DNA from: an uncultured cyanobacterium
Lineage (GTDB): Bacteria; Cyanobacteriota; Cyanobacteriia; Cyanobacteriales; Nostocaceae
Direction: 5' to 3'
Assembly: GCA_963706595.1 (NCBI GenBank)
Contig: OY970166.1
Coordinates: 4,032,001-4,096,000, forward strand
Length of the DNA: 64,000 nucleotides
This document shows positions 1 to 64,000 of this stretch, in pieces. A model generated the notes under the pieces. That model saw only the letters and a list, made by a program, of their open reading frames with translations, had not been told where the DNA came from and did not search any database. The translations under genes and the position numbers were made by a program. Within the stretch, counting starts at the first letter, position 1, and each line of letters begins with the position of its first letter.

Positions 1-2053
1 TCGCCAAGCCAGTTCTAAGCAAGTAGACCCTAACAAGCTGCGTCAAGGTGATTATGTAGTTCACAGAAGTCACGGAGTAGGTAAATTTGTCAAGCTGGAA
101 AGTCTCACGATTAATCATGAAACTCGTGATTATTTGGTAGTACAGTATGCTGACGGTATTCTGAGAGTTGCAGCCGATCAAGTTGGTTCTTTATCCCGAT
201 TTCGCCGCACAGGAGATAAAGCCCCAGAATTACACAAAATGACTGGTAAGGCTTGGGAGAATACGAAGAACCGCGTTCGTAAAGCCATCAAAAAGTTAGC
301 AGTGGATTTACTGAAACTTTATGCAGCCAGATCCAAGCAAGAAGGCTATACCTATCCTCAAGATATGCCTTGGCAAGAAGAAATGGAAGATTCTTTTCCC
401 TACCAAGCTACTACCGACCAGCTAAAAGCTGTGCAGGATGTCAAACGGGATATGGAAAGCGATCGCCCAATGGATCGTTTAGTTTGTGGTGATGTAGGAT
501 TTGGGAAAACCGAAGTAGCAATTCGCGCGATTTTCAAAGCTGTGACATCAGGTAAACAAGTCGCCCTGTTAGCACCCACTACTATTCTGACTCAGCAACA
601 TTACCACACCCTCAAAGAACGCTTTGCACCTTACCCGGTAAATATCGGCTTACTGAATCGTTTTCGCAGTGCTGAAGAACGCCGCACGATTCAAAAGCGA
701 TTAGCCACAGGAGAATTAGATATAGTTGTCGGGACACACCAACTTTTAGGAAAAAATGTCAGCTTTCGGGATTTAGGACTGTTGGTGGTAGATGAAGAAC
801 AACGATTTGGGGTAAATCAAAAGGAAAAAATTAAAAGCTTAAAAACTCAAGTTGATGTGCTGACACTTTCGGCGACTCCCATTCCTCGGACTTTATATAT
901 GTCTTTGTCGGGGATTCGAGAAATGAGTTTAATTACTACACCACCCCCCAGCAGAAGACCAATTAAAACTCACTTATCGCCATTAAGCCCGGAAATTGTC
1001 CGTAGCGCTATTCGTCAAGAATTAGACAGAGGGGGACAAGTATTTTATGTAGTTCCACGAGTAGAAGGAATTGAAGAACTGACGGCTAATTTACGAGAAA
1101 TGATACCGGGGGGTAGGTTTGCGATCGCGCATGGTCAAATGGATGAAAGCGAGTTAGAGTCTACAATGCTGACTTTCAGTAATGGTGATGCCGATATTCT
1201 GGTTTGTACAACAATTATTGAATCTGGTTTAGATATTCCGCGAGTCAACACCATTTTAATTGAAGATGCCCACCGCTTCGGTTTATCGCAATTATACCAA
1301 TTACGTGGTCGTGTAGGACGTGCTGGAATTCAAGCACACGCTTGGTTATTTTATCCTAAGCAAAGAACTTTATCGGATGCAGCCCGGCAAAGGTTGCGAG
1401 CGATTCAAGAATTTACCCAACTCGGTTCTGGGTATCAGCTAGCAATGCGCGACATGGAAATCCGGGGTGTGGGTAACTTGCTGGGTGCAGAACAATCGGG
1501 TCAAATGGAAGCTATCGGCTTTGATTTGTATATGGAAATGTTGGAAGAGGCGATTCGAGAAATTAGAGGACAAGAAATACCCAAAGTTGATGATACACAA
1601 ATTGACCTCAACCTCACAGCATTTATTCCCTCTGATTATATTCCCGACGTGGATCAAAAGATGAGTGCTTACCGTGCAGTGGCGGCGGCGAAGTCTTCAG
1701 AAGAATTAAAATATATCACGGCTGAGTGGAGCGATCGCTATGGGGCGTTACCAGTTCCAGCGAATCAACTTTTACGAGTTATGCAACTCAAACAGTTAGC
1801 GAAAAAGTTAGGATTTAGCCGCATTAAACCAGAGAATAAGCAACACATTGTTTTAGAAACGCCAATGGAAGAACCCGCTTGGAATTTACTAGCGGGAAAT
1901 TTACCGGAACATTTAAAGACACGTTTTGTTTACTCTCCTGGTAAGGTGACAGTTCGCGGTTTAGCAGTTTTAAAAGCTGACCAACAATTGCAAAGTTTGC
2001 TGGATGCGATGAATAAAATGCAAGGTGCTGTTGCTGAGGCGGTTGTTGTGTGA
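1..2053 (+). CDS. mfd: Transcription-repair coupling factor (5' end outside window)
   Basis: Frame is open from position 2 ([29 protein letters not shown], CarD-like domain). SF2 motifs [26 protein letters not shown] and the TRG motif are present. Confidence 0.97.
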
Positions 2054-2123
2054 TCAATAATCCATCAGGAGTTCAAAAAAAGGGTTGCTTAGGTCTGGTT
2101 GATTCTGGATTTGCATAGAATAA

Positions 2124-2432
2124 ATGGCAGATTTACCTAACAATTGGGCTGATATACAACCAGATACTGTATATATTTCAATGAGTGGGCTGTTAATTTC
2201 ATTTGCAAGCGAGCAAATAAAGTTAGGAATAAAATATGATCAAAATGGCAAGCATTTAAAAGCAATCGAGAAGGGACAAGTACCCACACGCGGTAATGTT
2301 GGGCTAGTTCCTTCCCAAGAAGAAGGCTATGAGTTGAAATCGAAAGTATTAGGTAAAGGTGGCGATCGCCGATTTCATGCAAAATTTATTGATGGTGTGT
2401 TGCACTTTCCCGGTTGGATAACAGAACATTAA
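2124..2432 (+). CDS. Hypothetical protein, possible small RNase-toxin-like domain
   Basis: 102-aa ORF with C-terminal GYELKSKVLGKGGDRRFH...H, reminiscent of RelE/BECR-like toxin tips. The function is inference only. Confidence 0.6.
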   Translation: MADLPNNWADIQPDTVYISMSGLLISFASEQIKLGIKYDQNGKHLKAIEKGQVPTRGNVGLVPSQEEGYELKSKVLGKGGDRRFHAKFIDGVLHFPGWITEH

Positions 2433-2444
2433 ATAGGAGTAAGT

Positions 2445-2825
2445 ATGACAAAACTCGAATTAAGAAATCACCAAGTCTGGAGAGATTTAACCGAAATATT
2501 AGAAACTTTATATCCTGATATTCTTGTTAAAGAACATCTTGAATCATGTGATTATAAAATATGCGGCTACTGGGATGAGCAAGATAAATATCATGAAACA
2601 ATTACTTTACCGCGTAATCTAGAAGCCTTATTAGTCAGCAGTTCTATCGGAGTTACTAATAAAAAACGCTTTATACAACTAAAGTTTTCCCTAATAAATG
2701 CTGGTATTGATATTACTCATCAGCCAAGTAATAACTCTCAAAAGTTGGGTGAATTAGTTCTTGTATATGATGAAAATCTGGAGTTTATTGATGAAAATTG
2801 GCTTTTAGATATCGATTTTATATAG
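2445..2825 (+). CDS. Hypothetical acidic protein, possible immunity/antitoxin partner
   Basis: 126-aa ORF with an AGGAG RBS, starting 12 bp after the previous stop. Confidence 0.6.
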   Translation: MTKLELRNHQVWRDLTEILETLYPDILVKEHLESCDYKICGYWDEQDKYHETITLPRNLEALLVSSSIGVTNKKRFIQLKFSLINAGIDITHQPSNNSQKLGELVLVYDENLEFIDENWLLDIDFI

Positions 2826-2852
2826 CAATCCTAAATAAGTCATTGGACCCAA

Positions 2853-2885
2853 AGATCCCCGACTTCTTGAAGAAGTCGGGGATCT
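2853..2885. repeat. 33-bp palindromic dispersed repeat, copy 1
   Basis: AGATCCCCGACTTCT-TGA-AGAAGTCGGGGATCT; the same stem occurs at 11146 and 20228. Confidence 0.9.
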
Positions 2886-2991
2886 GAGCCTCTCGTCCTT
2901 CACTGATGCAGCAAATTATGGGCTAAAAAAATGTGTTACTCTACAGGTGTTAATCTTTACATTATCAAACAAGCAACTTTAGACTCTGAAT

Positions 2992-3879
2992 ATGCAAATA
3001 GAAAAACGCTTAAAAAATCACTACAAACGCTGGAATATTGAATTCTCTTATGAGGAAGAATTTTTAAAGTTCAAAAATAGATTGGTAAGGATTATCGATA
3101 AATTAATCGGTGTTGAGCTGCTTTTAAATTCAGATGTTGATAAAGATTTTATTGAAATATTTAACTTCCATCAAGCACATGAACCCTATGTGAATACTTA
3201 TTATAATGAAGAGGATTTTTTTGATCTCGATACCAAAATATTGCGTTATATCAAGGATTGTAAAAATACACAAGAACTAGCGACAGTATTACAATTTATG
3301 TTTTGGGCGCTAGAAAAAAATGATGAAACGCAAAATTTGGTTTTACAAATAGTCAAAGAAATTAGGAGATTGTCTCCATTAACACCCAGCGCGGCGTTTC
3401 AAATTTACAAAAAAGGTAAGCAAGTAATTATTTACCCTTATGGTGATGAGTTTTTGGATATCGGTATTATCGATTGTGTACTGTCTGGACTGGAAGATTA
3501 TCCAAAAGTCGCTGAACCTTTTGAAAAAGCACTCAAGATTTATCAAAGTGGTGAAATAAGCTTATACAGAAATTTGCTTGATAATTTACGCTTTGCGCTT
3601 GAGCAACTTTGTCGGCAGATATTGAACAACGAGAAACAATCATTAGAAAATCTAAAACCTTCTCTTCTACGTTGGCTTCACAATAAAGGATTACATAAGG
3701 AAGTATCAAATTTATATGAAAAGCTATTAAGCCAATATGAGAAGTACCAAAATAACGCTGTGAAGCACAATGAAAATTATTCTATAGATGAAGTGGAATT
3801 TATGATTTATCTCACTGGCAACTTTATCCGTCTCATACTCCAGTTGGCAAGGCAAGTAAACAATGTTACCGAGTCGTAA
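2992..3879 (+). CDS. Hypothetical protein with HEPN/Abi-like helical C-terminus
   Basis: 295 aa, AT-rich. The C-terminus LDNLRFALEQL...YQNNAVKH...EVEFMIYLTG has a HEPN-like layout. Confidence 0.55.
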   Translation: MQIEKRLKNHYKRWNIEFSYEEEFLKFKNRLVRIIDKLIGVELLLNSDVDKDFIEIFNFHQAHEPYVNTYYNEEDFFDLDTKILRYIKDCKNTQELATVLQFMFWALEKNDETQNLVLQIVKEIRRLSPLTPSAAFQIYKKGKQVIIYPYGDEFLDIGIIDCVLSGLEDYPKVAEPFEKALKIYQSGEISLYRNLLDNLRFALEQLCRQILNNEKQSLENLKPSLLRWLHNKGLHKEVSNLYEKLLSQYEKYQNNAVKHNENYSIDEVEFMIYLTGNFIRLILQLARQVNNVTES

Positions 3880-4030
3880 CTGTTCACTGTGAGATGTTAA
3901 CAAGTGATCGCCTGGAAAATACACCCTCAGATTTTATAATAATTAGTGCGCTATTAGTGCGATCGCCCCTCATATCGGCAACAATAAAATTAGAGATGAG
4001 ATTTCATGAGTTTTGCAGAAGGTGAATCCT

Positions 4031-4258
4031 ATGGAAAAAATAATGGCTATTGCTCAAATCGAAGAGCAGTTTAATTCAGAATGGGTACTGGTGGAAGACC
4101 CAGAAACTGATGAAGCTTTAGACGTTCAAAGCGGCAAGGTACTGTGGCATAGTAAGGATCGAGATGAAGTTTATCGGAAAGCCGTAGAATTACGTCCCAA
4201 AAGGTTTGCAATGCTTTACACTGGGCAGATACCTGAAAATACAGCGATCGCGCTATGA
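4031..4258 (+). CDS. Small hypothetical protein (DUF5678-like)
   Basis: EWVLVEDP...GKVLWHSKDRDEVYRKA pattern; ATG at 4031. Confidence 0.6.
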   Translation: MEKIMAIAQIEEQFNSEWVLVEDPETDEALDVQSGKVLWHSKDRDEVYRKAVELRPKRFAMLYTGQIPENTAIAL

Positions 4259-4427
4259 GTTTCTCTTTCTGGAAGTCTTTGCAGTAGGTTCAAAATTTTG
4301 GTCAATGCAAGTTACCGTTGCAGAGACAGTTGTTATTTCAATACTGATAATTGGTAGCCAATTTATTAAAACGGGTGTAGAGTAGTTGAGATCGTTTATC
4401 TCATCCTCACCTTTAAAGCATCCATCT

Positions 4428-4667
4428 ATGGATAGAAAAACCAAGCGCCTGTTATTGCTCGTTTTTTCCTGTAGTCTAACTGGTGTAATTCTAGGCGGCA
4501 CATCCAGTTGGGCAGAAAGTAATCTTTGCTTACAATCCGAGACAGTGACGAGCAATTGTTTAAAACAAGAACCCATCCAAAAAACTATCCAAGGCATGAG
4601 TACAGGTTTGGTAGCAGGAGCAGGTGCGGCGGCTGGTGCAGCCTGGAATATCCGTCACGAAGATTAA
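4428..4667 (+). CDS. Small membrane/secreted hypothetical protein
   Basis: Hydrophobic N-terminus, Cys pair and a glycine-zipper-like C-terminus (GLVAGAGAAAGA). Confidence 0.65.
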   Translation: MDRKTKRLLLLVFSCSLTGVILGGTSSWAESNLCLQSETVTSNCLKQEPIQKTIQGMSTGLVAGAGAAAGAAWNIRHED

Positions 4668-4777
4668 TTTGTCAGACAACATCCCTATTTTAGATATAGA
4701 GTTTGAGCAACGCTTGGCGTTGCTCAGTTCTGGGAACCAATGACTTCTAACCTGTGGGCATTTGTGCCAAATCAAGG

Positions 4778-5527
4778 TTAAAAAGTATAATTTCGCTCGC
4801 GCACCCATAAACTAACGGGTACAGCATTACCTTGAGGATCTACTTTGACTCTGACAGTAATTGGTCGGATTTGTCTACCTCTATTTCCTCTATTTCTTCT
4901 AGTTTGCTGAACGCTTTGGAAGATATCATCACTAATTTGCTGCCGTTGTTGTTCTGGAAGGTAGTATGTTTCTACTCCATAGGTAACGGCATTATCTTGA
5001 TATACCCCTCTTAAGGCTACTTGATTACTGGGGAGAGATTCAGGCAGATTGCTACTTACTCGTATCGGTCTCCAAGCGGTGGGAACACCACGACCAGAAG
5101 AAATTCGTTGCTCTTGCAAAATCACATACAAATTGGTTCCTGGTGCCAATTGTCTGTTTCTACCTTGATTTCCCTGGAATAAATCATCCCAACCGCGAAG
5201 TCTTCGCAAATTTTCTACACGGGATATGTTGTATTCCAATTGTAGGGAAAAGTCTTGAACAACATTATTCGGGTCTTGAGCCACTGTTTGCAGAATTACA
5301 TCCCTACCCGCGATGTTAGTATACATTGCTTGGGTAGGAACTGCGAGAATTATTCCTGTTTGAATTAAGAGGGGAACTAATAGCCGCCAAAAAGGTAGCG
5401 GTTTGTTCGCTTTTTGTTCAGTAGCAATGAGGTAATCTCGAAAAGTTAGCTTCTCCGAGAATTCGGCTTCTGGGGATAATGTTCTAAATGATTTATTTCC
5501 ACTCGATTCAGAGGAATCACTTTTCAT
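4778..5527 (-). CDS. Membrane-anchored GDYXXLXY-family protein
   Basis: One TM segment, DPNNVVQDFSLQLEY (degenerate motif) and YGVETYYLPE; lies downstream of the DUF2157 gene, its usual partner. Confidence 0.75.
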   Translation of the reverse strand: MKSDSSESSGNKSFRTLSPEAEFSEKLTFRDYLIATEQKANKPLPFWRLLVPLLIQTGIILAVPTQAMYTNIAGRDVILQTVAQDPNNVVQDFSLQLEYNISRVENLRRLRGWDDLFQGNQGRNRQLAPGTNLYVILQEQRISSGRGVPTAWRPIRVSSNLPESLPSNQVALRGVYQDNAVTYGVETYYLPEQQRQQISDDIFQSVQQTRRNRGNRGRQIRPITVRVKVDPQGNAVPVSLWVRERNYTF

Positions 5528-5636
5528 GAGCGTAGTCCTAAAATGAAGGGTTATTTTTCTAATTCTGTCTGGTTAAATTACCAGAATTAGGACTGACGCA
5601 GAGATCCTCTAAAAAGGGTGAAACACAGAGATTTCA

Positions 5637-5747
5637 CTAGTACAAGTTGGCGTAAATAAACAGACCATTCAAAATCCATGAAAAGCCCATTTTATAAGCT
5701 TTTTGACTTTTGATTTTTGACTTTTGACTTCCGCCTTGCGGTACTAG
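5637..5747. mobile_element. MITE-like element with internal TTTTGAC repeats
   Basis: Ends CTAGTAC...GTACTAG with further imperfect inverted similarity (GGCG.AA); no ORF. Confidence 0.6.
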
Positions 5748-5809
5748 CTACTATCGGTAAACGGAAAGAAGTTACACATTTGAAATGCTCAAACCCTTAC
5801 AGAACTGTA

Positions 5810-5856
5810 ATTACGAATTACGAATTACGAATTACGCATTACGCATTACGAATTAG
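5810..5856. repeat. Heptamer tandem repeat (ATTACGA/C)n, STRR type
   Basis: attacgaattacgaattacgaattacgcattacgcattacgaatta. Confidence 0.85.
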
Positions 5857-7270
5857 ATCCAACAGGTCGGCGACGTTCAAACCACAGTCCAGCGCTAATT
5901 AATGCCGAACCGCATAAAACAAAGACAAGTGAGCGAAAAAGTATGTCAGTGTCGTATTCTAGCACGCGGCTAATAATTTGCAGCGTTAGTAATAGCATAC
6001 CGCCCCAGAAGGTGTTTCTGTTGTTTAATTTTAATCCTTCTCGGATTAGCCCTGATGCCAAAAATGCTAAAAGTACATTGAAGATAAAACCGCCTAATTC
6101 ATCAATGCGCGTGATAGCTAGATGCCAAAAAGGTGTAACGATGATGAAAGTCAAAAAAGTGATAACTACAGCAAGAGTGAAAATCACTTCCCGGCGAGGA
6201 GGGTTATTTCTCAGGCGCAGCAGCGACAACCATTGTAATACTGCTAAACCACTGAGAACTCCTAAATCGATCACAGGCAGAGTCATGAATAAGTTATTTG
6301 TTGTGCTATTTAGCACAAAAGAATTCAAGGTTGGGGCTACCCATTGCCAACGAAAAGACAAGGCATAAAACACCAGTCCAAAAAATATCAACGCTAAGTT
6401 ACGGGCGAGAGGTTGAAATAACCTGTAATTAACTGTCGGGAACAGCAAATCATCATAACTCCAAAACAATGCAGGTGGCAGTGCAAAAGCAAAAGATGCC
6501 ACCCAAGGAGCCATATTAGAATAGTTCAGCAGTGGTAGCGGATTGAGATTCAACTGCAAAGTACCAGCAAAAACCAACGCTGCTAAGGCAAAAATCCAGC
6601 GCGAGCGACAAAAGTATGCTAAGGGTACAAATAGTAACCATGACAACAAAGGCATGTGTCGCACTAGCAAACGGACCCAATTTAAATCGCCCGGAGAAAA
6701 TGATAAGTCTCCTCTTCCCATCCAATACCCGATTTGGATGAGGATGATTGCCATAATTCCCAGGGAACTTAAAGACAGACAGTAGGCCATAGCCAACACA
6801 CCAAATCCCCAAGCAAAAAACAGTTCGGTCATAGAACCGTTAATGTTAAAAGCTTGTGCCATCAGAACTATGTTTGCGCCTAAAATGAAAGCGCTTAAAA
6901 TTAGCAGACTTTCTCCCAGGATGCGTTTACCTTGTTGCTGTTTATTCTTTTCGTTGTTGCTGGATTTAGCTTGGTTCCATGTCGAAAAACCAGTGATACT
7001 CGTTGAGATAAACAAACTCATCATCAGGATAAATTTGACTTCTCGTGACCATGTTTGCCAGTTTGCTGCTACAAAGGTAATTACACCTAAACACAAAAGG
7101 ATACTACCGATAGAAATCACAATCACGACAAAGCGATCGCGTGCTGCTGCTTCTAGGTTATTAAATCGATAACGTTGTGCTAGGTCTTGGTACTGGGAAG
7201 CACTAATTAGTCCTTCATCTCGCCATAATTGTGCTTCTCGGCGTAATTTTTGCGGAAAATCATCTAACAT
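5846..7270 (-). CDS. DUF2157 multi-pass membrane protein
   Basis: WRDEGLIS N-terminus, GVITFVAANW motif and many TM helices. Confidence 0.85.
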   Translation of the reverse strand: MLDDFPQKLRREAQLWRDEGLISASQYQDLAQRYRFNNLEAAARDRFVVIVISIGSILLCLGVITFVAANWQTWSREVKFILMMSLFISTSITGFSTWNQAKSSNNEKNKQQQGKRILGESLLILSAFILGANIVLMAQAFNINGSMTELFFAWGFGVLAMAYCLSLSSLGIMAIILIQIGYWMGRGDLSFSPGDLNWVRLLVRHMPLLSWLLFVPLAYFCRSRWIFALAALVFAGTLQLNLNPLPLLNYSNMAPWVASFAFALPPALFWSYDDLLFPTVNYRLFQPLARNLALIFFGLVFYALSFRWQWVAPTLNSFVLNSTTNNLFMTLPVIDLGVLSGLAVLQWLSLLRLRNNPPRREVIFTLAVVITFLTFIIVTPFWHLAITRIDELGGFIFNVLLAFLASGLIREGLKLNNRNTFWGGMLLLTLQIISRVLEYDTDILFRSLVFVLCGSALISAGLWFERRRPVGSNS

Positions 7271-7390
7271 TTATGACCATCTCCTGTACAGTGGGTTAGC
7301 TGAGAAATCATGATCAGAATGTCGGTCATTAGACTTTCAGTATGCAGCCAAAACCCTGAATAGCATTGTTCTTCTGTAACAGTTTTACTA

Positions 7391-8371
7391 ATGGAAAAAC
7401 CATCAAATTTATTACTTAAACTCTCGCGCCGTTTGTTTGAAAACCCTGATAAACAAGAACAATTTATTGATGCATTAATTAATCCTCAACCTTTTAATCC
7501 GGCTATTCTTTGGTGTCAAAGCAAGCCGAACTTACTGCCTTTTTCAGTAGAATTACCAACAGATTGGCAACCAGATTTTGTAGACCGTCTATTATTAGGA
7601 GAAAAGCCAGGTAAACATCCCCTACATCAACAAGGTTATTTTTATTGTTTAGATTTTTCTTCTATATTTGCAGCTTCAGTTTTATTAACAATTCCTCAGC
7701 CGGTGCGTTTGGTTTTTGATATGTGTGCTTCCCCAGGAGGAAAGAGTGTTTTCGCCTGGAAAGCTTTGCAACCTGCTTTACTAATTAGTAATGAAGTGAT
7801 TGGTAAACGTTTGGGGATGCTAATTTCTAATTTAAAGCGTTGTCAAATTAGCCCTTGTACCGTAGTTAATCGAGATTCTAGTATTTTTGCCGACAACATT
7901 CCTTTGTCTAGTGATTTAGTCATAGTAGATGCGCCTTGTACTGGGCAATCTTTACTAGCTAAAGGGGAAACAGCACCTGGATGTTTTCATCCCACAGCTA
8001 TTAATAGAAGTGCTAATCGGCAAAAAAGAATTATCGCTAATTCGGCTCAATTAGTTGCACCACAAGGCTATCTAGCTTATATGACTTGTACATACTCGGC
8101 TGAGGAGAATGAGCAGGTTTGTGAATGGTTTTTGTCAAAGTTTCCTCAGTTTCAAGCAGTGAGAGTTGATTATTTAGATGAATATCAGTCACACTTAAGT
8201 AATATTCCTTGTTATCGGCTTTTTCCTCAAGATAGGCTGGGTGCAGGTGCATTTACGGTGCTTTTTCAAAATACTGAAGTTGGTAAAGCACAAGAAATAA
8301 ATTTAGACGATTTGTCTGGGGTTTGGATGAATACGAACCACAGAGGCGCAGAGAACGCAGAGAATTTTTAG
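7391..8371 (+). CDS. RsmB/NOP (RsmF-like) RNA m5C methyltransferase
   Basis: DMCASPGGKS, DAPCTG and YMTCT motifs. Confidence 0.9.
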   Translation: MEKPSNLLLKLSRRLFENPDKQEQFIDALINPQPFNPAILWCQSKPNLLPFSVELPTDWQPDFVDRLLLGEKPGKHPLHQQGYFYCLDFSSIFAASVLLTIPQPVRLVFDMCASPGGKSVFAWKALQPALLISNEVIGKRLGMLISNLKRCQISPCTVVNRDSSIFADNIPLSSDLVIVDAPCTGQSLLAKGETAPGCFHPTAINRSANRQKRIIANSAQLVAPQGYLAYMTCTYSAEENEQVCEWFLSKFPQFQAVRVDYLDEYQSHLSNIPCYRLFPQDRLGAGAFTVLFQNTEVGKAQEINLDDLSGVWMNTNHRGAENAENF

Positions 8372-8482
8372 CGTTGCTGAAAGCAAGTATGAATTTAAAT
8401 GTAGAGACGTTCTTTATTGCAAGTCTTTACAGAAATTTTGGCATGATCACAAATCATGTTTATACTTCAACTCAGCAACGCC
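8370..8482. mobile_element. MITE with 8-bp target-site duplication
   Basis: TIR GCGTTGCTGA/TCAGCAACGC, flanked by direct repeat GAATTTTT (8362-8369 and 8483-8490). Confidence 0.75.
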
Positions 8483-8629
8483 GAATTTTTAAATGTATTC
8501 ACCACAGAATATGTATAAGTAAACTTATGGTTGCTCATAGAGAAAATATGGGTATTTTTGAGTAAAAATACGGAAGTGTAGCCCTAGATTTAATCTTAAG
8601 ATATACTTGGATATTTATGGATTTTAATC

Positions 8630-11095
8630 ATGTCAGAAGTGCCTACTCAGTGTCAAAATTTATCAGAGCAAGTTGAGTCTATATTACAATTTTTACAGCA
8701 AGAACCATCTTTACGTTCTCAAGATATTACATCTGTACAAACTTCTCTAGGAAAAGTGATTTCTCCAAAGTTTGAAATTGTATTTGCAGGTGCATTTAGT
8801 GCCGGGAAGTCGATGCTAATTAATGCCCTCCTAGAACGGGAGTTGTTATATAGTGCCGAAGGACACGCTACAGGTACGGAATGCAAAATTGAGTATGCGG
8901 AACTAAATAATGAACGGGTGGTTTTAACGTTTTTAAGTGAAGTTGAAATTCGGGAACAAGCTAGTTTTCTGTGTCAACATTTGGGATTTCAAACAGCCGT
9001 TAATATTAATCAAGTTGAAGTAATTAGCCTCTTGCGTCAAGGTTGTGAAACGATTATTCAGCACGAAGGTGGGGAAAGTAAATCGGAACGTGCAAAACAA
9101 GCGAAGGCTTTAATATTGCTGCTGGATGGGTATGAGGCAAACCGTCAACATATTCATACTATGAATAATGCTACATACTCGATGGAGCAATTTAACTTTT
9201 CTAATCTCAAAGAAGCTGCTGGATATGCGCGGCGTGGGAGTAATAGCGCTGTGTTAAAAAGAATTGAATATTACTGTAACCATCCCCTTTTGTCAGATGG
9301 TAATGTGATCATCGACACGCCAGGAATTGATGCACCAGTAGAGAAGGATGCACAGTTAACTTACGACAAGATTCAACATCCAGATACATCGGCGGTGGTG
9401 TGTGTGTTAAAACCTGCTTCTGGTGGTGATATGACGAAGGAAGAAACGGAACTTTTAGAAAAAATGCGAAACAATGCGGGAATACGCGATCGCATCTTCT
9501 ACACCTTCAATCGCATTGACGAAACTTGGTATAATACCCAGTTAAGGCAGCGTTTAGATGATTTAATTAGTCAACAGTTTCGAGATGCGAGTCGGGTTTA
9601 TAAAACCAGTGGTTTACTCGGATTTTACGGTAGTCAGATTAAACGCACTACTGAAATAGATAGATTTGGGTTAGATTCTGTTTTTACAGAGAGTGTTAAA
9701 AGTCTCAATGGCACAGAAGAAACACCGCAATTTATTAATGAGTTTAACCGCTATTGTGTTAATTCTGGCAAACTTTCACATAGACAGTTTCCCATTTCCA
9801 TAAGCAATGCTCAAACTGCCAATCAAAATTATGTGAGAATTTTAAATGAGCATGGAACGCCTTTAATTAATCAGCTAATTCAAGATAGTGGAATTGAGGA
9901 ATTTCGCACAGCTATTACTAAATATTTAGTAGAAGAAAAGCGTCCACAGCTTTTCAAAAATCTGGCTGATGATTTGGAAGATATTTGCATTAAATTAAAA
10001 AAACATTATCAGGGTGAACAAAGGAATTTAGATAGTCAACCGCGAGAAATTGAGGCGATGAAGGCGCAAGAGTTACAACGCCTGAATCAGCAGCTACAGC
10101 AAGTTGGTAAAGATTTTAGCCAGCATATTGCAGAAGAAGTCAACCAAATAATTAATAATTCCTGTGATGCTTTTGAATCAGATTTTCGACAACTACAATC
10201 ACGGATGATTCGGCGTTTAGATGAATTGCTAGATACCTTTTCTGTGGCTGATGCTTATCGACGTTCTACTATTAGTCATCCCCGAAATGCAACTGCACCT
10301 TTACTAGCTATTTTAGTCGAGGCATTTTATTATTTAGCAAATCAATTAGAAGATATCTTGATAGATTCTTCTCAACAATTAGTTGCTAATTTGTTTCAGC
10401 GATTAATGGATAAAATTCGCAAGTCAGAATACTATCGTCAATTATATCGGTTGTTAGGTAATGATGGCGGCATTGAAAAAGAGGTAAAAATTTTAGAAAA
10501 ATCAGTATCTTTAGCGTTAGTAAGTGCAGCTAGTATAGAATGCGATCGCTTCGTCAGAGAAAGTCCTAGATTTTATGATGAAGGCACGTTTTCTATATAT
10601 CAATTTCGCCAAACTTTGCTGCAAACTTCCCAAGGTTACGATTCTGAAAGCATAGTAGAAGCTGAACCAGCAATTAGACAATTGTTAAAGTTAGATTTTG
10701 AACCAAAAGTTTCTCAAACAATCCGTAAAACCTTCCGCCAAACTATCAGCCAAATCCTCAAAAGTCAGTTATTACCTATGGCGGAACAGCAAGCAGATGA
10801 TATTTTGCAGCAGTACCCCCAAGCGCGGGCTTATTTAGAGCAAAGTCTGCAACAAGAAGCTGAGGAAAAAATTCTGAATAATCGCCGCTTATTGAGTGTT
10901 GTTGAACAAAAAATTGCGGCTTATAATTCCGCCGTTTCGCAAATCAATAATTGCTTACAGTCTATGCAGTTATATGATCATTTATTGCCTGAAATTGGCA
11001 ACGAAGATGTTCAACCACTAGTAACTGATGCAGAAGTTGTTGAATTTGCGAATAAAGATACTTTTATTGCTGATGGTTTAGTCAGCAATATATAG
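8630..11095 (+). CDS. Dynamin-like GTPase
   Basis: G1 GAFSAGKS, G2 T, G3 DTPG, G4 NRID, followed by a long helical stalk. Confidence 0.9.
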   Translation: MSEVPTQCQNLSEQVESILQFLQQEPSLRSQDITSVQTSLGKVISPKFEIVFAGAFSAGKSMLINALLERELLYSAEGHATGTECKIEYAELNNERVVLTFLSEVEIREQASFLCQHLGFQTAVNINQVEVISLLRQGCETIIQHEGGESKSERAKQAKALILLLDGYEANRQHIHTMNNATYSMEQFNFSNLKEAAGYARRGSNSAVLKRIEYYCNHPLLSDGNVIIDTPGIDAPVEKDAQLTYDKIQHPDTSAVVCVLKPASGGDMTKEETELLEKMRNNAGIRDRIFYTFNRIDETWYNTQLRQRLDDLISQQFRDASRVYKTSGLLGFYGSQIKRTTEIDRFGLDSVFTESVKSLNGTEETPQFINEFNRYCVNSGKLSHRQFPISISNAQTANQNYVRILNEHGTPLINQLIQDSGIEEFRTAITKYLVEEKRPQLFKNLADDLEDICIKLKKHYQGEQRNLDSQPREIEAMKAQELQRLNQQLQQVGKDFSQHIAEEVNQIINNSCDAFESDFRQLQSRMIRRLDELLDTFSVADAYRRSTISHPRNATAPLLAILVEAFYYLANQLEDILIDSSQQLVANLFQRLMDKIRKSEYYRQLYRLLGNDGGIEKEVKILEKSVSLALVSAASIECDRFVRESPRFYDEGTFSIYQFRQTLLQTSQGYDSESIVEAEPAIRQLLKLDFEPKVSQTIRKTFRQTISQILKSQLLPMAEQQADDILQQYPQARAYLEQSLQQEAEEKILNNRRLLSVVEQKIAAYNSAVSQINNCLQSMQLYDHLLPEIGNEDVQPLVTDAEVVEFANKDTFIADGLVSNI

Positions 11096-11145
11096 CATTT
11101 TCCATCTTATAACTATTCATCCCGTCTTCCGTTTGTACAACAAAA

Positions 11146-11178
11146 AGATCCCCGACTTCTTCAAGAAGTCGGGGATCT
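11146..11178. repeat. 33-bp palindromic dispersed repeat, copy 2
   Basis: AGATCCCCGACTTCT-TCA-AGAAGTCGGGGATCT. Confidence 0.9.
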
Positions 11179-11215
11179 AAGCTTCTCGGTTCCGCCACAT
11201 AATCAATCAGGCTAA

Positions 11216-11464
11216 TTGATGAATAAAACGCCGCGAATTCGTATCCCGCCAGAAGTCAGACAATATGTATTTCAAAGAGATAAATACCAATGCCAAAGCT
11301 GCGGTAAAACCAAGTTAGAAACTGACTTGACAATCGATCATATCATCCCCCTAGCCCGTGGCGGTCAAAACGATATGAGCAATTTACACACCCTCTGCTT
11401 GACTTGCAACCAGCAAAAAACCGATAAACTTGACCCTCGATTCCGGCGACATTTTCAGAATTAG
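11216..11464 (+). CDS. Small HNH endonuclease
   Basis: RDKYQCQSCG...TIDHIIPLARGGQNDMSNLHTLCLTCNQQK. Confidence 0.92.
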   Translation: MMNKTPRIRIPPEVRQYVFQRDKYQCQSCGKTKLETDLTIDHIIPLARGGQNDMSNLHTLCLTCNQQKTDKLDPRFRRHFQN

Positions 11465-11634
11465 GAATTTTCCAAAAATAAATTATGCCTTTTTAGTTAA
11501 TTGTGTTACATTAAGTAGCGAGATGTAATACATAGGCTTTGTTATGGTTTGGGTTCTATATACCCGACTGGCGCGCCAACCACTGGATTGACCGTGTAGT
11601 ACAAAGTAACTTGTAACGTCACACCATAAACCCC

Positions 11635-11704
11635 AAAAGTTAGCTCACTGGTAGAGCAATCGAACAAAATCGATTTGTTACAGGTTCGATTCCTGTACTT
11701 TTTA
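11635..11704 (+). ncRNA. tRNA-like RNA with non-canonical anticodon loop
   Basis: Acceptor AAAAGT/ACTTTT; D arm GCTC-ACTGGTA-GAGC; stem ATCGA/TCGAT with 6-nt loop ACAAAA; T arm ACAGG-TTCGATT-CCTGT. Confidence 0.8.
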
Positions 11705-11749
11705 CCCACCCTGAAAAGGTGAAACACACTAACCTGAAAAGGTTACTAG

Positions 11750-12029
11750 AAACTCTGTAATGTAGGCTTACTAGCGCTCATCACTTGTGGTGTTCGGTAG
11801 TAGCAGTAAAGAAGCCAGCGCGAATGTTCTCTCCCTGACTTGAGTCTGTCCCTTCGGTTTTCCTATCCGGAGTTCTGGAACTGGCTAACCGAACGGCATA
11901 TTTGAGCGTTGTTGTCTGTTTCTAGATTACCCTTGGGTAGTTTAGGAATAAGTAGCAGCCTTCTTAATCCAGTTTTGGATGTGAAATTTGCCCGCAACTG
12001 AACTGTAAAAACCTACATTTGCGGAGTTT
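11750..12029 (+). ncRNA. Putative ~280-nt structured RNA
   Basis: Nested stems 11750-66/12012-29, 11773-80/11903-10, 11791-98/11888-95 and 11813-18/11881-86, plus hairpins 11919-48 and 11967-80; ORF-free. G-U pairs favour the + strand. Confidence 0.7.
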
Positions 12030-12103
12030 TAAAATTTAGTGTAGTATGTGTAGTATTGACTCAAAAGTTATCTCCTAATTAAGTTATTGGCACTAATGCC
12101 TGA

Positions 12104-12210
12104 TATAGCGGTTATCAGTTAAGTGAGATACAAGAACCCCACCCCCAACCCCCTCCGGTGCAAGCGAGGAGGAGGCTATGATCTACTTCATTGAAGTGGA
12201 TACCGCCATA
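12104..12210. mobile_element. ~105-bp MITE (TATAGCGGT ends), copy 1
   Basis: Closely matches the reverse complement of 39528-39633. Confidence 0.8.
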
Positions 12211-12223
12211 ACTCATTTTACCT

Positions 12224-13810
12224 ATGTTTTTATTAAACTTTTTTCGTCGGCTAAAACTGCCGAAATTATCTATGAAAATTTCTTTGTGGAAAACTTTTTA
12301 TATCAAGCCTAACGAAATTGGGATTTTGTATCAACGCAGTGATTTTCATAAAATCTTACAACCTGGTACTTACAACTATTTTGGTCCGCACTGGAATGTG
12401 AAAACCTATGATCTCAATCAACCAGAGTCTCAAATTGAGAACTTGGAATTGTTGGTGCGAAATCATAGTGCAGAGTTACAGCCACATCTCTTAGTAGTTA
12501 AAACAGCATTTAATGAAGCGGCTTTAGTTCGCTGTGGTCAAAATTGGGTCAGTGTTGCGCCTAATGAATTACGAGCTTTTTGGCGTGGTTTTATTGAGGT
12601 AGAATCCCATATTTTCAACTTAGATGAAAACTTGGAATTACCTGCGGAATTTGTGCGGCAACTACGGGTAAATACCTTAAATGGCATCAAAAAATTCCAA
12701 ATTTTTGAGTACGAAATTGGTTTGCTGTACGTGCAGAATAACTTTGTGCGCCCCCTAGTAACCGGAGAGTACGCTTTTTGGGCTGTAGATAGAGATGTTT
12801 CAGTGCGGACTCTCAGCCGGATGATTCCAAATCCAGAGTTTCCCTTAGAAGATATCTTGATTTCACAACATCCCGATTTTGTCGCAGCTTATTGCAAAAC
12901 TGTCGAATTACAAAATCAACAAGTTGCGATCGCCCGCTATCAAGGTAAAGTTATTAGTATCCTCGCCCCATGTAGTCGCAAGCTGTTTTGGCGAGATGTA
13001 GAGGTAGAAGTCATTGACATCAGCACCGATGCTAAATTGTCATCTGATTTAGTTGCTGAGTTGGTTGTGGGTTTACCTGAAGCGGTAATTTTGAGCCTCA
13101 ATAGTTTACATATTGCCTACATACCCCCGCAGTATGTGGGACTGTTGTACATCAATCAAGAGTTTCAAACACAACTCCAGTCCGGGAATCATGCTTGGTG
13201 GGTGTTTGGGCGTTCTGTAAACACAGAAATCTTTGACCTCCGCCAACAAACGATGGAAGTATCCGGCCAAGATATTTTATCCAAAGATAAAGTGCCTTTG
13301 CGCCTCAACTTAACTGCTGGCTACCGCATCACCGACCCACTCACAGCCAAAAACCGTTTATCGGATTTAACTAGCTACTTATACAAAGAGTTGCAATTTG
13401 CTTTACGTGGTGCTGTAGGTGAAAAAACCCTAGATACCTTACTAGAAGACAAAGGAGCCATTGATAGCAGTATTTTTGATTACATTCACCAAAAAACCGC
13501 CGACTATGGCATAGAAATAGATTCGGTTGGAGTCAAAGATATCATTCTCCCTGGTGAGATTAAAACGATTTTAGGGAAAGTAGTAGAAGCAGAAAAAATC
13601 GCCCAAGCTAACGTCATCCGTCGTCGTGAAGAAACTGCTGCTACCCGCAGTATGTTAAATACTGCCAAAGTAATGGAAGATAACCCCGTAGCATTGCGTT
13701 TAAAGGAGTTAGAAGTATTAGAACGAATTGCTGAGAAAATTGAGAAAATCCAAGTCAATGGAAGTTTAGATAGTATTTTGACCGACTTAGTGCGGATGAA
13801 TCGCGATTAA
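12224..13810 (+). CDS. Slipin/SPFH (band-7) protein with N-terminal beta-repeats
   Basis: C-terminal SPFH (EVSGQDILSKDKVPLRLN...VKDIILPGE...RREETAATRSMLNTAKVMEDNPVALRLKELE) and repeated N-terminal modules. An alternative start is at 12272. Confidence 0.9.
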   Translation: MFLLNFFRRLKLPKLSMKISLWKTFYIKPNEIGILYQRSDFHKILQPGTYNYFGPHWNVKTYDLNQPESQIENLELLVRNHSAELQPHLLVVKTAFNEAALVRCGQNWVSVAPNELRAFWRGFIEVESHIFNLDENLELPAEFVRQLRVNTLNGIKKFQIFEYEIGLLYVQNNFVRPLVTGEYAFWAVDRDVSVRTLSRMIPNPEFPLEDILISQHPDFVAAYCKTVELQNQQVAIARYQGKVISILAPCSRKLFWRDVEVEVIDISTDAKLSSDLVAELVVGLPEAVILSLNSLHIAYIPPQYVGLLYINQEFQTQLQSGNHAWWVFGRSVNTEIFDLRQQTMEVSGQDILSKDKVPLRLNLTAGYRITDPLTAKNRLSDLTSYLYKELQFALRGAVGEKTLDTLLEDKGAIDSSIFDYIHQKTADYGIEIDSVGVKDIILPGEIKTILGKVVEAEKIAQANVIRRREETAATRSMLNTAKVMEDNPVALRLKELEVLERIAEKIEKIQVNGSLDSILTDLVRMNRD

Positions 13811-13826
13811 TATCCACAACATTCAA

Positions 13827-14366
13827 CTATTCCTCTCTGCGACTCTGCGCCTCTGCGTGATACCCTTCCTGATTTGTTTCCGGGGTGTTAAACTTCACCC
13901 CTTCAAAAAAAATAGACATCCAAGGTAAAGCCGCAAGAATTCCCGCTAAAACGACTAAAAATACAGAAATTGCAAATATTTGATCACGAGGAATTTCCAG
14001 AACACCACGTAAAATTACTTCTCGCAAAGCCGAAACAATAGTAATTTCCACGGCTGCACCTACAGAAATTCTCTGTTCTTGTAAATAATCAAGTAACAAT
14101 CTAAATAACTCAACTAAAATCAAAATAAATAAGATATCAGAAGTTACTTCTCGTAAATCTAAAGGATGTAAAAACGAAGAAAACATATCTGCTAATCGAA
14201 TTAGCATCACACCAAATAATCCCAAGCACAGAGCAATAACAATGAAGTCTTGAAAAAGTTCTAAATTACTGACAATTCTCTCACGCTTAAACCAACTTTG
14301 TACTTCTATAATTACCCGCTTGGGCATAGTAACTCCAGATATTTTAGATTCCTCTCCCTTCATCAT
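13827..14366 (-). CDS. PsiE-family membrane protein
   Basis: ILFILILVELFRLL and IVSALREVIL motifs. Confidence 0.8.
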   Translation of the reverse strand: MMKGEESKISGVTMPKRVIIEVQSWFKRERIVSNLELFQDFIVIALCLGLFGVMLIRLADMFSSFLHPLDLREVTSDILFILILVELFRLLLDYLQEQRISVGAAVEITIVSALREVILRGVLEIPRDQIFAISVFLVVLAGILAALPWMSIFFEGVKFNTPETNQEGYHAEAQSRREE

Positions 14367-14542
14367 AGGGAATTCAAAATTTTAAAAGTTATTAATAATA
14401 ACTTTTTTAGTTAAACATATAAAAATATCAAACCTAATCTCTTATACCAATTTTACGTAAGGCTGTATATAATCGTGAAATTACTTGATCAATCCATCTT
14501 TATCTGTGTTAATCTGCGTCCATCTGCGTTCAATAAAAAAAA

Positions 14543-14575
14543 GGTGCGTTGCGCTACGCGACAACACACCCTACA
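14543..14575. repeat. 33-bp short dispersed repeat
   Basis: GGTGCGTTGCGCTACGCGACAACACACCCTACA; exact inverted copy at 53415-53447. Confidence 0.85.
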
Positions 14576-14589
14576 GATTTGATACTGAG

Positions 14590-17250
14590 TTAATCCAACT
14601 TACTCAAAATATGGCTGACATCAACAGCTAACTTTTTCCCTAACTTCAGCAATTGACGACATTGATTGTTGTCTTCCTTATTGCTAAAACTTGTGAGACA
14701 CAATGGCACAATTTGACTTTGCAGACAACTGAAATATAACTCTTGCGATTTGTGCAAAGAAATACCAATATTTAGCTGATAGCTAACATCAATCAACCGT
14801 TCTAAACATTGAATTTCTATGGCAAAACTACCGTTAGCATCGTGTAACAATTGCCAAAGTAATCGCATGATCAATTGCTCTAATATCTGCTTACCTTCGG
14901 GTATATTCAGCCGACAATGCAGTTGTTTAGATTCAGTCGCGATCGCCTCTAATTCTACAACATGACTTAAGCTTAACGCCGATTCAGTGATATCTTGCTC
15001 AAGCGATCGCAATGTCAGCATACAGCGCGATCCCAAAGCAATCTCGGCGGCTACCTGCAACTCTTGCGGAACCTCTAACTCATCCCGGTGAAACGCCATC
15101 AAAATACCGTAATTATTCCGATAGACTTGGCTATAAAGTTGGTCTAAACGGGTCAGTGTTTCCTGACTGAGTAACCGCATAATCCGGTGACGTTCCTCAG
15201 CAAACAAATTCTGCAAGCTGAATGTTTCCTCTTTAAATAGCTGTGTCATCACCAAGATAGTTTGAGCCGCACTCGCCTGTTCTAAAGAACTAAACAGCTT
15301 TTCTTTCAACTTACTGTAGTTACGCCGTCCCGTAAATAATTGAGTACAGCAGTGGAAATCCCAGCCACCCAAATGCAGTACGGCAAATACCAAACTCTCA
15401 CTTTCCCAGGTAATTTCCGACACTAGCTGTAAATGTCCAACCGCCAGCGTCAATGATCCCATGCGTTGCAGTTGGTAATCTATCTCATTGACGGTGTAAC
15501 AATAAACACGCTTGTGGTCAGGATGAGGATATTTAGCTTTTCCAGGATGAGGATTGGGCTTCTCTGTAGATTTATGATTACCAAACAGAGAAGTAATGGC
15601 ATAGTGGGCAGCTACTTGCTTTACACTAACTTGGGCAGTTTGCACCAGTTGGCGATAAACTTCCCCACCATGTTTGAAACTATCCACATTACTGGGGGCT
15701 AATCCCAAGCGTTTGAGGAAATTCTTTTCCAACTGCACACCAGCCACATCTCCAGCTAATTCCAAAGCACGGGAAGCATAGCGGAGAATTTGCGTACCTT
15801 CTGGGCGAGAAATTTCTTCAAAAAACCAGCCGCAACTGGTGAACATCAGCAAAGCATGACGCTGCATTTCTAACAGCCGCAAAGCATCTACTTGTTCGGC
15901 TGCGGTGAGTTTATGGGTTTGATGGCGAGACAGGAAGGAGTTAACATTAGCAGGAGAGCGATCGCGCATCACTTGAATATATTCATCTCGTGCTAACCAG
16001 GGATCATTAAATAGCAACCCAGCATTTTCTTCATACACCAAAATCAGCTGATCCCGCAGCCAATTTAAAGCATCTCGCAGAGGTCGCCGCCATTTTTGAT
16101 GCCAAACCCCACCTTCACCACCACAACCACAGTCATCTTGCCATCTATCAACACCGTGGGCGCAACTCCAAGCCGTGGCGGGTTTAATTTCAGCTTCCCA
16201 AGTGGGAGTATTCAGGCTGAGATAGTGAGCAAAATTTGTCACCGTCCAACCTTGTTTAGGAAACTCACCAATAAAAGCGTAGGCTAAAGTTTTCTCGGTT
16301 CCCTTCTTATGGTGTCCGAAAGTTTCCCCATCTGTAGCCACAGAAATTAACTGGGCTGGGCGGTGATCCCCACGTACCGCCGAACCGATGCGGCCAGCAA
16401 AGTGACTGGAATTATAGACCACATCACTAAAACCCATATCCCGTGAAATGGGACCATCGTAGAAGAAAACATCAATGTAAGGGCGGGTATCAGTGCCGTT
16501 ACTTTCTTTGAGATAACAGCGATAAGGACGGGTAGGATCAATTTGACTACCGCCAACTTCTTGCCATTCCGGGTGGGGATCATTCTCCGTTGGTAGGGGA
16601 CGGCAACGCTGCGCCTGAGATGGTGCAAGGATAATGAAGCGAATCCCTTCAGCAACCAAAGCTTCTAAAGTGGGGTAGTCTACACCCGTTTCCGCTAACC
16701 ACATACCTTCGGGATCACGCCCAAACCGAGAGCGAAAATCTGCTTTACCCCAGCGAATTTGGGTGTATTTATCCCGTTCATTGGCCAGAGGCATAATTAT
16801 GTGATTGTATACCTGCGCGATCGCATTCCCATGACCATGTAAGCGCTGACAACTCTTGATGTCTGCCTCCAAAATGCGCTGATACACCTCAAAATCGTAG
16901 CGTTCTAGCCACGACATCAGCGTTGGCCCCATATTAAAGCTGAAATATTCGTAATTATTCACAATTTCTACCACTTCACCTTGGTCATTGCAGACCCTGG
17001 CAAAAGCGTTGGGGCGATAGCATTCCCAGTGAATGCGTTCATTCCAATCATGGAAAGGTGCAGCACTGGGTTGACGTTCAATCGCGTCTAAATAAGGGTT
17101 TTCCCGTGGTGGCTGGTAAAAATGACCATGCACTGTGACATAAACACCAGTCGCCTGCTTCAGGGGATCAGTCTGGTGAGTATCGTGGGGAGTTGAATGT
17201 GATGTCAAACTTGTGCCAGGGCTAACTGGCCTTTCAGCAGCAGAAGTCAT
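14590..17250 (-). CDS. Glycoside hydrolase family 57 / DUF3536 protein
   Basis: HGHFYQPPRENP, GMWLAET, ATDGETFGHH and WSCAHGV motifs. Confidence 0.9.
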   Translation of the reverse strand: MTSAAERPVSPGTSLTSHSTPHDTHQTDPLKQATGVYVTVHGHFYQPPRENPYLDAIERQPSAAPFHDWNERIHWECYRPNAFARVCNDQGEVVEIVNNYEYFSFNMGPTLMSWLERYDFEVYQRILEADIKSCQRLHGHGNAIAQVYNHIIMPLANERDKYTQIRWGKADFRSRFGRDPEGMWLAETGVDYPTLEALVAEGIRFIILAPSQAQRCRPLPTENDPHPEWQEVGGSQIDPTRPYRCYLKESNGTDTRPYIDVFFYDGPISRDMGFSDVVYNSSHFAGRIGSAVRGDHRPAQLISVATDGETFGHHKKGTEKTLAYAFIGEFPKQGWTVTNFAHYLSLNTPTWEAEIKPATAWSCAHGVDRWQDDCGCGGEGGVWHQKWRRPLRDALNWLRDQLILVYEENAGLLFNDPWLARDEYIQVMRDRSPANVNSFLSRHQTHKLTAAEQVDALRLLEMQRHALLMFTSCGWFFEEISRPEGTQILRYASRALELAGDVAGVQLEKNFLKRLGLAPSNVDSFKHGGEVYRQLVQTAQVSVKQVAAHYAITSLFGNHKSTEKPNPHPGKAKYPHPDHKRVYCYTVNEIDYQLQRMGSLTLAVGHLQLVSEITWESESLVFAVLHLGGWDFHCCTQLFTGRRNYSKLKEKLFSSLEQASAAQTILVMTQLFKEETFSLQNLFAEERHRIMRLLSQETLTRLDQLYSQVYRNNYGILMAFHRDELEVPQELQVAAEIALGSRCMLTLRSLEQDITESALSLSHVVELEAIATESKQLHCRLNIPEGKQILEQLIMRLLWQLLHDANGSFAIEIQCLERLIDVSYQLNIGISLHKSQELYFSCLQSQIVPLCLTSFSNKEDNNQCRQLLKLGKKLAVDVSHILSKLD

Positions 17251-17699
17251 GTATATTTATCCAAATAAAAAACTTACATTTGCGCCGAAACCTGGGATTT
17301 AAACCTTACTACAGAGGTTTACAGACAAAATCCGGTATACAGCAAAACTATGATTATAGAATACAGTCAAATTGGCGAAAAAATTGTTTGACTAGAGCCG
17401 GAAATCTGCGTTATCGCACAGGTATGAGGTTTGTTTATGAAAATAAGGTTAGTCAAATATTTTAGAGTCTATGGATCTATTAAACCCCATATTTCGCGGA
17501 AAATCTTCGCTCTAATTGATATTTTTGCTACGAAAGTTTGCAAAAACTCCATAAATTGCAATTTTATTTTACATATCGAGTACTAATGTAGAGACAGTAT
17601 AATTTCTCAGGACACCGCAGACACTTCAGAGTATCCTAGTGTCTGTTTGCAAAATATTGCGAATTATCTGTGCATGATACTCTCACCTTAAGGTAGCAA

Positions 17700-18791
17700 A
17701 TGTCAATTAAAAATAAACTTTTTCTGGTTTTCTTACTGTTTATTCCAGTTTCCCTAGCAGCCCACTTTTTGGAGTGGGGAGACTTGATAGTTTTCATTAC
17801 AGCTGGTTTAGCAATTTTGCCCTTAGCAGCCTGGATGGGTACAGCTACAGAAGAAATAGCTGTGGTAGTTGGCCCTTCATTGGGAGGATTACTCAATGCT
17901 ACTTTTGGCAATGCCACAGAATTAATTATAGCTTTAGTTGCCCTGAATGCCGGCTTGGTGGATATAGTCAAAGCCAGTATTACAGGTTCGATTATCAGTA
18001 ACTTACTACTAGTCATGGGTTTTTCCATGCTTTTGGGCGGACTGCGTTACAAGGTACAGACATTTCAATCTGTTGTGGCGCGTGTGAATGCTTCGGCGAT
18101 GAATTTGGCTGTAATTGCCATTCTCTTACCAACGGCTGTGAATTATACTTCAGTAGGAATTAACGAAAAAGTTCTGCAAAATCTTTCTCTTGCAGTTGCT
18201 GTGGTGTTAATTCTAGTTTATGTTCTGACGCTGTTATTTTCGATGAAAACCCATGCCTATTTATATGATGTGGGTGTTGCAGAGATAGAAGAGGAAGAAA
18301 CACCTCATACCAAACCCAATATCTGGCTATGGAGTGGTGTGTTGTTAGTATGTACTCTTTTGGTGGCATTGGAATCTGAAATGTTGGTAGGTTCTTTGGA
18401 AGTAGCCACATCTCAACTCGGTTTAACATCACTATTTACAGGGGTGATTTTGGTTCCCATCGTTGGTAACGCGGCTGAACACGCTACCGCAGTCACTGTG
18501 GCTATGAAGAATAAAATGGATCTTTCGATCTCGGTCGCTGTGGGATCAAGTTTACAAATTGCCCTATTTGTTGCACCAGTTTTAGTAATAGCTGGATGGG
18601 TACTTGATAAACCAATGGATTTGGATTTTAACCCTTTTGAATTAGTAGCTGTAGCTGTATCAGTTTTAATTGCCAATAGTATTAGTTCGGATGGTGAATC
18701 TAATTGGTTAGAAGGGGTTTTACTATTAGCAGCTTATACAGTTTTGGGGTTTGCTTTCTACTTCCATCCTGTAATTGATGGTATTGGCTAG
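17700..18791 (+). CDS. cax: Ca2+/H+ exchanger
   Basis: Alpha repeats GLLNATFGNATE and GNAAEH. Confidence 0.92.
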   Translation: MSIKNKLFLVFLLFIPVSLAAHFLEWGDLIVFITAGLAILPLAAWMGTATEEIAVVVGPSLGGLLNATFGNATELIIALVALNAGLVDIVKASITGSIISNLLLVMGFSMLLGGLRYKVQTFQSVVARVNASAMNLAVIAILLPTAVNYTSVGINEKVLQNLSLAVAVVLILVYVLTLLFSMKTHAYLYDVGVAEIEEEETPHTKPNIWLWSGVLLVCTLLVALESEMLVGSLEVATSQLGLTSLFTGVILVPIVGNAAEHATAVTVAMKNKMDLSISVAVGSSLQIALFVAPVLVIAGWVLDKPMDLDFNPFELVAVAVSVLIANSISSDGESNWLEGVLLLAAYTVLGFAFYFHPVIDGIG

Positions 18792-18848
18792 TATTTTTTC
18801 CCAAAATAATTGCCGGATATATTTTATGTAGAGACGGCGATTTATCGC

Positions 18849-18975
18849 GTCTCTCCAACTATTTGACGGCACGGGTCTCTCCAACTATTTCACGGCACGG
18901 GTCTCTCCAACTATTTCACGGCACGGGTCTCTACAACTATTTGACGGCACGGGTCTCTCCAACTATTTCACGGCA
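18849..18975. repeat. 26-bp tandem repeat, about 5 copies
   Basis: GTCTCT(C/A)CAACTATTT(G/C)ACGGCACGG units at 18849, 18875, 18901, 18927 and 18953, with no spacers. Confidence 0.92.
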
Positions 18976-19055
18976 TGACCTCACCCTGGTTTTGCTATGC
19001 AAAACCTGTCCCTCTCCTTGGTAAGGAGAGGGAAATATGAACTCAACTGTTCACT

Positions 19056-19143
19056 TATAGCCTTTTAGGTCTATCATAGCCCCCTCCTCGCTTGCGGGGA
19101 GGGGGTGGGGTTCTTATACCTCAGCAGACTACGAAACGCTATA
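19056..19143. mobile_element. Degenerate copy of the TATAGC-ended MITE
   Basis: Shares core CCCCTCCTCGCTTGCGGGGAGGGGGTGGGGTTCTT with 39528-39633; ends TATAGC...CGCTATA. Confidence 0.6.
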
Positions 19144-19627
19144 GCAATTTTTCTGTCTTGAATAGGAATGAGGCGGTTATTTTTATTACTTGGCTGGAAT
19201 TGCCAAAATATGATTGTTGTAAAAAATATCTTGATTTGGGTTAAAAATTGTACAAATCATGGTTAGATTTATGCTTCAAAAAATGCTTACTAGCGAATAT
19301 CTGGTAAGTTTTATTACTGAATAAAATATTTTGTGAATATATTTATTTACTTTCGTTAATTACTGAGGAAGTTGATGAGACTTTGGGAGGAAGAAAGCAA
19401 ATACTAGGTTATTGTACATTTAACTAACTTAAATTTAAATATAGCAGATGCAATTAATCGCGTCTCTATAAATGGGAAGAATTAAATAAAAACTGCAATA
19501 TGAAATGGGTGATAAATAATAATTACAAATAAAAAATACCTGATTTTTAGGATGTTTTTGTATATACCATTCCAGACTCATAACACGTTTGTTTGTCAAG
19601 TTAGAGATTAGGTTGTTGCTAAAATGA

Positions 19628-20197
19628 ATGACGATGAGCGAAATTAGTCTGCTGATGACGAGTATATTAATCGCCAAAGGACTATCTTTACACCATAAAT
19701 TACCGAAGCAGCAACCATTGGAAATGGAAAATAGCTCGGATAACTTAACAGAAAATAATTTAACTCAATTAGTTATTAATCCTGAAATTATACCACCTGA
19801 GTTCATGGAAACAAATCACATTTCTCCAGTGGCTTTATCTGCATCTCAGCTAGATAAAGAAAAACTGTTGGATAAAATCACAAAAAGGCATTTATCTCCA
19901 GGTTGGTTAACTCTGGCTAAGAACGACAATGGGCTAATTCTCAGCGATAGTAGTATTAATATAGCAGCGCGATCGCCTAGATTTACCGGACCAGCTTTAC
20001 CGACTCTGCGTTTTGGTAATTCCGGTACTTCTGTGAGAATTTTACAACGTTTATTAGTTGCTAACGGCTATGCAATTCGAGTTGATGGGGCTTTTGGTCC
20101 CCTAACGGAAACGGCTGTGAAAGCCTTTCAAAACCAGCGTAGTGTCGGGGTTGATGGAGTCGTAGGACCAGTTACTTGGCAAATTTTAAGCATTTAG
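19628..20197 (+). CDS. Peptidoglycan-binding domain protein
   Basis: C-terminal PG_binding_1 pattern: LRFGNSG..VRILQRLL...DGAFGPLTETAVKAFQ...VDGVVGPVTW. Confidence 0.85.
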   Translation: MTMSEISLLMTSILIAKGLSLHHKLPKQQPLEMENSSDNLTENNLTQLVINPEIIPPEFMETNHISPVALSASQLDKEKLLDKITKRHLSPGWLTLAKNDNGLILSDSSINIAARSPRFTGPALPTLRFGNSGTSVRILQRLLVANGYAIRVDGAFGPLTETAVKAFQNQRSVGVDGVVGPVTWQILSI

Positions 20198-20227
20198 TCA
20201 GTTGTCAGCGTGGAAATTTGACGATAT

Positions 20228-20260
20228 AGATCCCCGACTTCTCAAAGAAGTCGGGGATCT
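20228..20260. repeat. 33-bp palindromic dispersed repeat, copy 3, between convergent genes
   Basis: AGATCCCCGACTTCT-CAA-AGAAGTCGGGGATCT. Confidence 0.9.
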
Positions 20261-20274
20261 GGATATTACGTTTT

Positions 20275-22695
20275 CTAACGATGCTGATGCTGTTCTAATA
20301 ATGCTTGGGCTTTGGGTTTGTAAATTAGATAGAACAAAGCTTCCAAGTAGCGCAGCAAATCTTCGCGGTTTTCCTTGGAGGTAAAGTTCCAAAATCCATA
20401 AATCCGGGCTAAAGATAGCAATTTGGTGGTATGGATTTTCCAAGTATATGTAGTCAATACTCGGTTAATTCCTTCCTCAGAAACTGCATCCCAATATTGA
20501 GGACTTTGATCACACTTGCTCACAAATTCTAAGATTTTCTCGGCTGTTTCTTCTAAATTTGTGGGGTTAATGTAAAAGCCATTGATTTTATCTTGGATAA
20601 TTTCTAGTGGTCCACCAAATTGGGTTGCAAAAGTTGGTAGTCCTGAAACCATAGATTCCAAAATTGTCAAACCAAAGGCTTCAAATAAAGCTGGTTGGAC
20701 AAAGATACCTTTACGGTCAGCAATGACTCGATAAATTTCACCGGAATCAGATTTGCTTAAGCGCACACCTAACCAACGAATCTTACCGTAAAGATTGTAC
20801 TGTTCAATGATTTGATAGAGTTTGATAATTTCGTCCCGTTCTTCGTTGTCGCCTGAATCTTCTACACGCAACTTACCTGCGATTAAGATGAGGTTGCAAT
20901 GTTTCTGTAATTCTGGACTCTGACCATAGCATTCGGCTAAACCTGTGAGGTTTTTAATTCGGTCAAGACGCGCTACGGAGAACAGAGGGCGTTTTGTGGG
21001 GTCATCCAGTTTACCAAAAATTTGGTTGGGATCTTCCAAAGTAAAGAGGATATCAGCCAGGCGATCGCTATCAGCTTCTACTCTTTCTTCTTTGCGTGTG
21101 TAAGGGAAGTAGTAACTCTCGTTGACTCCAGGAGGTACAACGTTAAATTTAGGACTAAATAATTCAATCCCGTTGACTACGTGGTATAACTCCGGCATGG
21201 TGAAGCATTTGTACGATTCGTACTGTCCCACGCTATCCGGTGTCCCGACAATTTCTTGATAGGTACTGCTAACCACGAAGTTTGCTGCATTCATCGCAAT
21301 CAAATCGGCGGTAAATTGCAAGGAGAAATGATATTTATCTTCTAAGTCTTCCCAGTAGAGGTTACTAAACAGGTATTTGGATTTTTCCAAAGCGTGGGCG
21401 ATGTTACATTGAGTCACATCCATCCGTCGTGCTAAGAGAAATGCTACCAAGTTACCATCAGAGTAGTTACCCACGATTAAGTCGGGTCTACCTTGAAATT
21501 CGGCGAGGAGTTCTTTTTCAGAATCAATCGCAAAACTTTCTAAATAAGGCCAAAATTCAAATCGGGAAATCCAGTTTTGCGTCATATTAGGGTTGAATTC
21601 CCGCAGAGGTACGCGCAAAATCCAGGCGTTTTCTGTCCCGTGAACTTTTTCTAGGCGTTGGTTACACAGTGTCCCGTCACTATTGGGAATCAGACGGGTG
21701 AGAATAATTACTTTTGGCTCAACGTTCAGTCCATCTAAACCAGCTAAATGAGCATCTTCTTGGAGTTGCTTTTGCAGATTCTTGGCTTGGTCGAGGACAT
21801 AAACCACTTGTCCACCAGTATCAGGACGACCCAAAACGCCTTCTTGACCAAACCAACCATGCGCCGATACTAGGACGATTCTAAAAATCATCGGGATGCG
21901 AGAAATAAAGGCTTCGATGGTTTGGGGGTCAGGAGAATCAATCAATTCATCTAAAATATCCAGGGTGTCACCTACCCGCTTGGCTGTGTTACCCCAACCC
22001 GGTTCAAAACCCATCATTTGCAATTCAAAACGGAATTGTTCGTAGGGTTCATCTTTGGGGCGATCGCTCACAAAGGTGATCGCTTTTTTAATTTGCTGGG
22101 AAAGTTGCTGCTGAGTTGTGATGCGATCGTTGATTAGCAGTTGGACACCGTTGTATTGGTGGAGACGCAAGAAATTTAATAAGCTGTCCAGCAGTTGTTT
22201 TGAGTCTTGGAAAATTTTGCTGGAGAGATAGCGGTTGAGGAATTGTACCCCTTTACCAATATTTTTCGGGTCGCGGATAATTGGCGTGTAGTCATAAAAC
22301 GGACCGAAATCTAGTTCTAGCAGATCACCTTCTTGGGGATGAAATTTATTCACCAAGCGATCGCGTAGATCCAGTAATTCCTGTACTGACATTGGCTCAA
22401 CGTTCAAATCCTCTGTCAGCCAATACACTTCTTGACTAGCAATTTTAGGACGAATGATAAAACAAAGGTTGGAATCCTCTTGAATAATTTCCTGAGTATA
22501 GTAAATTAGTTTGCCTAAGCGAGAAGAAGCCGCAGCAGTTTCTGATTTTTCGGACTTGGAGCAATAATCAATAAAAACATTCAGGATGTCGTTACGCAGC
22601 AAGTAATTTTTTTCTTCCTGGCGTAACTGACTCACGAAGGAACGCAAATCGCTTTTTTCTTCGCTATCCAGGATTGCTTGGATTAATTCAGACAT
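20275..22695 (-). CDS. susA: Sucrose synthase
   Basis: GRPDTGGQVVYVLDQ, GNYSDGNL and EAFGLT motifs; 806 aa with a SusA-type N-terminus. Confidence 0.93.
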   Translation of the reverse strand: MSELIQAILDSEEKSDLRSFVSQLRQEEKNYLLRNDILNVFIDYCSKSEKSETAAASSRLGKLIYYTQEIIQEDSNLCFIIRPKIASQEVYWLTEDLNVEPMSVQELLDLRDRLVNKFHPQEGDLLELDFGPFYDYTPIIRDPKNIGKGVQFLNRYLSSKIFQDSKQLLDSLLNFLRLHQYNGVQLLINDRITTQQQLSQQIKKAITFVSDRPKDEPYEQFRFELQMMGFEPGWGNTAKRVGDTLDILDELIDSPDPQTIEAFISRIPMIFRIVLVSAHGWFGQEGVLGRPDTGGQVVYVLDQAKNLQKQLQEDAHLAGLDGLNVEPKVIILTRLIPNSDGTLCNQRLEKVHGTENAWILRVPLREFNPNMTQNWISRFEFWPYLESFAIDSEKELLAEFQGRPDLIVGNYSDGNLVAFLLARRMDVTQCNIAHALEKSKYLFSNLYWEDLEDKYHFSLQFTADLIAMNAANFVVSSTYQEIVGTPDSVGQYESYKCFTMPELYHVVNGIELFSPKFNVVPPGVNESYYFPYTRKEERVEADSDRLADILFTLEDPNQIFGKLDDPTKRPLFSVARLDRIKNLTGLAECYGQSPELQKHCNLILIAGKLRVEDSGDNEERDEIIKLYQIIEQYNLYGKIRWLGVRLSKSDSGEIYRVIADRKGIFVQPALFEAFGLTILESMVSGLPTFATQFGGPLEIIQDKINGFYINPTNLEETAEKILEFVSKCDQSPQYWDAVSEEGINRVLTTYTWKIHTTKLLSLARIYGFWNFTSKENREDLLRYLEALFYLIYKPKAQALLEQHQHR

Positions 22696-23022
22696 AGTGA
22701 CACCTAACGTTGATTTTCATTTTTGACTTCCAGGACAGAGTTAACATCTCTTCCTTCCGCCTAATCACATACAAACACAAACAAACACAGACGAATTCTC
22801 TATCTGTGTTCCTTAGCTCACCCATGAGCAGACATCTTCATTCGTGTTTCTCTTTAGTCAGAATATCTGCTACTCAGTATTTTTGCACTCTAACTAAGGA
22901 CGGACAATTTCTCATCGCGTCTATGTTATGTCATGATTCTCACACAAAGTTGGCAAAATATTGTAAATTCTCAATTAAATAGTTTTTGGTGATTAATTAC
23001 AAAATTTATCATTCTTGACTAA

Positions 23023-23114
23023 TAGACATCTGGTGAGAATTAAATGTGCGTTTCCTATAACCCTTGTAGAGACGTTCCATGGAACGTCTCTACATTCTTT
23101 TCTGGAGATGTTTA
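23023..23114. mobile_element. MITE-like element with internal perfect 30-bp palindrome
   Basis: Ends TAGACATCT/AGATGTTTA; TGTAGAGACGTTCCATGGAACGTCTCTACA at 23065-23094. Confidence 0.6.
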
Positions 23115-23187
23115 ATGGCCTTGCCTGAATATTTAGATAAAGATTATCTCTAAATACAGAATCTGTACCAATATTAAATTAAAATAG

Positions 23188-23261
23188 GGCGAACGATGGG
23201 AATTGAACCCACGAATGGTGGTACCACAAACCACTGCCTTAACCACTTGGCTACGCTCGCC
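23188..23261 (-). tRNA. trnH: tRNA-His (GTG)
   Basis: Minus-strand cloverleaf GGCGAGCGTAGCCAAGTGGTTAAGGCAGTGGTTTGTGGTACCACCATTCGTGGGTTCAATTCCCATCGTTCGCC with G-1 and C73; CCA not encoded. Confidence 0.96.
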
Positions 23262-23384
23262 ATTCGATATTCTTGATTATAGCACCTTGCTCGCCAAAAA
23301 ATCAAGACTTTTTTTCAAGGAACGGATTTTGTTAATTTAGAGTCTTTGGACTGCAATCACTATAGAGAATCGAAGCTAGAACAA

Positions 23385-23765
23385 ATGAAAGCACTGACCA
23401 TTATAGCCTGTTCGGGAGCAGTAGGACTAGCAGCCTTGGGGGTGGCAATGTCCACAACAAATCCATCTCCACCGGAATACGAAGAGTATGCAGCACAACG
23501 GCTCACAGAGTATCTCAAAACGGACATTTGCCAAAAAACCACAAATTTTCTCGAAAATTTAATCAAGTCTCAATGCGAAACTCTGGTGGATCAAGCCACT
23601 CCCCAAATGCGGGAAATCCTGGGACGCAGTACAGAACAGCAAAATTTTGTGATTTTCAGTATTTACAGGACGGATTTAAAACTGAGTTCCTTGATACCGA
23701 TTTATAAATTTGAAACCGTGGGAGCGTTTAATAACTTTTATACTTACACCGCAGAGCAGCAATAA
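23385..23765 (+). CDS. DUF4359-like protein
   Basis: Signal/TM N-terminus, TNPS..EYEEYA, NFVIFSIYRT and FETVGAFNNF. Confidence 0.75.
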   Translation: MKALTIIACSGAVGLAALGVAMSTTNPSPPEYEEYAAQRLTEYLKTDICQKTTNFLENLIKSQCETLVDQATPQMREILGRSTEQQNFVIFSIYRTDLKLSSLIPIYKFETVGAFNNFYTYTAEQQ

Positions 23766-23912
23766 GGGACTTCCAAGAAATAAATATCCGGATTAACGTT
23801 AGCGTAGCTTGCGCGTAGCGCGTACCACAAAGGCGCAGAGGACACAGAGGAATCAGGGTTGGAGAGGTTTTTTTACGTTAGGTGGTTGAGTATTTTTTTA
23901 TTTGGAAGTCCC
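23766..23912. mobile_element. MITE with TAA target duplication
   Basis: TAA|GGGACTTCCAA...TTGGAAGTCCC|TAA. Confidence 0.75.
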
Positions 23913-24129
23913 TAAGCCAAAATTGGGGAATTACTGATTACTTCCACTCTATTCCGCAATTCTTTTTGAGTTGGCTTGTTCCTCAAGGATACTTCCCTTC
24001 TCGGATTTGGGCTGGTGGGACTCAAGTTTGGCAACACACGCAGGTTTTAGTCTCAAAGTTACCAAACTGTTACCGTGACATACTCCACACACTCCCTTTC
24101 AGGTGAGTGTAGGCTTCTCAACGACTCCT

Positions 24130-25305
24130 CTATGAGGACATTGGTTGAGCTTTAAGACCGTGTGTCCCACGGTTCTTGATATTTATAGCCGCATTCAAAT
24201 CTCTGCACAAACTCGCATGACATACAGGGCAGTTGTGCATTCTTTGGGATAGCGGCTTTTTAACTTTGTGACCACAACTAGAGCATTCTTGGCTTGTCCC
24301 GCTTGGGTTTACAGCGATTACTTTCAAGCCAGCATTTTCGGCTTTGTTTGAAAGAATGGTTATAAATTGTCCCCAACCAGCGTCATTAATACTTTTTGCC
24401 AACCATGTTCTAGCGAGTCCTTTTATATTCAACTTTTCTACAGCAATCACATCGTACTTTTTTAGGAGATTGTTTGCGGTTTTAAAGTGGAAATCTTTGC
24501 GGGTATCTGATACTTTCTTGTGTTGAATACCCAGTTTTTTAATCGCTTTTTTACGACGATTAGACCCTTTTTTTCTACGAGAAACGCGACGTTGCGCGGA
24601 TTTTAATTTACGTTCAGCTTTACGCAAAAACTTAGGGGCTGCAATCCTTCCATTGTCTGATGTAACAATAAAATCAATTAGTCCGACATCAATACCAACA
24701 ATATTATTAGCATTAAAATCAGGCTTAATGACTGGAACTGTTTTATCATCAAGGCTTAGAGTTATATAATACCCGTCTGCTTTTTTAGTGACAGACACAG
24801 TTTTAATATCAAAGCCATCGGGTATTTGACGATGAATAATTACTTTTACGTCGCCTATTTTTGAAAGCGTTATTTTGTTTTTAGCAAAATGATGTCTCTT
24901 AAATTGAGGATATGTAAATGTTTTATATTGCCCCGCACCTTTAAATCTAGGCCTGCCCGATTTTTTACCATTAACATCACCTTTTAACCATCGATCAAAG
25001 GCTAATTCAACTTTTTTAGGAACTTCTTGTAGCACCTGAGAATGAATATCTCTGTACCAAGGACGGTCTTTTTTAAGTTGAGTTAATGATACTTTTTGGC
25101 TGTAATAATTTGGCTTATCCTTGAGTTCTGGTAAATGACAAACGAAAATGGAACACCTATCAATAGGAGAACGGTTTTGTTCATACCAATTAAACCGTTG
25201 AGCAAGCAAATAATTGTATTGATAACGCAATTTTTCTAGCGTTTTATCAATCTTTTCTGCCTGTTCTTTCGTCGGCTTAATTTTGTATTGGTATGATATC
25301 CGCAC
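24130..25305 (-). CDS. tnpB: RNA-guided endonuclease TnpB
   Basis: RuvC D (GIDVG), E (AVEKL), D (RDLNAAINI) and zinc finger CSSC/CPVC; likely GTG start at 25305. Confidence 0.95.
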   Translation of the reverse strand: MRISYQYKIKPTKEQAEKIDKTLEKLRYQYNYLLAQRFNWYEQNRSPIDRCSIFVCHLPELKDKPNYYSQKVSLTQLKKDRPWYRDIHSQVLQEVPKKVELAFDRWLKGDVNGKKSGRPRFKGAGQYKTFTYPQFKRHHFAKNKITLSKIGDVKVIIHRQIPDGFDIKTVSVTKKADGYYITLSLDDKTVPVIKPDFNANNIVGIDVGLIDFIVTSDNGRIAAPKFLRKAERKLKSAQRRVSRRKKGSNRRKKAIKKLGIQHKKVSDTRKDFHFKTANNLLKKYDVIAVEKLNIKGLARTWLAKSINDAGWGQFITILSNKAENAGLKVIAVNPSGTSQECSSCGHKVKKPLSQRMHNCPVCHASLCRDLNAAINIKNRGTHGLKAQPMSS

Positions 25306-25381
25306 CTGATTTTTGCTTTTTCCTGGCATTGGTGTTACTGTTTTAGTATACACCAACTACAATAGATATGCCAAAAAGCTT

Positions 25382-25795
25382 GTGAAAAATGATTTTGTAT
25401 CGAAGGGAAGGTCGGTCAGCGATTTAAAAGTACATCTAGTTTTAACGACAAAATATAGACGCAAAGCCTTTACTGGAGAGATGTTACAGCGACTTCATCT
25501 TATCTTAGAGGAACTATTAGTAAAATGGGACTGCAAGCTTGTGGAGTTCAACGGAGAGGAAGATCATATTCATTGCTTATTTCAGTACCACCCGGACTTA
25601 GAATTAAGCAAACTGATAAATAATCTTAAATCAGTTTCTTCTAGAAAATTACGCCAAGAATTTTCAGAGCATCTAGCAAAAATTTATTGGAAAGATGTTT
25701 TTTGGAACGGATCTTATTTTGTAGCTAGTTGTGGTGGGGTAACTATTTCAACGTTACGAAAATATATTGAAAATCAAAATTCACCGGAAGAATAA
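25382..25795 (+). CDS. tnpA: IS200-type Y1 HUH transposase
   Basis: HLVLTTKYRR, EDHIH (HUH) and KYIENQ catalytic Tyr; likely GTG start at 25382. Confidence 0.95.
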   Translation: MKNDFVSKGRSVSDLKVHLVLTTKYRRKAFTGEMLQRLHLILEELLVKWDCKLVEFNGEEDHIHCLFQYHPDLELSKLINNLKSVSSRKLRQEFSEHLAKIYWKDVFWNGSYFVASCGGVTISTLRKYIENQNSPEE

Positions 25796-25958
25796 GGAAA
25801 TGCTCGTTTCCTCCGTGTCTCCCTTCCTCGCTGTCGCATTGGTCGGGAGACTGTCGTCAACTCACGCGCAATTCATCTCATCACTTCCACTATCGTGGTA
25901 AGTGAGAGGCTTCTTGCTGTTTAAGCTAAAAATAGCTCCTAAAAGTGAAACCTTTTCC

Positions 25959-26666
25959 ATGACATCTGCGTATTTACTAGTATCCCACGGCAGTCGTGAC
26001 CCCCGCCCAGAAGTTGCTATGCAGCAATTAGCTGGGTTGGTGTCTCATAAATTGGGTAATACCAAACATCCGGTAGCTATAGCTGCTTTGGAATTACAAC
26101 CTCAGCCTTTACATCAGCAGATCCAAAAATTTGCTACTTCGGTTGACGAGGTTGATTGCTTGCAGGTTGTCCCGCTATTTCTGTTACCGGGTGTCCATGT
26201 AATGACGGATATTCCTGATCAGATTGCTTTGGCAAAACAGGCTCTTGGTGAAGAGATCACGATTAATCTGCGTCCCCATCTTGGTAGTCATCCTGGTTTA
26301 ATTACGTTACTATCCGAGCAAATGGCTACAATGAAAGCCGAAACCACAATTTTGTTAGCTCATGGTAGCCGTCGTCTTGGTTCTTTAGAAGCAATTGAAA
26401 CCATAGCCGCGAAGTTGGGCGCTGTAACTGCTTATTGGGCTGTAGCTCCTAGTTTAGAATCGCGGATACAAGATTTGGTAGCTGGGGGAAAGAGGGAAGT
26501 GACAATTTTGCCGTACTTTTTATTTACAGGTGGCATCACTGATGCGATCGCTCAGTCCATAGAAAAGTTAAAATTACAATTTCCTGCTGTGACTTTCCAA
26601 TTGGCTGCGCCTTTGGGAGCAAGTGCAGAATTAGCTGAGATCATTGGGGATTTAATAGATACATGA
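25959..26666 (+). CDS. cbiX: Sirohydrochlorin chelatase (CbiX/SirB family)
   Basis: Duplicated HGSR motifs and PLFLLPGVH; overlaps cobA. Confidence 0.85.
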   Translation: MTSAYLLVSHGSRDPRPEVAMQQLAGLVSHKLGNTKHPVAIAALELQPQPLHQQIQKFATSVDEVDCLQVVPLFLLPGVHVMTDIPDQIALAKQALGEEITINLRPHLGSHPGLITLLSEQMATMKAETTILLAHGSRRLGSLEAIETIAAKLGAVTAYWAVAPSLESRIQDLVAGGKREVTILPYFLFTGGITDAIAQSIEKLKLQFPAVTFQLAAPLGASAELAEIIGDLIDT

Positions 26667-27442
26667 GCCGCACAGAGAAAGAAACGCAAAAGTGTTTGGG
26701 TAAGGTTTATTTGGTAGGTGCGGGACCAGGAGATCCAGGACTCATGACCCTTAAAGGTAAGGGTTTATTAGAATGTGCAGATGTAGTTATCTATGATGCT
26801 TTGGTCAGTCCAGCAATTTTGGCTATGATTAATCCCCAAGCTGAAAAAATCAACGCTGGAAAGCGTATGGGGAGACATTCATTATTACAAGAAGAAACCA
26901 CCCATTTATTAATTGAAAAGGCGCAGGAACAAGCTGTAGTGGTGCGTCTTAAAGGTGGCGACCCGTTTATCTTTGGTCGCGGTGGCGAGGAAATGGCTGA
27001 TTTAGTTGCATCTGGGGTGTCTGTAGAAGTTGTGCCGGGAATTACATCAGGAATTGCGGCTTCTGCCTATGCGGGCATACCTTTAACTCATAGATTATAT
27101 AGTTCCTCTGTTACTTTTGTAACTGGACATGAGTCAGCAGGCAAGTATAAACCACAGGTAAATTGGCAGGCGATCGCTCACGGTTCAGAAACCATTGTCA
27201 TTTACATGGGCATTCACAATTTACCTTATATTGTGGAACAATTAAATCAAGCTGGGCTGGATTTACAGACACCCATAGCCTTAGTCCGTTGGGGTACACG
27301 ACCAGAACAAGAAGAACTAATTGGCACTTTAGAAACCATTATTGGACAAGTTGCAGAAACTGGATTTAGCGCTCCGGCGATCGCAGTCATTGGCTCAGTA
27401 GTAAATCTGCACAGTATTCTCTCTGGTTGTCGTCCTGTTTGA
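26663..27442 (+). CDS. cobA: Uroporphyrinogen-III C-methyltransferase
   Basis: LVGAGPGDPGL, RLKGGDPFIFGRGGEE and VPGITS motifs. Confidence 0.95.
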   Translation: MSRTEKETQKCLGKVYLVGAGPGDPGLMTLKGKGLLECADVVIYDALVSPAILAMINPQAEKINAGKRMGRHSLLQEETTHLLIEKAQEQAVVVRLKGGDPFIFGRGGEEMADLVASGVSVEVVPGITSGIAASAYAGIPLTHRLYSSSVTFVTGHESAGKYKPQVNWQAIAHGSETIVIYMGIHNLPYIVEQLNQAGLDLQTPIALVRWGTRPEQEELIGTLETIIGQVAETGFSAPAIAVIGSVVNLHSILSGCRPV

Positions 27443-27463
27443 AAAATTTAATAGGAGGATAAA

Positions 27464-28090
27464 ATGGGATTTTACTCACAAAAAATACTTCCTTATCTCC
27501 TTGATTGGTCTTTATCAGACCCTAATATTGCCAAATATCGAAAAGAAATTTTGGCAGAAGTAAAAGGGGAAGTTTTAGAAATAGGTTTTGGTACAGGTTT
27601 AAATCTTTCCTACTATCCGAAAGAACTAGAAAAGCTGATTACCATTGATTCTAATCCCGGAGTGCATAAATTAGCACAAAAACGTATTCAATCATCCTCC
27701 ATTACAGTAGATAATCGCATTCTAAATAGTGAAAATTTACCAATGGCAGATGACACCTTTGATAGTGTGGTCAGCACTTTTACTTTATGCAGTATTGCCA
27801 AAGTTGAACAAGCGCTAAAAGAAGTCTATCGGGTATTAAAACCGGGAGGAAAATTTTTCTTTGTAGAACATGGATTGAGTAATGAACCTAAAATCCAAGT
27901 TTGGCAAAACCGATTAACACCCATACAGAAAGTTATCGGAGATGGGTGTCATTTGAATCGCAATATTAGACAATTAGTTGAGCAACAGTTCGATACTGTC
28001 ACCTTAGAAGAATTTGTTGGTGAAAACTTACCAAAAATTGCCGGATATCTATATAAAGGAGTGGCAACAAAAGCGGTGAAAAGTTCGTAG
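27464..28090 (+). CDS. Class I SAM-dependent methyltransferase
   Basis: VLEIGFGTG and RVLKPGG motifs. Confidence 0.9.
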   Translation: MGFYSQKILPYLLDWSLSDPNIAKYRKEILAEVKGEVLEIGFGTGLNLSYYPKELEKLITIDSNPGVHKLAQKRIQSSSITVDNRILNSENLPMADDTFDSVVSTFTLCSIAKVEQALKEVYRVLKPGGKFFFVEHGLSNEPKIQVWQNRLTPIQKVIGDGCHLNRNIRQLVEQQFDTVTLEEFVGENLPKIAGYLYKGVATKAVKSS

Positions 28091-28283
28091 TGTTCGCGTA
28101 GCGTCTCCGAGAGGAGATAGAGAGGACTTTAGTCCTCATCTTAAAAAAAACATATACAGAACATATAGCCGTCCTAAATCATTTCTAAACCTCTTTACTT
28201 CTTCACTTGGCGACCTTGGCGACTAAAGCCCTGGGGGCATACGCTGCGCGAAGGCGGTTAGATAAATTCATAAATCAAATAGG

Positions 28284-29492
28284 ATGGCTAAAGTGGCACA
28301 AATTATCATTGTAGGCGCAGGTCCCACAGGTGCAGCACTAGCCCTACTCCTGGTGAAACGTGGTATTAATGTCACGCTAATTGAAGCAGCAAAAGACTTT
28401 AATCGTATATTTCGCGGTGAGGGATTAATGCCTAGTGGGTTAGATGCACTCACACAAATGGGACTATCTACACTCTTAGAGAATATTCCATCTCGAAAAC
28501 TCGATGGTTGGGAGTTCATCATTGAGGGAAAACAATTATTTCGCGTAGACGAGCCAATGGGGTCAACTCGTCCCTGTACACTGGTGTCACAACCGCCACT
28601 GCTCAAAGCCTTAATTTCCGAAGCTCAAACCCATGATGGATTTGAATTTATCCCAGGCGTTGCTGTCAAAGATTTATTTTGGAATAATCAGCGTGTTGCA
28701 GGTGTAATACTCAGTGATGGGCGACAAATTACGGCTGATTTAGTGATTGGGGCGGATGGTCGTAACTCAATTGTGCGGGAACGTGCAGGATTAAAATTAG
28801 TACATCAGCCCAAAAATATCGATATTCTCTGGTTTAAGTTGGCAGCTAGTCCCCAGTTTGCAGATGATAATGTGTTTCGGACGATAGTAAATAGCGATCG
28901 CATCTTTAGCATCTTTCATGGAGCAGAGTCTGATAAACTACATTTAGCTTATGTAATCTCCGCCAACGAAAAAACCGATTACAAACAAGCAAATTGGGCA
29001 GAAATTTTCGCCTCATTATCCCCCGCATGGTTAGCAGAGCATTTTCGCAATTACGCAGATACTATCGAATCTCCCATTAAACTCTCTGTTGTGGTTGGTT
29101 GTTGTCCACAATGGCACGCACCAGGGATATTACTTTTAGGTGATGCTGCACACCCCATGTCGCCTGTCCGCGCTCAGGGTATAAATATAGCGTTGCGTGA
29201 TGTAATTGTTGCAGCTAATTATTTAGTACCGATATTGCAAGCAGACGCGGAACACCAAAAAATTGATACTGCACTATCACAGATTCAAGCAGAACGTCAG
29301 CCAGAAATTATCCGCGCCCAGCAACTTCAGTTACAAGAAGCTGCACAAGGCGAACTACTGCGAAACAATTCCCTAGTGCGATCGCTCTTAATCCAATTTT
29401 CGCCTTTGTTACGTCCTATGATTAAACTCTCTTGGTTAAGGCGACAACTTCAAATGCGCCAGGGCATCACACAAGTCAATCTAAAAGTATAA
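28284..29492 (+). CDS. FAD-dependent monooxygenase/oxidoreductase
   Basis: GAGPTG, GADG and GDAAHPMSP motifs. Confidence 0.9.
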   Translation: MAKVAQIIIVGAGPTGAALALLLVKRGINVTLIEAAKDFNRIFRGEGLMPSGLDALTQMGLSTLLENIPSRKLDGWEFIIEGKQLFRVDEPMGSTRPCTLVSQPPLLKALISEAQTHDGFEFIPGVAVKDLFWNNQRVAGVILSDGRQITADLVIGADGRNSIVRERAGLKLVHQPKNIDILWFKLAASPQFADDNVFRTIVNSDRIFSIFHGAESDKLHLAYVISANEKTDYKQANWAEIFASLSPAWLAEHFRNYADTIESPIKLSVVVGCCPQWHAPGILLLGDAAHPMSPVRAQGINIALRDVIVAANYLVPILQADAEHQKIDTALSQIQAERQPEIIRAQQLQLQEAAQGELLRNNSLVRSLLIQFSPLLRPMIKLSWLRRQLQMRQGITQVNLKV

Positions 29493-29613
29493 AAAACCTT
29501 TAGCTATGATGCGCTCAATTCCATTTTTTGGAGGATTTGTAGAGCCTTTTATGACGGCATTGCTTAAAATGTAAAGAGAATAATCATGCATACTTCAATC
29601 CAATATCCATTCT

Positions 29614-29826
29614 ATGCAAATTACCCTTAACCTTGATGAATCGCTTCTCAACGAAGCCTTTCAACTGACTAACCTCACCACCCAAGAAGAACTTATGAAT
29701 CTTGCTCTAAAAGAATTTGTGAGATCGCGCCGTAAGAAAAACCTTCTCGACCTTGCGGGACAGATTCAATTTGCCCCAGATTTTGATTATAAAGCCCTAC
29801 GTGAAACTCGTCATGTTGCTGATTGA
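29614..29826 (+). CDS. vapB: Type II antitoxin VapB
   Basis: RHH-like TLNLDESLLNEA...ALKEFV; overlaps the PIN gene. Confidence 0.85.
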   Translation: MQITLNLDESLLNEAFQLTNLTTQEELMNLALKEFVRSRRKKNLLDLAGQIQFAPDFDYKALRETRHVAD

Positions 29827-30211
29827 TACATCTGTGTGGATCAGCGTCTTCCGCAATCGCAGTGGTCAAGTTCGCCAGCAGCTTGAAACTCTGGTTGCGA
29901 ATCGGCCGGTACAACTCACTCGGTTCACCCAGCTTGAATTGTTGCAAGGTAGTCTGAATGAGCAAGAGTGGACTCTCCTCTCTACTTATCTTGAAACACA
30001 AGACTACGTTGAACTCACGCCTTCTTCGTGGCAAGAGGCTGCACGTATCTACTACGACTTGCGCCGCCAAGGGCTTACCGTTCGTAGTCCAATCGATTGC
30101 TGTATTGCTCAAGTGGCACTGGAAAATAATTTGCTTTTGATCCATGATGATCGTGACTTCGAGACCATTGCTCAAGTGCGATCTCTCCAACACCTTCGTT
30201 TTCAGCCTTGA
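29813..30211 (+). CDS. vapC: PIN-domain toxin VapC
   Basis: LLIDTSVWI, ELLQG, DCCIA and HDDRDF; ATG at 29813. Confidence 0.9.
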   Translation: MLLIDTSVWISVFRNRSGQVRQQLETLVANRPVQLTRFTQLELLQGSLNEQEWTLLSTYLETQDYVELTPSSWQEAARIYYDLRRQGLTVRSPIDCCIAQVALENNLLLIHDDRDFETIAQVRSLQHLRFQP

Positions 30212-30366
30212 ATCCTCTAATCGTACTTAAGGGTTGGGGTTAGCTATTGCTGTGGCGATCGCCCAAAGTTATGTGTTTTACATTGGGCAAAGATTGTAAA
30301 TAATCATTAAATATAGCTAATAAATTTTTTACTAAATAAGGTATTTATGATACTTAAATCAACTAA

Positions 30367-31443
30367 TTAGCTGATGTGTTGAAAGATGATTTTCAATAAA
30401 TCCCCTTGTATAAAAGGTTTAGCTAAAAAGCCTGAAGCTCTGACAAACTTGGCTCTAGCTCTATCTATCAGCCCTGTTCTACCTGTCACCATAATCACAG
30501 GCGTATTTTTCAAAGATGAGTGTTTACGTAACAACGAGCATAATTCATACCCATCTAAATTAGGCATCTCAACATCTAATAAAATCAGGTCTGGTTTGGT
30601 GCGAACAATTTGCATTAAAGCATTCAAAGAATCGGTAATTGTAATCACAGAAAACATTTGCTCATCTAAGTAACTTTTTATAGTGTTTAATACCGCCGGA
30701 CTGTCATCAATACAGAGGATTGTGAAGAGATTTTTGTCAGCAGTTGGTGTAGTTTGCTGACCGCTATTATGGATATTATGAATATTGTGAGTTGATGCAG
30801 GTTGAGAGTATGCAGTTTTATGACCTTCACTGACTTTAGCAGAGGTTTTTACAGGTTGTGTTTGAGGTAATGGCTGATTTAACCGCACAACTGGCGATGT
30901 CTGTGTGTAGGTTCCCCCACGGCTACCCCTTTGCTGCTGTTCCACTAATAAACGAATATTTAGATGACAGTACTTTGGCATATCATCGAGAAAGCTTTCC
31001 GGAACAAATTCATAACTTCCTTCTTCTAAGTTCAAGAATGTCTCCAAGACTTCTAGCGCCAATTGCTCTATGAGCATCGCCGCTTGAGCAGGGGTGATGT
31101 ATTTTTGGCTGACTAGCCAACAAATAGCCAGATAATCTGGGTTTGGTATTGCTTGATCCTCAATCCCATTTTCAAATATCGCCTGTAACTGCTCATTAAT
31201 TCCGTGAGGAAGAGTTGAGATGTGCTGACTTAAGCTTTCCAAGTTTCTGTAAAGCGGCTCAAACATTTTCTCGGAGTAGCAAGCATAAATCAGCTTACCC
31301 TCTTCTATATAGATTGACCAAGAGCCAGATGTGCTAAAGACTTGTAAACAACCATTAACAGTCTTACTGGTAACCTTTTTTAAAAGAGGTATGGGTTGAA
31401 GTTTTTGGAAAAATCTATATCTACTAATGGGAAGTGTCTTCAT
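30367..31443 (-). CDS. patA: Heterocyst pattern response regulator PatA (PATAN + REC)
   Basis: MKTLPISRYRFFQK...QAIPNPDYLAICWLV matches Nostocales PatA as I recall it; C-terminal receiver domain (IDDS, LLDVEMP). Confidence 0.88.
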   Translation of the reverse strand: MKTLPISRYRFFQKLQPIPLLKKVTSKTVNGCLQVFSTSGSWSIYIEEGKLIYACYSEKMFEPLYRNLESLSQHISTLPHGINEQLQAIFENGIEDQAIPNPDYLAICWLVSQKYITPAQAAMLIEQLALEVLETFLNLEEGSYEFVPESFLDDMPKYCHLNIRLLVEQQQRGSRGGTYTQTSPVVRLNQPLPQTQPVKTSAKVSEGHKTAYSQPASTHNIHNIHNSGQQTTPTADKNLFTILCIDDSPAVLNTIKSYLDEQMFSVITITDSLNALMQIVRTKPDLILLDVEMPNLDGYELCSLLRKHSSLKNTPVIMVTGRTGLIDRARAKFVRASGFLAKPFIQGDLLKIIFQHIS

Positions 31444-31786
31444 CGGCACAGATTTGAGATATAATTAACATCCACTGTCAAAATCAGTGAATAACCTTTT
31501 GGGAATTAACAACCAGAGTTTCAAAAATAGTGTTCAGCTAAATATAGCGGTAACATTTGGGTTAGTACAGATACTCTTCACCCCTAACTCCTAATTTCCC
31601 AATATCTGTTAAGCTATAGTTGATAAAATGGCGATTTACTGTATTAGACCCAGCGATGCTATTGAAAAACAGTAAAATCATCCCACTGGTGACTGGAAAA
31701 TAGGATTCTCAAAACCAGTTTGATGGTCTGTGATTTCGCTAATTTGGCTAATTTAACAGTAACTTAACTCTTGCACACAGACTATT

Positions 31787-31801
31787 GGCTCTAGCCCATC
31801 A
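31787..31801. promoter_or_regulatory. Candidate HetR-binding site upstream of patA
   Basis: GGCTCTAGCCCATCA matches 13/15 positions of the recalled HetR consensus GGGTCTAgCCCagCA. Confidence 0.55.
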
Positions 31802-32969
31802 GTAGCAAAAGTGTTGCTATTCACCGTATTTCCTCGATTAATGTCTGCTCAATCAGCACTTAAAAATCGGCTTAACTAGGATAGATAGTATTTTAATTGA
31901 CTAAGTAGCTATCCGGTTGAGGCTGTTGCGCCAGTTTGAGATGGGAGAGTTTTTCTGTAATCAGGTTGAGGCAAAATTTTCGCTTTCACAACAAGAACAG
32001 GAAATTTTGCCAAAGGTGAGGTTCAAAATTTAGATCATGTCCGTTGAATTGCTGATTAAACCCAGAACCCCTTTAGCCAAAGCTACACTTTATTTCCTTT
32101 ACCCGCCTGCAAAGAGGGGTTGGGGAGCTAGTAAGTTGCAGCACTTTCTCAAAGTCATAGGTGGGATGCAATGATTGTGGTCATCGTAGACTAATTATCC
32201 GGGCTTAATATTACACTTCATAAGTACGGAAAAGATGTCTAGTGTTGTGTGATGGTAAATAGTCACCCTACACCATTTTGAGTGCCAGATACCATAATTT
32301 ATAGCGAGATACAAGAAGTATAGTACAGACCAACAAAATAGATTTTTTAGCTAAATGGTAGAACCGTAAATAGTTTGCTTACTAATTTTTAGATTACTAT
32401 AATTTTTGCAGAAAATAACAAAATTTTTATGAATATCATAAGGAATAAGTAAAGGAAACGTGAATAAAATTAGTAGCTATTTTCTCGACTTTTTTCCGGA
32501 AACTCTACTTTGACAATAGATACCGTGCTTACACGTATTGCTAAATAAACCAATAATTATGAAATTATATGATAGCGATAACACCTAGAACCACAGTAAT
32601 TATAGTAAGTATTAGATTATATATGGTAGTTTTAAATGGGGGATAAAATTATTGGTTAATCTTGTTGGTGTTCTTATACCAAACTTAGATGAGGCAAGCG
32701 CTGATCTAAGTTTTTGTGAATTTCTTAGACAGTTGATCTATAAAATTACACTGTATGGAAACTAAGCTGGTGGGGGTTGATAAATAGGTTTCCAGTTCTA
32801 AAACTTGTGCTAATTGCGGAACCGAAACAGAAACACTTGCACTTAATGAGCGCTTGATAACTGGCGATCGCGCCTAAATTCCTTTCTGACTCGGCTGTTG
32901 GTTAAAATTAACAAAGTGGCAAGCTCTCCGTGCTTTACTGCCAGCAAGAGGAATTAATTTAGAACAATT

Positions 32970-33899
32970 GTGACCGCATTTAATTTACAAGTTGAAGAAA
33001 CAGGCGATCGCCTTGACCGCTATCTTTCCGAAAATTTACCTGATTTATCTCGTTCTCGCATCCAGCAATTGATTGAACAGGGAAATGTTCACCTCAATGA
33101 GCAAATCTGCACAACTAAAAAAATTAATGTCAAAGCAGGCGATCGCATTACCTTAGAAATCCCAGAAGTTCAACCCCTACAAGTGCAAGCCCAAGATATC
33201 CCCCTCGATATCCTCTATGAAGACGACCACTTACTGATTCTCAACAAACCTGCTGGCTTAGTCGTCCATCCCGCACCCGGTCATCCTGATGGGACTTTGG
33301 TCAATGCTTTGTTAGCACATTGTCCCAACCTCCCCGGAATTGGCGGTGTCCAGCGTCCAGGGATTGTGCATCGATTGGATAAGGATACAACAGGGGCGAT
33401 CGCGATCGCTAAAACCGATATTGCCTATCACAGCCTCCAAGCCCAACTCCAAGCAAAAACTGCCAGACGAGAATATTTAGGCGTAGTTTACGGTGCGCCG
33501 AAAACCGAAAATGGCATGATTGACGAACCCATTGGTCGTCATCCCCAAGATAGAAAAAAAATGGCAGTAGTCCCTATAGAAAAAGGCGGACGTAATGCGG
33601 TAACTCATTGGCAAATCTTAGAAAGACTAGGAAACCAGACATTAGTCCTCTTTCAATTAGAAACAGGACGCACCCATCAAATTCGTGTCCACAGCGCTAA
33701 AATCGGTCATCCCATCGTTGGCGACCCCATTTATAGTTCGGCTCATTCCGTGGGGGTCAAATTAAATGGTCAAGCACTGCACGCATGGCGATTAAAATTG
33801 CAACATCCAATTTCCGAGAATTTGATTGAGGTGACAGCTCCCCCTCCCCAAACATTTACAACTTTGCTAGAAATTCTCCGCCGACGAGTTGCTAGTTAA
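32970..33899 (+). CDS. rluD: RluA/RluD-family pseudouridine synthase
   Basis: S4 domain, GIVHRLDKDTTG and TGRTHQIRVH. Confidence 0.9.
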   Translation: MTAFNLQVEETGDRLDRYLSENLPDLSRSRIQQLIEQGNVHLNEQICTTKKINVKAGDRITLEIPEVQPLQVQAQDIPLDILYEDDHLLILNKPAGLVVHPAPGHPDGTLVNALLAHCPNLPGIGGVQRPGIVHRLDKDTTGAIAIAKTDIAYHSLQAQLQAKTARREYLGVVYGAPKTENGMIDEPIGRHPQDRKKMAVVPIEKGGRNAVTHWQILERLGNQTLVLFQLETGRTHQIRVHSAKIGHPIVGDPIYSSAHSVGVKLNGQALHAWRLKLQHPISENLIEVTAPPPQTFTTLLEILRRRVAS

Positions 33900-34599
33900 A
33901 GTTCTCAAAATATCATTCTGAAGGTAGATGCTTCAATTACGAACGTTGCATACGGATTAAGCAAGAAGGGGTAGAGGACAAACAGAAATAGGTGGGACTT
34001 GACTCCTCCCTATTCTCCTATATTTAGATTTGTAAAGTTTTTTGGGCTTTTTTGCTGTAAAAAGATCAGTTGATCACCATTTTAAGTAACAGGTCAACAG
34101 ACTATCTTAACATCTTTTAATAAAAACTGCACTGGCTAAAAATACTCATAAAAACTGCCATGTCCTGTATTTTCAATACTTCTAGAAAAATTAATAAAAT
34201 CTAAAACTCTGGAATTTTCCGGCGATTTGTAACAGACATGAAGTAATGTAAAGCAATTTTGGGCGATTTCTCAGGCAAAGTCCTTATATGTAAAGCATTT
34301 GAGGTGGTTCTTATTCGGTCATCTTATTTATTCATAATTTGTAACAAATAAAGGATCTATGGCATTGTATAAACATAAGCTGAAGGGGTTAAATGACAGA
34401 CAGAAGTCAAACAAGGCATCCATTTAATCAAGTTTGCCCATTTCTCATAAATTACCCCAGGTTCTCATAATTGCTCGTTCATTTGGTGACAGGGAATTAT
34501 GAGACTAAGGTGAGAAGCGGTTTGATCCCCAGTCTGTTTTTAACCATAAACATTGCTAGTTTTAATCTAGACATCTCACAAATTAGGAGATTAAAGTCC

Positions 34600-35121
34600 A
34601 TGACATTAGATGTATTCACCAAGGTAGTTTCTCAAGCTGACTCCAGAGGCGAGTTTTTAAGCAACGAGCAATTAGACGCTTTAACCAACGTTGTTAAAGA
34701 AGGCAACAAGCGCTTAGATGTTGTTAACCGCATCACCAGCAATCAATCAGCTATTGTTACCAACGCGGCTCGTTCTTTGTTTGAAGAACAACCCCAATTG
34801 ATTGCTCCTGGTGGAAACGCTTACACAAACCGTCGTATGGCTGCTTGTTTGCGCGACATGGAAATCATCTTGCGTTACGTTACCTACGCTATCTTGGCTG
34901 GTGATGCTAGTGTTCTAGATGATCGCTGCTTAAACGGCTTGCGCGAAACCTACCAAGCTCTAGGAACTCCTGGATCTTCTGTAGCTGTCGGCGTTCAAAA
35001 AATGAAAGACGCTGCTGTTGGCCTAGCTAACGATCCTAACGGCATCACCAAGGGTGATTGCAGCAATTTGATGTCTGAAGTAGCTAGCTACTTTGATCGT
35101 GCTGCTGCTGCTGTTGCTTAA
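34600..35121 (+). CDS. cpcB: Phycocyanin beta subunit
   Basis: AGGAGA RBS before ATG 34600; [13 protein letters not shown] and GDCS chromophore motifs. Confidence 0.97.
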
Positions 35122-35199
35122 TATCAATAACAAAGTCCAACACCTAAATATTTAGGTAATCAAACCAAAAATTTACGAAATACCAAGGAGATTTTAGAA

Positions 35200-35691
35200 A
35201 TGGTTAAAACACCAATTACCGAAGCGATCGCATCTGCTGATACCCAAGGACGTTTTTTAGGCAACACCGAACTGCAAGCAGTTAACGGTCGTTATGTACG
35301 TGCTATTGCCAGCATGGAAGCTGCTCGTGCTTTGACCTCCAACGCTCAAAAGTTGATTGATGGTGCAACCCAAGCGGTTTACCAAAAATTCCCATACACC
35401 ACCCAAACACCAGGCCCTCAGTTTGCTGCTGACAGCCGTGGTAAGTCCAAGTGCGCTCGTGACGTTGGTCACTACCTACGCATCGTTACCTACAGCTTAG
35501 TTGCTGGTGGTACAGGTCCTTTGGATGAGTTCTTGATTGCTGGCTTGTCTGAAATCAACAGCTCCTTTGATTTGTCTCCTAGCTGGTACGTTGAAGCTAT
35601 CAAGTACATGAAAGCCAATCATGGTTTGAGTGGACAAGCTGCTAACGAAGCCAACACCTACTTTGACTACGCTATCAACGCTCTTAGCTAA
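35200..35691 (+). CDS. cpcA: Phycocyanin alpha subunit
   Basis: KTPITEAI and [13 protein letters not shown]. Confidence 0.97.
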
Positions 35692-35699
35692 ATAGTATC

Positions 35700-35824
35700 T
35701 TGCCCGGATCAGGATGCAAGTGTTGGATGGAGTTAGTCAACCCTTTGGGGTTCACCAGTCGCTCGTTTTGTCAAACAAAAAGACCGTTCTGGCTCATCTA
35801 GCAGTTGAATCTCGCTCCGGGCAA
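35700..35824 (+). terminator. Long stem-loop after cpcA (transcript stabiliser/attenuator)
   Basis: TTGCCCGGA...TCCGGGCAA closing stem with internal pairing, followed by a T run. Confidence 0.7.
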
Positions 35825-35913
35825 ACTTTTATTTAGCAGAGAAATAAAAAAGGTTTGAGTAAAGTCAGCACTCGGTACAAATAGCCGAAATGCAAATAAA
35901 TAGGTGAAAAATC

Positions 35914-36774
35914 ATGGCAATTACAACAGCAGCATCTAGGCTAGGAACAGAGCCTTTTAGCGATGCACGTCGAGTTGAACTGCGCCCCAACGCCAGCAAA
36001 GATGAAGCAGAGGTTGTAATCCGCGCTGCTTATCGGCAAATTTTGGGTAACGACTATTTGATGGCATCGGAACGTCTAGTCAGCGCCGAATCCCTCCTGC
36101 GAGATGGCAATTTATCAGTGCGGGAGTTTGTCCGCAGTATTGCGAAATCAGAACTTTACAAAAACAAGTTTTTTTACAACAGTTTTCAAACTCGGTTGAT
36201 TGAACTCAACTACAAGCATCTTTTGGGACGCGCACCCTACGATGAAGCGGAAGTTGTTTACCACTTAGATTTGTACCAGAACAAAGGGTACGACGCGGAA
36301 ATTGATTCTTATATTGATTCTCCAGAGTACCAAAATAACTTCGGTGACAATATCGTTCCATATTATCGTGGTTTTGATAACCAACCAGGGCAAAAAACTG
36401 TCGGCTTTACGCGGATGTTCCGGTTATACAGGGGTTATGCCAATAGCGATCGCACCCAAGTAGAAGGTACTAAATCCCGTTTAGCGCAGGATTTAGCAAG
36501 TAATAAATCTTCTTCCATTGTGGGACCATCAGGAAGCAATGATAACTGGAATTATCGTGCTTCATCAGATGTCGCGCCCAAGAAGAATTTAGGAAATGCT
36601 GTGGGTGTAGGCGATCGCGTGTACCGCATCGAAGTTACAGCAATCCGTGGTTCCGGCTATCCCAGTATCAGACGGAGTAGCACAGCATTTATCGTACCTT
36701 ACGAGCGACTTTCTGACAAGATCCAGCAAATTCATAAGCAGGGTGGCAAAATCGTCAGCATCACGTCAGCATAA
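35914..36774 (+). CDS. cpcC: Phycocyanin rod linker
   Basis: [14 protein letters not shown] linker domain and C-terminal CpcD-like domain. Confidence 0.95.
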
Positions 36775-36811
36775 GGTAGCGTTACTCAAACCATACAGGA
36801 GATAAGAAGTA

Positions 36812-37054
36812 ATGTTCGGTCAAACCACACTTGGGGCTGGTAGCGTTTCTTCATCTGCAAGCCGAATCTTTCGTTATGAAGTCGTAGGCTTGCGCCAAAA
36901 TGCAGAAACTGACAAAAATCAATTCGACATTCGTCGCAGTGGTAGTGTGTTCATCACAGTGCCATACAGTCGGATGAACGAAGAAATGCAACGCATTAAC
37001 CGCTTAGGTGGCAGAATCATCAATATTTCACCATTGAGCGCTGACGAGAACTAA
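36812..37054 (+). CDS. cpcD: Rod-capping linker
   Basis: VPYSRMNEEMQRINRLGGRI. Confidence 0.95.
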   Translation: MFGQTTLGAGSVSSSASRIFRYEVVGLRQNAETDKNQFDIRRSGSVFITVPYSRMNEEMQRINRLGGRIINISPLSADEN

Positions 37055-37063
37055 TTTCTTGGC

Positions 37064-37894
37064 ATGAACGAACCCAGTGCGTCAGAATATTCAGCAGAAA
37101 ATGCGCCCCAGTTGACACCAGAGTTAGCACTCGCCAACCTGCAATCATCAGATTTAAGTCTCCGCTATTACGCAGCTTGGTGGCTGGGCAAAAATAAAGT
37201 GAGCCGCCCAGATGTTGTAGATGCCTTAATTGCAGCGTTAGAGGATGAAGCCGACAGAACAGAAATGGGAGGTTATCCACTGCGGCGCAATGCAGCCAGA
37301 GCATTGGGGAAATTAGGTGATGCCAAAGCTATACCAGGCTTAATTAAGAGCTTGGAATGCCATGATTTTTATGTGCGCGAAGCAGCAGCCCAGTCTTTGC
37401 AAAAGTTGCGAGACAAAACTGCCGCCCCAGCCCTCATAAAAATGTTAGATGGGGGTGTTGCCCAGGCCGTGCAAGTAATGGGTCGCCCTCATCTCACCCA
37501 GCCCTATGAAGCGGTAATAGAAGCCTTGGGAGCTATTGGTGCAACTGAGGCTATTTCTTTAATTGCACCGTTTTTAGAGCATGAAATCCCAGGGGTACAG
37601 TGTGCCGCCGCTAGAGCAATGTACCAGCTAACACAAGACCCTGTTTATGGGGATAGGTTAGTGAAAACTTTGTCCAGTAGTGACCTGAAATTGCGCCGCT
37701 TGGTTTTAACAGATTTGGGTGCAATTGGATACATGGCAGCAGCAGAGGCGATCGCGATCGCTCAGGTAGAAAATAGCTTCAAACTCATTGCCCTCAAAGG
37801 ATTACTAGAACATCAACTCACCCCAGAGTTAGATGTTTTGTCTGTTTCTGACAATGCTATCCAGGTGATGAATTTGATGGATTCACTTTTATAG
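37064..37894 (+). CDS. cpcE: Phycocyanobilin lyase alpha subunit
   Basis: RYYAAWWLG and GGYPLRRNAARALG HEAT-like repeats. Confidence 0.95.
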   Translation: MNEPSASEYSAENAPQLTPELALANLQSSDLSLRYYAAWWLGKNKVSRPDVVDALIAALEDEADRTEMGGYPLRRNAARALGKLGDAKAIPGLIKSLECHDFYVREAAAQSLQKLRDKTAAPALIKMLDGGVAQAVQVMGRPHLTQPYEAVIEALGAIGATEAISLIAPFLEHEIPGVQCAAARAMYQLTQDPVYGDRLVKTLSSSDLKLRRLVLTDLGAIGYMAAAEAIAIAQVENSFKLIALKGLLEHQLTPELDVLSVSDNAIQVMNLMDSLL

Positions 37895-37975
37895 TCATTA
37901 GTCATTAGTTATTAGTCATTAGTTGAATGATGAGTAGCCAATGACTATTGATGATTAATTACCGACCGTTTACTA

Positions 37976-38572
37976 ATGACTGATGAATTAATTCGTGCCG
38001 TCGCCCAGGCAGATACACCAGCCAATATGGTAACGGCAGTCAAAAACTTGGCAGCAGCAAAAGATGTCGCCGCCATTCCCACATTAATTGCGGTGTTTGG
38101 CTATAACAACCCAACCGCAGCAACCGTGGCGGCGGCAGCATTGACCGAAATGGGAGAAATAGCAGTACCACAATTGCTATCTCAGATAGACGATTATAAC
38201 TATGGCGCACGGGCTTATTCGATTCGTACTTTAGCAGCGATCGCAGACCCCCGTGCTATAGACGTTTTAATCACAGCCGCAGCTACAGACTTTGCTCCCA
38301 GTGTCCGCCGCGCTGCTGCCAAGGGATTGGGAAATTTAAACTGGCATAAACTCGACTCTGCCGACAGAGAAACAGCGCTGAAAAAAGCATTGGAAACCCT
38401 GCTGTTTATTTCTCAAGACTCAGAATGGTCAATCCGTTATGCTGCTGTTGTCGGTTTACAAGCCTTGGCGAAAATACCTGATTTACAGCAACCCATTCAG
38501 ACGAGATTTGACCAGATGTTAGCCACTGATGACGAAAAAGCAATTCGCGCTCGTGTGCAGGTGGCTGTTTGA
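37976..38572 (+). CDS. cpcF: Phycocyanobilin lyase beta subunit
   Basis: GYNNP, YNYGARA and DFAPSVRRAAAKGLG. Confidence 0.95.
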   Translation: MTDELIRAVAQADTPANMVTAVKNLAAAKDVAAIPTLIAVFGYNNPTAATVAAAALTEMGEIAVPQLLSQIDDYNYGARAYSIRTLAAIADPRAIDVLITAAATDFAPSVRRAAAKGLGNLNWHKLDSADRETALKKALETLLFISQDSEWSIRYAAVVGLQALAKIPDLQQPIQTRFDQMLATDDEKAIRARVQVAV

Positions 38573-38667
38573 ATCAGTGAACAGTTACCAGTTATCAGTT
38601 AGTAACTTTGAATTTCTGCGATCGCTGGTTTCTGACTTACATATCATAAAACAAGGAAAAAGTAAAT

Positions 38668-39507
38668 ATGTCAATACCATTACTGAATTATTCATATACC
38701 ACGCAAAATCAGCGTGTAGAAGGTTACGAAGTACCCAACGAAGACACGCCCACCATGTATCGGTTAGCTGCTGCTACCTCAGATACAGATATTGATGCCA
38801 TTATCTGGGCAGCATATCGGCAAATCTTTAGCGAACACTTAATCATTGCCAGTAATCGCCAAAAGTTTCTGGAATCTCAACTGCGAAATCGGGCAATTAA
38901 CGTCCGTGATTTTATCCGGGGATTGGGTAAATCGGAAGTTTACCGCACACAAGTAGCAGATATTAATACCAACTACCGCTTAGTTGACATCACCTTAAAG
39001 CGGTTTGTGGGACGCGCCGCCTACAACAAAGACGAAGAAATTTCTTGGTCTATTGTGATTGGGACAAAAGGATTACACGGTTTCATCGATACCTTGTTAG
39101 ATAGTGAAGAATATCTGCAAAACTTTGGTGATGACATCGTACCTTTTCAACGCCGTCGCTATAAAGACAGACCCTTTAACTTAGTTAATCCTCGCTACGG
39201 TTCATACTGGCGCGATCGCATGATGTTGGAATCTATCGGTGGTCGTACCTTCTACAATGCCCGCACCACAGGCTTTGCCAGTAAACAAGAGATTCGTCGA
39301 GTTATTCCCGCCAATTTCATGAGCATGGCCGGGCAAATTCTCGCCCCGGAATTGAACTACCAACGGACAGTAGCTACAGTCACCTCACAAATCAAAGATA
39401 TCAAGATTCCCGACAACTCCCGCGAAATTGGTACTCCCCAACCAACCATGAAACCTGTAGCTGTGGCTCTACCTTACCGTTACATCCCTGCAAATCCCAC
39501 AAATTAA
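38668..39507 (+). CDS. cpcG1: Rod-core linker CpcG1
   Basis: MSIPLL..QNQRV and [10 protein letters not shown]; 279 aa; first linker after cpcF. Confidence 0.85.
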   Translation: MSIPLLNYSYTTQNQRVEGYEVPNEDTPTMYRLAAATSDTDIDAIIWAAYRQIFSEHLIIASNRQKFLESQLRNRAINVRDFIRGLGKSEVYRTQVADINTNYRLVDITLKRFVGRAAYNKDEEISWSIVIGTKGLHGFIDTLLDSEEYLQNFGDDIVPFQRRRYKDRPFNLVNPRYGSYWRDRMMLESIGGRTFYNARTTGFASKQEIRRVIPANFMSMAGQILAPELNYQRTVATVTSQIKDIKIPDNSREIGTPQPTMKPVAVALPYRYIPANPTN

Positions 39508-39527
39508 GACCTGAGCCATTACTTAAA

Positions 39528-39633
39528 TATAGCGGTATGCATTTGAATGAAGTACATCATAGTCCCCTCCTCGCTTGCGGGGAGGGGGTTGGGGGTGGGG
39601 TTCTTGTATCTCACTCAAACGATAACCGCTATA
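39528..39633. mobile_element. ~105-bp MITE (TATAGCGGT...ACCGCTATA), copy 2
   Basis: Perfect 9-bp TIR; inverted homologue at 12104-12210. Confidence 0.8.
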
Positions 39634-39674
39634 GTCAGACTCCAACAACTGATAACTGATAACTGATAACTGAA

Positions 39675-40418
39675 ATGACAATTCCTTTACTAGAATACAA
39701 ACCCAGTTCCCAAAATCAGCGCGTAGCTGGTTACGAAGTCCCGAACGAAGATACACCCAGGATTTACCGCATCGAAGACTGTGCTTTTGATAGTGAAGTC
39801 CAAGAATTAATTTGGGCAGCATATCGGCAAATTTTTAGCGAACACGAAATCCTCAAATTCTATCGGCAGACCAACTTAGAATCTCAGATCAAGAATCGAG
39901 CCATTACCGTGCGCGACCTCATCCGGGGTTTAGCTAAGTCTGAAGCCTTCCGGAATTTGGTAGTGCAAACCAACTCTAACTATCGGTTAGTAGACATTGC
40001 CCTCAAACGGATTTTAGGTCGTGCGTCTTACAACAAAGACGAAGAAATTGCTTGGTCAATCAAAATAGCCACCCTCGGCTGGAATGGTTTTGTTGACGCT
40101 TTAATCAACTCCCAAGAGTATCAAAGCAACTTTGGCGACAACATCGTTCCCTACCAACGACGACGCTACAAAGATAGACCCTTTAATTTAGTCACACCCC
40201 GCTACGGTAACTACTGGCGCGACAAGTTAGAAGATGCGCGCTATAAAGCAGGCGACATCAAGAACTTTATGGAACTAGCCAACTCCATCGAAATCAAGAT
40301 GCTGAAATTTACCCCAGTTAACCTAGCCAGCATTGAAATTCCCGACATGGCCAGGGATATCAACCCCCAAGGTATTCCCGTTTCCATAAATTCCAGCGCC
40401 AATTTCCCCGTGCGCTAA
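39675..40418 (+). CDS. cpcG2: Rod-core linker CpcG2
   Basis: PBS linker domain, 247 aa. Confidence 0.85.
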   Translation: MTIPLLEYKPSSQNQRVAGYEVPNEDTPRIYRIEDCAFDSEVQELIWAAYRQIFSEHEILKFYRQTNLESQIKNRAITVRDLIRGLAKSEAFRNLVVQTNSNYRLVDIALKRILGRASYNKDEEIAWSIKIATLGWNGFVDALINSQEYQSNFGDNIVPYQRRRYKDRPFNLVTPRYGNYWRDKLEDARYKAGDIKNFMELANSIEIKMLKFTPVNLASIEIPDMARDINPQGIPVSINSSANFPVR

Positions 40419-40537
40419 ATTACTAACATAATGGGGGAGAATAAGTAAAGCATCAGTGAGGGTTTGAGGATTCAAACCTCCTTGAGTTTTCCGAGTCAGC
40501 TTTTTGTTCACATTGTTAATAAAGGGAAGAACGCAGT

Positions 40538-41305
40538 ATGTCTCTGCCATTACTTCAATACAAACCCAGCAGTCAAAATCACCGAGTCGCCAGCTTTGGT
40601 GTAGCTGACCTGAATGAAGATACACCATATATCTACCGCATTGAAGATGTCAGTTCTTACACTGATATCCAGAACATTATTTGGGCAGCTTATCGCCAAA
40701 TTTTCAGTGAACATGAAATCCTCAAGTTCAACCGCCAGAAGACTCTGGAATCTCAACTGAAAACTGGTTCCCTATCTGTGAGGGACTTCATCAGAGGTTT
40801 AACCAAGTCTGAAACCTACTATCGTTTAGTTGTCTCATCCAACAACAACTACCGTTTAGTAGACATCACCCTCAAGCGGGTATTAGGCCGTGCGTCTTAC
40901 AACAAAGACGAGCAAATTGCTTGGTCAATCGTTATTGCTACCAAAGGTTTTGGCGGCTTCGTTGATGCTTTAGTAGACAGCGAAGAGTACACCCAAAGCT
41001 TTGGCGATAATATCGTACCTTACCAACGCAAACGCATGGAAGGTCGTCCTCACAACTTGGTAACACCTCGTTACGGCGAAGACTTCCGCGAAAAAGTCGG
41101 TACAGTGGAAACCGATTGGCGCTTCACTTTGGAGAAGTTCTACACCCGCAAGTTCCAAGAAAAACGCCTCCCCGAAGGCGACCCTCGCAAATATGCGGAT
41201 ATGGCAGCATCTGTAGGTGGTAAAGGCAACTACGCGCAAAAGCTTTCTGCATTTGATATTGATTATCTTGATGCAGTTCCTTACCGTGGTGGTAGCAGAC
41301 GCTAG
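40538..41305 (+). CDS. cpcG4: Rod-core linker, CpcG4-like
   Basis: PBS linker domain with a hydrophilic C-terminus (LPEGDPRKY) and no TM tail. Confidence 0.75.
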
Positions 41306-41334
41306 GATTTAAAATCTAACTGTCTCAAATTTTA

Positions 41335-41424
41335 TACTGGGTCTAGTTTTTGTGTTGATGTGACGACGGGTTTGCAGTTTTTCTGTTAGCTAGGCGTTGC
41401 GTTAACTGGAAACTAGACCCAGTA
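41335..41424 (+). terminator. Long inverted repeat at the end of the cpc operon
   Basis: Perfect 15-bp IR TACTGGGTCTAGTTT / AAACTAGACCCAGTA enclosing 60 nt, followed by GCTTTT. Confidence 0.6.
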
Positions 41425-41460
41425 GCTTTTAATATGGGGAAGGTCTAAAGGAGTAGTCAA

Positions 41461-42715
41461 ATGCTAAAAGAACTTCATTTAAAGTCTGTTGGACCTGCTT
41501 CTCAATTTGATGTTGAATTTGCTGATAGACTCAACATTTTTACTGGGGATAATGGACTAGGTAAAAGTTTTTTACTTGAAGTTGCTTGGTGGGTACTCAC
41601 GGGAAATTGGGTAGACCAACCCGCTTATCCCCAAAGAAATATAGATGAATTACCAAAAATTATATCCAAAATTATTACTCTAGATGATGATCAAGGAATA
41701 AATTATTCAAGTAAATTTAATTTTAATAAACAGAAATGGCAAGATTTCCAATATGGTGTTCCCTTATTAAAAGGGGTAATTATTTTTGTTCGCGTTGATG
41801 GAAGTTTTTCTGTTTTTGACCCTGCTCGCAACGATGAAGATTCGTATAATTTTACCCCGGATACACTTTGGAATGGCTTAAAATCAAAAGGTAAAGTTGT
41901 TTGTAATGGTCTAATTCAAGATTGGGTAACATGGCAAAATCAACCACAAAAAACGCCATTTCAACTTTTATCCGATGTCATTAAACAACTTGCACCTCAT
42001 CCTGATGAATGGATAGAAATAGGAGAACCAACGCGAGTATCTGTAGAAGATGTGCGCGACATTCCCACAATTAATCTTCCTTACGGTAATATTCCCATTA
42101 CCCAAGCATCAGCAGGGATGAAGCGTATTCTGGGACTTGCCTATTTGTTGGTATGGGCTTGGTACGAACACGAAAAAGCTTCGGAACTCCGGAGACAAGA
42201 ACCAATGAATCAAATAGTTTTACTAATTGATGAAGTTGAATCTCACCTACATCCACGCTGGCAAAGAGTTATATTACCATCTATTTTATCTGTGCCTAAA
42301 TGAGTTCCAGTCAAATATGAAAGTACAAGTTTTAGCTACAACTCATTCGCCCTTGGTACTTGCTTCCTTAGAACCAATTTTTGATGAAGAACAAGACAAA
42401 TTATTTTTATTTGAACTGGAAAACGAAAAAGTTTCCTTGGATGAAATGTCATGGGTTAAACAAGGAGATACAGTTGGATGGTTAACATCAGAAATATTTG
42501 GACTCAAACAAGCTCGTTCTCAAGAAGCAGAAACAGCGATTGAAGCCGCAGAAGCATGGATGCGCTATGATGATATGAATAATTTTCCAGAACACTTAAG
42601 AAGCCAGCCACAAATTCATCAGGAATTGCAAAAACTTTTACCCGGACATGATCCTTTTTGGCCTCGTTGGATAGTAACAGCAGAAAAAAGAAATGCTGGC
42701 TCATCCGAGGTATAG
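41461..42715 (+). pseudogene. ABC/AAA_21-type ATPase (PtuA-like) split by a +1 frameshift
   Basis: Walker A GDNGLGKS, signature ASAG and Walker B IDEVESHLHPRWQ in one frame; the H-loop TTHSP is in the next. Removing one C at 42295-42296 restores SVLNEFQSNMK. Confidence 0.8.
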
Positions 42716-42720
42716 TAAAT

Positions 42721-43287
42721 ATGTTAAAGTTTAATCCTCCACCAGAACCACCAGATTTTGATGCCAAAGCACGGCAGCTAGGTAATAATTGGTTAGTCAA
42801 AAATACAGATTCTAAAAAAAGACCAAGAGATTATTGGTCAAAATTTAAAATAGATTTAGCCGATGGTTTTGGTAGTCTTTGTGGTTATAGTGCCATGTTT
42901 GAACCTGTTGGCACTGTAGACCATTACCTCTGTTGTCAAAATCATCGGCATTTGGCTTACGAATGGAGTAATTATCGTTTTGCTTCTGCTTGGATAAATA
43001 GTAGCAAAGGCACTGTTGATGATCAAGTGCTTGACCCATTTCTGGTCGAGGATGATTGGTTTGAAATTTTGTTACCTTCCCTCCAGTTAGTCCTAACTGA
43101 TGCAATTCCACCACAGGAAAGGTCAAGAGCCGAATTCACTCTGCAACGACTGCATCTGCGGGATGATGAGCGAGTCATCCGTCAACGTCAACAATGGTAT
43201 CAGCTTTATCTTAATGGTGAAATTACTCTCACAGGATTAGAAGGGAAAGCTCCTCTCATTGCGCGTGCAATTAGAAAACAGCAGTAA
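42721..43287 (+). CDS. HNH-type nuclease (PtuB-like)
   Basis: LCGYS...TVDHY...AYEWSNYRFASAWINSSKG; GAGG RBS before ATG 42721. Confidence 0.8.
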   Translation: MLKFNPPPEPPDFDAKARQLGNNWLVKNTDSKKRPRDYWSKFKIDLADGFGSLCGYSAMFEPVGTVDHYLCCQNHRHLAYEWSNYRFASAWINSSKGTVDDQVLDPFLVEDDWFEILLPSLQLVLTDAIPPQERSRAEFTLQRLHLRDDERVIRQRQQWYQLYLNGEITLTGLEGKAPLIARAIRKQQ

Positions 43288-43354
43288 TCGCTTCCAAATT
43301 AGAAGATCATTTTATTTCTATTACTCTATCTTGGACAACCATTTTATCAAAATC

Positions 43355-44161
43355 CTAATCACATCTAGATAAATCAGGCATGATTGTGTCCTGAAGATTA
43401 GCACCGTTGAGGTTAGCACCTTGGAGTTTAGCACCCCTCAAATTAGCTCTTTGGAGATTAGCCCCAGCCAAATTTGCTCCTGTAAGGTTACTCCAAGTTA
43501 AGTTAGCACCACTCAAGTTAGCTTCAGTAAAATTAGCTCGGAATAAATATGCACTACTAAGGTGAGCTTGGTGCAAATTCGCTTTGTAAAAGTCAGCTTT
43601 ATAAAGATAAGCTCCGTTTAATTGCACTTCGTACAAATTGGCTTCACTTAAGTCAGCATTAATTAAGTTGGCTTCAATCAAATTGGCAAAACCAAGATTA
43701 GCCCTGATTAACTTCGCTGTACCTAAATCAGCATCTCTCAAGTTCGCGTCTCTTAAGTCAGTTCCAATTAGGTTAGCTTCAACGATAATCGCGCCTTGAA
43801 GATTTGCTTCACTCAAGTCAGCGCCAATGAGATGGGCGTAACTCAAATTTGCTTGGGTAAGTGTCGCACCACTCAAGTTAGCCACACTCAAATTTGCTTC
43901 GCTCAAATTAGTTTCTATTAACTTGGCTTGGTGCAGGTTTGCGCCACTCAGGTCAGCGTTACTAAGGTTAGCTCGCACCAGTAAAGCATGACTTAAATCG
44001 ACTTTGTTTAAATTGACCCCTTGGAGGTTTGCGCCTCTGAGGTTGTCTCCTCTGAGGTTCGCGGCGCTGATATCTAGTTTCATTTGGGGATTTTGCTGTC
44101 TCCACTCCATCCATTGGACTGCACCTGCTTTGAGTAAAGCTAGATGCTCTCGATTTGCCAT
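43355..44161 (-). CDS. Pentapeptide repeat protein
   Basis: Continuous A(N/D)LXX repeats. Confidence 0.93.
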   Translation of the reverse strand: MANREHLALLKAGAVQWMEWRQQNPQMKLDISAANLRGDNLRGANLQGVNLNKVDLSHALLVRANLSNADLSGANLHQAKLIETNLSEANLSVANLSGATLTQANLSYAHLIGADLSEANLQGAIIVEANLIGTDLRDANLRDADLGTAKLIRANLGFANLIEANLINADLSEANLYEVQLNGAYLYKADFYKANLHQAHLSSAYLFRANFTEANLSGANLTWSNLTGANLAGANLQRANLRGAKLQGANLNGANLQDTIMPDLSRCD

Positions 44162-44171
44162 GTTTTCTCCT

Positions 44172-44813
44172 TTACTCCTGTCCCCCACCCTGGGGATTTA
44201 TTCGACCTGCTACATTTTCAATGGCTGTTAATGCTCCGGCTGCACCTGCGAGAATATCTTGCTCGGCTCCACCTAAGTAAAGCCGTCCAAAACTTCCTAC
44301 AGCTTGCACTTCTAGGATATTAATCGCTGCGGCTTTCTCGGCTTCGTTCGCAGCTAGTGCGGCGTAAGCAGCCGGTTGAACTTCTAATACATATAGGGTT
44401 TCTCCGGCTAGAATTAGCTGTCCTCTGCGTGTGCGATTAATGAGTTGGGTTTGGTAAGCATCTATGTTGCGGATAATTTGGTTAGAAACTACACGGGGTT
44501 TTAGTCCGTCTTCTTTTTCGACTCCTAGTGCTGCTAAAATCGCTTGACCAGCAGCTCGCGTTTCTCCTTGAGAGCTAGAATGAATTTCTAATAATCCGTA
44601 TAGTCGTTCAACTATTTGCACTCCTGGACGCACAGAGGCTGATTTAAGTGCTATGTCTGTAATGCGATTAATTTCAATACCCGGAGAGATTTCAATCCAC
44701 AGTGATGTATCTCCGGGTAATGGCAGGAAACCTTGGGATACTGTTCCCATATAAGCTGCGTGTTGAGGTTGCAGGTTGTCGAGAAATACAAAACTGCGTA
44801 ATTCTATTCCCAA
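44172..44813 (-). CDS. ccmP: Carboxysome tandem-BMC shell protein
   Basis: [30 protein letters not shown] and [10 protein letters not shown]. Confidence 0.88.
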
Positions 44814-44902
44814 GGTGATGCTCTCCAGTCATGAGGATAAAAGTAGTCTATTGCAATGTATGAGTTTAACCTTAAATTACCATAAGGCTAGGTACTGTTT
44901 TC

Positions 44903-45538
44903 TTACCCATGACTGTGGTCAAGTGTTTGAATTTCTGTTTGGAGATTGGAACGAGCAGATTGTTCGGCAATCTCGAACATCAAGGGCGTATGATAAATAC
45001 GCTGCTGTCGCAAAAAATGCGCTAAAACTTGTTGACGACCTGTAATATATTCGCATTCTGACAACCATGCATATTCTTGGCGAATAGCATGGGCGTATTC
45101 TTGATACTCTTCTGGGTTAGTTGCCAAAATAGCCAAATCTGCATCGAGTAAGACTTGGCTATCATAGTCATCTGTCGCAGCTTGGTGATTTTTGGTGTTG
45201 AGAATGAGACGGGTAACAGTAGCTATAGTCTTTGTGGGAATGCTTAAATTACTGAGCAATTCACCAGCATAGTCAGCGCTTCTTTGTTCGTTATCTTGAG
45301 CTTGAGTATTATATATTACATCATGAAGCCACGCCGCTAGTTGCACAGCAGGGAGGTCTTGAGCGTAGGCTTGTAAAGTGTCAATTGTGCGGAGGACGTG
45401 ATTAATATGTTTGAGTGTGTGGTAGTGGCGATCGCTTGTAGAATAAGCTTTAACTAAATCAGTAAAGCTTTGCTCAGATGCTACTCGGTCAACTCTCAAG
45501 TTTTGCAGTGTCTGCTGCCAATAACCAAATAATCCCAT
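44903..45538 (-). CDS. HD-superfamily phosphohydrolase
   Basis: RHYHTLKH, WLHDVIY, NEQRSA and LDADLAIL. Confidence 0.85.
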   Translation of the reverse strand: MGLFGYWQQTLQNLRVDRVASEQSFTDLVKAYSTSDRHYHTLKHINHVLRTIDTLQAYAQDLPAVQLAAWLHDVIYNTQAQDNEQRSADYAGELLSNLSIPTKTIATVTRLILNTKNHQAATDDYDSQVLLDADLAILATNPEEYQEYAHAIRQEYAWLSECEYITGRQQVLAHFLRQQRIYHTPLMFEIAEQSARSNLQTEIQTLDHSHG

Positions 45539-45568
45539 TGCTCACTTTTAGATAAATATTTGTTCATG

Positions 45569-46549
45569 TTAAATCTGTGGTGATTGGAGTGTTGTTAGCA
45601 GTAGCAGTGACCACGGTACTTTTATATCTGGGATGAGGGATGAGTATTTTCTCAGTGCGGGTAAGGCTGCTGGGATCAGAAATTTTAGGGAGCGTAGGGA
45701 TGCTGGAATATTACCTTCTTGATCTACAATTCCATATTGTTGGGCTAGTTCGGCGACAATCTGCACTTTTCCTGTGCGGCGCATGACATTTGGATCACCA
45801 GTCAGTGCTGCAATTACTCGCCCTGTGAATAAGGGAGTTTCCCAATTATAACGCTCGGCAAATACTGAGTTTTGTCCGTCAGTAATGTTTTCTGCTGCCA
45901 TGTCATCTGCTAAACGGGAGATTTGCTCAGTACCCACGATTCCCGGCCACAGGGACACAGAAGCCACGTTATGAGGCTTGAGTTCTACGGACATATCAGC
46001 CGCTAATCGGTCACAGGCGGCTTTACCAGCACCGTAGGCGGCACTGAAAATTCGGGACATCCCACCCCATGAGGAAATGGTACAAATTAATCCCTGTTGA
46101 CGTTTGAGCATAATTCTGGCAGCATAAATACTGGCAACGTAATGGCTACGCAAACCAACGTTGTTAGTTGCATCCCAAAGGCTGGGTTCACACTCCCAAA
46201 AAGTCTTTTTTTGATTTTCTCTTAAGGCTTGGACTCCTGAGAAGACATTATTAACTAATAAATCTAGTTGTCCATTTTGCTCGTCTTCGATACGTTCAAA
46301 GAGCGATCGCACTTGTTCATCGTTGCTATGATCTACCTGGACGGGAATACATATACCACCGGCTTCTTCAACTGCGGCTTGGGTATCAGTGAGATTTCCT
46401 GACATTTCAGCACTCGGATCAGAATTATCTAGGGTACGTCCGGTAATATACACAGTTGCACCTGCTGCACCCAGACCAATGGCAATTCCTTTGCCAATAC
46501 CCCGCGTAGCACCTGTGACTAAAGTTACTTTTCCTTTAAGGTTTTGCAT
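45569..46549 (-). CDS. SDR oxidoreductase (DHRS1-like)
   Basis: TGATRGIGKG and YGAGK motifs. Confidence 0.9.
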   Translation of the reverse strand: MQNLKGKVTLVTGATRGIGKGIAIGLGAAGATVYITGRTLDNSDPSAEMSGNLTDTQAAVEEAGGICIPVQVDHSNDEQVRSLFERIEDEQNGQLDLLVNNVFSGVQALRENQKKTFWECEPSLWDATNNVGLRSHYVASIYAARIMLKRQQGLICTISSWGGMSRIFSAAYGAGKAACDRLAADMSVELKPHNVASVSLWPGIVGTEQISRLADDMAAENITDGQNSVFAERYNWETPLFTGRVIAALTGDPNVMRRTGKVQIVAELAQQYGIVDQEGNIPASLRSLKFLIPAALPALRKYSSLIPDIKVPWSLLLLTTLQSPQI

Positions 46550-48020
46550 CTAATATTTTATACTCAAGTTCATGAATAGCGATCGCTTCATCTTTACCTC
46601 TTAATTTTACGAATTTATCGACTAATCGCAGTGAAAATAATTCTGGTTCAGATAAACTTAAAATTACTGAATCAGTTACCAAAATTCCACAGTGATGGTA
46701 TTTAGTTATACTCTCAACCCGTGAGGCGATATTTACTGCGTCACCGACTACTGTAGAGTCAATGCGACAAGTAAATCCTACCGTACCCATGACCACCTCA
46801 CCACGATGAATGCCAATCCCGATGGCAATTTTTGGTAAACCGTGTTGCGATCGCGCATAATTAAACTGATCAAGAGACTGTTGCATTAAAATTGCGGCTT
46901 TAAGTGCGCCATCAGTGGCTTGATCATCAAACAGCGCCATGATCGCATCACCTATATATTTATCAATAAAGCCACCAGATTCATCAATGGCTTTTCCCAT
47001 ACAAGCTAAATAGTCATTTAAAAACAAAAAAATTTCCATTGGTGTCATAGTTTCTGACATGGAAGTATAATCGCGAATATCACAGAATAAAATTGTCATT
47101 TTCCGCGTCGCAGCCATACCTACTTGAATGTTTTCTATTCCTTGGGGAGCAATGACTGAAACAAATTTATCTGGGACAAATTTCTCAAATGATTCTAATG
47201 TCTTCTGCAATTTACTAAATGATATCTGCAATGCACGTGACATTTCATTGACGGAAATTGCTAATGCACTAATTTCATCTACACGATGATAAATATCGGC
47301 GCGATGTTGCAAATCTCCATTGGCAATTTTAGCAACGCTCATCTGTAACCGCCGCACTGGATAACTCAATTGATTCGCTAAAATGTATGCAAATACTAAA
47401 CCAAAGTTCAGTCCTACAAAACCTACCATCAAAGCTTGGTTAACTGCGTTACTAATAGCAATATCTACCCTTCTTAAAGATATACCTATGCGTAAAGTAC
47501 CGAGCTTTTGTTGACTTAATCCCAAAATATTTGAAGCCACTTCAATCACGCGTTCACCACGTTTAGCTCGTAGCTTTTCTCCAAAGTAAATATCTCTGAG
47601 CAGAAATGTTTCTGATACACGAGTCCGATTCTTAGAAGATGAACTTAGGGCATGATTGGTGACACTTAAAGGTACTAAATCAGGAATATATTGATCTAGA
47701 AATTCTTGAGGAGAACCTGCAACGATTTGATTACCTAAACGGGTATCCGATACAAAAACATAGACAACATCTTTATTTTCTTGCATCAAAAGATGTAAGT
47801 TTATGCGAATTTGACTCCAATTTTCTTCCGATAATTCGTTAGAATATGTAGAACTTAAAACTTTAGAGGTAATTTTAGCATCATTTAACTTTTCTTGCCG
47901 GTAGAGAGTGCTGTCAGTTTTTGCCCAAACCGTAACTATAGCTGTAATCAAACCCAGAATCAGCAAGGTAGTTGAAGTCATAATCTGGGTGCGAATAGAA
48001 CGAAAAGTTAAGATTTTCAT
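46536..48020 (-). CDS. Membrane class III adenylate cyclase with HAMP domain
   Basis: Two TM segments, HAMP, FCDIRDYT, DKYIGDAIMA and TVVGDAVNIASRVE; ATGA overlap with the upstream gene. Confidence 0.9.
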   Translation of the reverse strand: MKILTFRSIRTQIMTSTTLLILGLITAIVTVWAKTDSTLYRQEKLNDAKITSKVLSSTYSNELSEENWSQIRINLHLLMQENKDVVYVFVSDTRLGNQIVAGSPQEFLDQYIPDLVPLSVTNHALSSSSKNRTRVSETFLLRDIYFGEKLRAKRGERVIEVASNILGLSQQKLGTLRIGISLRRVDIAISNAVNQALMVGFVGLNFGLVFAYILANQLSYPVRRLQMSVAKIANGDLQHRADIYHRVDEISALAISVNEMSRALQISFSKLQKTLESFEKFVPDKFVSVIAPQGIENIQVGMAATRKMTILFCDIRDYTSMSETMTPMEIFLFLNDYLACMGKAIDESGGFIDKYIGDAIMALFDDQATDGALKAAILMQQSLDQFNYARSQHGLPKIAIGIGIHRGEVVMGTVGFTCRIDSTVVGDAVNIASRVESITKYHHCGILVTDSVILSLSEPELFSLRLVDKFVKLRGKDEAIAIHELEYKILDAKP

Positions 48021-49084
48021 AATTGTGGAGTTAACTCTTCGACAAAAGTCACCCATCGCTGCTTCTTAGTTCTGCTCGGACAATCATCACCAAAGGCCAA
48101 AGTCACTGGACCCCCCATTTGCGCGGTAATTAATTGTTTTTCTTCACCCCACCTAGTAGCTAAGATAATATCACATTTGAGTATATCCTCTGTTACTAAT
48201 TCGATGGGTTCAGCATTTCTGCGGTAAACTGCTGCTTTACCACGCACGACAACAGAACTAAGAGTATTTAATTGGACTCCAGCTAAGGAGAGAACATCTC
48301 GTAGTCTCACACCGTGTAATTTCACTTGACCACTCGGCCACCACACCCGATAACCAACATTTTGCGTCAAGCTAACTTGGGGTAATTGATCTAAATCTGC
48401 TAAATTGAGTTCACTGTCCCCTATACTCACTTTGGCTGTTTCTGTGCCAAAAATGACATGAGTCACATAAAATGCCCACATCCCCTCATCATAGTTTTTT
48501 CTAATTTCTGGATACTGGGTATAGGGAAAAATTAAATAAATCGGTCCACCTTGCTCACGCGGAATTGGTTGACCATCCTTGGCAACTGCTAAAATAATTG
48601 GGTACTTGAGTAAATCTTTGATGTTGATAGTTACTTGATAGGCATCATAGCAGACAAAAGTTATTTCCGTGATTTCTCCTTGAGCCGCAAAATTTTTTAT
48701 GAGTGAATTTACAGATATACCTGTAAATTTAAAGACTTTTTTGGGATTGACAATGTTATTGCCATCAACTGTATTAATATTGACTGTAGCTAAATCCTGC
48801 AACTGTGACCAATCTAATGTTTCCGTTTTTCCTGTTGCTGTCTGACCTTGTATAACTAAATTCCATTGCTGCTGCTGGTTATTTTGAGCTTTTTCTGTCA
48901 CAATTTCAGCATTGCGATCGCTTGCTTCTTTACGCCATACTTCCAGTTGTGCATCTGTCGGCTTTTCTGTACAACCTCCCAAACAGACCATAGCTATCCC
49001 CAAAGATATTAAAGCCAAGTTTTTCCAGACATTCCATACAACCACGTTCACAACTATTACTGGAGACAGTTGACATAATGGCAC
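48017..49084 (-). CDS. Lipoprotein with duplicated molybdopterin-oxidoreductase-like domains
   Basis: Lipobox LGGC; FTGISV...DGQPIPREQGGPIYLIFP and a second copy HGVRLRDVL...MGGPVTL. The start is uncertain. Confidence 0.7.
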   Translation of the reverse strand: MPLCQLSPVIVVNVVVWNVWKNLALISLGIAMVCLGGCTEKPTDAQLEVWRKEASDRNAEIVTEKAQNNQQQQWNLVIQGQTATGKTETLDWSQLQDLATVNINTVDGNNIVNPKKVFKFTGISVNSLIKNFAAQGEITEITFVCYDAYQVTINIKDLLKYPIILAVAKDGQPIPREQGGPIYLIFPYTQYPEIRKNYDEGMWAFYVTHVIFGTETAKVSIGDSELNLADLDQLPQVSLTQNVGYRVWWPSGQVKLHGVRLRDVLSLAGVQLNTLSSVVVRGKAAVYRRNAEPIELVTEDILKCDIILATRWGEEKQLITAQMGGPVTLAFGDDCPSRTKKQRWVTFVEELTPQL

Positions 49085-49206
49085 TAACTACGTTATTAGA
49101 AGCACCGTATTAAAGTTTACACCATGATTCTACAAAATGGGGAGTGGGGGAAAGAGGCAGGGGAGCAGGGCGCAGGGAGCAGGGGGGAGAAGACGGTAAC
49201 TTCCAA

Positions 49207-49250
49207 ATGACTAATGACTAATGACTAATAACTAATGACTAATAACTAAT
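49207..49250. repeat. Heptamer tandem repeat (ATGACTA)n
   Basis: atgactaatgactaatgactaataacta...; other heptamer arrays lie near 37892-37922, 39647-39673 and 61594-61620. Confidence 0.85.
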
Positions 49251-49253
49251 TTT

Positions 49254-52226
49254 ATGGTATTACAAGTACAAACCAGCACCTACGAAGCTAAAACTCAAGA
49301 AATTGCCAAACAGCTGCTCTCAGCAACCCAAGAAAATCGTTCATTTTTAGGTTCCTTGCGTGATCAGATGCGCTGGGATGATAAATTATTAGCTTGGGCG
49401 ATGAGTAATCCTGGTTTACGGGTGCAATTATTTCGGTTCATCGACACATTACCCGCTTTACAAAATAAACCAGAAATTGCCGCACATTTACAAGAATATT
49501 TAGGAGAAGAGTCTGTAGAGTTACCCTCAGCTTTAAAGGGAATGCTCAACTTTGCCCAACCTGATTCTATGCCGGGACAGGTGGCGGCGACAACCGTTTC
49601 TACAGCCGTGGAAACTTTGGCACATAAATATATTTCTGGGGAAAATATTAAACAAGTCATTAAAACGGTTGAAAGACTGCGAAAAGATAAAATGGCTTTC
49701 ACCATTGACTTACTTGGTGAAGCAGTAATTACTGAAACTGAGGCGCAGTCTTATCTAGAACGTTATCTGGAATTAATGCAGCAATTGGTGGAAGCATCAA
49801 AAAATTGGTCTGTAATTCCAGCTATTGATCAAGCAGATGGTGAATCAATACCACAAGTTCAGGTTTCTGTCAAGCTAACGGCGTTTTATTCCCAATTTGA
49901 CCCTTTAGATGCTCAGGGTAGTGAAGAGAAAGTTAGCGATCGCATCCGCACTCTTTTACGTCGGGCGAAAGAATTAGGCGCATCTGTGCATTTTGACATG
50001 GAACAGTACGCTTACAAAGATTTAACTCTGAATATTCTGCAAAAGCTACTCCTAGAAGATGAATTTCGCCAACGTACAGATATTGGCGTGACAATCCAAG
50101 CATATCTGCGTGATAGCGAAGAGGATGCTAAAAACCTGATTTCTTGGTTACAACAGCGCGGTTATCCTCTCACAGTCCGGTTGGTGAAAGGTGCATATTG
50201 GGATCAGGAAACCATTAAAGCGGAACAAAAGCACTGGAAACAGCCAGTTTATAACGATAAAGCGGCTACAGATGCCAATTTTGAAGTTATTACTCAGCTA
50301 TTGTTAGAAAATCACCAATATGTGTATGCTGCTATTGGTAGTCATAATGTGCGATCGCAAGCTCGTGCAATTGCTATAGCCCAAAGTTTAAATGTCCCTC
50401 GTCGTCACTTTGAAATGCAAGTGTTGTATGGGATGGGGGATAAGTTGGCGAAAGCTTTGGTAGACAAGGGTTATCGAGTTCGGGTTTATTGTCCTTATGG
50501 TGAGTTGTTACCGGGGATGGCTTATCTAATTCGGCGGTTGTTAGAAAATACCGCTAATAGTTCCTTTTTACGGCAAAATCTAGAAAATCGACCAATTGAG
50601 GAATTACTCGCGCCACCAATTCCAGCCTCCCCCTCGCTTGCGGGGGGGAATGAGGGGGGGTTCCTCGGTGTGGCGGATACAGATTATTCCGAAGAGGAAG
50701 CAACAATGAAGTCTGCTGAAGCTTTTAAATTGGTTCGTCAACAATTGGGTAGGACTTATTTACCTTTGGTGAATGGGGAGTATGTGAATACTGCGGAGTT
50801 TGTTGATTCTCTCAATCCTTCTAATTTTAGTGAGGTGGTTGGTAAGGTTGGTTTGCTGAGTGTGGAACAGGCGGAAGAGGCGATGCGGGCGGCTAAGGCG
50901 GCTTTTCCTGCTTGGAAGAAAACGCCTGTGAAGCAACGCGCTGGGGTTCTGCGGAAGGCGGCTGATTTGATGTCAGCACGTCGGGCGGAACTTGCGGCTT
51001 GGATTGTTTTGGAGGTGGGGAAACCTGTTAAGGAAGCAGATGGGGAGGTTTCTGAGGCGATAGATTTTTGTCTGTATTATGCTGAGGAAATGGAACGGCT
51101 GGATGCAGGTGTAATCTATGACGTAGCTGGGGAAACGAATCGTTATATTTACCAAGCGAGAGGAATTGCTGTGGTGATTTCTCCTTGGAATTTTCCGTTA
51201 GCGATCGCCTGCGGAATGACAGTCGCAGCTTTGGTTGCAGGTAATTGTACTTTACTCAAACCTGCGGAAACGTCCTCTGTAATTACTGCAAAACTCACAG
51301 AAATTTTAATTGAGGCGGGAATACCTAAAGGTGTATTTCAATACGTCCCCGGCAAGGGTTCCGAAGTTGGGGCTTACTTGGTAAATCATGCAGATACTCA
51401 CATTATTGCTTTTACTGGTTCTCAGGAAGTCGGTTGTCGCATTTACGCCGAAGCCGCAACGCTGAAACCTGGACAAAAGCATCTGAAGCGGGTAATTGCG
51501 GAAATGGGTGGGAAAAATGCGATTATTGTCGATGAAAGTGCAGATTTAGACCAAGCTGTAGTGGGAGTTGTACAATCAGCCTTTGGTTACAGTGGGCAAA
51601 AATGTTCTGCCTGTTCGCGGGTAATTGTGCTGTCACCGGTATATGATGCTTTTGTGCGGCGGTTAGTAGAGGCGACAAAATCTTTAAATATTGGCGCAGC
51701 TGAGTTACCGAGTACCCAAGTTGGTCCAGTGATTGATGCTAAGGCACGCGATCGCATCCTAGAATATATTGAGAAGGGTAAAACCGAAGCACAAGTAGCG
51801 CTGGAATTAACAGCACCAGCACAGGGGTATTATATCGGTCCAGTGATATTTAGTGAAGTTCCAGCCGATGCTACAATTGCCCAGCAAGAAATATTTGGTC
51901 CAGTGTTAGCTGTAACCAGAGTCAAAGATTTTGCAGAAGCTTTAGCAGTAGCTAATGGGACTAACTATGCTTTAACTGGGGGGCTTTATTCTAGAACGCC
52001 TTCCCACATTCAACAAGCACAGACGGATTTTGAAGTCGGGAATGTGTATATTAACCGCAATATTACAGGTGCGATTGTGGCTAGACAACCTTTTGGCGGT
52101 TTTAAGCTTTCTGGTGTGGGTTCTAAAGCTGGAGGTCCTGATTATCTGTTGCAATTCTTAGAACCTCGGACGGTTACGGAAAATATTCAACGCCAAGGTT
52201 TTGCACCTATTGAAGGCGCGGAATAA
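49254..52226 (+). CDS. putA: Bifunctional proline dehydrogenase / P5C dehydrogenase
   Basis: RLVKGAYWD, YLIRRLLEN, SPWNFP, EMGGKN, GQKCSACS and EIFGP. Confidence 0.95.
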   Translation: MVLQVQTSTYEAKTQEIAKQLLSATQENRSFLGSLRDQMRWDDKLLAWAMSNPGLRVQLFRFIDTLPALQNKPEIAAHLQEYLGEESVELPSALKGMLNFAQPDSMPGQVAATTVSTAVETLAHKYISGENIKQVIKTVERLRKDKMAFTIDLLGEAVITETEAQSYLERYLELMQQLVEASKNWSVIPAIDQADGESIPQVQVSVKLTAFYSQFDPLDAQGSEEKVSDRIRTLLRRAKELGASVHFDMEQYAYKDLTLNILQKLLLEDEFRQRTDIGVTIQAYLRDSEEDAKNLISWLQQRGYPLTVRLVKGAYWDQETIKAEQKHWKQPVYNDKAATDANFEVITQLLLENHQYVYAAIGSHNVRSQARAIAIAQSLNVPRRHFEMQVLYGMGDKLAKALVDKGYRVRVYCPYGELLPGMAYLIRRLLENTANSSFLRQNLENRPIEELLAPPIPASPSLAGGNEGGFLGVADTDYSEEEATMKSAEAFKLVRQQLGRTYLPLVNGEYVNTAEFVDSLNPSNFSEVVGKVGLLSVEQAEEAMRAAKAAFPAWKKTPVKQRAGVLRKAADLMSARRAELAAWIVLEVGKPVKEADGEVSEAIDFCLYYAEEMERLDAGVIYDVAGETNRYIYQARGIAVVISPWNFPLAIACGMTVAALVAGNCTLLKPAETSSVITAKLTEILIEAGIPKGVFQYVPGKGSEVGAYLVNHADTHIIAFTGSQEVGCRIYAEAATLKPGQKHLKRVIAEMGGKNAIIVDESADLDQAVVGVVQSAFGYSGQKCSACSRVIVLSPVYDAFVRRLVEATKSLNIGAAELPSTQVGPVIDAKARDRILEYIEKGKTEAQVALELTAPAQGYYIGPVIFSEVPADATIAQQEIFGPVLAVTRVKDFAEALAVANGTNYALTGGLYSRTPSHIQQAQTDFEVGNVYINRNITGAIVARQPFGGFKLSGVGSKAGGPDYLLQFLEPRTVTENIQRQGFAPIEGAE

Positions 52227-52350
52227 TTCTTTTTAACGAACCGCCAAGTACGCCAAGTACGCCAAGGGAAGAAAGAAAAGGAAGTATTAGCAACAACTCT
52301 CTAAATTTCTCTTTCCTTTGTGTTCTTTGTGTCCTTTGCGGTTCGTTTCC

Positions 52351-52731
52351 TCAAAATTTCAAACTCGAAGCTGCAAAAGCTAACGTACCCCAACCTAGCA
52401 GAAAGGCTACACCACCTAAAGGCGTAATTGCACCCAAGTATTTCACACCAGTTAAACTTAGGGCGTACAAGCTACCTGAAAAAATCGCAATACCAACGAT
52501 AAATAACCAGCCAGTAGCTATTAATATTGGTTGAGGCGATGTTGTGCGACTAATTAATAAAGCTACTAGCAAAAGTGCCAAAGCGTGGTACATTTGATAA
52601 CGTGCGCCTGTATCGAAAATTTCAAGCGATCGCTCACTAATCTTTTCTTTCAACGCATGAGCAGCAAACGCACCTGCGGCTACTGATAAACCGCCTAAAA
52701 TGGCAGCTATGCTGACAAATATTTGTGCCAT
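52351..52731 (-). CDS. DUF423 membrane protein
   Basis: GAFAAH, YQMYH, FSGSLY and ITPLGG. Confidence 0.9.
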   Translation of the reverse strand: MAQIFVSIAAILGGLSVAAGAFAAHALKEKISERSLEIFDTGARYQMYHALALLLVALLISRTTSPQPILIATGWLFIVGIAIFSGSLYALSLTGVKYLGAITPLGGVAFLLGWGTLAFAASSLKF

Positions 52732-52736
52732 TTCTT

Positions 52737-53225
52737 CTAGATGTCAAAATGATATGATACTCCGCCTTTTTCGCTCACTTGAAAATCAGCATTGAATTCT
52801 TTAGCTTTCATATCTAAATACTCTTGTGCGTCTGCTGCTGGGAGTTGACAATTCATCGCCAAGCCTAAAACAGTGACGCGCCCGTTATTTTCTTGTAACA
52901 TTTTATAGAAATTCGATTGCAGGCGATCGCTTAATTGTTTCTGTTGTGCTTTTTTCTCATTCTTGCTTTGACGATACATTCCTAAACTCATCCAACCGCC
53001 TAACATCATTGTCGGAATCCCAAAAATTATCCCATTTCTCGCCGTATTATCCAGGAAATAAACAGCAGGTTCATTGATAAAATCCTCTGCTACAGCCTCA
53101 TGGTATCCTGTGGACATGGGCTTCAGCATCGATTTTTTCTCAACTGTCGCTGAAACTGATAGTGTCAAAAACATGAATCCCAGTGTTAATAGCCAACCCG
53201 CAGCCAATTTTTCAGCAGTCTTCAT
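52737..53225 (-). CDS. Hypothetical membrane protein
   Basis: Two TM segments and a C-terminal winged-helix-like segment. Confidence 0.7.
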   Translation of the reverse strand: MKTAEKLAAGWLLTLGFMFLTLSVSATVEKKSMLKPMSTGYHEAVAEDFINEPAVYFLDNTARNGIIFGIPTMMLGGWMSLGMYRQSKNEKKAQQKQLSDRLQSNFYKMLQENNGRVTVLGLAMNCQLPAADAQEYLDMKAKEFNADFQVSEKGGVSYHFDI

Positions 53226-53557
53226 AATTTCCCATCAGATTTTAAACTTTGCTTGCGATTCTAACCTGACTTTAGTCAAGGTTCCAGTGTACTAATCTAC
53301 AGCCGAAAAATGCTAAAGTTAACACCCGCACACAGTGTTCTAAAAAATCCCCCCTCTCCTGACTAAGGAACCACGGTGTACACACAAATGATTGAATTAC
53401 CCCAAATCTATTTTTGTAGGGTGTGTTGTCGCGTAGCGCAACGCACCATCCTAGATTTTCGGTGTTAGGACTAACATCCATAACACACCCTACTTAACCG
53501 AGTAATATTCTCCCCTCTCCTTAATAAGGAGAGGGGTTGGGGGTGAGGTTCTATATT

Positions 53558-54244
53558 TTATTTACGCGTAGCTTCCAATAAACGCGAGTAATAAAAACGA
53601 GTCTTCGTCATCGCTTGGCGTTGTACCGAAAAGCCATTACTTTCTAAAATTTTCACCACATCAGCCTCACGGTGGAGATAGGCGCGAGTAGCTTTACTTG
53701 GCCCAGGAAAGAAACTACCAATTTTCTTGAGTATAGTCAAAGCGCAGTTCTTGGGCGCAAAACTCATAATTACCCTAGACTCAGCCAAAGAACAAAGATG
53801 TGAAATCATCTCATCGGCTTTTTCTTGGGGATAATGAATGAGAACATCCAAGCAAATCACCGTGTTGTAGCTACCAGTCAAGGATTCTAAATCCTGGACA
53901 GCAAAAGTAGTATTTTCCGAATTTTCCAAAGTTGCTAAAGCTCTATCTTGAGCTTCTGTCACCATTTTCTCAGAAATATCACTAGCATAGATTTTAGCAC
54001 CATCAGCCGCCAAGGGGATGCTCAGACTACCCACGCCACAACCAGCATCACAGATTGATAATTCTGGTAAATTACCGTCATCTTTCAGCCAGCCAATCAC
54101 TGTATCTACAGTTTGCTGGTGTCCGGTGCGGATATCTAACTGAACCTTGTTTACCTCGCCATCGCCGTAAATTCGCCGCCATCGGTCAAACCCCGTGGAA
54201 TTAAAATACTCGCGAACAATCGTTTTATCGTCAGCTACGTTCAT
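53558..54244 (-). CDS. chlM: Mg-protoporphyrin IX methyltransferase
   Basis: YFNSTGFDRWRRIYG, DAGCGVG and CLDVLIHYP. Confidence 0.95.
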   Translation of the reverse strand: MNVADDKTIVREYFNSTGFDRWRRIYGDGEVNKVQLDIRTGHQQTVDTVIGWLKDDGNLPELSICDAGCGVGSLSIPLAADGAKIYASDISEKMVTEAQDRALATLENSENTTFAVQDLESLTGSYNTVICLDVLIHYPQEKADEMISHLCSLAESRVIMSFAPKNCALTILKKIGSFFPGPSKATRAYLHREADVVKILESNGFSVQRQAMTKTRFYYSRLLEATRK

Positions 54245-54658
54245 AAACTTAAATTTTCAAGTGTTCCCAATGCTTAAAATTATCATTAATAGCAACCGTC
54301 AAGAATACTTTGACATATTTTTTTCATAAGTTTTTCTCTCACTTACGGCATACTAACTAATTATAGATAATACCTGAGTCAGCTTGATATTTATCACTTT
54401 CGCCAGATAAAATTTGATTTTTTAACTATTTTATCTCAAATAAACTCCTGTTCAGAAAAACCTGAGCTATAGTTCTTACTCATTTTATGAAACAGACTCA
54501 ACTTTTTGCTTTTGCTTTTTCAGTAGTCTTGATTAAAATATAATTATAAAATATAATCTCAGTAGTCATGCTATCAATAATTTGTTTTTTACTAATTTCT
54601 AAATATTTGTATACATCGTACATTAGTTTATTGGCTCATTTAGCTTTATTCATCACCA

Positions 54659-56740
54659 ATGACATCAAATCTAATAACTGAGAGTCCCATTATTCAGTTT
54701 ACCATTCTCCTCACAGTAATTTTTACTGTCCCTCCGATATTTGAGCGCCTGCGAATACCTGGATTAGTCGGTTTACTGGTCGCAGGAGTGGTACTAGGGC
54801 AAAATGGGTTAAAGCTTCTAGACACTAACTCAGAAACGGTCAAGCTGCTTTCAGATATCGGCAAAGTTTATTTAATGTTTGTGGCCGGTTTAGAAATCGA
54901 TTTACAACAATTTCGTAAAACTAAAAATCGCTCAATTGTCTTTGGAATCCTCACATTTATAGTGCCATTAATTGCTGGGATACTTGTCGGGCGATTGTTC
55001 AATTTTGGCTGGAATGCGTCTGTCCTGATTGGTTCTTTACTAGCCTCCCATACTCTCTTAGCTTATCCAATTGTCAGTCGTCTGGGAGTGGTAATGAATG
55101 AAGCTGTGACAGTCACAGTCGGGGCGACAATTTTTACTGACACAGCCGCTTTATTAGTCTTAGCAATTTGTGTGGGAATTCATGGGGGAGAATTCTCGGT
55201 GATAAGTTTAGTAACTTTATTAGGTGGATTAGCAATTTATTCTGCTCTTGTACTCTTTGGCTTCGATTGGGCTGGTAAAGAATTTTTTCGCCGTTCTGGA
55301 GATGAACAAAGTAACCAGTTTTTATTTATCTTACTAGCTTTATTTCTCGCATCTGTGGGAGCGCAGATAGTTGGAGTTGAAAAAATTGTTGGGGCATTTT
55401 TAGCAGGTTTAGCAGTTAATGATGTTGTAGGACGCAGCCCAGTTAAAGAAAAAATTGAATTTATCGGTAGCGTCTTATTTATCCCTTGTTTCTTTGTAGA
55501 TATGGGGCTTCTAATTAATATTCCGGCATTTATCAAAACTCTTGGTTCAATTTGGCTAACAGTGGTAATTGTCGTCGCTTTAATTTCCAGCAAATTTATA
55601 GCTGCATTTTTAACCAAGCTCATTTACCGCTACAACACTGCGGAAATGCTCACAATGTGGTCGTTGTCCTTACCACAAGTAGCCGCTACATTAGCAGCAA
55701 CCTTAGTTGGCTATCAAACCTTAAATCCTGCTGGTGAAAGGCTAATTAGTGAAAGTGTCTTAAATAGTGTGATTGTCCTGATGTTAGTTACTTCAATTAT
55801 GGGTCCATTAATCACAACAAGATTTGCGGCGTTATTACAAATGCCCCAGACAGATTTAGAAACCGAAAATACTTCAAATTGGTGGGAAAATCCTGATAGT
55901 CAGCCAGCCGAAATAACTCAGCATCCATTCACTGTAGCAGTACCAATATACAATCCCCAAACGCAGCGCTATTTAATAGAAATGGCAGCCTTAATCGCTC
56001 AACATGAATCTGGTAAAATTTTGCCATTAGCTATTACCAAAGCCCACGTTCACATGGATGATCCACAATTAGGAATCTCACTAGAACAAAGTCAAAAAAG
56101 ATTAAAAATGGCTGAAGAAATCAGTCAAGAATTTAATGTAAAAGTGTCAACAGCAATTCGCATTGATGATGATGTTGCTTTGGCAATTAGCCGCATCAGT
56201 CGAGAACAAAATGCTAGTTTAGTCGTAATGGGTTGGTCTCGCACCACAGGTTTACGCGCCCGTTTATTTGGTAGTATAATTGATAGCGTTTTCTGGTCTT
56301 CTCACTGTCCAGTCGCAGTCACACGCCTGGTAAGTAGTCCCAAGACAATTGCCAGAATTATTGTGCCAATTGGAGATTTAAGACCTCAAACTATCAGCGC
56401 TTGGCGGTTTGCGGAAATGTTAGCTGATGTGAATCAGGCGGAGGTTGTACTATTACACGTTTCTAACAGCAACACTCCCGCGAATTTAGTAGAACAATTT
56501 ACAACTCAATTGTCTGATATTGTTGCTAAAAGTCAGTTGCAGGTTAATACAAAAATCCAAATCATTATCGATGATGATGTTGCTAAAGCCATAGTTCGGG
56601 AAGCACAAGCTTTTGATTTAGCTGTGTTACGTTCTGTGCGTTATCGCACCACAGGCGGGTTAGCCGTCAGTCAAGTCACAACTCAGGTGATAGAAGAGTT
56701 AACTGGTTCTATTGTGTTATTAGGAGAAGCACATCTTTAG
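54659..56740 (+). CDS. CPA2 cation:proton antiporter with C-terminal USP domains
   Basis: Multi-TM N-terminus (LMFVAGLE, IFTDT, GAFLAG) and USP-like C-terminus. Confidence 0.9.
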   Translation: MTSNLITESPIIQFTILLTVIFTVPPIFERLRIPGLVGLLVAGVVLGQNGLKLLDTNSETVKLLSDIGKVYLMFVAGLEIDLQQFRKTKNRSIVFGILTFIVPLIAGILVGRLFNFGWNASVLIGSLLASHTLLAYPIVSRLGVVMNEAVTVTVGATIFTDTAALLVLAICVGIHGGEFSVISLVTLLGGLAIYSALVLFGFDWAGKEFFRRSGDEQSNQFLFILLALFLASVGAQIVGVEKIVGAFLAGLAVNDVVGRSPVKEKIEFIGSVLFIPCFFVDMGLLINIPAFIKTLGSIWLTVVIVVALISSKFIAAFLTKLIYRYNTAEMLTMWSLSLPQVAATLAATLVGYQTLNPAGERLISESVLNSVIVLMLVTSIMGPLITTRFAALLQMPQTDLETENTSNWWENPDSQPAEITQHPFTVAVPIYNPQTQRYLIEMAALIAQHESGKILPLAITKAHVHMDDPQLGISLEQSQKRLKMAEEISQEFNVKVSTAIRIDDDVALAISRISREQNASLVVMGWSRTTGLRARLFGSIIDSVFWSSHCPVAVTRLVSSPKTIARIIVPIGDLRPQTISAWRFAEMLADVNQAEVVLLHVSNSNTPANLVEQFTTQLSDIVAKSQLQVNTKIQIIIDDDVAKAIVREAQAFDLAVLRSVRYRTTGGLAVSQVTTQVIEELTGSIVLLGEAHL

Positions 56741-56776
56741 GGCTAGTAACAAATTAGATTTTTCAAACATCCTCTA

Positions 56777-56956
56777 AGCTCGACTTTATCCAAAATTAAG
56801 AACTCGGTTTTCTTTATCTGGCAAAACCTCTGGCTTTTTGGCAAATATTTTTTCCATATCACTTATTATCAATGAAATAAAAAAGGTACAACACCTACTC
56901 CACAAAGGTTTCCGTCATAGCTATTGCCTCAGCGTAAAAATGGATAAAGTCGAGCT
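56777..56956. mobile_element. 180-bp MITE
   Basis: Perfect 16-bp TIR AGCTCGACTTTATCCA / TGGATAAAGTCGAGCT. Confidence 0.75.
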
Positions 56957-57022
56957 GAGACGGCAAAGTTATCAAAGGTTAATCTCAGATTTTACTTACA
57001 ATTATTCTAGAACAAATAAACA

Positions 57023-57454
57023 ATGCAAGAGTCATTTTCCAATTCAGCAGGCAGACATCTACAGGATGCCCAAATTCTTTTGAACGCGCAACGGTGGGAC
57101 AACGCCGTTTACCTAGCAGGTTATGTTGTAGAATGTTCCTTTAAAGTACTTGTTGAGCAATACTTTAAGCATGACCAAGGTGCGGTAAAAAAATATGGAC
57201 ACGACCTCACTGAACTTGAGGGAAGGGCGATGGAACGCTTGCGAGTTCTCTATCCTATTTTGGATAAGCAACTTCCTGCTTTACGAATAGTTGGCACTGT
57301 TCTAGGTCAATATCATCCAGATCGTAGATATTCCAAATGTGGACTTTGGGCTGAAGCTGAGGCAAGAACTGCCGTTCAACGTGCGGAAGAAATCTACCGG
57401 GAAATACTCCCTAAGTTAGTGCTAAACGGCTCAATTTCTAGCCAGGATATTTAA
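57023..57454 (+). CDS. HEPN-domain protein
   Basis: HLQDAQILL...AVYLAGYVVECSFK...GHDL...RRYS...AEE layout. Confidence 0.75.
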   Translation: MQESFSNSAGRHLQDAQILLNAQRWDNAVYLAGYVVECSFKVLVEQYFKHDQGAVKKYGHDLTELEGRAMERLRVLYPILDKQLPALRIVGTVLGQYHPDRRYSKCGLWAEAEARTAVQRAEEIYREILPKLVLNGSISSQDI

Positions 57455-57457
57455 TAA

Positions 57458-58819
57458 ATGACGATCACTTTTGGTGAAACCTTTGATAAAGTACGCGAAT
57501 GCTTTCAGGAACAAATCATTGTAGATACACTTGTACCTAAACTTCAGTCCGTCACTATTATTCGTGATGTTAATGGAAAGATTAGAATTTTTCTTGAACC
57601 ATTACAAAATAATACCATTCAAGAATCAGAAACAACTGATCTTAATACCGTTTTATCTACAGAACTGGGAAATTATTATGGGCATGACATTTGGCTGCCG
57701 ACAGGAGAAAAGGATGCTTACAAAGCTTTAATTGATACTATCAAAAATGAAAGAATTTTTGCGTCTTGGGATGATCAATCAGTTAAGCCTCGGTGGTATA
57801 TTCTTGAGCGCCACATTGCTAAACAGGCATGGACAGATAATAAACTAGGTAAACCACCTTGGACATATTCCTTAGTCGCGCAAAAGCATAAGCCTGCAAT
57901 CGTATCTTTTTTCTCATTTAAAGGAGGTGTTGGACGGAGCAGTCCTCTTGTTGCGACGGCATTGACTTTAGCCCGTAACGGTCATCGAGTTGCCATTGTT
58001 GACCTGGATTTAGAAGCACCAGGTTTGGCTACGATTTTTTCACCAGACAACTCCACAAATCTAGGTGTGATTGATTATTTATTGGAAAAGAAGATTCAAC
58101 AAGATGATTGTAAACTACGTACTCATCTGAGAAGCATTAATGAGCAGACTTTGCGAGGTGATGATGGTGAAAGTATACAATTACTTCCGGCTGGAACCGT
58201 AGATAACAATTATTTAGAAAAGTTAGCCCGATTGGACTTTCAGAACCTTGTGGATGGTGAAATGCAAAGTACAATGCAAAATATGTTAAAAGAATTGCAA
58301 AGCGAAGTAAGAGATTTAGATTTTATTCTGATGGATGCGCGAGCTGGTTTTCACGATATTGGTGGCTTGGCAATCACAAATCTCTCACATGGGGTAGTTA
58401 TATTTGGAACTCAATCACGTCAAAGTTGGGCTGGCTTAACCCATGTTATTCGACATTTAGCAAGTCCTGGAGTTGATGAACGTTTACCGTTGATTCTTGT
58501 ACATTCGATGGCTCCAGCTATAGGAATGCCAGGACGAGAAACAGAATTGAAAGAATTTCGGGAACAAGCATACATTGTTTTTCAAGAAAACTATTACTCT
58601 GAAGATGAAACTGTCCCTGATACTAACAATACAGAAGAACCATTTTTTCCTGTCGTTTTGCCGTATCAGGAAAGTCTACGTGGGGACATAGCTCTATTTT
58701 TTCGTAACTCAACTCCAGAAGAATCAAATCGACTGTCAGACCTCGTAAACATAATGACAAATTCTCCTTATCAGGATATTGCAGAAAAGTTATGTGGACT
58801 TTTTGGGCGTGAATTTTAA
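57458..58819 (+). CDS. ParA/MinD-like ATPase with deviant KGGVGR Walker A and extra N-terminal domain
   Basis: SFKGGVGRSS, VDLDLEAPGL and MDARAGFHD. Confidence 0.85.
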   Translation: MTITFGETFDKVRECFQEQIIVDTLVPKLQSVTIIRDVNGKIRIFLEPLQNNTIQESETTDLNTVLSTELGNYYGHDIWLPTGEKDAYKALIDTIKNERIFASWDDQSVKPRWYILERHIAKQAWTDNKLGKPPWTYSLVAQKHKPAIVSFFSFKGGVGRSSPLVATALTLARNGHRVAIVDLDLEAPGLATIFSPDNSTNLGVIDYLLEKKIQQDDCKLRTHLRSINEQTLRGDDGESIQLLPAGTVDNNYLEKLARLDFQNLVDGEMQSTMQNMLKELQSEVRDLDFILMDARAGFHDIGGLAITNLSHGVVIFGTQSRQSWAGLTHVIRHLASPGVDERLPLILVHSMAPAIGMPGRETELKEFREQAYIVFQENYYSEDETVPDTNNTEEPFFPVVLPYQESLRGDIALFFRNSTPEESNRLSDLVNIMTNSPYQDIAEKLCGLFGREF

Positions 58820-58839
58820 AATTTAGATAAATTGAAACT

Positions 58840-60333
58840 ATGAGTGAATTTAATAAGCAAAAACTACTGGAATTAATCGTGGATATCGCCCCAGGTTGGG
58901 GTATTGCTGAACACGAAAGCTATAATGAAGATAAATTCTTAAAAAACTTTTTGCCCATAGCAGATTATCGTCTTGTTTTAGAACCGAATATATTATTAAT
59001 ACTAGGAGGACGTGGGGTAGGAAAAACAGAATTATTTCGTTTACTGGCAATGCCTTTAGGACGAAAATCTTTGGTTGAAAGCTTGGAAATCAGATCCTTA
59101 CCTACTTTGAGCAAAACAACATGGATAGCTGGTTTTGGAAGGACTCGCACAGCAGAAAAGCGATTTCCAACGCCAGAGAGTGTTGAAAGACAAATGGATA
59201 AGGCGACAAAGATTGAATGGCGTAGCTTCTGGATTGGTTTAATTTTAGGTGTATTATTACAGCAAGAAGATTTTAAGTTCAAAAATTTTCTGATTGAACA
59301 AATAGATCCAGAAATAGCCAACATTCTTAGAGATAACTTATCTCTCTTATCAATCTGGCAACCTATAGTTAATCAACATCTTGAAAAATTAAATTCTGTT
59401 TTGGATAAATTAGATCAAAAACTCACAGAAGAAGATGATTGGTTATTTGTAACTTATGATGAATTAGACCGATTAGTTGCTTCCTATACTGCCTTAGCAA
59501 GCCCAATTCGTGAACTTTTAGCTTTGTGGCTTGATCGATGGCGACGTTGGGATAGAATACGACCTAAAATATTTTTGCGTACTGATCTGTTTCGAGAAGA
59601 TTTTTTGAGTTTTCCTGATGCTTCCAAACTGCAAGCCCATCAAATCCGATTGGAATGGAAACATTCATGGCTTTATCAATTGTTGGTCAAACGACTTGCT
59701 AACTCTGGTACTGAAATGACGGAATATTTGCAAAATATCCCAGAGTTAATTATTGAAAACAAAACTGGTTTGGGCTGGACTGCAACATCAAATGAAAAAT
59801 TATTTGAAGAACTAATCGAAAGGATGATTGGTAAGTATATGGGGGCTAATGCTAAAAAAGGAATTACCTATCGCTGGATTCCTAATCACCTTCAGGATGC
59901 TGGTGGTAGAATTTCGCCACGTTCTTTTCTTAAATTATTTGCCTTAGCTGCACAAAGTCGAATACCACATTTGTCTTTTATTGAACAAAATACACTACTT
60001 TTACAACCCTCTGATTTACAAGGGGCTTTAATGCATACTTCAGATGATAGAATTAGGGAATTACAGGAAGAGTATCCTTGGTTAGAATCTCTCAAGACGA
60101 GCTTAGAAAATCTGAAAGTTCCTATGCAAAAAGAAGTATTTTTAGATGCTATAAAATCTACTACGTGGACTCCTGAAAAACGACCACCTGTAACTAAGTC
60201 TGAAGAAATTTTGCAATATTTACTTCAACTTGGAATTGTAGAAATTCGTTCTGATGGACGTATTAATATCCCCGAAATCTATTTGTATGGATTTAAAGTT
60301 AAACGCAAAGGTGGGCTGAAACGTCCCAAGTAG
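58840..60333 (+). CDS. P-loop ATPase (STAND-like/Sll1717-like)
   Basis: GGRGVGKT, FVTYDELD, KIFLRTD and a C-terminal wHTH-like segment. Confidence 0.8.
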   Translation: MSEFNKQKLLELIVDIAPGWGIAEHESYNEDKFLKNFLPIADYRLVLEPNILLILGGRGVGKTELFRLLAMPLGRKSLVESLEIRSLPTLSKTTWIAGFGRTRTAEKRFPTPESVERQMDKATKIEWRSFWIGLILGVLLQQEDFKFKNFLIEQIDPEIANILRDNLSLLSIWQPIVNQHLEKLNSVLDKLDQKLTEEDDWLFVTYDELDRLVASYTALASPIRELLALWLDRWRRWDRIRPKIFLRTDLFREDFLSFPDASKLQAHQIRLEWKHSWLYQLLVKRLANSGTEMTEYLQNIPELIIENKTGLGWTATSNEKLFEELIERMIGKYMGANAKKGITYRWIPNHLQDAGGRISPRSFLKLFALAAQSRIPHLSFIEQNTLLLQPSDLQGALMHTSDDRIRELQEEYPWLESLKTSLENLKVPMQKEVFLDAIKSTTWTPEKRPPVTKSEEILQYLLQLGIVEIRSDGRINIPEIYLYGFKVKRKGGLKRPK

Positions 60334-60419
60334 CGTAATTGAAAATAATGATTCGTTGATGTATTGCTCATGATTCGATGTACCAAATTCTGGTAATAAT
60401 GTAATTATTCATTATCAAT

Positions 60420-61583
60420 CTAACCAAATAATCTTTGCCAAGTTAATTGTTTCGTGTTTTCATCTTTATGCCAGCGCAACAAATTGGCGGCTGGATTAGA
60501 AATAATTCCGGGTAAATTTATCGCTTTTCTAGGTGCATTTGTAGCTAAGGCGATCGCACTTTCTAAATCACACACTCCCCAGTTTACCAAATTTTGCACT
60601 CCCACTAATAAGGGTAAAGTTGTCCCTGATAAAGTTCCATCCGCTAATCTGGCTGTACCGTTTTTCACTTCAATTTGCCGACTGTCCCAAGGATACACGC
60701 CATCGGGTAGCCCCAGAGGTGCGAGGGCATCACTGACCAAAAATAGCCCTTGTGCTTGATGGCTGGCGCGGAGGAGAATTTGCAGCATTGTGGGTGTAAC
60801 GTGTTCACCGTCGGCAATGAAACCACACATCACATCAGGATGGGTAATTGCTGCACCTAATAGTCCCGGTTCGCGGTGATGTAATGGCGGCATAGCGTTG
60901 AAAGCATGAGTTACCATTGTTGCCCCCTGGTTAAAAGCCGCTTGTGCTTGGGCTGCTGTCGCCTGGGAATGCCCTAAACTGACAATTATCCCCAAAGAAC
61001 GCAAATATGGGATTACTTCCCCGGTAGTGTCTAATTCTGGGGCTAAAGTAATTACTTTGACAACATGGGCATAATCACCCAAAACTCTGTTTACTTGCTC
61101 AATTGTCAGAGGTAACAAATATTCGGCTGGGTGTGCGCCCCGCTTTTGGTAATTTAAAAATGGACCTTCTAAATGTACCCCCAGAATCTTTGCACCTATT
61201 TTTTGTGTGGGAATCAGATCAGCTATGATGGCGATCGCACGCTGGATATTTTCGACTGAAGTTGTCACTACAGTGGGCAAAAATCCATCTACCCCAACAT
61301 CCCAGAGAAATTGCGATATTTTAGGGATAATATCCGCATTTTCCGCCTTTAAATCGGGAAAAGCCAAACCCAACGCCCCATTAATCTGTAAATCCACACC
61401 GCCCAAAGAAATCCAATCACCAGCGACATCTAGCAAAGACTCACATCCAGTCAATGCCGTACTCATGGGTAAGATTTGCTCAATTATCCCTTCATGGTTA
61501 ACTAAAATTCTTTGTAAATCTTGATAACTAGGTACTCGTGCATTGATAATACATAACGGGTTTTGTGTTGCTTTGGTCATCAC
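60420..61583 (-). CDS. nagA: N-acetylglucosamine-6-phosphate deacetylase
   Basis: HLEGPF, GAHP, THAFNAM and IADGEH. Confidence 0.93.
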   Translation of the reverse strand: MMTKATQNPLCIINARVPSYQDLQRILVNHEGIIEQILPMSTALTGCESLLDVAGDWISLGGVDLQINGALGLAFPDLKAENADIIPKISQFLWDVGVDGFLPTVVTTSVENIQRAIAIIADLIPTQKIGAKILGVHLEGPFLNYQKRGAHPAEYLLPLTIEQVNRVLGDYAHVVKVITLAPELDTTGEVIPYLRSLGIIVSLGHSQATAAQAQAAFNQGATMVTHAFNAMPPLHHREPGLLGAAITHPDVMCGFIADGEHVTPTMLQILLRASHQAQGLFLVSDALAPLGLPDGVYPWDSRQIEVKNGTARLADGTLSGTTLPLLVGVQNLVNWGVCDLESAIALATNAPRKAINLPGIISNPAANLLRWHKDENTKQLTWQRLFG

Positions 61584-61624
61584 ATTAGTTAGCTAAAATC
61601 TAAAATCTAAAATCTAAAATTAAC

Positions 61625-62146
61625 ATGGCTCCTCTTATCGGTATTATTATGGGCAGCGATTCAGACTTGCCCACCATGAAAGATGCGATCGCAATTTGTG
61701 CAGAATTTGGTGTAGAAGTCGAAGTAGCCATTGTTTCCGCCCATCGGACTCCAGAACGCATGGTGCAGTATGCCCAACAAGCCCATCAACGAGGGCTAAA
61801 AGTGATTATTGCCGGCGCAGGCGGTGCAGCCCATCTTCCCGGAATGGTAGCATCTTTAACCCCACTGCCTGTAATTGGCGTTCCCGTAGCGACTCGCAAC
61901 TTACAAGGTATTGATTCTTTATATTCCATTGTCCAGATGCCTGGAGGTATCCCAGTGGCAACAGTGGCAATCGGTAACGCTAAAAATGCTGGACTGTTAG
62001 CAGTGCAAATTCTGGCGACTCAGCAACCAGAATTACTCGAAAAAGTCCAACAATACCGCCAAAATCTTTCGGAATCGGTAATGGCAAAGCAAGCCAAACT
62101 AGAACAGATGGGCTATGAAAAATATTTGCAACAAGAATTGTTATAG
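61625..62146 (+). CDS. purE: N5-CAIR mutase
   Basis: MGSDSD, SAHRTP and [11 protein letters not shown]. Confidence 0.97.
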
Positions 62147-62512
62147 CACGACCAAAAAAGGCAGGGGAGAAGAGGAACGGGGGCAGGGTGCAGGGGGCAG
62201 GGGAGAAGAGGAATGGTTGTTAAGTAACCGGAAGTTGAAAATAATTTCTTACTCCCCCTTGCTCCCTGCTCCCTGCTCCCCCGCTTCTTCTTTGACAGCA
62301 AGAGCTATTTGTTGATTTTTGCGGGTTCTTCTAGCAGCAAGTCAGCATGGAAACGTGACTTGATACTAACAAGTTATTCATCTTTTTTAGCCAAACTTAA
62401 TAATCTGCTTGACTTTTGGCTTTTAAAGTCAGAGAATGCTGACAAGGCAAAGGATACAGCTTCTGGCAAAGAATACTTACAGGCCACGACAGCAGTCAAA
62501 AAAACTAAAAAA

Positions 62513-62526
62513 GTATCTGCTAATAC
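62513..62526 (+). promoter_or_regulatory. Candidate NtcA box
   Basis: GTA-TCTGCTAA-TAC (GTA-N8-TAC) upstream of amt. Confidence 0.55.
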
Positions 62527-62646
62527 AGAACTTTAGTGCAAGTAAATAGAAAATCAGTCAACTTTACAGGCAATTTTACCAACGATTGCCACATAAATTA
62601 CTCTAGATAATGCCCAGTTTTGGTCATGCAAAGAAGTAAGCTTGCA

Positions 62647-62660
62647 GTAATATTTTTTAC
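62647..62660 (+). promoter_or_regulatory. Second candidate NtcA box
   Basis: GTA-ATATTTTT-TAC. Confidence 0.4.
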
Positions 62661-62988
62661 TGCTTATTGTGGCTTTTACGTAAAACTTCTCATTTTTGGT
62701 ATTTGTCGTGCCGAAGTATGACTGTTTTTAGATGCAAAATTTCAGTAAAAGTGAAGGAGGCTTGAGCGTTTCAGAAACTCGATAATATTTGTCTTAATAA
62801 AATCATAAAAAAATATTTACAAATGTACCCATAGTTTCCTAAACTCCTATTGAGATTATGTGAATTTTATGCTTTGTCAGCTAGTAGTCTGCATGGCTAT
62901 CAAAAACCACTAATTTTAACTTGGGGAGTTGGTTTTTTGGCTAAACTTGTGTTTTTCTGTTCAAGGTTGGAGGCTGTAATTTAAACTC

Positions 62989-64000
62989 ATGTACAAACAA
63001 AAATTGAAAAGGAAAACTAGGCATCTATCTGCCAGAAAATCCGCTAAACGTACACAAATTAACTCAAAATTTCAGGAACTTAAACTAGGAATTAAGAAAC
63101 TTTCTCCTAGCTGGCAAGCCTGCTTACCTTTAGCTTGTTTGATTGTTTTGGGCTGGGGTTATGTTGCCGTTGCTCAAACACCAGATGCCGGACCAACCAC
63201 AGCAGAATTGAAAGTTGCGCTGGATACTCTTTGGGTAGCGATCGCCGCTTTTTTAGTATTCTTTATGAATGCTGGTTTCGGGATGTTAGAAACTGGCTTC
63301 TGTCGCCAGAAAAATGCCGTCAACGTTCTTTCTAAAAACTTAATTGTTTTTGCTCTAGCTAGTATTGCCTTTTGGGCAATTGGCTTTGGCATTATGTTCG
63401 GTGATGGCAATGACTTCTTCGGAATCTCTGGATTTTTCCTCTCAGGAGCAGATAACAGTCCTGTAACAGGCGATGCTTATCAAGGTGTCTTCAGTTCTCT
63501 GAGTTGGGCGGGTGTACCTTTAGCCGCCAAGTTTTTATTTCAATTGGCATTTGCGGGAACTGCGGCCACAATTGTTTCTGGTGCAGTTGCCGAACGGATT
63601 AAATTTGCTGACTTCTTAATCTTCAGCATCCTACTTGTAGGTATTGCCTACCCCATTACCGGACATTGGGTTTGGGGTGGTGGTTGGTTAAGTAAATTTG
63701 GATTCTGGGATTTTGCTGGTTCTACAGTCGTTCACTCCGTTGGTGGTTGGGCGGCTTTAATGGGAGCAGCATTTCTTGGTCCACGTATCGGTAAATATCA
63801 AGAACAGCAAGTTGTGGCTTTACCTGGTCACAATATGAGTATTGCCACCTTGGGCTGTTTAATTCTCTGGTTGGGCTGGTTTGGTTTTAACCCCGGTTCC
63901 ACAATGGCTGCTGATGGCAATGCGATCGCTCACATAGCTGTTACAACTAATATGGCTGCTGCTGCGGGTGCAGTTGCCGCTACAGGTACAGCTTGGATTT
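62989..64000 (+). CDS. amt: Ammonium transporter (3' end outside window; missing from the ORF track)
   Basis: ATG 62989 opens MYKQKLK...[19 protein letters not shown]...IVSGAVAER...[14 protein letters not shown]...WFGFNPGS. Confidence 0.95.

Follow-up and report, generated by a model that had tools for sequence, protein, structure and literature searches.

What kind of element is the folded stretch of about 280 nucleotides that precedes an SPFH-family gene in this cyanobacterial DNA, and with what does it work? A first-pass annotation of the window (the whole 64,000-nt stretch analysed here) had described nested stems at positions 11750-12029 and read them as a + strand RNA under selection, assignable to no familiar class. 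The sequence and coordinates proved to be as described. On the + strand the minimum folding energy of this segment was -97.9 kcal/mol versus -72.5 +/- 4.4 kcal/mol for shuffled versions (n=200), giving a z-score of -5.82 with none of the 200 shuffles as good, whereas the minus strand gave a z-score of -2.66 with 3 shuffles equal or better. Together with invariant G-U pairs (column pair 113/182 of the alignment used below is GU in 34 of 34 sequences), this difference supports the + strand as the RNA strand.

Selection at the RNA level, as the annotation had proposed, was also borne out by compensatory changes. Alignment A4, with 34 homologues, was compared with controls in which pairing partners had been slid by 1-3 columns. 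The consensus fold comprises 101 pairs, in which 92.8% of cells are paired versus 32.8-41.2% in the slid controls, and 42 pairs have changed on both sides versus 17-26. None of five covariation measures was attained by any of 500 shuffles. The parts of the RNA are as follows.

11750-12029, + strand: large structured RNA of 280-285 nt (folding, covariation, nhmmer, RNA contigs)
11750-11766 with 12012-12029: closing stem P1
11770-11801: hairpin P2
11844-11901: domain including the hairpin 11866-11879
11919-11948: 13-bp hairpin
11963-11973: invariant stretch CTTAATCCAGT
11990-12005: invariant stretch GCCCGCAACTGAACTG
within 11750-12029: irregular helix of conserved sequence

Several of the helices first drawn by hand are kept in the homologues, with double changes in 6 of the 17 pairs of the closing stem, 4 of the 5 pairs of the hairpin TCCGG-AGTT-CTGGA and 6 of the 10 counted pairs of the 13-bp hairpin. 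The inner long-range stems did not survive the comparison: the bases of AGCGCTCA/TGAGCGTT and TGTTCGGT/ACCGAACG pair otherwise in homologues, and instead of AGCCAG/CTGGCT the homologues pair AGCCAG.GC with GCCCGC. As for the proposed hairpin ATCCA/TGGAT, a 3-4 bp pairing UCC(A)/(U)GGA is possible, judged by eye from the alignment, but the consensus fold pairs these bases elsewhere. Further conserved pairings are a local hairpin of ACTAGCG with CGGTAGT (double changes in 10 of 13 pairs), a local TTCGG/CCGAA and TTGAG/CTTAA. The original observation was therefore partly confirmed, and its interpretation as a structured + strand RNA is supported.

We then asked whether the RNA belongs to a known family. 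Rfam 15 returned nothing overlapping 11750-12029 at gathering threshold; even at E <=10 on 11300-12300 it gave only the neighbouring tRNA-like unit and three chance-level matches outside the large RNA, and at E <=1 it gave no match on the large RNA in 8 distant homologous loci. The families without a match include RNase P, tmRNA, SRP, 6S and group I/II introns, as the annotation had maintained, and also OLE, GOLLD, ROOL, HEARO and raiA. Two candidates of another kind were rejected. A CAST/Cas12k tracrRNA has no Rfam match here and no cas, tnpB or iscB gene nearby. An IscB/HEARO omega RNA had been suggested by an HNH gene of 82 aa at 11216-11464; there is no Rfam match, this gene scores 62.5 bits with the IscB model versus a cut-off of 175, and it accompanies the RNA only in Nodularia-type loci. 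No prior description was found in a literature search that covered sources other than bioRxiv supplements and subscription journals. The RNA is not among the ncRNAs in Table 3 of the Nodularia CCY9414 transcriptome paper (PMC3610870), and the main text of PMC4734099 nowhere mentions tRNA or SPFH. The nhmmer profile scored 319.8 bits in the window. Distant homologues were also found: the RNA is conserved at more than 70 loci in Nostocales and Oscillatoriales, and in all genomes examined from the two orders it has stretches of 11-16 bases with little or no variation. The large RNA is a real, previously undescribed folded RNA of filamentous cyanobacteria.

The large RNA is the last (3') part of a longer + strand unit, in which a promoter-like region is followed by a leader of about 65 nt, 1-3 pseudo-tRNAs (one in the window), a pair of small hairpins and finally the 285-nt RNA. 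The leader and pseudo-tRNA, like the tie to the downstream SPFH gene, were absent from the first-pass annotation. In the window the parts 5' of the large RNA are:

11501-11535, + strand: promoter-like region, TTGTGT ... TGTAATAC, kept across genera; its assignment to -35 and -10 boxes is putative
11541-11603, + strand: structured leader RNA of about 65 nt with two hairpins and a short closing stem (nhmmer, RNAalifold, contigs)
11634-11704, + strand: pseudo-tRNA, a full cloverleaf (Rfam tRNA RF00005, 48.3 bits versus a gathering score of 29)
11707-11745, + strand: small hairpins CACC-CTGAAAA-GGTG and TAACC-TGAAAA-GGTTA between pseudo-tRNA and large RNA, read from the sequence

The promoter-like block lies at the 5' end of an 'up' element and is conserved in 67 non-redundant sequences; a consensus promoter scan found no + strand site at 11501-11535. 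The leader matched the nhmmer 'up' profile with 121.9 bits, and RNAalifold on 57 sequences showed compensatory pairs within it (for instance CG 24/UA 18/UG 11, GC 40/AU 11 and UA 50/CG 7). A duplex between the leader and the large RNA is predicted at -48 kcal/mol. Equivalents of the small hairpins were seen by alignment in other genera (ACCC-TGTCC-GGGT and CTACC-N-GGTAG).

The unit is present in RNA libraries. Contigs from four metatranscriptome runs lie within 11547-12024 (11547-11992, 11688-11952, 11654-11804 and 11874-12024); their first base is 3' of the promoter-like region, although such contigs cannot reveal transcript ends. In a related organism, a 550-nt contig of depth 788 holds both the tRNA-like part and an RNA part. 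No contig in the four runs covered the HNH and SPFH coding parts within 11200-12400, which, with contigs, is no evidence of low expression.

The pseudo-tRNAs have the frame of a tRNA and depart from it in the anticodon arm. The copy in the window has a 6-nt anticodon loop (ACAAAA) in place of a seven-base loop and a mismatched 1-72 pair; ARAGORN did not call it at default settings and, with a relaxed threshold, called it tRNA-??? (caaa), with a 4-base anticodon. Across the homologous modules the program found 135 tRNA-like units in 66 of 72, with 'anticodons' that are sense, stop, 2-base or 4-base; the 6 modules without a call keep the cloverleaf with the anticodon arm closed. Many Nostoc copies keep a CAT anticodon; in some copies the anticodon loop is missing altogether. 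At four Nodularia-type loci the triplet differs at 0.83 per site, compared with 0.21 for the four-fold degenerate positions in the gene next to it, and where the pseudo-tRNA bodies are at least 95% identical the values are 0.21 for the anticodon versus 0.025 per site. The anticodon triplet is thus hypervariable on a constant frame, and such fast change on a fixed tRNA frame is an unexplained evolutionary signal in itself.

We next examined where the unit occurs. When 185,579 species genomes were scanned with the motif, 68 loci emerged; their record titles name cyanobacteria in every case but one, which reads simply 'uncultured bacterium'. Viral contigs gave 0 matches to the motif. In nearly every locus leader, cloverleaf(s), RNA and SPFH gene follow in this order on one strand. 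Among 41 relatives, a full-length SPFH orthologue and the RNA unit were each found in 12 genomes, the same 12, and within the genus 5 of 11 genomes have both and 6 of 11 have neither. A survey of 201 genomes of the order gave a similar picture: in 18 of 18 BLAST-positive genomes the SPFH gene is adjacent and on the same strand, 5 of the other 8 orthologue-bearing genomes (G038, G075, G200, G057 and G111) have leader and RNA by profile search, and the last 3 have cloverleaves and a diverged RNA with shared motifs. In four genomes with only 390-aa paralogues, the RNA unit was absent at the two loci examined. The RNA unit is therefore gained and lost together with the SPFH gene. The genes flanking the unit vary among genomes, with no conserved neighbour besides the SPFH gene, and the protein itself is 70-85% identical between Nostocales and Oscillatoriales.

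This tie does not extend to a fixed spacing. The distance from the end of the RNA to the start codon ranges from 88 to 1707 nt, being 88-115 nt in 8 of 56 loci and above 500 nt in 14 of 56. At 6 distinct loci the RNA is separated from the SPFH gene by a YdeI/OmdA gene, and in several genomes the RNA unit is tandemly duplicated without a gene between the copies. In one genome (G020) the RNA is about 790 kb from the SPFH orthologue, which carries an in-frame TAA.

The region between RNA and protein gene linked the locus to a stress regulon:

12040-12056, + strand: two tandem TGTAGTAT boxes, each with TAGTAT, between large RNA and SPFH gene
12224-13810, + strand: SPFH/Band 7 ('slipin family') protein of 528 aa (Pfam, AlphaFold, co-occurrence)

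According to PMC10272220, TGTAGTAT is the site of TrcR, a translational-stress repressor of Anabaena PCC 7120, and overlaps a -10 box TAGTAT. Judged from sequence, the boxes at 12040-12056 likely serve the SPFH gene promoter as TrcR operator and -10 box. They are the only two exact copies in the 64-kb window. After the RNA, the box is exact in 39 of 72 modules and present with at most one mismatch in 51 of 72, versus 24 of 1440 random windows. At its own promoter the RNA unit carries an exact TrcR box in 0 of 72 modules (with at most one mismatch, 19 of 72 match TGTATTAC and 5 of 72 match TGTAGTAT), and for this reason RNA and protein may be regulated differently. In Anabaena PCC 7120, deletion of trcR is reported to raise alr0739 (a YdeI homologue) 72-fold and alr0740 (slipin family) 42-fold, and the alr0739 promoter was shifted by TrcR in EMSA (PMC10272220). 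Chloramphenicol induces both genes, among others (PMC10272220, PMC9938897), and the regulon as given in PMC10272220 holds, beside alr0739-alr0740, rtcB, a 26-gene tRNA operon, rsgA and rimK; its transcriptome analysis is described there as omitting long non-coding RNAs. Three things make the SPFH gene of the window a likely orthologue of alr0740: its annotation, the neighbouring YdeI gene and, in its cluster, a member whose accession is of the PCC 7120 type.

In the 528-aa protein, four beta repeats at the N-terminus are followed by an SPFH domain and then a long helix, with no transmembrane segment (hydropathy maximum 1.6 over 19 residues). With a net charge of -8 the protein is mildly acidic; Pfam returned Band_7 (PF01145, 3.1e-31) as its sole domain, and no RNA-binding domain was recognised. 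In the AlphaFold model (pLDDT 85.9), the SPFH domain superposes on that of stomatin with a Z of 17.4 (rmsd 1.8 over 113 residues). MVP chains were the only PDB matches aligning past the SPFH part (model 78-515 on MVP 322-722, Z 11-12), the whole model giving Z 10.2-11.9 with an rmsd of 8-17. The N-terminal repeats alone resemble MVP R1-R7 weakly (Z 3.0, rmsd 6.6); they are nearer to the first SPFH beta subdomain of HflK/C, prohibitin, erlin and QmcA (Z 5.1-5.8). In R-DeeP data from unstressed Nostoc PCC 7120, as tabulated in the supplement of PMC11797042, Alr0740 peaks in the light fraction 5 (20.6-23.4% in three control gradients) and likewise in fraction 5 (17.7%) in the one RNase gradient inspected, with about 10% in the bottom fraction. 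In these values neither a clear shift on RNase treatment nor a predominant large particle is evident.

The above findings suggested a model that we favour tentatively, giving it a little under an even chance: a stable, trans-acting RNA, released by tRNA-processing enzymes, that putatively works with the SPFH protein. Processing by tRNA enzymes, action in trans and a physical or functional partnership with the protein are what we infer. The locus would be a dedicated non-coding RNA transcription unit with its own promoter, the 280-nt fold being the mature core. The cloverleaves would serve as built-in cutting signals, for RNase P at their 5' ends and an RNase Z-type tRNA 3'-end nuclease at their 3' ends; such cuts would detach the leader and define the 5' end of the large RNA, while the 17-bp closing stem might shield both of its ends. 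The stable RNA would then act in trans with the soluble SPFH (stomatin-like) protein encoded just downstream. Since the promoter of this neighbour carries TrcR boxes, the RNA could be a component (scaffold, cargo or regulator) of an SPFH-based module in the cyanobacterial translation-stress response. The long spacers, the inserted YdeI/OmdA gene, the tandem units and the separate promoter-like motif argue for trans rather than cis action. A cis-acting leader, that is, a long structured 5' region of the (YdeI-)SPFH mRNA sensing uncharged tRNA, ribosome state or a metabolite, is nonetheless an unlikely but legitimate reading: the RNA is always upstream of the SPFH gene on the same strand, the shortest spacers are just 88-115 nt, strict co-occurrence suits a cis element as well as a partner, and the tRNA-like shapes recall tRNA-sensing leaders. 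Apart from the unfixed position, it has to accommodate the conserved promoter/operator motif between RNA and gene and the RNA of G020, 790 kb away; no conserved terminator, anti-terminator or start-site-sequestering pairing was seen, and the U run 3' of the closing stem is missing in the Nostoc subgroup.

The partner might also lie elsewhere in the stress response. As a Y-RNA-like tRNA mimic, the RNA could work with RtcB-type repair or decay enzymes, or on ribosomes, its place beside the SPFH gene reflecting shared history or regulation. The regulon members rtcB, the tRNA operon, rsgA and rimK (PMC10272220), the obligatory cloverleaves, which suggest contact with tRNA-handling machinery, and the unshifted Alr0740 in the RNase gradient inspected (PMC11797042 supplement) speak for this proposal. 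We consider it improbable enough to rank as a minority view, because in both genome samples the unit and the SPFH orthologue co-occur without exception and joint loss is seen even within one genus, which exceeds what shared regulation predicts, and no other gene is conserved beside the unit. An accessory two-part conflict or defence cassette, in which the pseudo-tRNAs would bait or divert anticodon nucleases from phages or toxins and the effector would be the SPFH protein, would explain the patchy presence within the genus, the variable flanking genes and the hypervariable triplet. It seems to us very improbable: RNA and protein are highly conserved, unlike most defence genes, the SPFH protein has no PADLOC match, the motif is absent from the viral contigs, and the anticodon is kept as CAT in many Nostoc, lost with its loop in some copies and set in a 6-nt loop in the window. 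Returning to the trans-acting RNA, a bolder form of it is a vault-like or Ro/Y-like RNP peculiar to filamentous cyanobacteria. Under translational stress, a barrel or ring of the soluble, repeat-lengthened SPFH protein would hold the 285-nt RNA supplied by the pseudo-tRNA-punctuated precursor, and the pseudo-tRNAs, their triplets diversifying on a conserved loop frame, would serve as baits for, or sensors of, tRNA-directed damage. We think this quite unlikely; if true, no SPFH particle with RNA would have been known before it, and bacterial translation quality control would gain a new arm.

Comparison with known systems places these features in context. To our knowledge, the only roles recorded for the SPFH family are in membrane scaffolds and protease cages. 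In its model, our protein appears to share the part order of the vault MVP (small beta domains, SPFH-like domain, long helix), and in both cases a soluble SPFH-type protein is associated with a dedicated small RNA gene, an association known here from genes. It differs from MVP in having no Vault-repeat Pfam match, 4 repeats versus 9, and N-terminal repeats nearer to the other SPFH proteins named above. The Anabaena protein, moreover, sediments mainly as a small complex (PMC11797042 supplement), and true bacterial MVP homologues are described as other proteins (bioRxiv 10.1101/872010).

The Y RNA YrlA and the Ro60 protein Rsr, encoded in the stress operon rsr-yrlBA-rtcBA, offer another parallel. 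Both systems have a modular ncRNA with a tRNA-like domain encoded beside the gene of a ring- or cage-type protein, and both are sporadic and tied to a stress regulon containing the RNA ligase RtcB. In YrlA a closed stem stands in for the anticodon arm, as in some of our pseudo-tRNA copies. The YrlA family RF02553 had no match in the window and, in 2 of 8 loci, reached 29.2 and 23.5 bits versus a gathering score of 69, on the cloverleaves only. Whereas YrlA has its tRNA-like part as an internal domain, the units here are separate and upstream of the 285-nt RNA; the neighbour is an SPFH rather than a TROVE/vWA protein (a Pfam scan of the genes at 134-22695 found no TROVE domain), and the repressor is TrcR, of the RHH family, rather than RtcR. 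Punctuation of non-coding RNAs by tRNA shapes is familiar from mascRNA at the MALAT1 3' end, gammaherpesvirus tRNA-miRNA units and tRNAs in rRNA operons. There, as predicted here, a cloverleaf lies beside another RNA in one precursor and RNase P or RNase Z sets the neighbour's ends. The present arrangement differs in that 1-3 cloverleaves precede the RNA, in their freely varying or closed anticodon loops, and in its conservation across two cyanobacterial orders.

The trn operon (L-array) of the TrcR regulon is a further point of comparison. It resembles our locus in the TGTAGTAT/TAGTAT operator-promoter word, found here before the SPFH gene, in carrying tRNA-shaped genes in a stress-linked accessory locus, and in an HNH endonuclease gene, which in Nodularia is near the RNA unit and which we take to adjoin the L-array of Anabaena PCC 7120 as all8564. 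Of the 26 tRNAs encoded by the L-array, 23 were detected and found to be aminoacylated (PMC8421152). Our locus has 1-3 units, their anticodons arbitrary, nonsense or malformed, and behind them a large RNA with no counterpart in the L-array.

Few bacterial RNAs are at once large, strongly conserved and of unassigned function, and earlier examples proved to be ribozymes, to serve as scaffolds or to regulate central processes. The present one is genetically locked to a single SPFH-family protein and has an unusual maturation design with obligatory pseudo-tRNAs. Together the RNA and the SPFH gene point to an RNA-protein module of the translation-stress response. Its conservation, presence in RNA libraries, pseudo-tRNA design and tie to the SPFH gene make the large RNA tractable; with a likely alr0740 orthologue in the Anabaena PCC 7120 TrcR regulon, from whose analysis long non-coding RNAs were omitted, its function should be testable with existing mutants and inducers. 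A last observation concerns Trichodesmium, whose most abundant RNA is reported as an RNA of about 260 nt from 7 tandem repeats of 736-973 bp (PMC4143802). None of the genomes sampled here had 7 tandem matches to the RNA unit; the Trichodesmium RNA could be the same kind of unit.

The first-pass annotation had read an unassigned, nested multi-stem RNA at 11750-12029, and this sequence reading was confirmed against the window. Among 200 dinucleotide-preserving shuffles of the stretch, none folded as well as the plus strand (-97.9 kcal/mol against a mean of -72.5, sd 4.4; z -5.82), while three were as good as the minus strand (z -2.66). In keeping with the designation as unassigned, a scan of the whole window placed the RNA in no Rfam 15 family at the gathering threshold. 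With the limit relaxed to E 10 on 11300-12300, the sole real match was the tRNA-like unit upstream; in eight distant loci the large RNA had no match and the cloverleaves scored as tRNA (44-69 bits). No earlier description was found in Rfam 15 or in the literature outside subscription journals and preprint supplements.

Features of the locus (window positions)
8630-11095, +: dynamin-family GTPase, 821 aa; PADLOC matches to LeoA and LeoBC
11146-11178: perfect 15-bp inverted repeat, 3-nt loop, then a T run on the minus strand
11216-11464, +: HNH endonuclease (HNH_5), 82 aa; IscB-type HNH domain at 62.5 bits, below cut-off
11501-11535, +: promoter-like block, the conserved first part of a ~120-nt element
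11634-11704, +: tRNA-like unit; Rfam tRNA 48.3 bits, 6-base anticodon loop
11750-12029, +: large RNA
12040-12056: two tandem TGTAGTAT boxes, the sole exact copies in the 64-kb window
12100-12175: short repeat, ~47-52 nt, between the RNA and the SPFH start; ends in a C-rich run and its G-rich complement
12224-13810, +: SPFH/Band 7 gene, 528 aa

The fold was then assessed by covariation. RNAalifold predicted 84 pairs from ten sequences, with compensatory changes in 17. For an alignment of 34 homologues picked for their common 5' hairpin (A4), the consensus structure was computed and its pairs were then counted, giving 11 helices and 101 pairs. Standard pairs fill 92.8% of the A4 cells, versus 32.8-41.2% in controls with the 3' partners slid 1-3 columns along; double-sided changes affect 42 pairs (139 by cell) versus 17-26 (33-47) in the slid controls, and 0 of 500 shuffles reached the observed values. 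Counted helix by helix, A4 supports the annotated 17-bp closing stem, the hairpin TCCGG/CTGGA and the 13-bp hairpin. The three inner long-range stems of that annotation found no support: the same bases pair otherwise in homologues, some in a local hairpin at 11770-11801 (double changes in 10 of 13 pairs) and others in a local helix TTCGG/CCGAA. Others again lie in an irregular helix, CAGT.AAG.AGCCAG.GC with GCCCGCAACTGAACTG, in which two highly conserved strands are joined. The plus strand had also been proposed as the RNA strand, and invariant G-U pairs fix it as such. Several stretches of 11-16 bases are (nearly) invariant in both Nostocales and Oscillatoriales, for instance CTTAATCCAGT and GCCCGC, which suggests tertiary contacts or binding sites. 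The 5' hairpin is entirely missing from one Oscillatoriales subtype; loss of one hairpin in a subtype is usual for a modular RNA. The loop of the 13-bp hairpin (11932-11935) reads CTTG in the window and homologous locus L010, CAAG in L009 and L011, and CCAG in L012; CTTG and CAAG being reverse complements, small loop inversions across the palindromic stem are suggested.

Flank alignment and profile searches over all loci established a constant same-strand order: the ~120-nt element, one to three tRNA-like units, two small hairpins and the 285-nt RNA. The second part of the element, a transcribed leader of ~65 nt, folds into a pair of hairpins, for which 57 sequences show compensatory changes. 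ARAGORN at default settings did not call the tRNA-like unit at 11634-11704; at a relaxed threshold it found 135 cloverleaves in 66 of 72 distinct spacers. Their commonest 'anticodon' is CAT, and nearly anything else occurs, including stop, two-base and four-base versions. In the six remaining spacers the cloverleaf still folds, its anticodon arm being a closed 9-bp stem with a 3-nt loop. Since every unit retains the tRNA shape but not all retain a readable anticodon, we consider these units pseudo-tRNAs. In Crinalium, a match to a group II intron domain (RF00029, 63.2 bits; L059 3003-3079, -) lies directly upstream of the cloverleaves.

In the pseudo-tRNA beside the large RNA, the body and the loop frame C-U-NNN-A-A are kept and the triplet changes fast. 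Four Nodularia-type loci carry AGA, TCT, CAT and TCC (15/18 pairwise differences, 0.83 per site); four-fold degenerate positions of the adjacent gene in the same loci show 0.21 differences per site. Over all modules, 0.21 of anticodon sites differ versus 0.025 of body sites where bodies are at least 95% identical (41 pairs), and 0.39 versus 0.082 at 90-95% identity (71 pairs). By a rough estimate, the Nodularia set needs at least 6 changes on 3 sites against ~1-1.5 expected from synonymous divergence (rough P <0.01, from a small sample of kin that are not independent). The window's copy has lost one anticodon-loop base, many Nostoc keep CAT, and some copies lack the anticodon loop entirely. 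Relaxed constraint, diversifying selection or local hypermutation are possible causes.

In a BLAST search of 40 related genomes, 4 of the 10 further members of the genus proved to have the region at 88-93% identity; matches at 67-80% came from several other genera in the family. A motif combining two invariant stretches, scanned through one genome per species (185,579 species), returned 68 loci, going by record titles in Nostocales (Nostoc, Calothrix, Scytonema, Tolypothrix, Nodularia, Anabaena, Chlorogloeopsis, Stigonema), in Oscillatoriales (Microcoleus, Kamptonema, Tychonema, Crinalium, Argonema, Aerosakkonema), in one Leptolyngbyaceae genome and in one record called only 'uncultured bacterium'. 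The named loci closest to the window come from Nodularia and 'Anabaena sp. CCY 0017', and the motif had no match in a viral contig collection. The whole RNA unit stands in tandem in L028, L034, L048, L049, L054, L071, L077, L084, L087 and L093/L094, repeating every ~760 bp in Argonema and Aerosakkonema and every 1.7-2 kb in the other genomes; in L048, L054, L077, L084, L087 and L094 one copy, usually the upstream one, has the closed-anticodon-arm cloverleaf. According to PMC4143802, the most abundant primary transcripts of Trichodesmium erythraeum IMS101 are ~260-nt RNAs from seven tandem repeats of 736-973 bp at ~103.7-110 kb; as described, these resemble the tandem RNA units in size and layout.

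In nearly every locus a gene for a 528-aa Band 7 protein, called 'slipin family' or 'SPFH domain' protein in databases, follows 3' of the RNA unit on the same strand. Among 41 relatives, a full-length orthologue and the RNA unit each occur in 12 genomes, the same 12 for both, and three genomes have gene fragments only and no RNA; in the genus, 6 of 10 other genomes lack both. Within 201 genomes of the order the orthologue occurs in 26 (at least 54% identity over ~520 aa). BLAST detects the RNA in 18 of them, always adjacent and co-oriented; profile searches add leader and RNA in five, and the last three (54-58% protein identity) have cloverleaves followed by a diverged RNA with the same closing stem and recognisable motifs. 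Four genomes have only a 390-aa paralogue, and two loci examined there had no RNA unit. Genes upstream (QueF, MerR, flavin reductase, pyrophosphatase, Uma2, Fur; a small HNH endonuclease in Nodularia) and downstream (radical SAM, PemK, TamB, MnhB, Tab2-like, rhomboid, kinase; PsiE in the window) differ between genomes, so that the conserved cassette consists of the RNA unit and the SPFH gene. A YdeI/OmdA gene lies between the two in six distinct loci, and in genome G020 ~790 kb separate the RNA from an orthologue interrupted by a stop. Orthologues in genomes G020 (C1:5449487-5451052), G173 (C2:95137-96681) and G051 (C7:48281-49822) each contain one in-frame TAA and may be decaying copies.

Around the cassette, the 821-aa protein is a candidate defence-type dynamin, and the terminator-like repeat at 11146-11178 separates its gene from the HNH gene. 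Only in Nodularia-type loci does this HNH gene immediately precede the RNA unit. The short repeat at 12100-12175 looks like a MITE-like element, with 40 further BLAST copies in its own genome and many in same-genus genomes. In genome G183 a Yfr1 sRNA match (L100 751-819, -; 38.5 bits, gathering 38) precedes the diverged RNA unit by ~1.4 kb.

A conserved motif, AAAAT followed after a few bases by TGTAGTATATGTA.., lies directly 3' of the large RNA; the tandem boxes at 12040-12056 are its form in the window. Within 75 nt 3' of the RNA, TGTAGTAT is exact in 39 of 72 distinct modules and found in 51 with one mismatch allowed, against 24/1440 random windows of those loci; none of the 72 has an exact box in the promoter of the RNA unit. 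PMC10272220 describes TGTAGTAT as the site protected by the repressor TrcR; in Anabaena PCC 7120 it overlaps the -10 box TAGTAT of the promoter that serves a silent operon of 26 tRNA genes. There, trcR deletion raised alr0739 72-fold and alr0740 ('slipin family protein') 42-fold, TrcR shifted the alr0739 promoter in EMSA, and chloramphenicol induced alr0739, alr0740, rtcB, rsgA and two HNH endonuclease genes among others; its authors state that long non-coding RNAs were left out (PMC10272220). In PMC9938897, alr0739 is a YdeI homologue and the same co-induction is noted, possibly caused by erythromycin. Alr0740 is likely the orthologue of the window's SPFH protein, because a cluster member has a PCC 7120-type accession, because it is annotated slipin, and because in related loci of Nostoc and Anabaena a YdeI gene separates the SPFH gene from the RNA. 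In Anabaena, HNH endonuclease genes beside the tRNA array and beside trcR belong to the TrcR regulon; upstream of the window's HNH gene there is no TGTAGTAT box.

The partner was modelled with AlphaFold from a 46-sequence alignment (pLDDT 85.9). The model has five similar five-stranded beta units (22-63, 89-132, 155-198, 224-265, 295-338), then an SPFH alpha/beta domain (342-441) and a long helix (444-505). The last unit, domain and helix align to stomatin, prohibitin, HflK/C, erlin, QmcA and flotillin (Z 13.6-17.4). Major vault protein (MVP), similar in layout, gave the sole chains whose alignment takes in more of the N-terminal units (model 78-515 on MVP 322-722; Z 10.2-11.9, high rmsd). The N-terminal 284 residues alone (pLDDT 87.2) align best to the first beta subdomain of HflK/C, prohibitin, erlin and QmcA (Z 5.1-5.8, versus 3.0 to MVP repeats). 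The models therefore point to an SPFH protein with its first subdomain multiplied four times rather than to a member of the MVP family. The partner lacks any hydrophobic segment (hydropathy peaks at 1.6 over 19 residues; net charge -8), is apparently soluble, which is unusual among SPFH proteins, and contains no known RNA-binding domain. In the R-DeeP data of unstressed PCC 7120 as available (PMC11797042), Alr0740 peaks in fraction 5 in three control gradients and likewise in one RNase gradient, with ~10% in the bottom fraction; with the peak unmoved, nothing in these gradients points to a complex that is RNA-dependent or very large in unstressed cells.

Our leading, still tentative reading is a dedicated RNA operon. 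The pseudo-tRNAs would serve as processing signals for RNase P and a tRNA 3'-end nuclease, and cutting there would free a stable 285-nt RNA, proposed to act together with the neighbouring SPFH protein in the translation-stress response. That the RNA is instead a cis-acting leader seems improbable, as spacers reach 1.7 kb, genes are inserted between RNA and SPFH gene, RNA units occur in tandem and a separate promoter follows the RNA. We hold it equally doubtful that the RNA serves other stress factors such as RtcB, and a conflict cassette with pseudo-tRNAs as baits is the least probable, a quite unlikely reading.

Parts of 11200-12400 were found in 11 metatranscriptome runs from eight studies, and contigs from four runs were mapped; such contigs carry no information on transcript ends, strand or level. 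One run gave 11547-11992 (446 nt, 3 differences), another 11547-11835 and 11842-11992, and the remaining two 11688-11952, and 11654-11804 with 11874-12024. Two runs share 11547 as their first base, which only weakly suggests a 5' end immediately past the promoter-like block. In one run, a contig of 550 nt (depth 788) matches the window only in the pseudo-tRNA T-arm and the invariant CTTAATCCAGT region, which lie ~290 nt from each other; this contig, with cloverleaf and RNA together, represents the homologous unit of a different organism.
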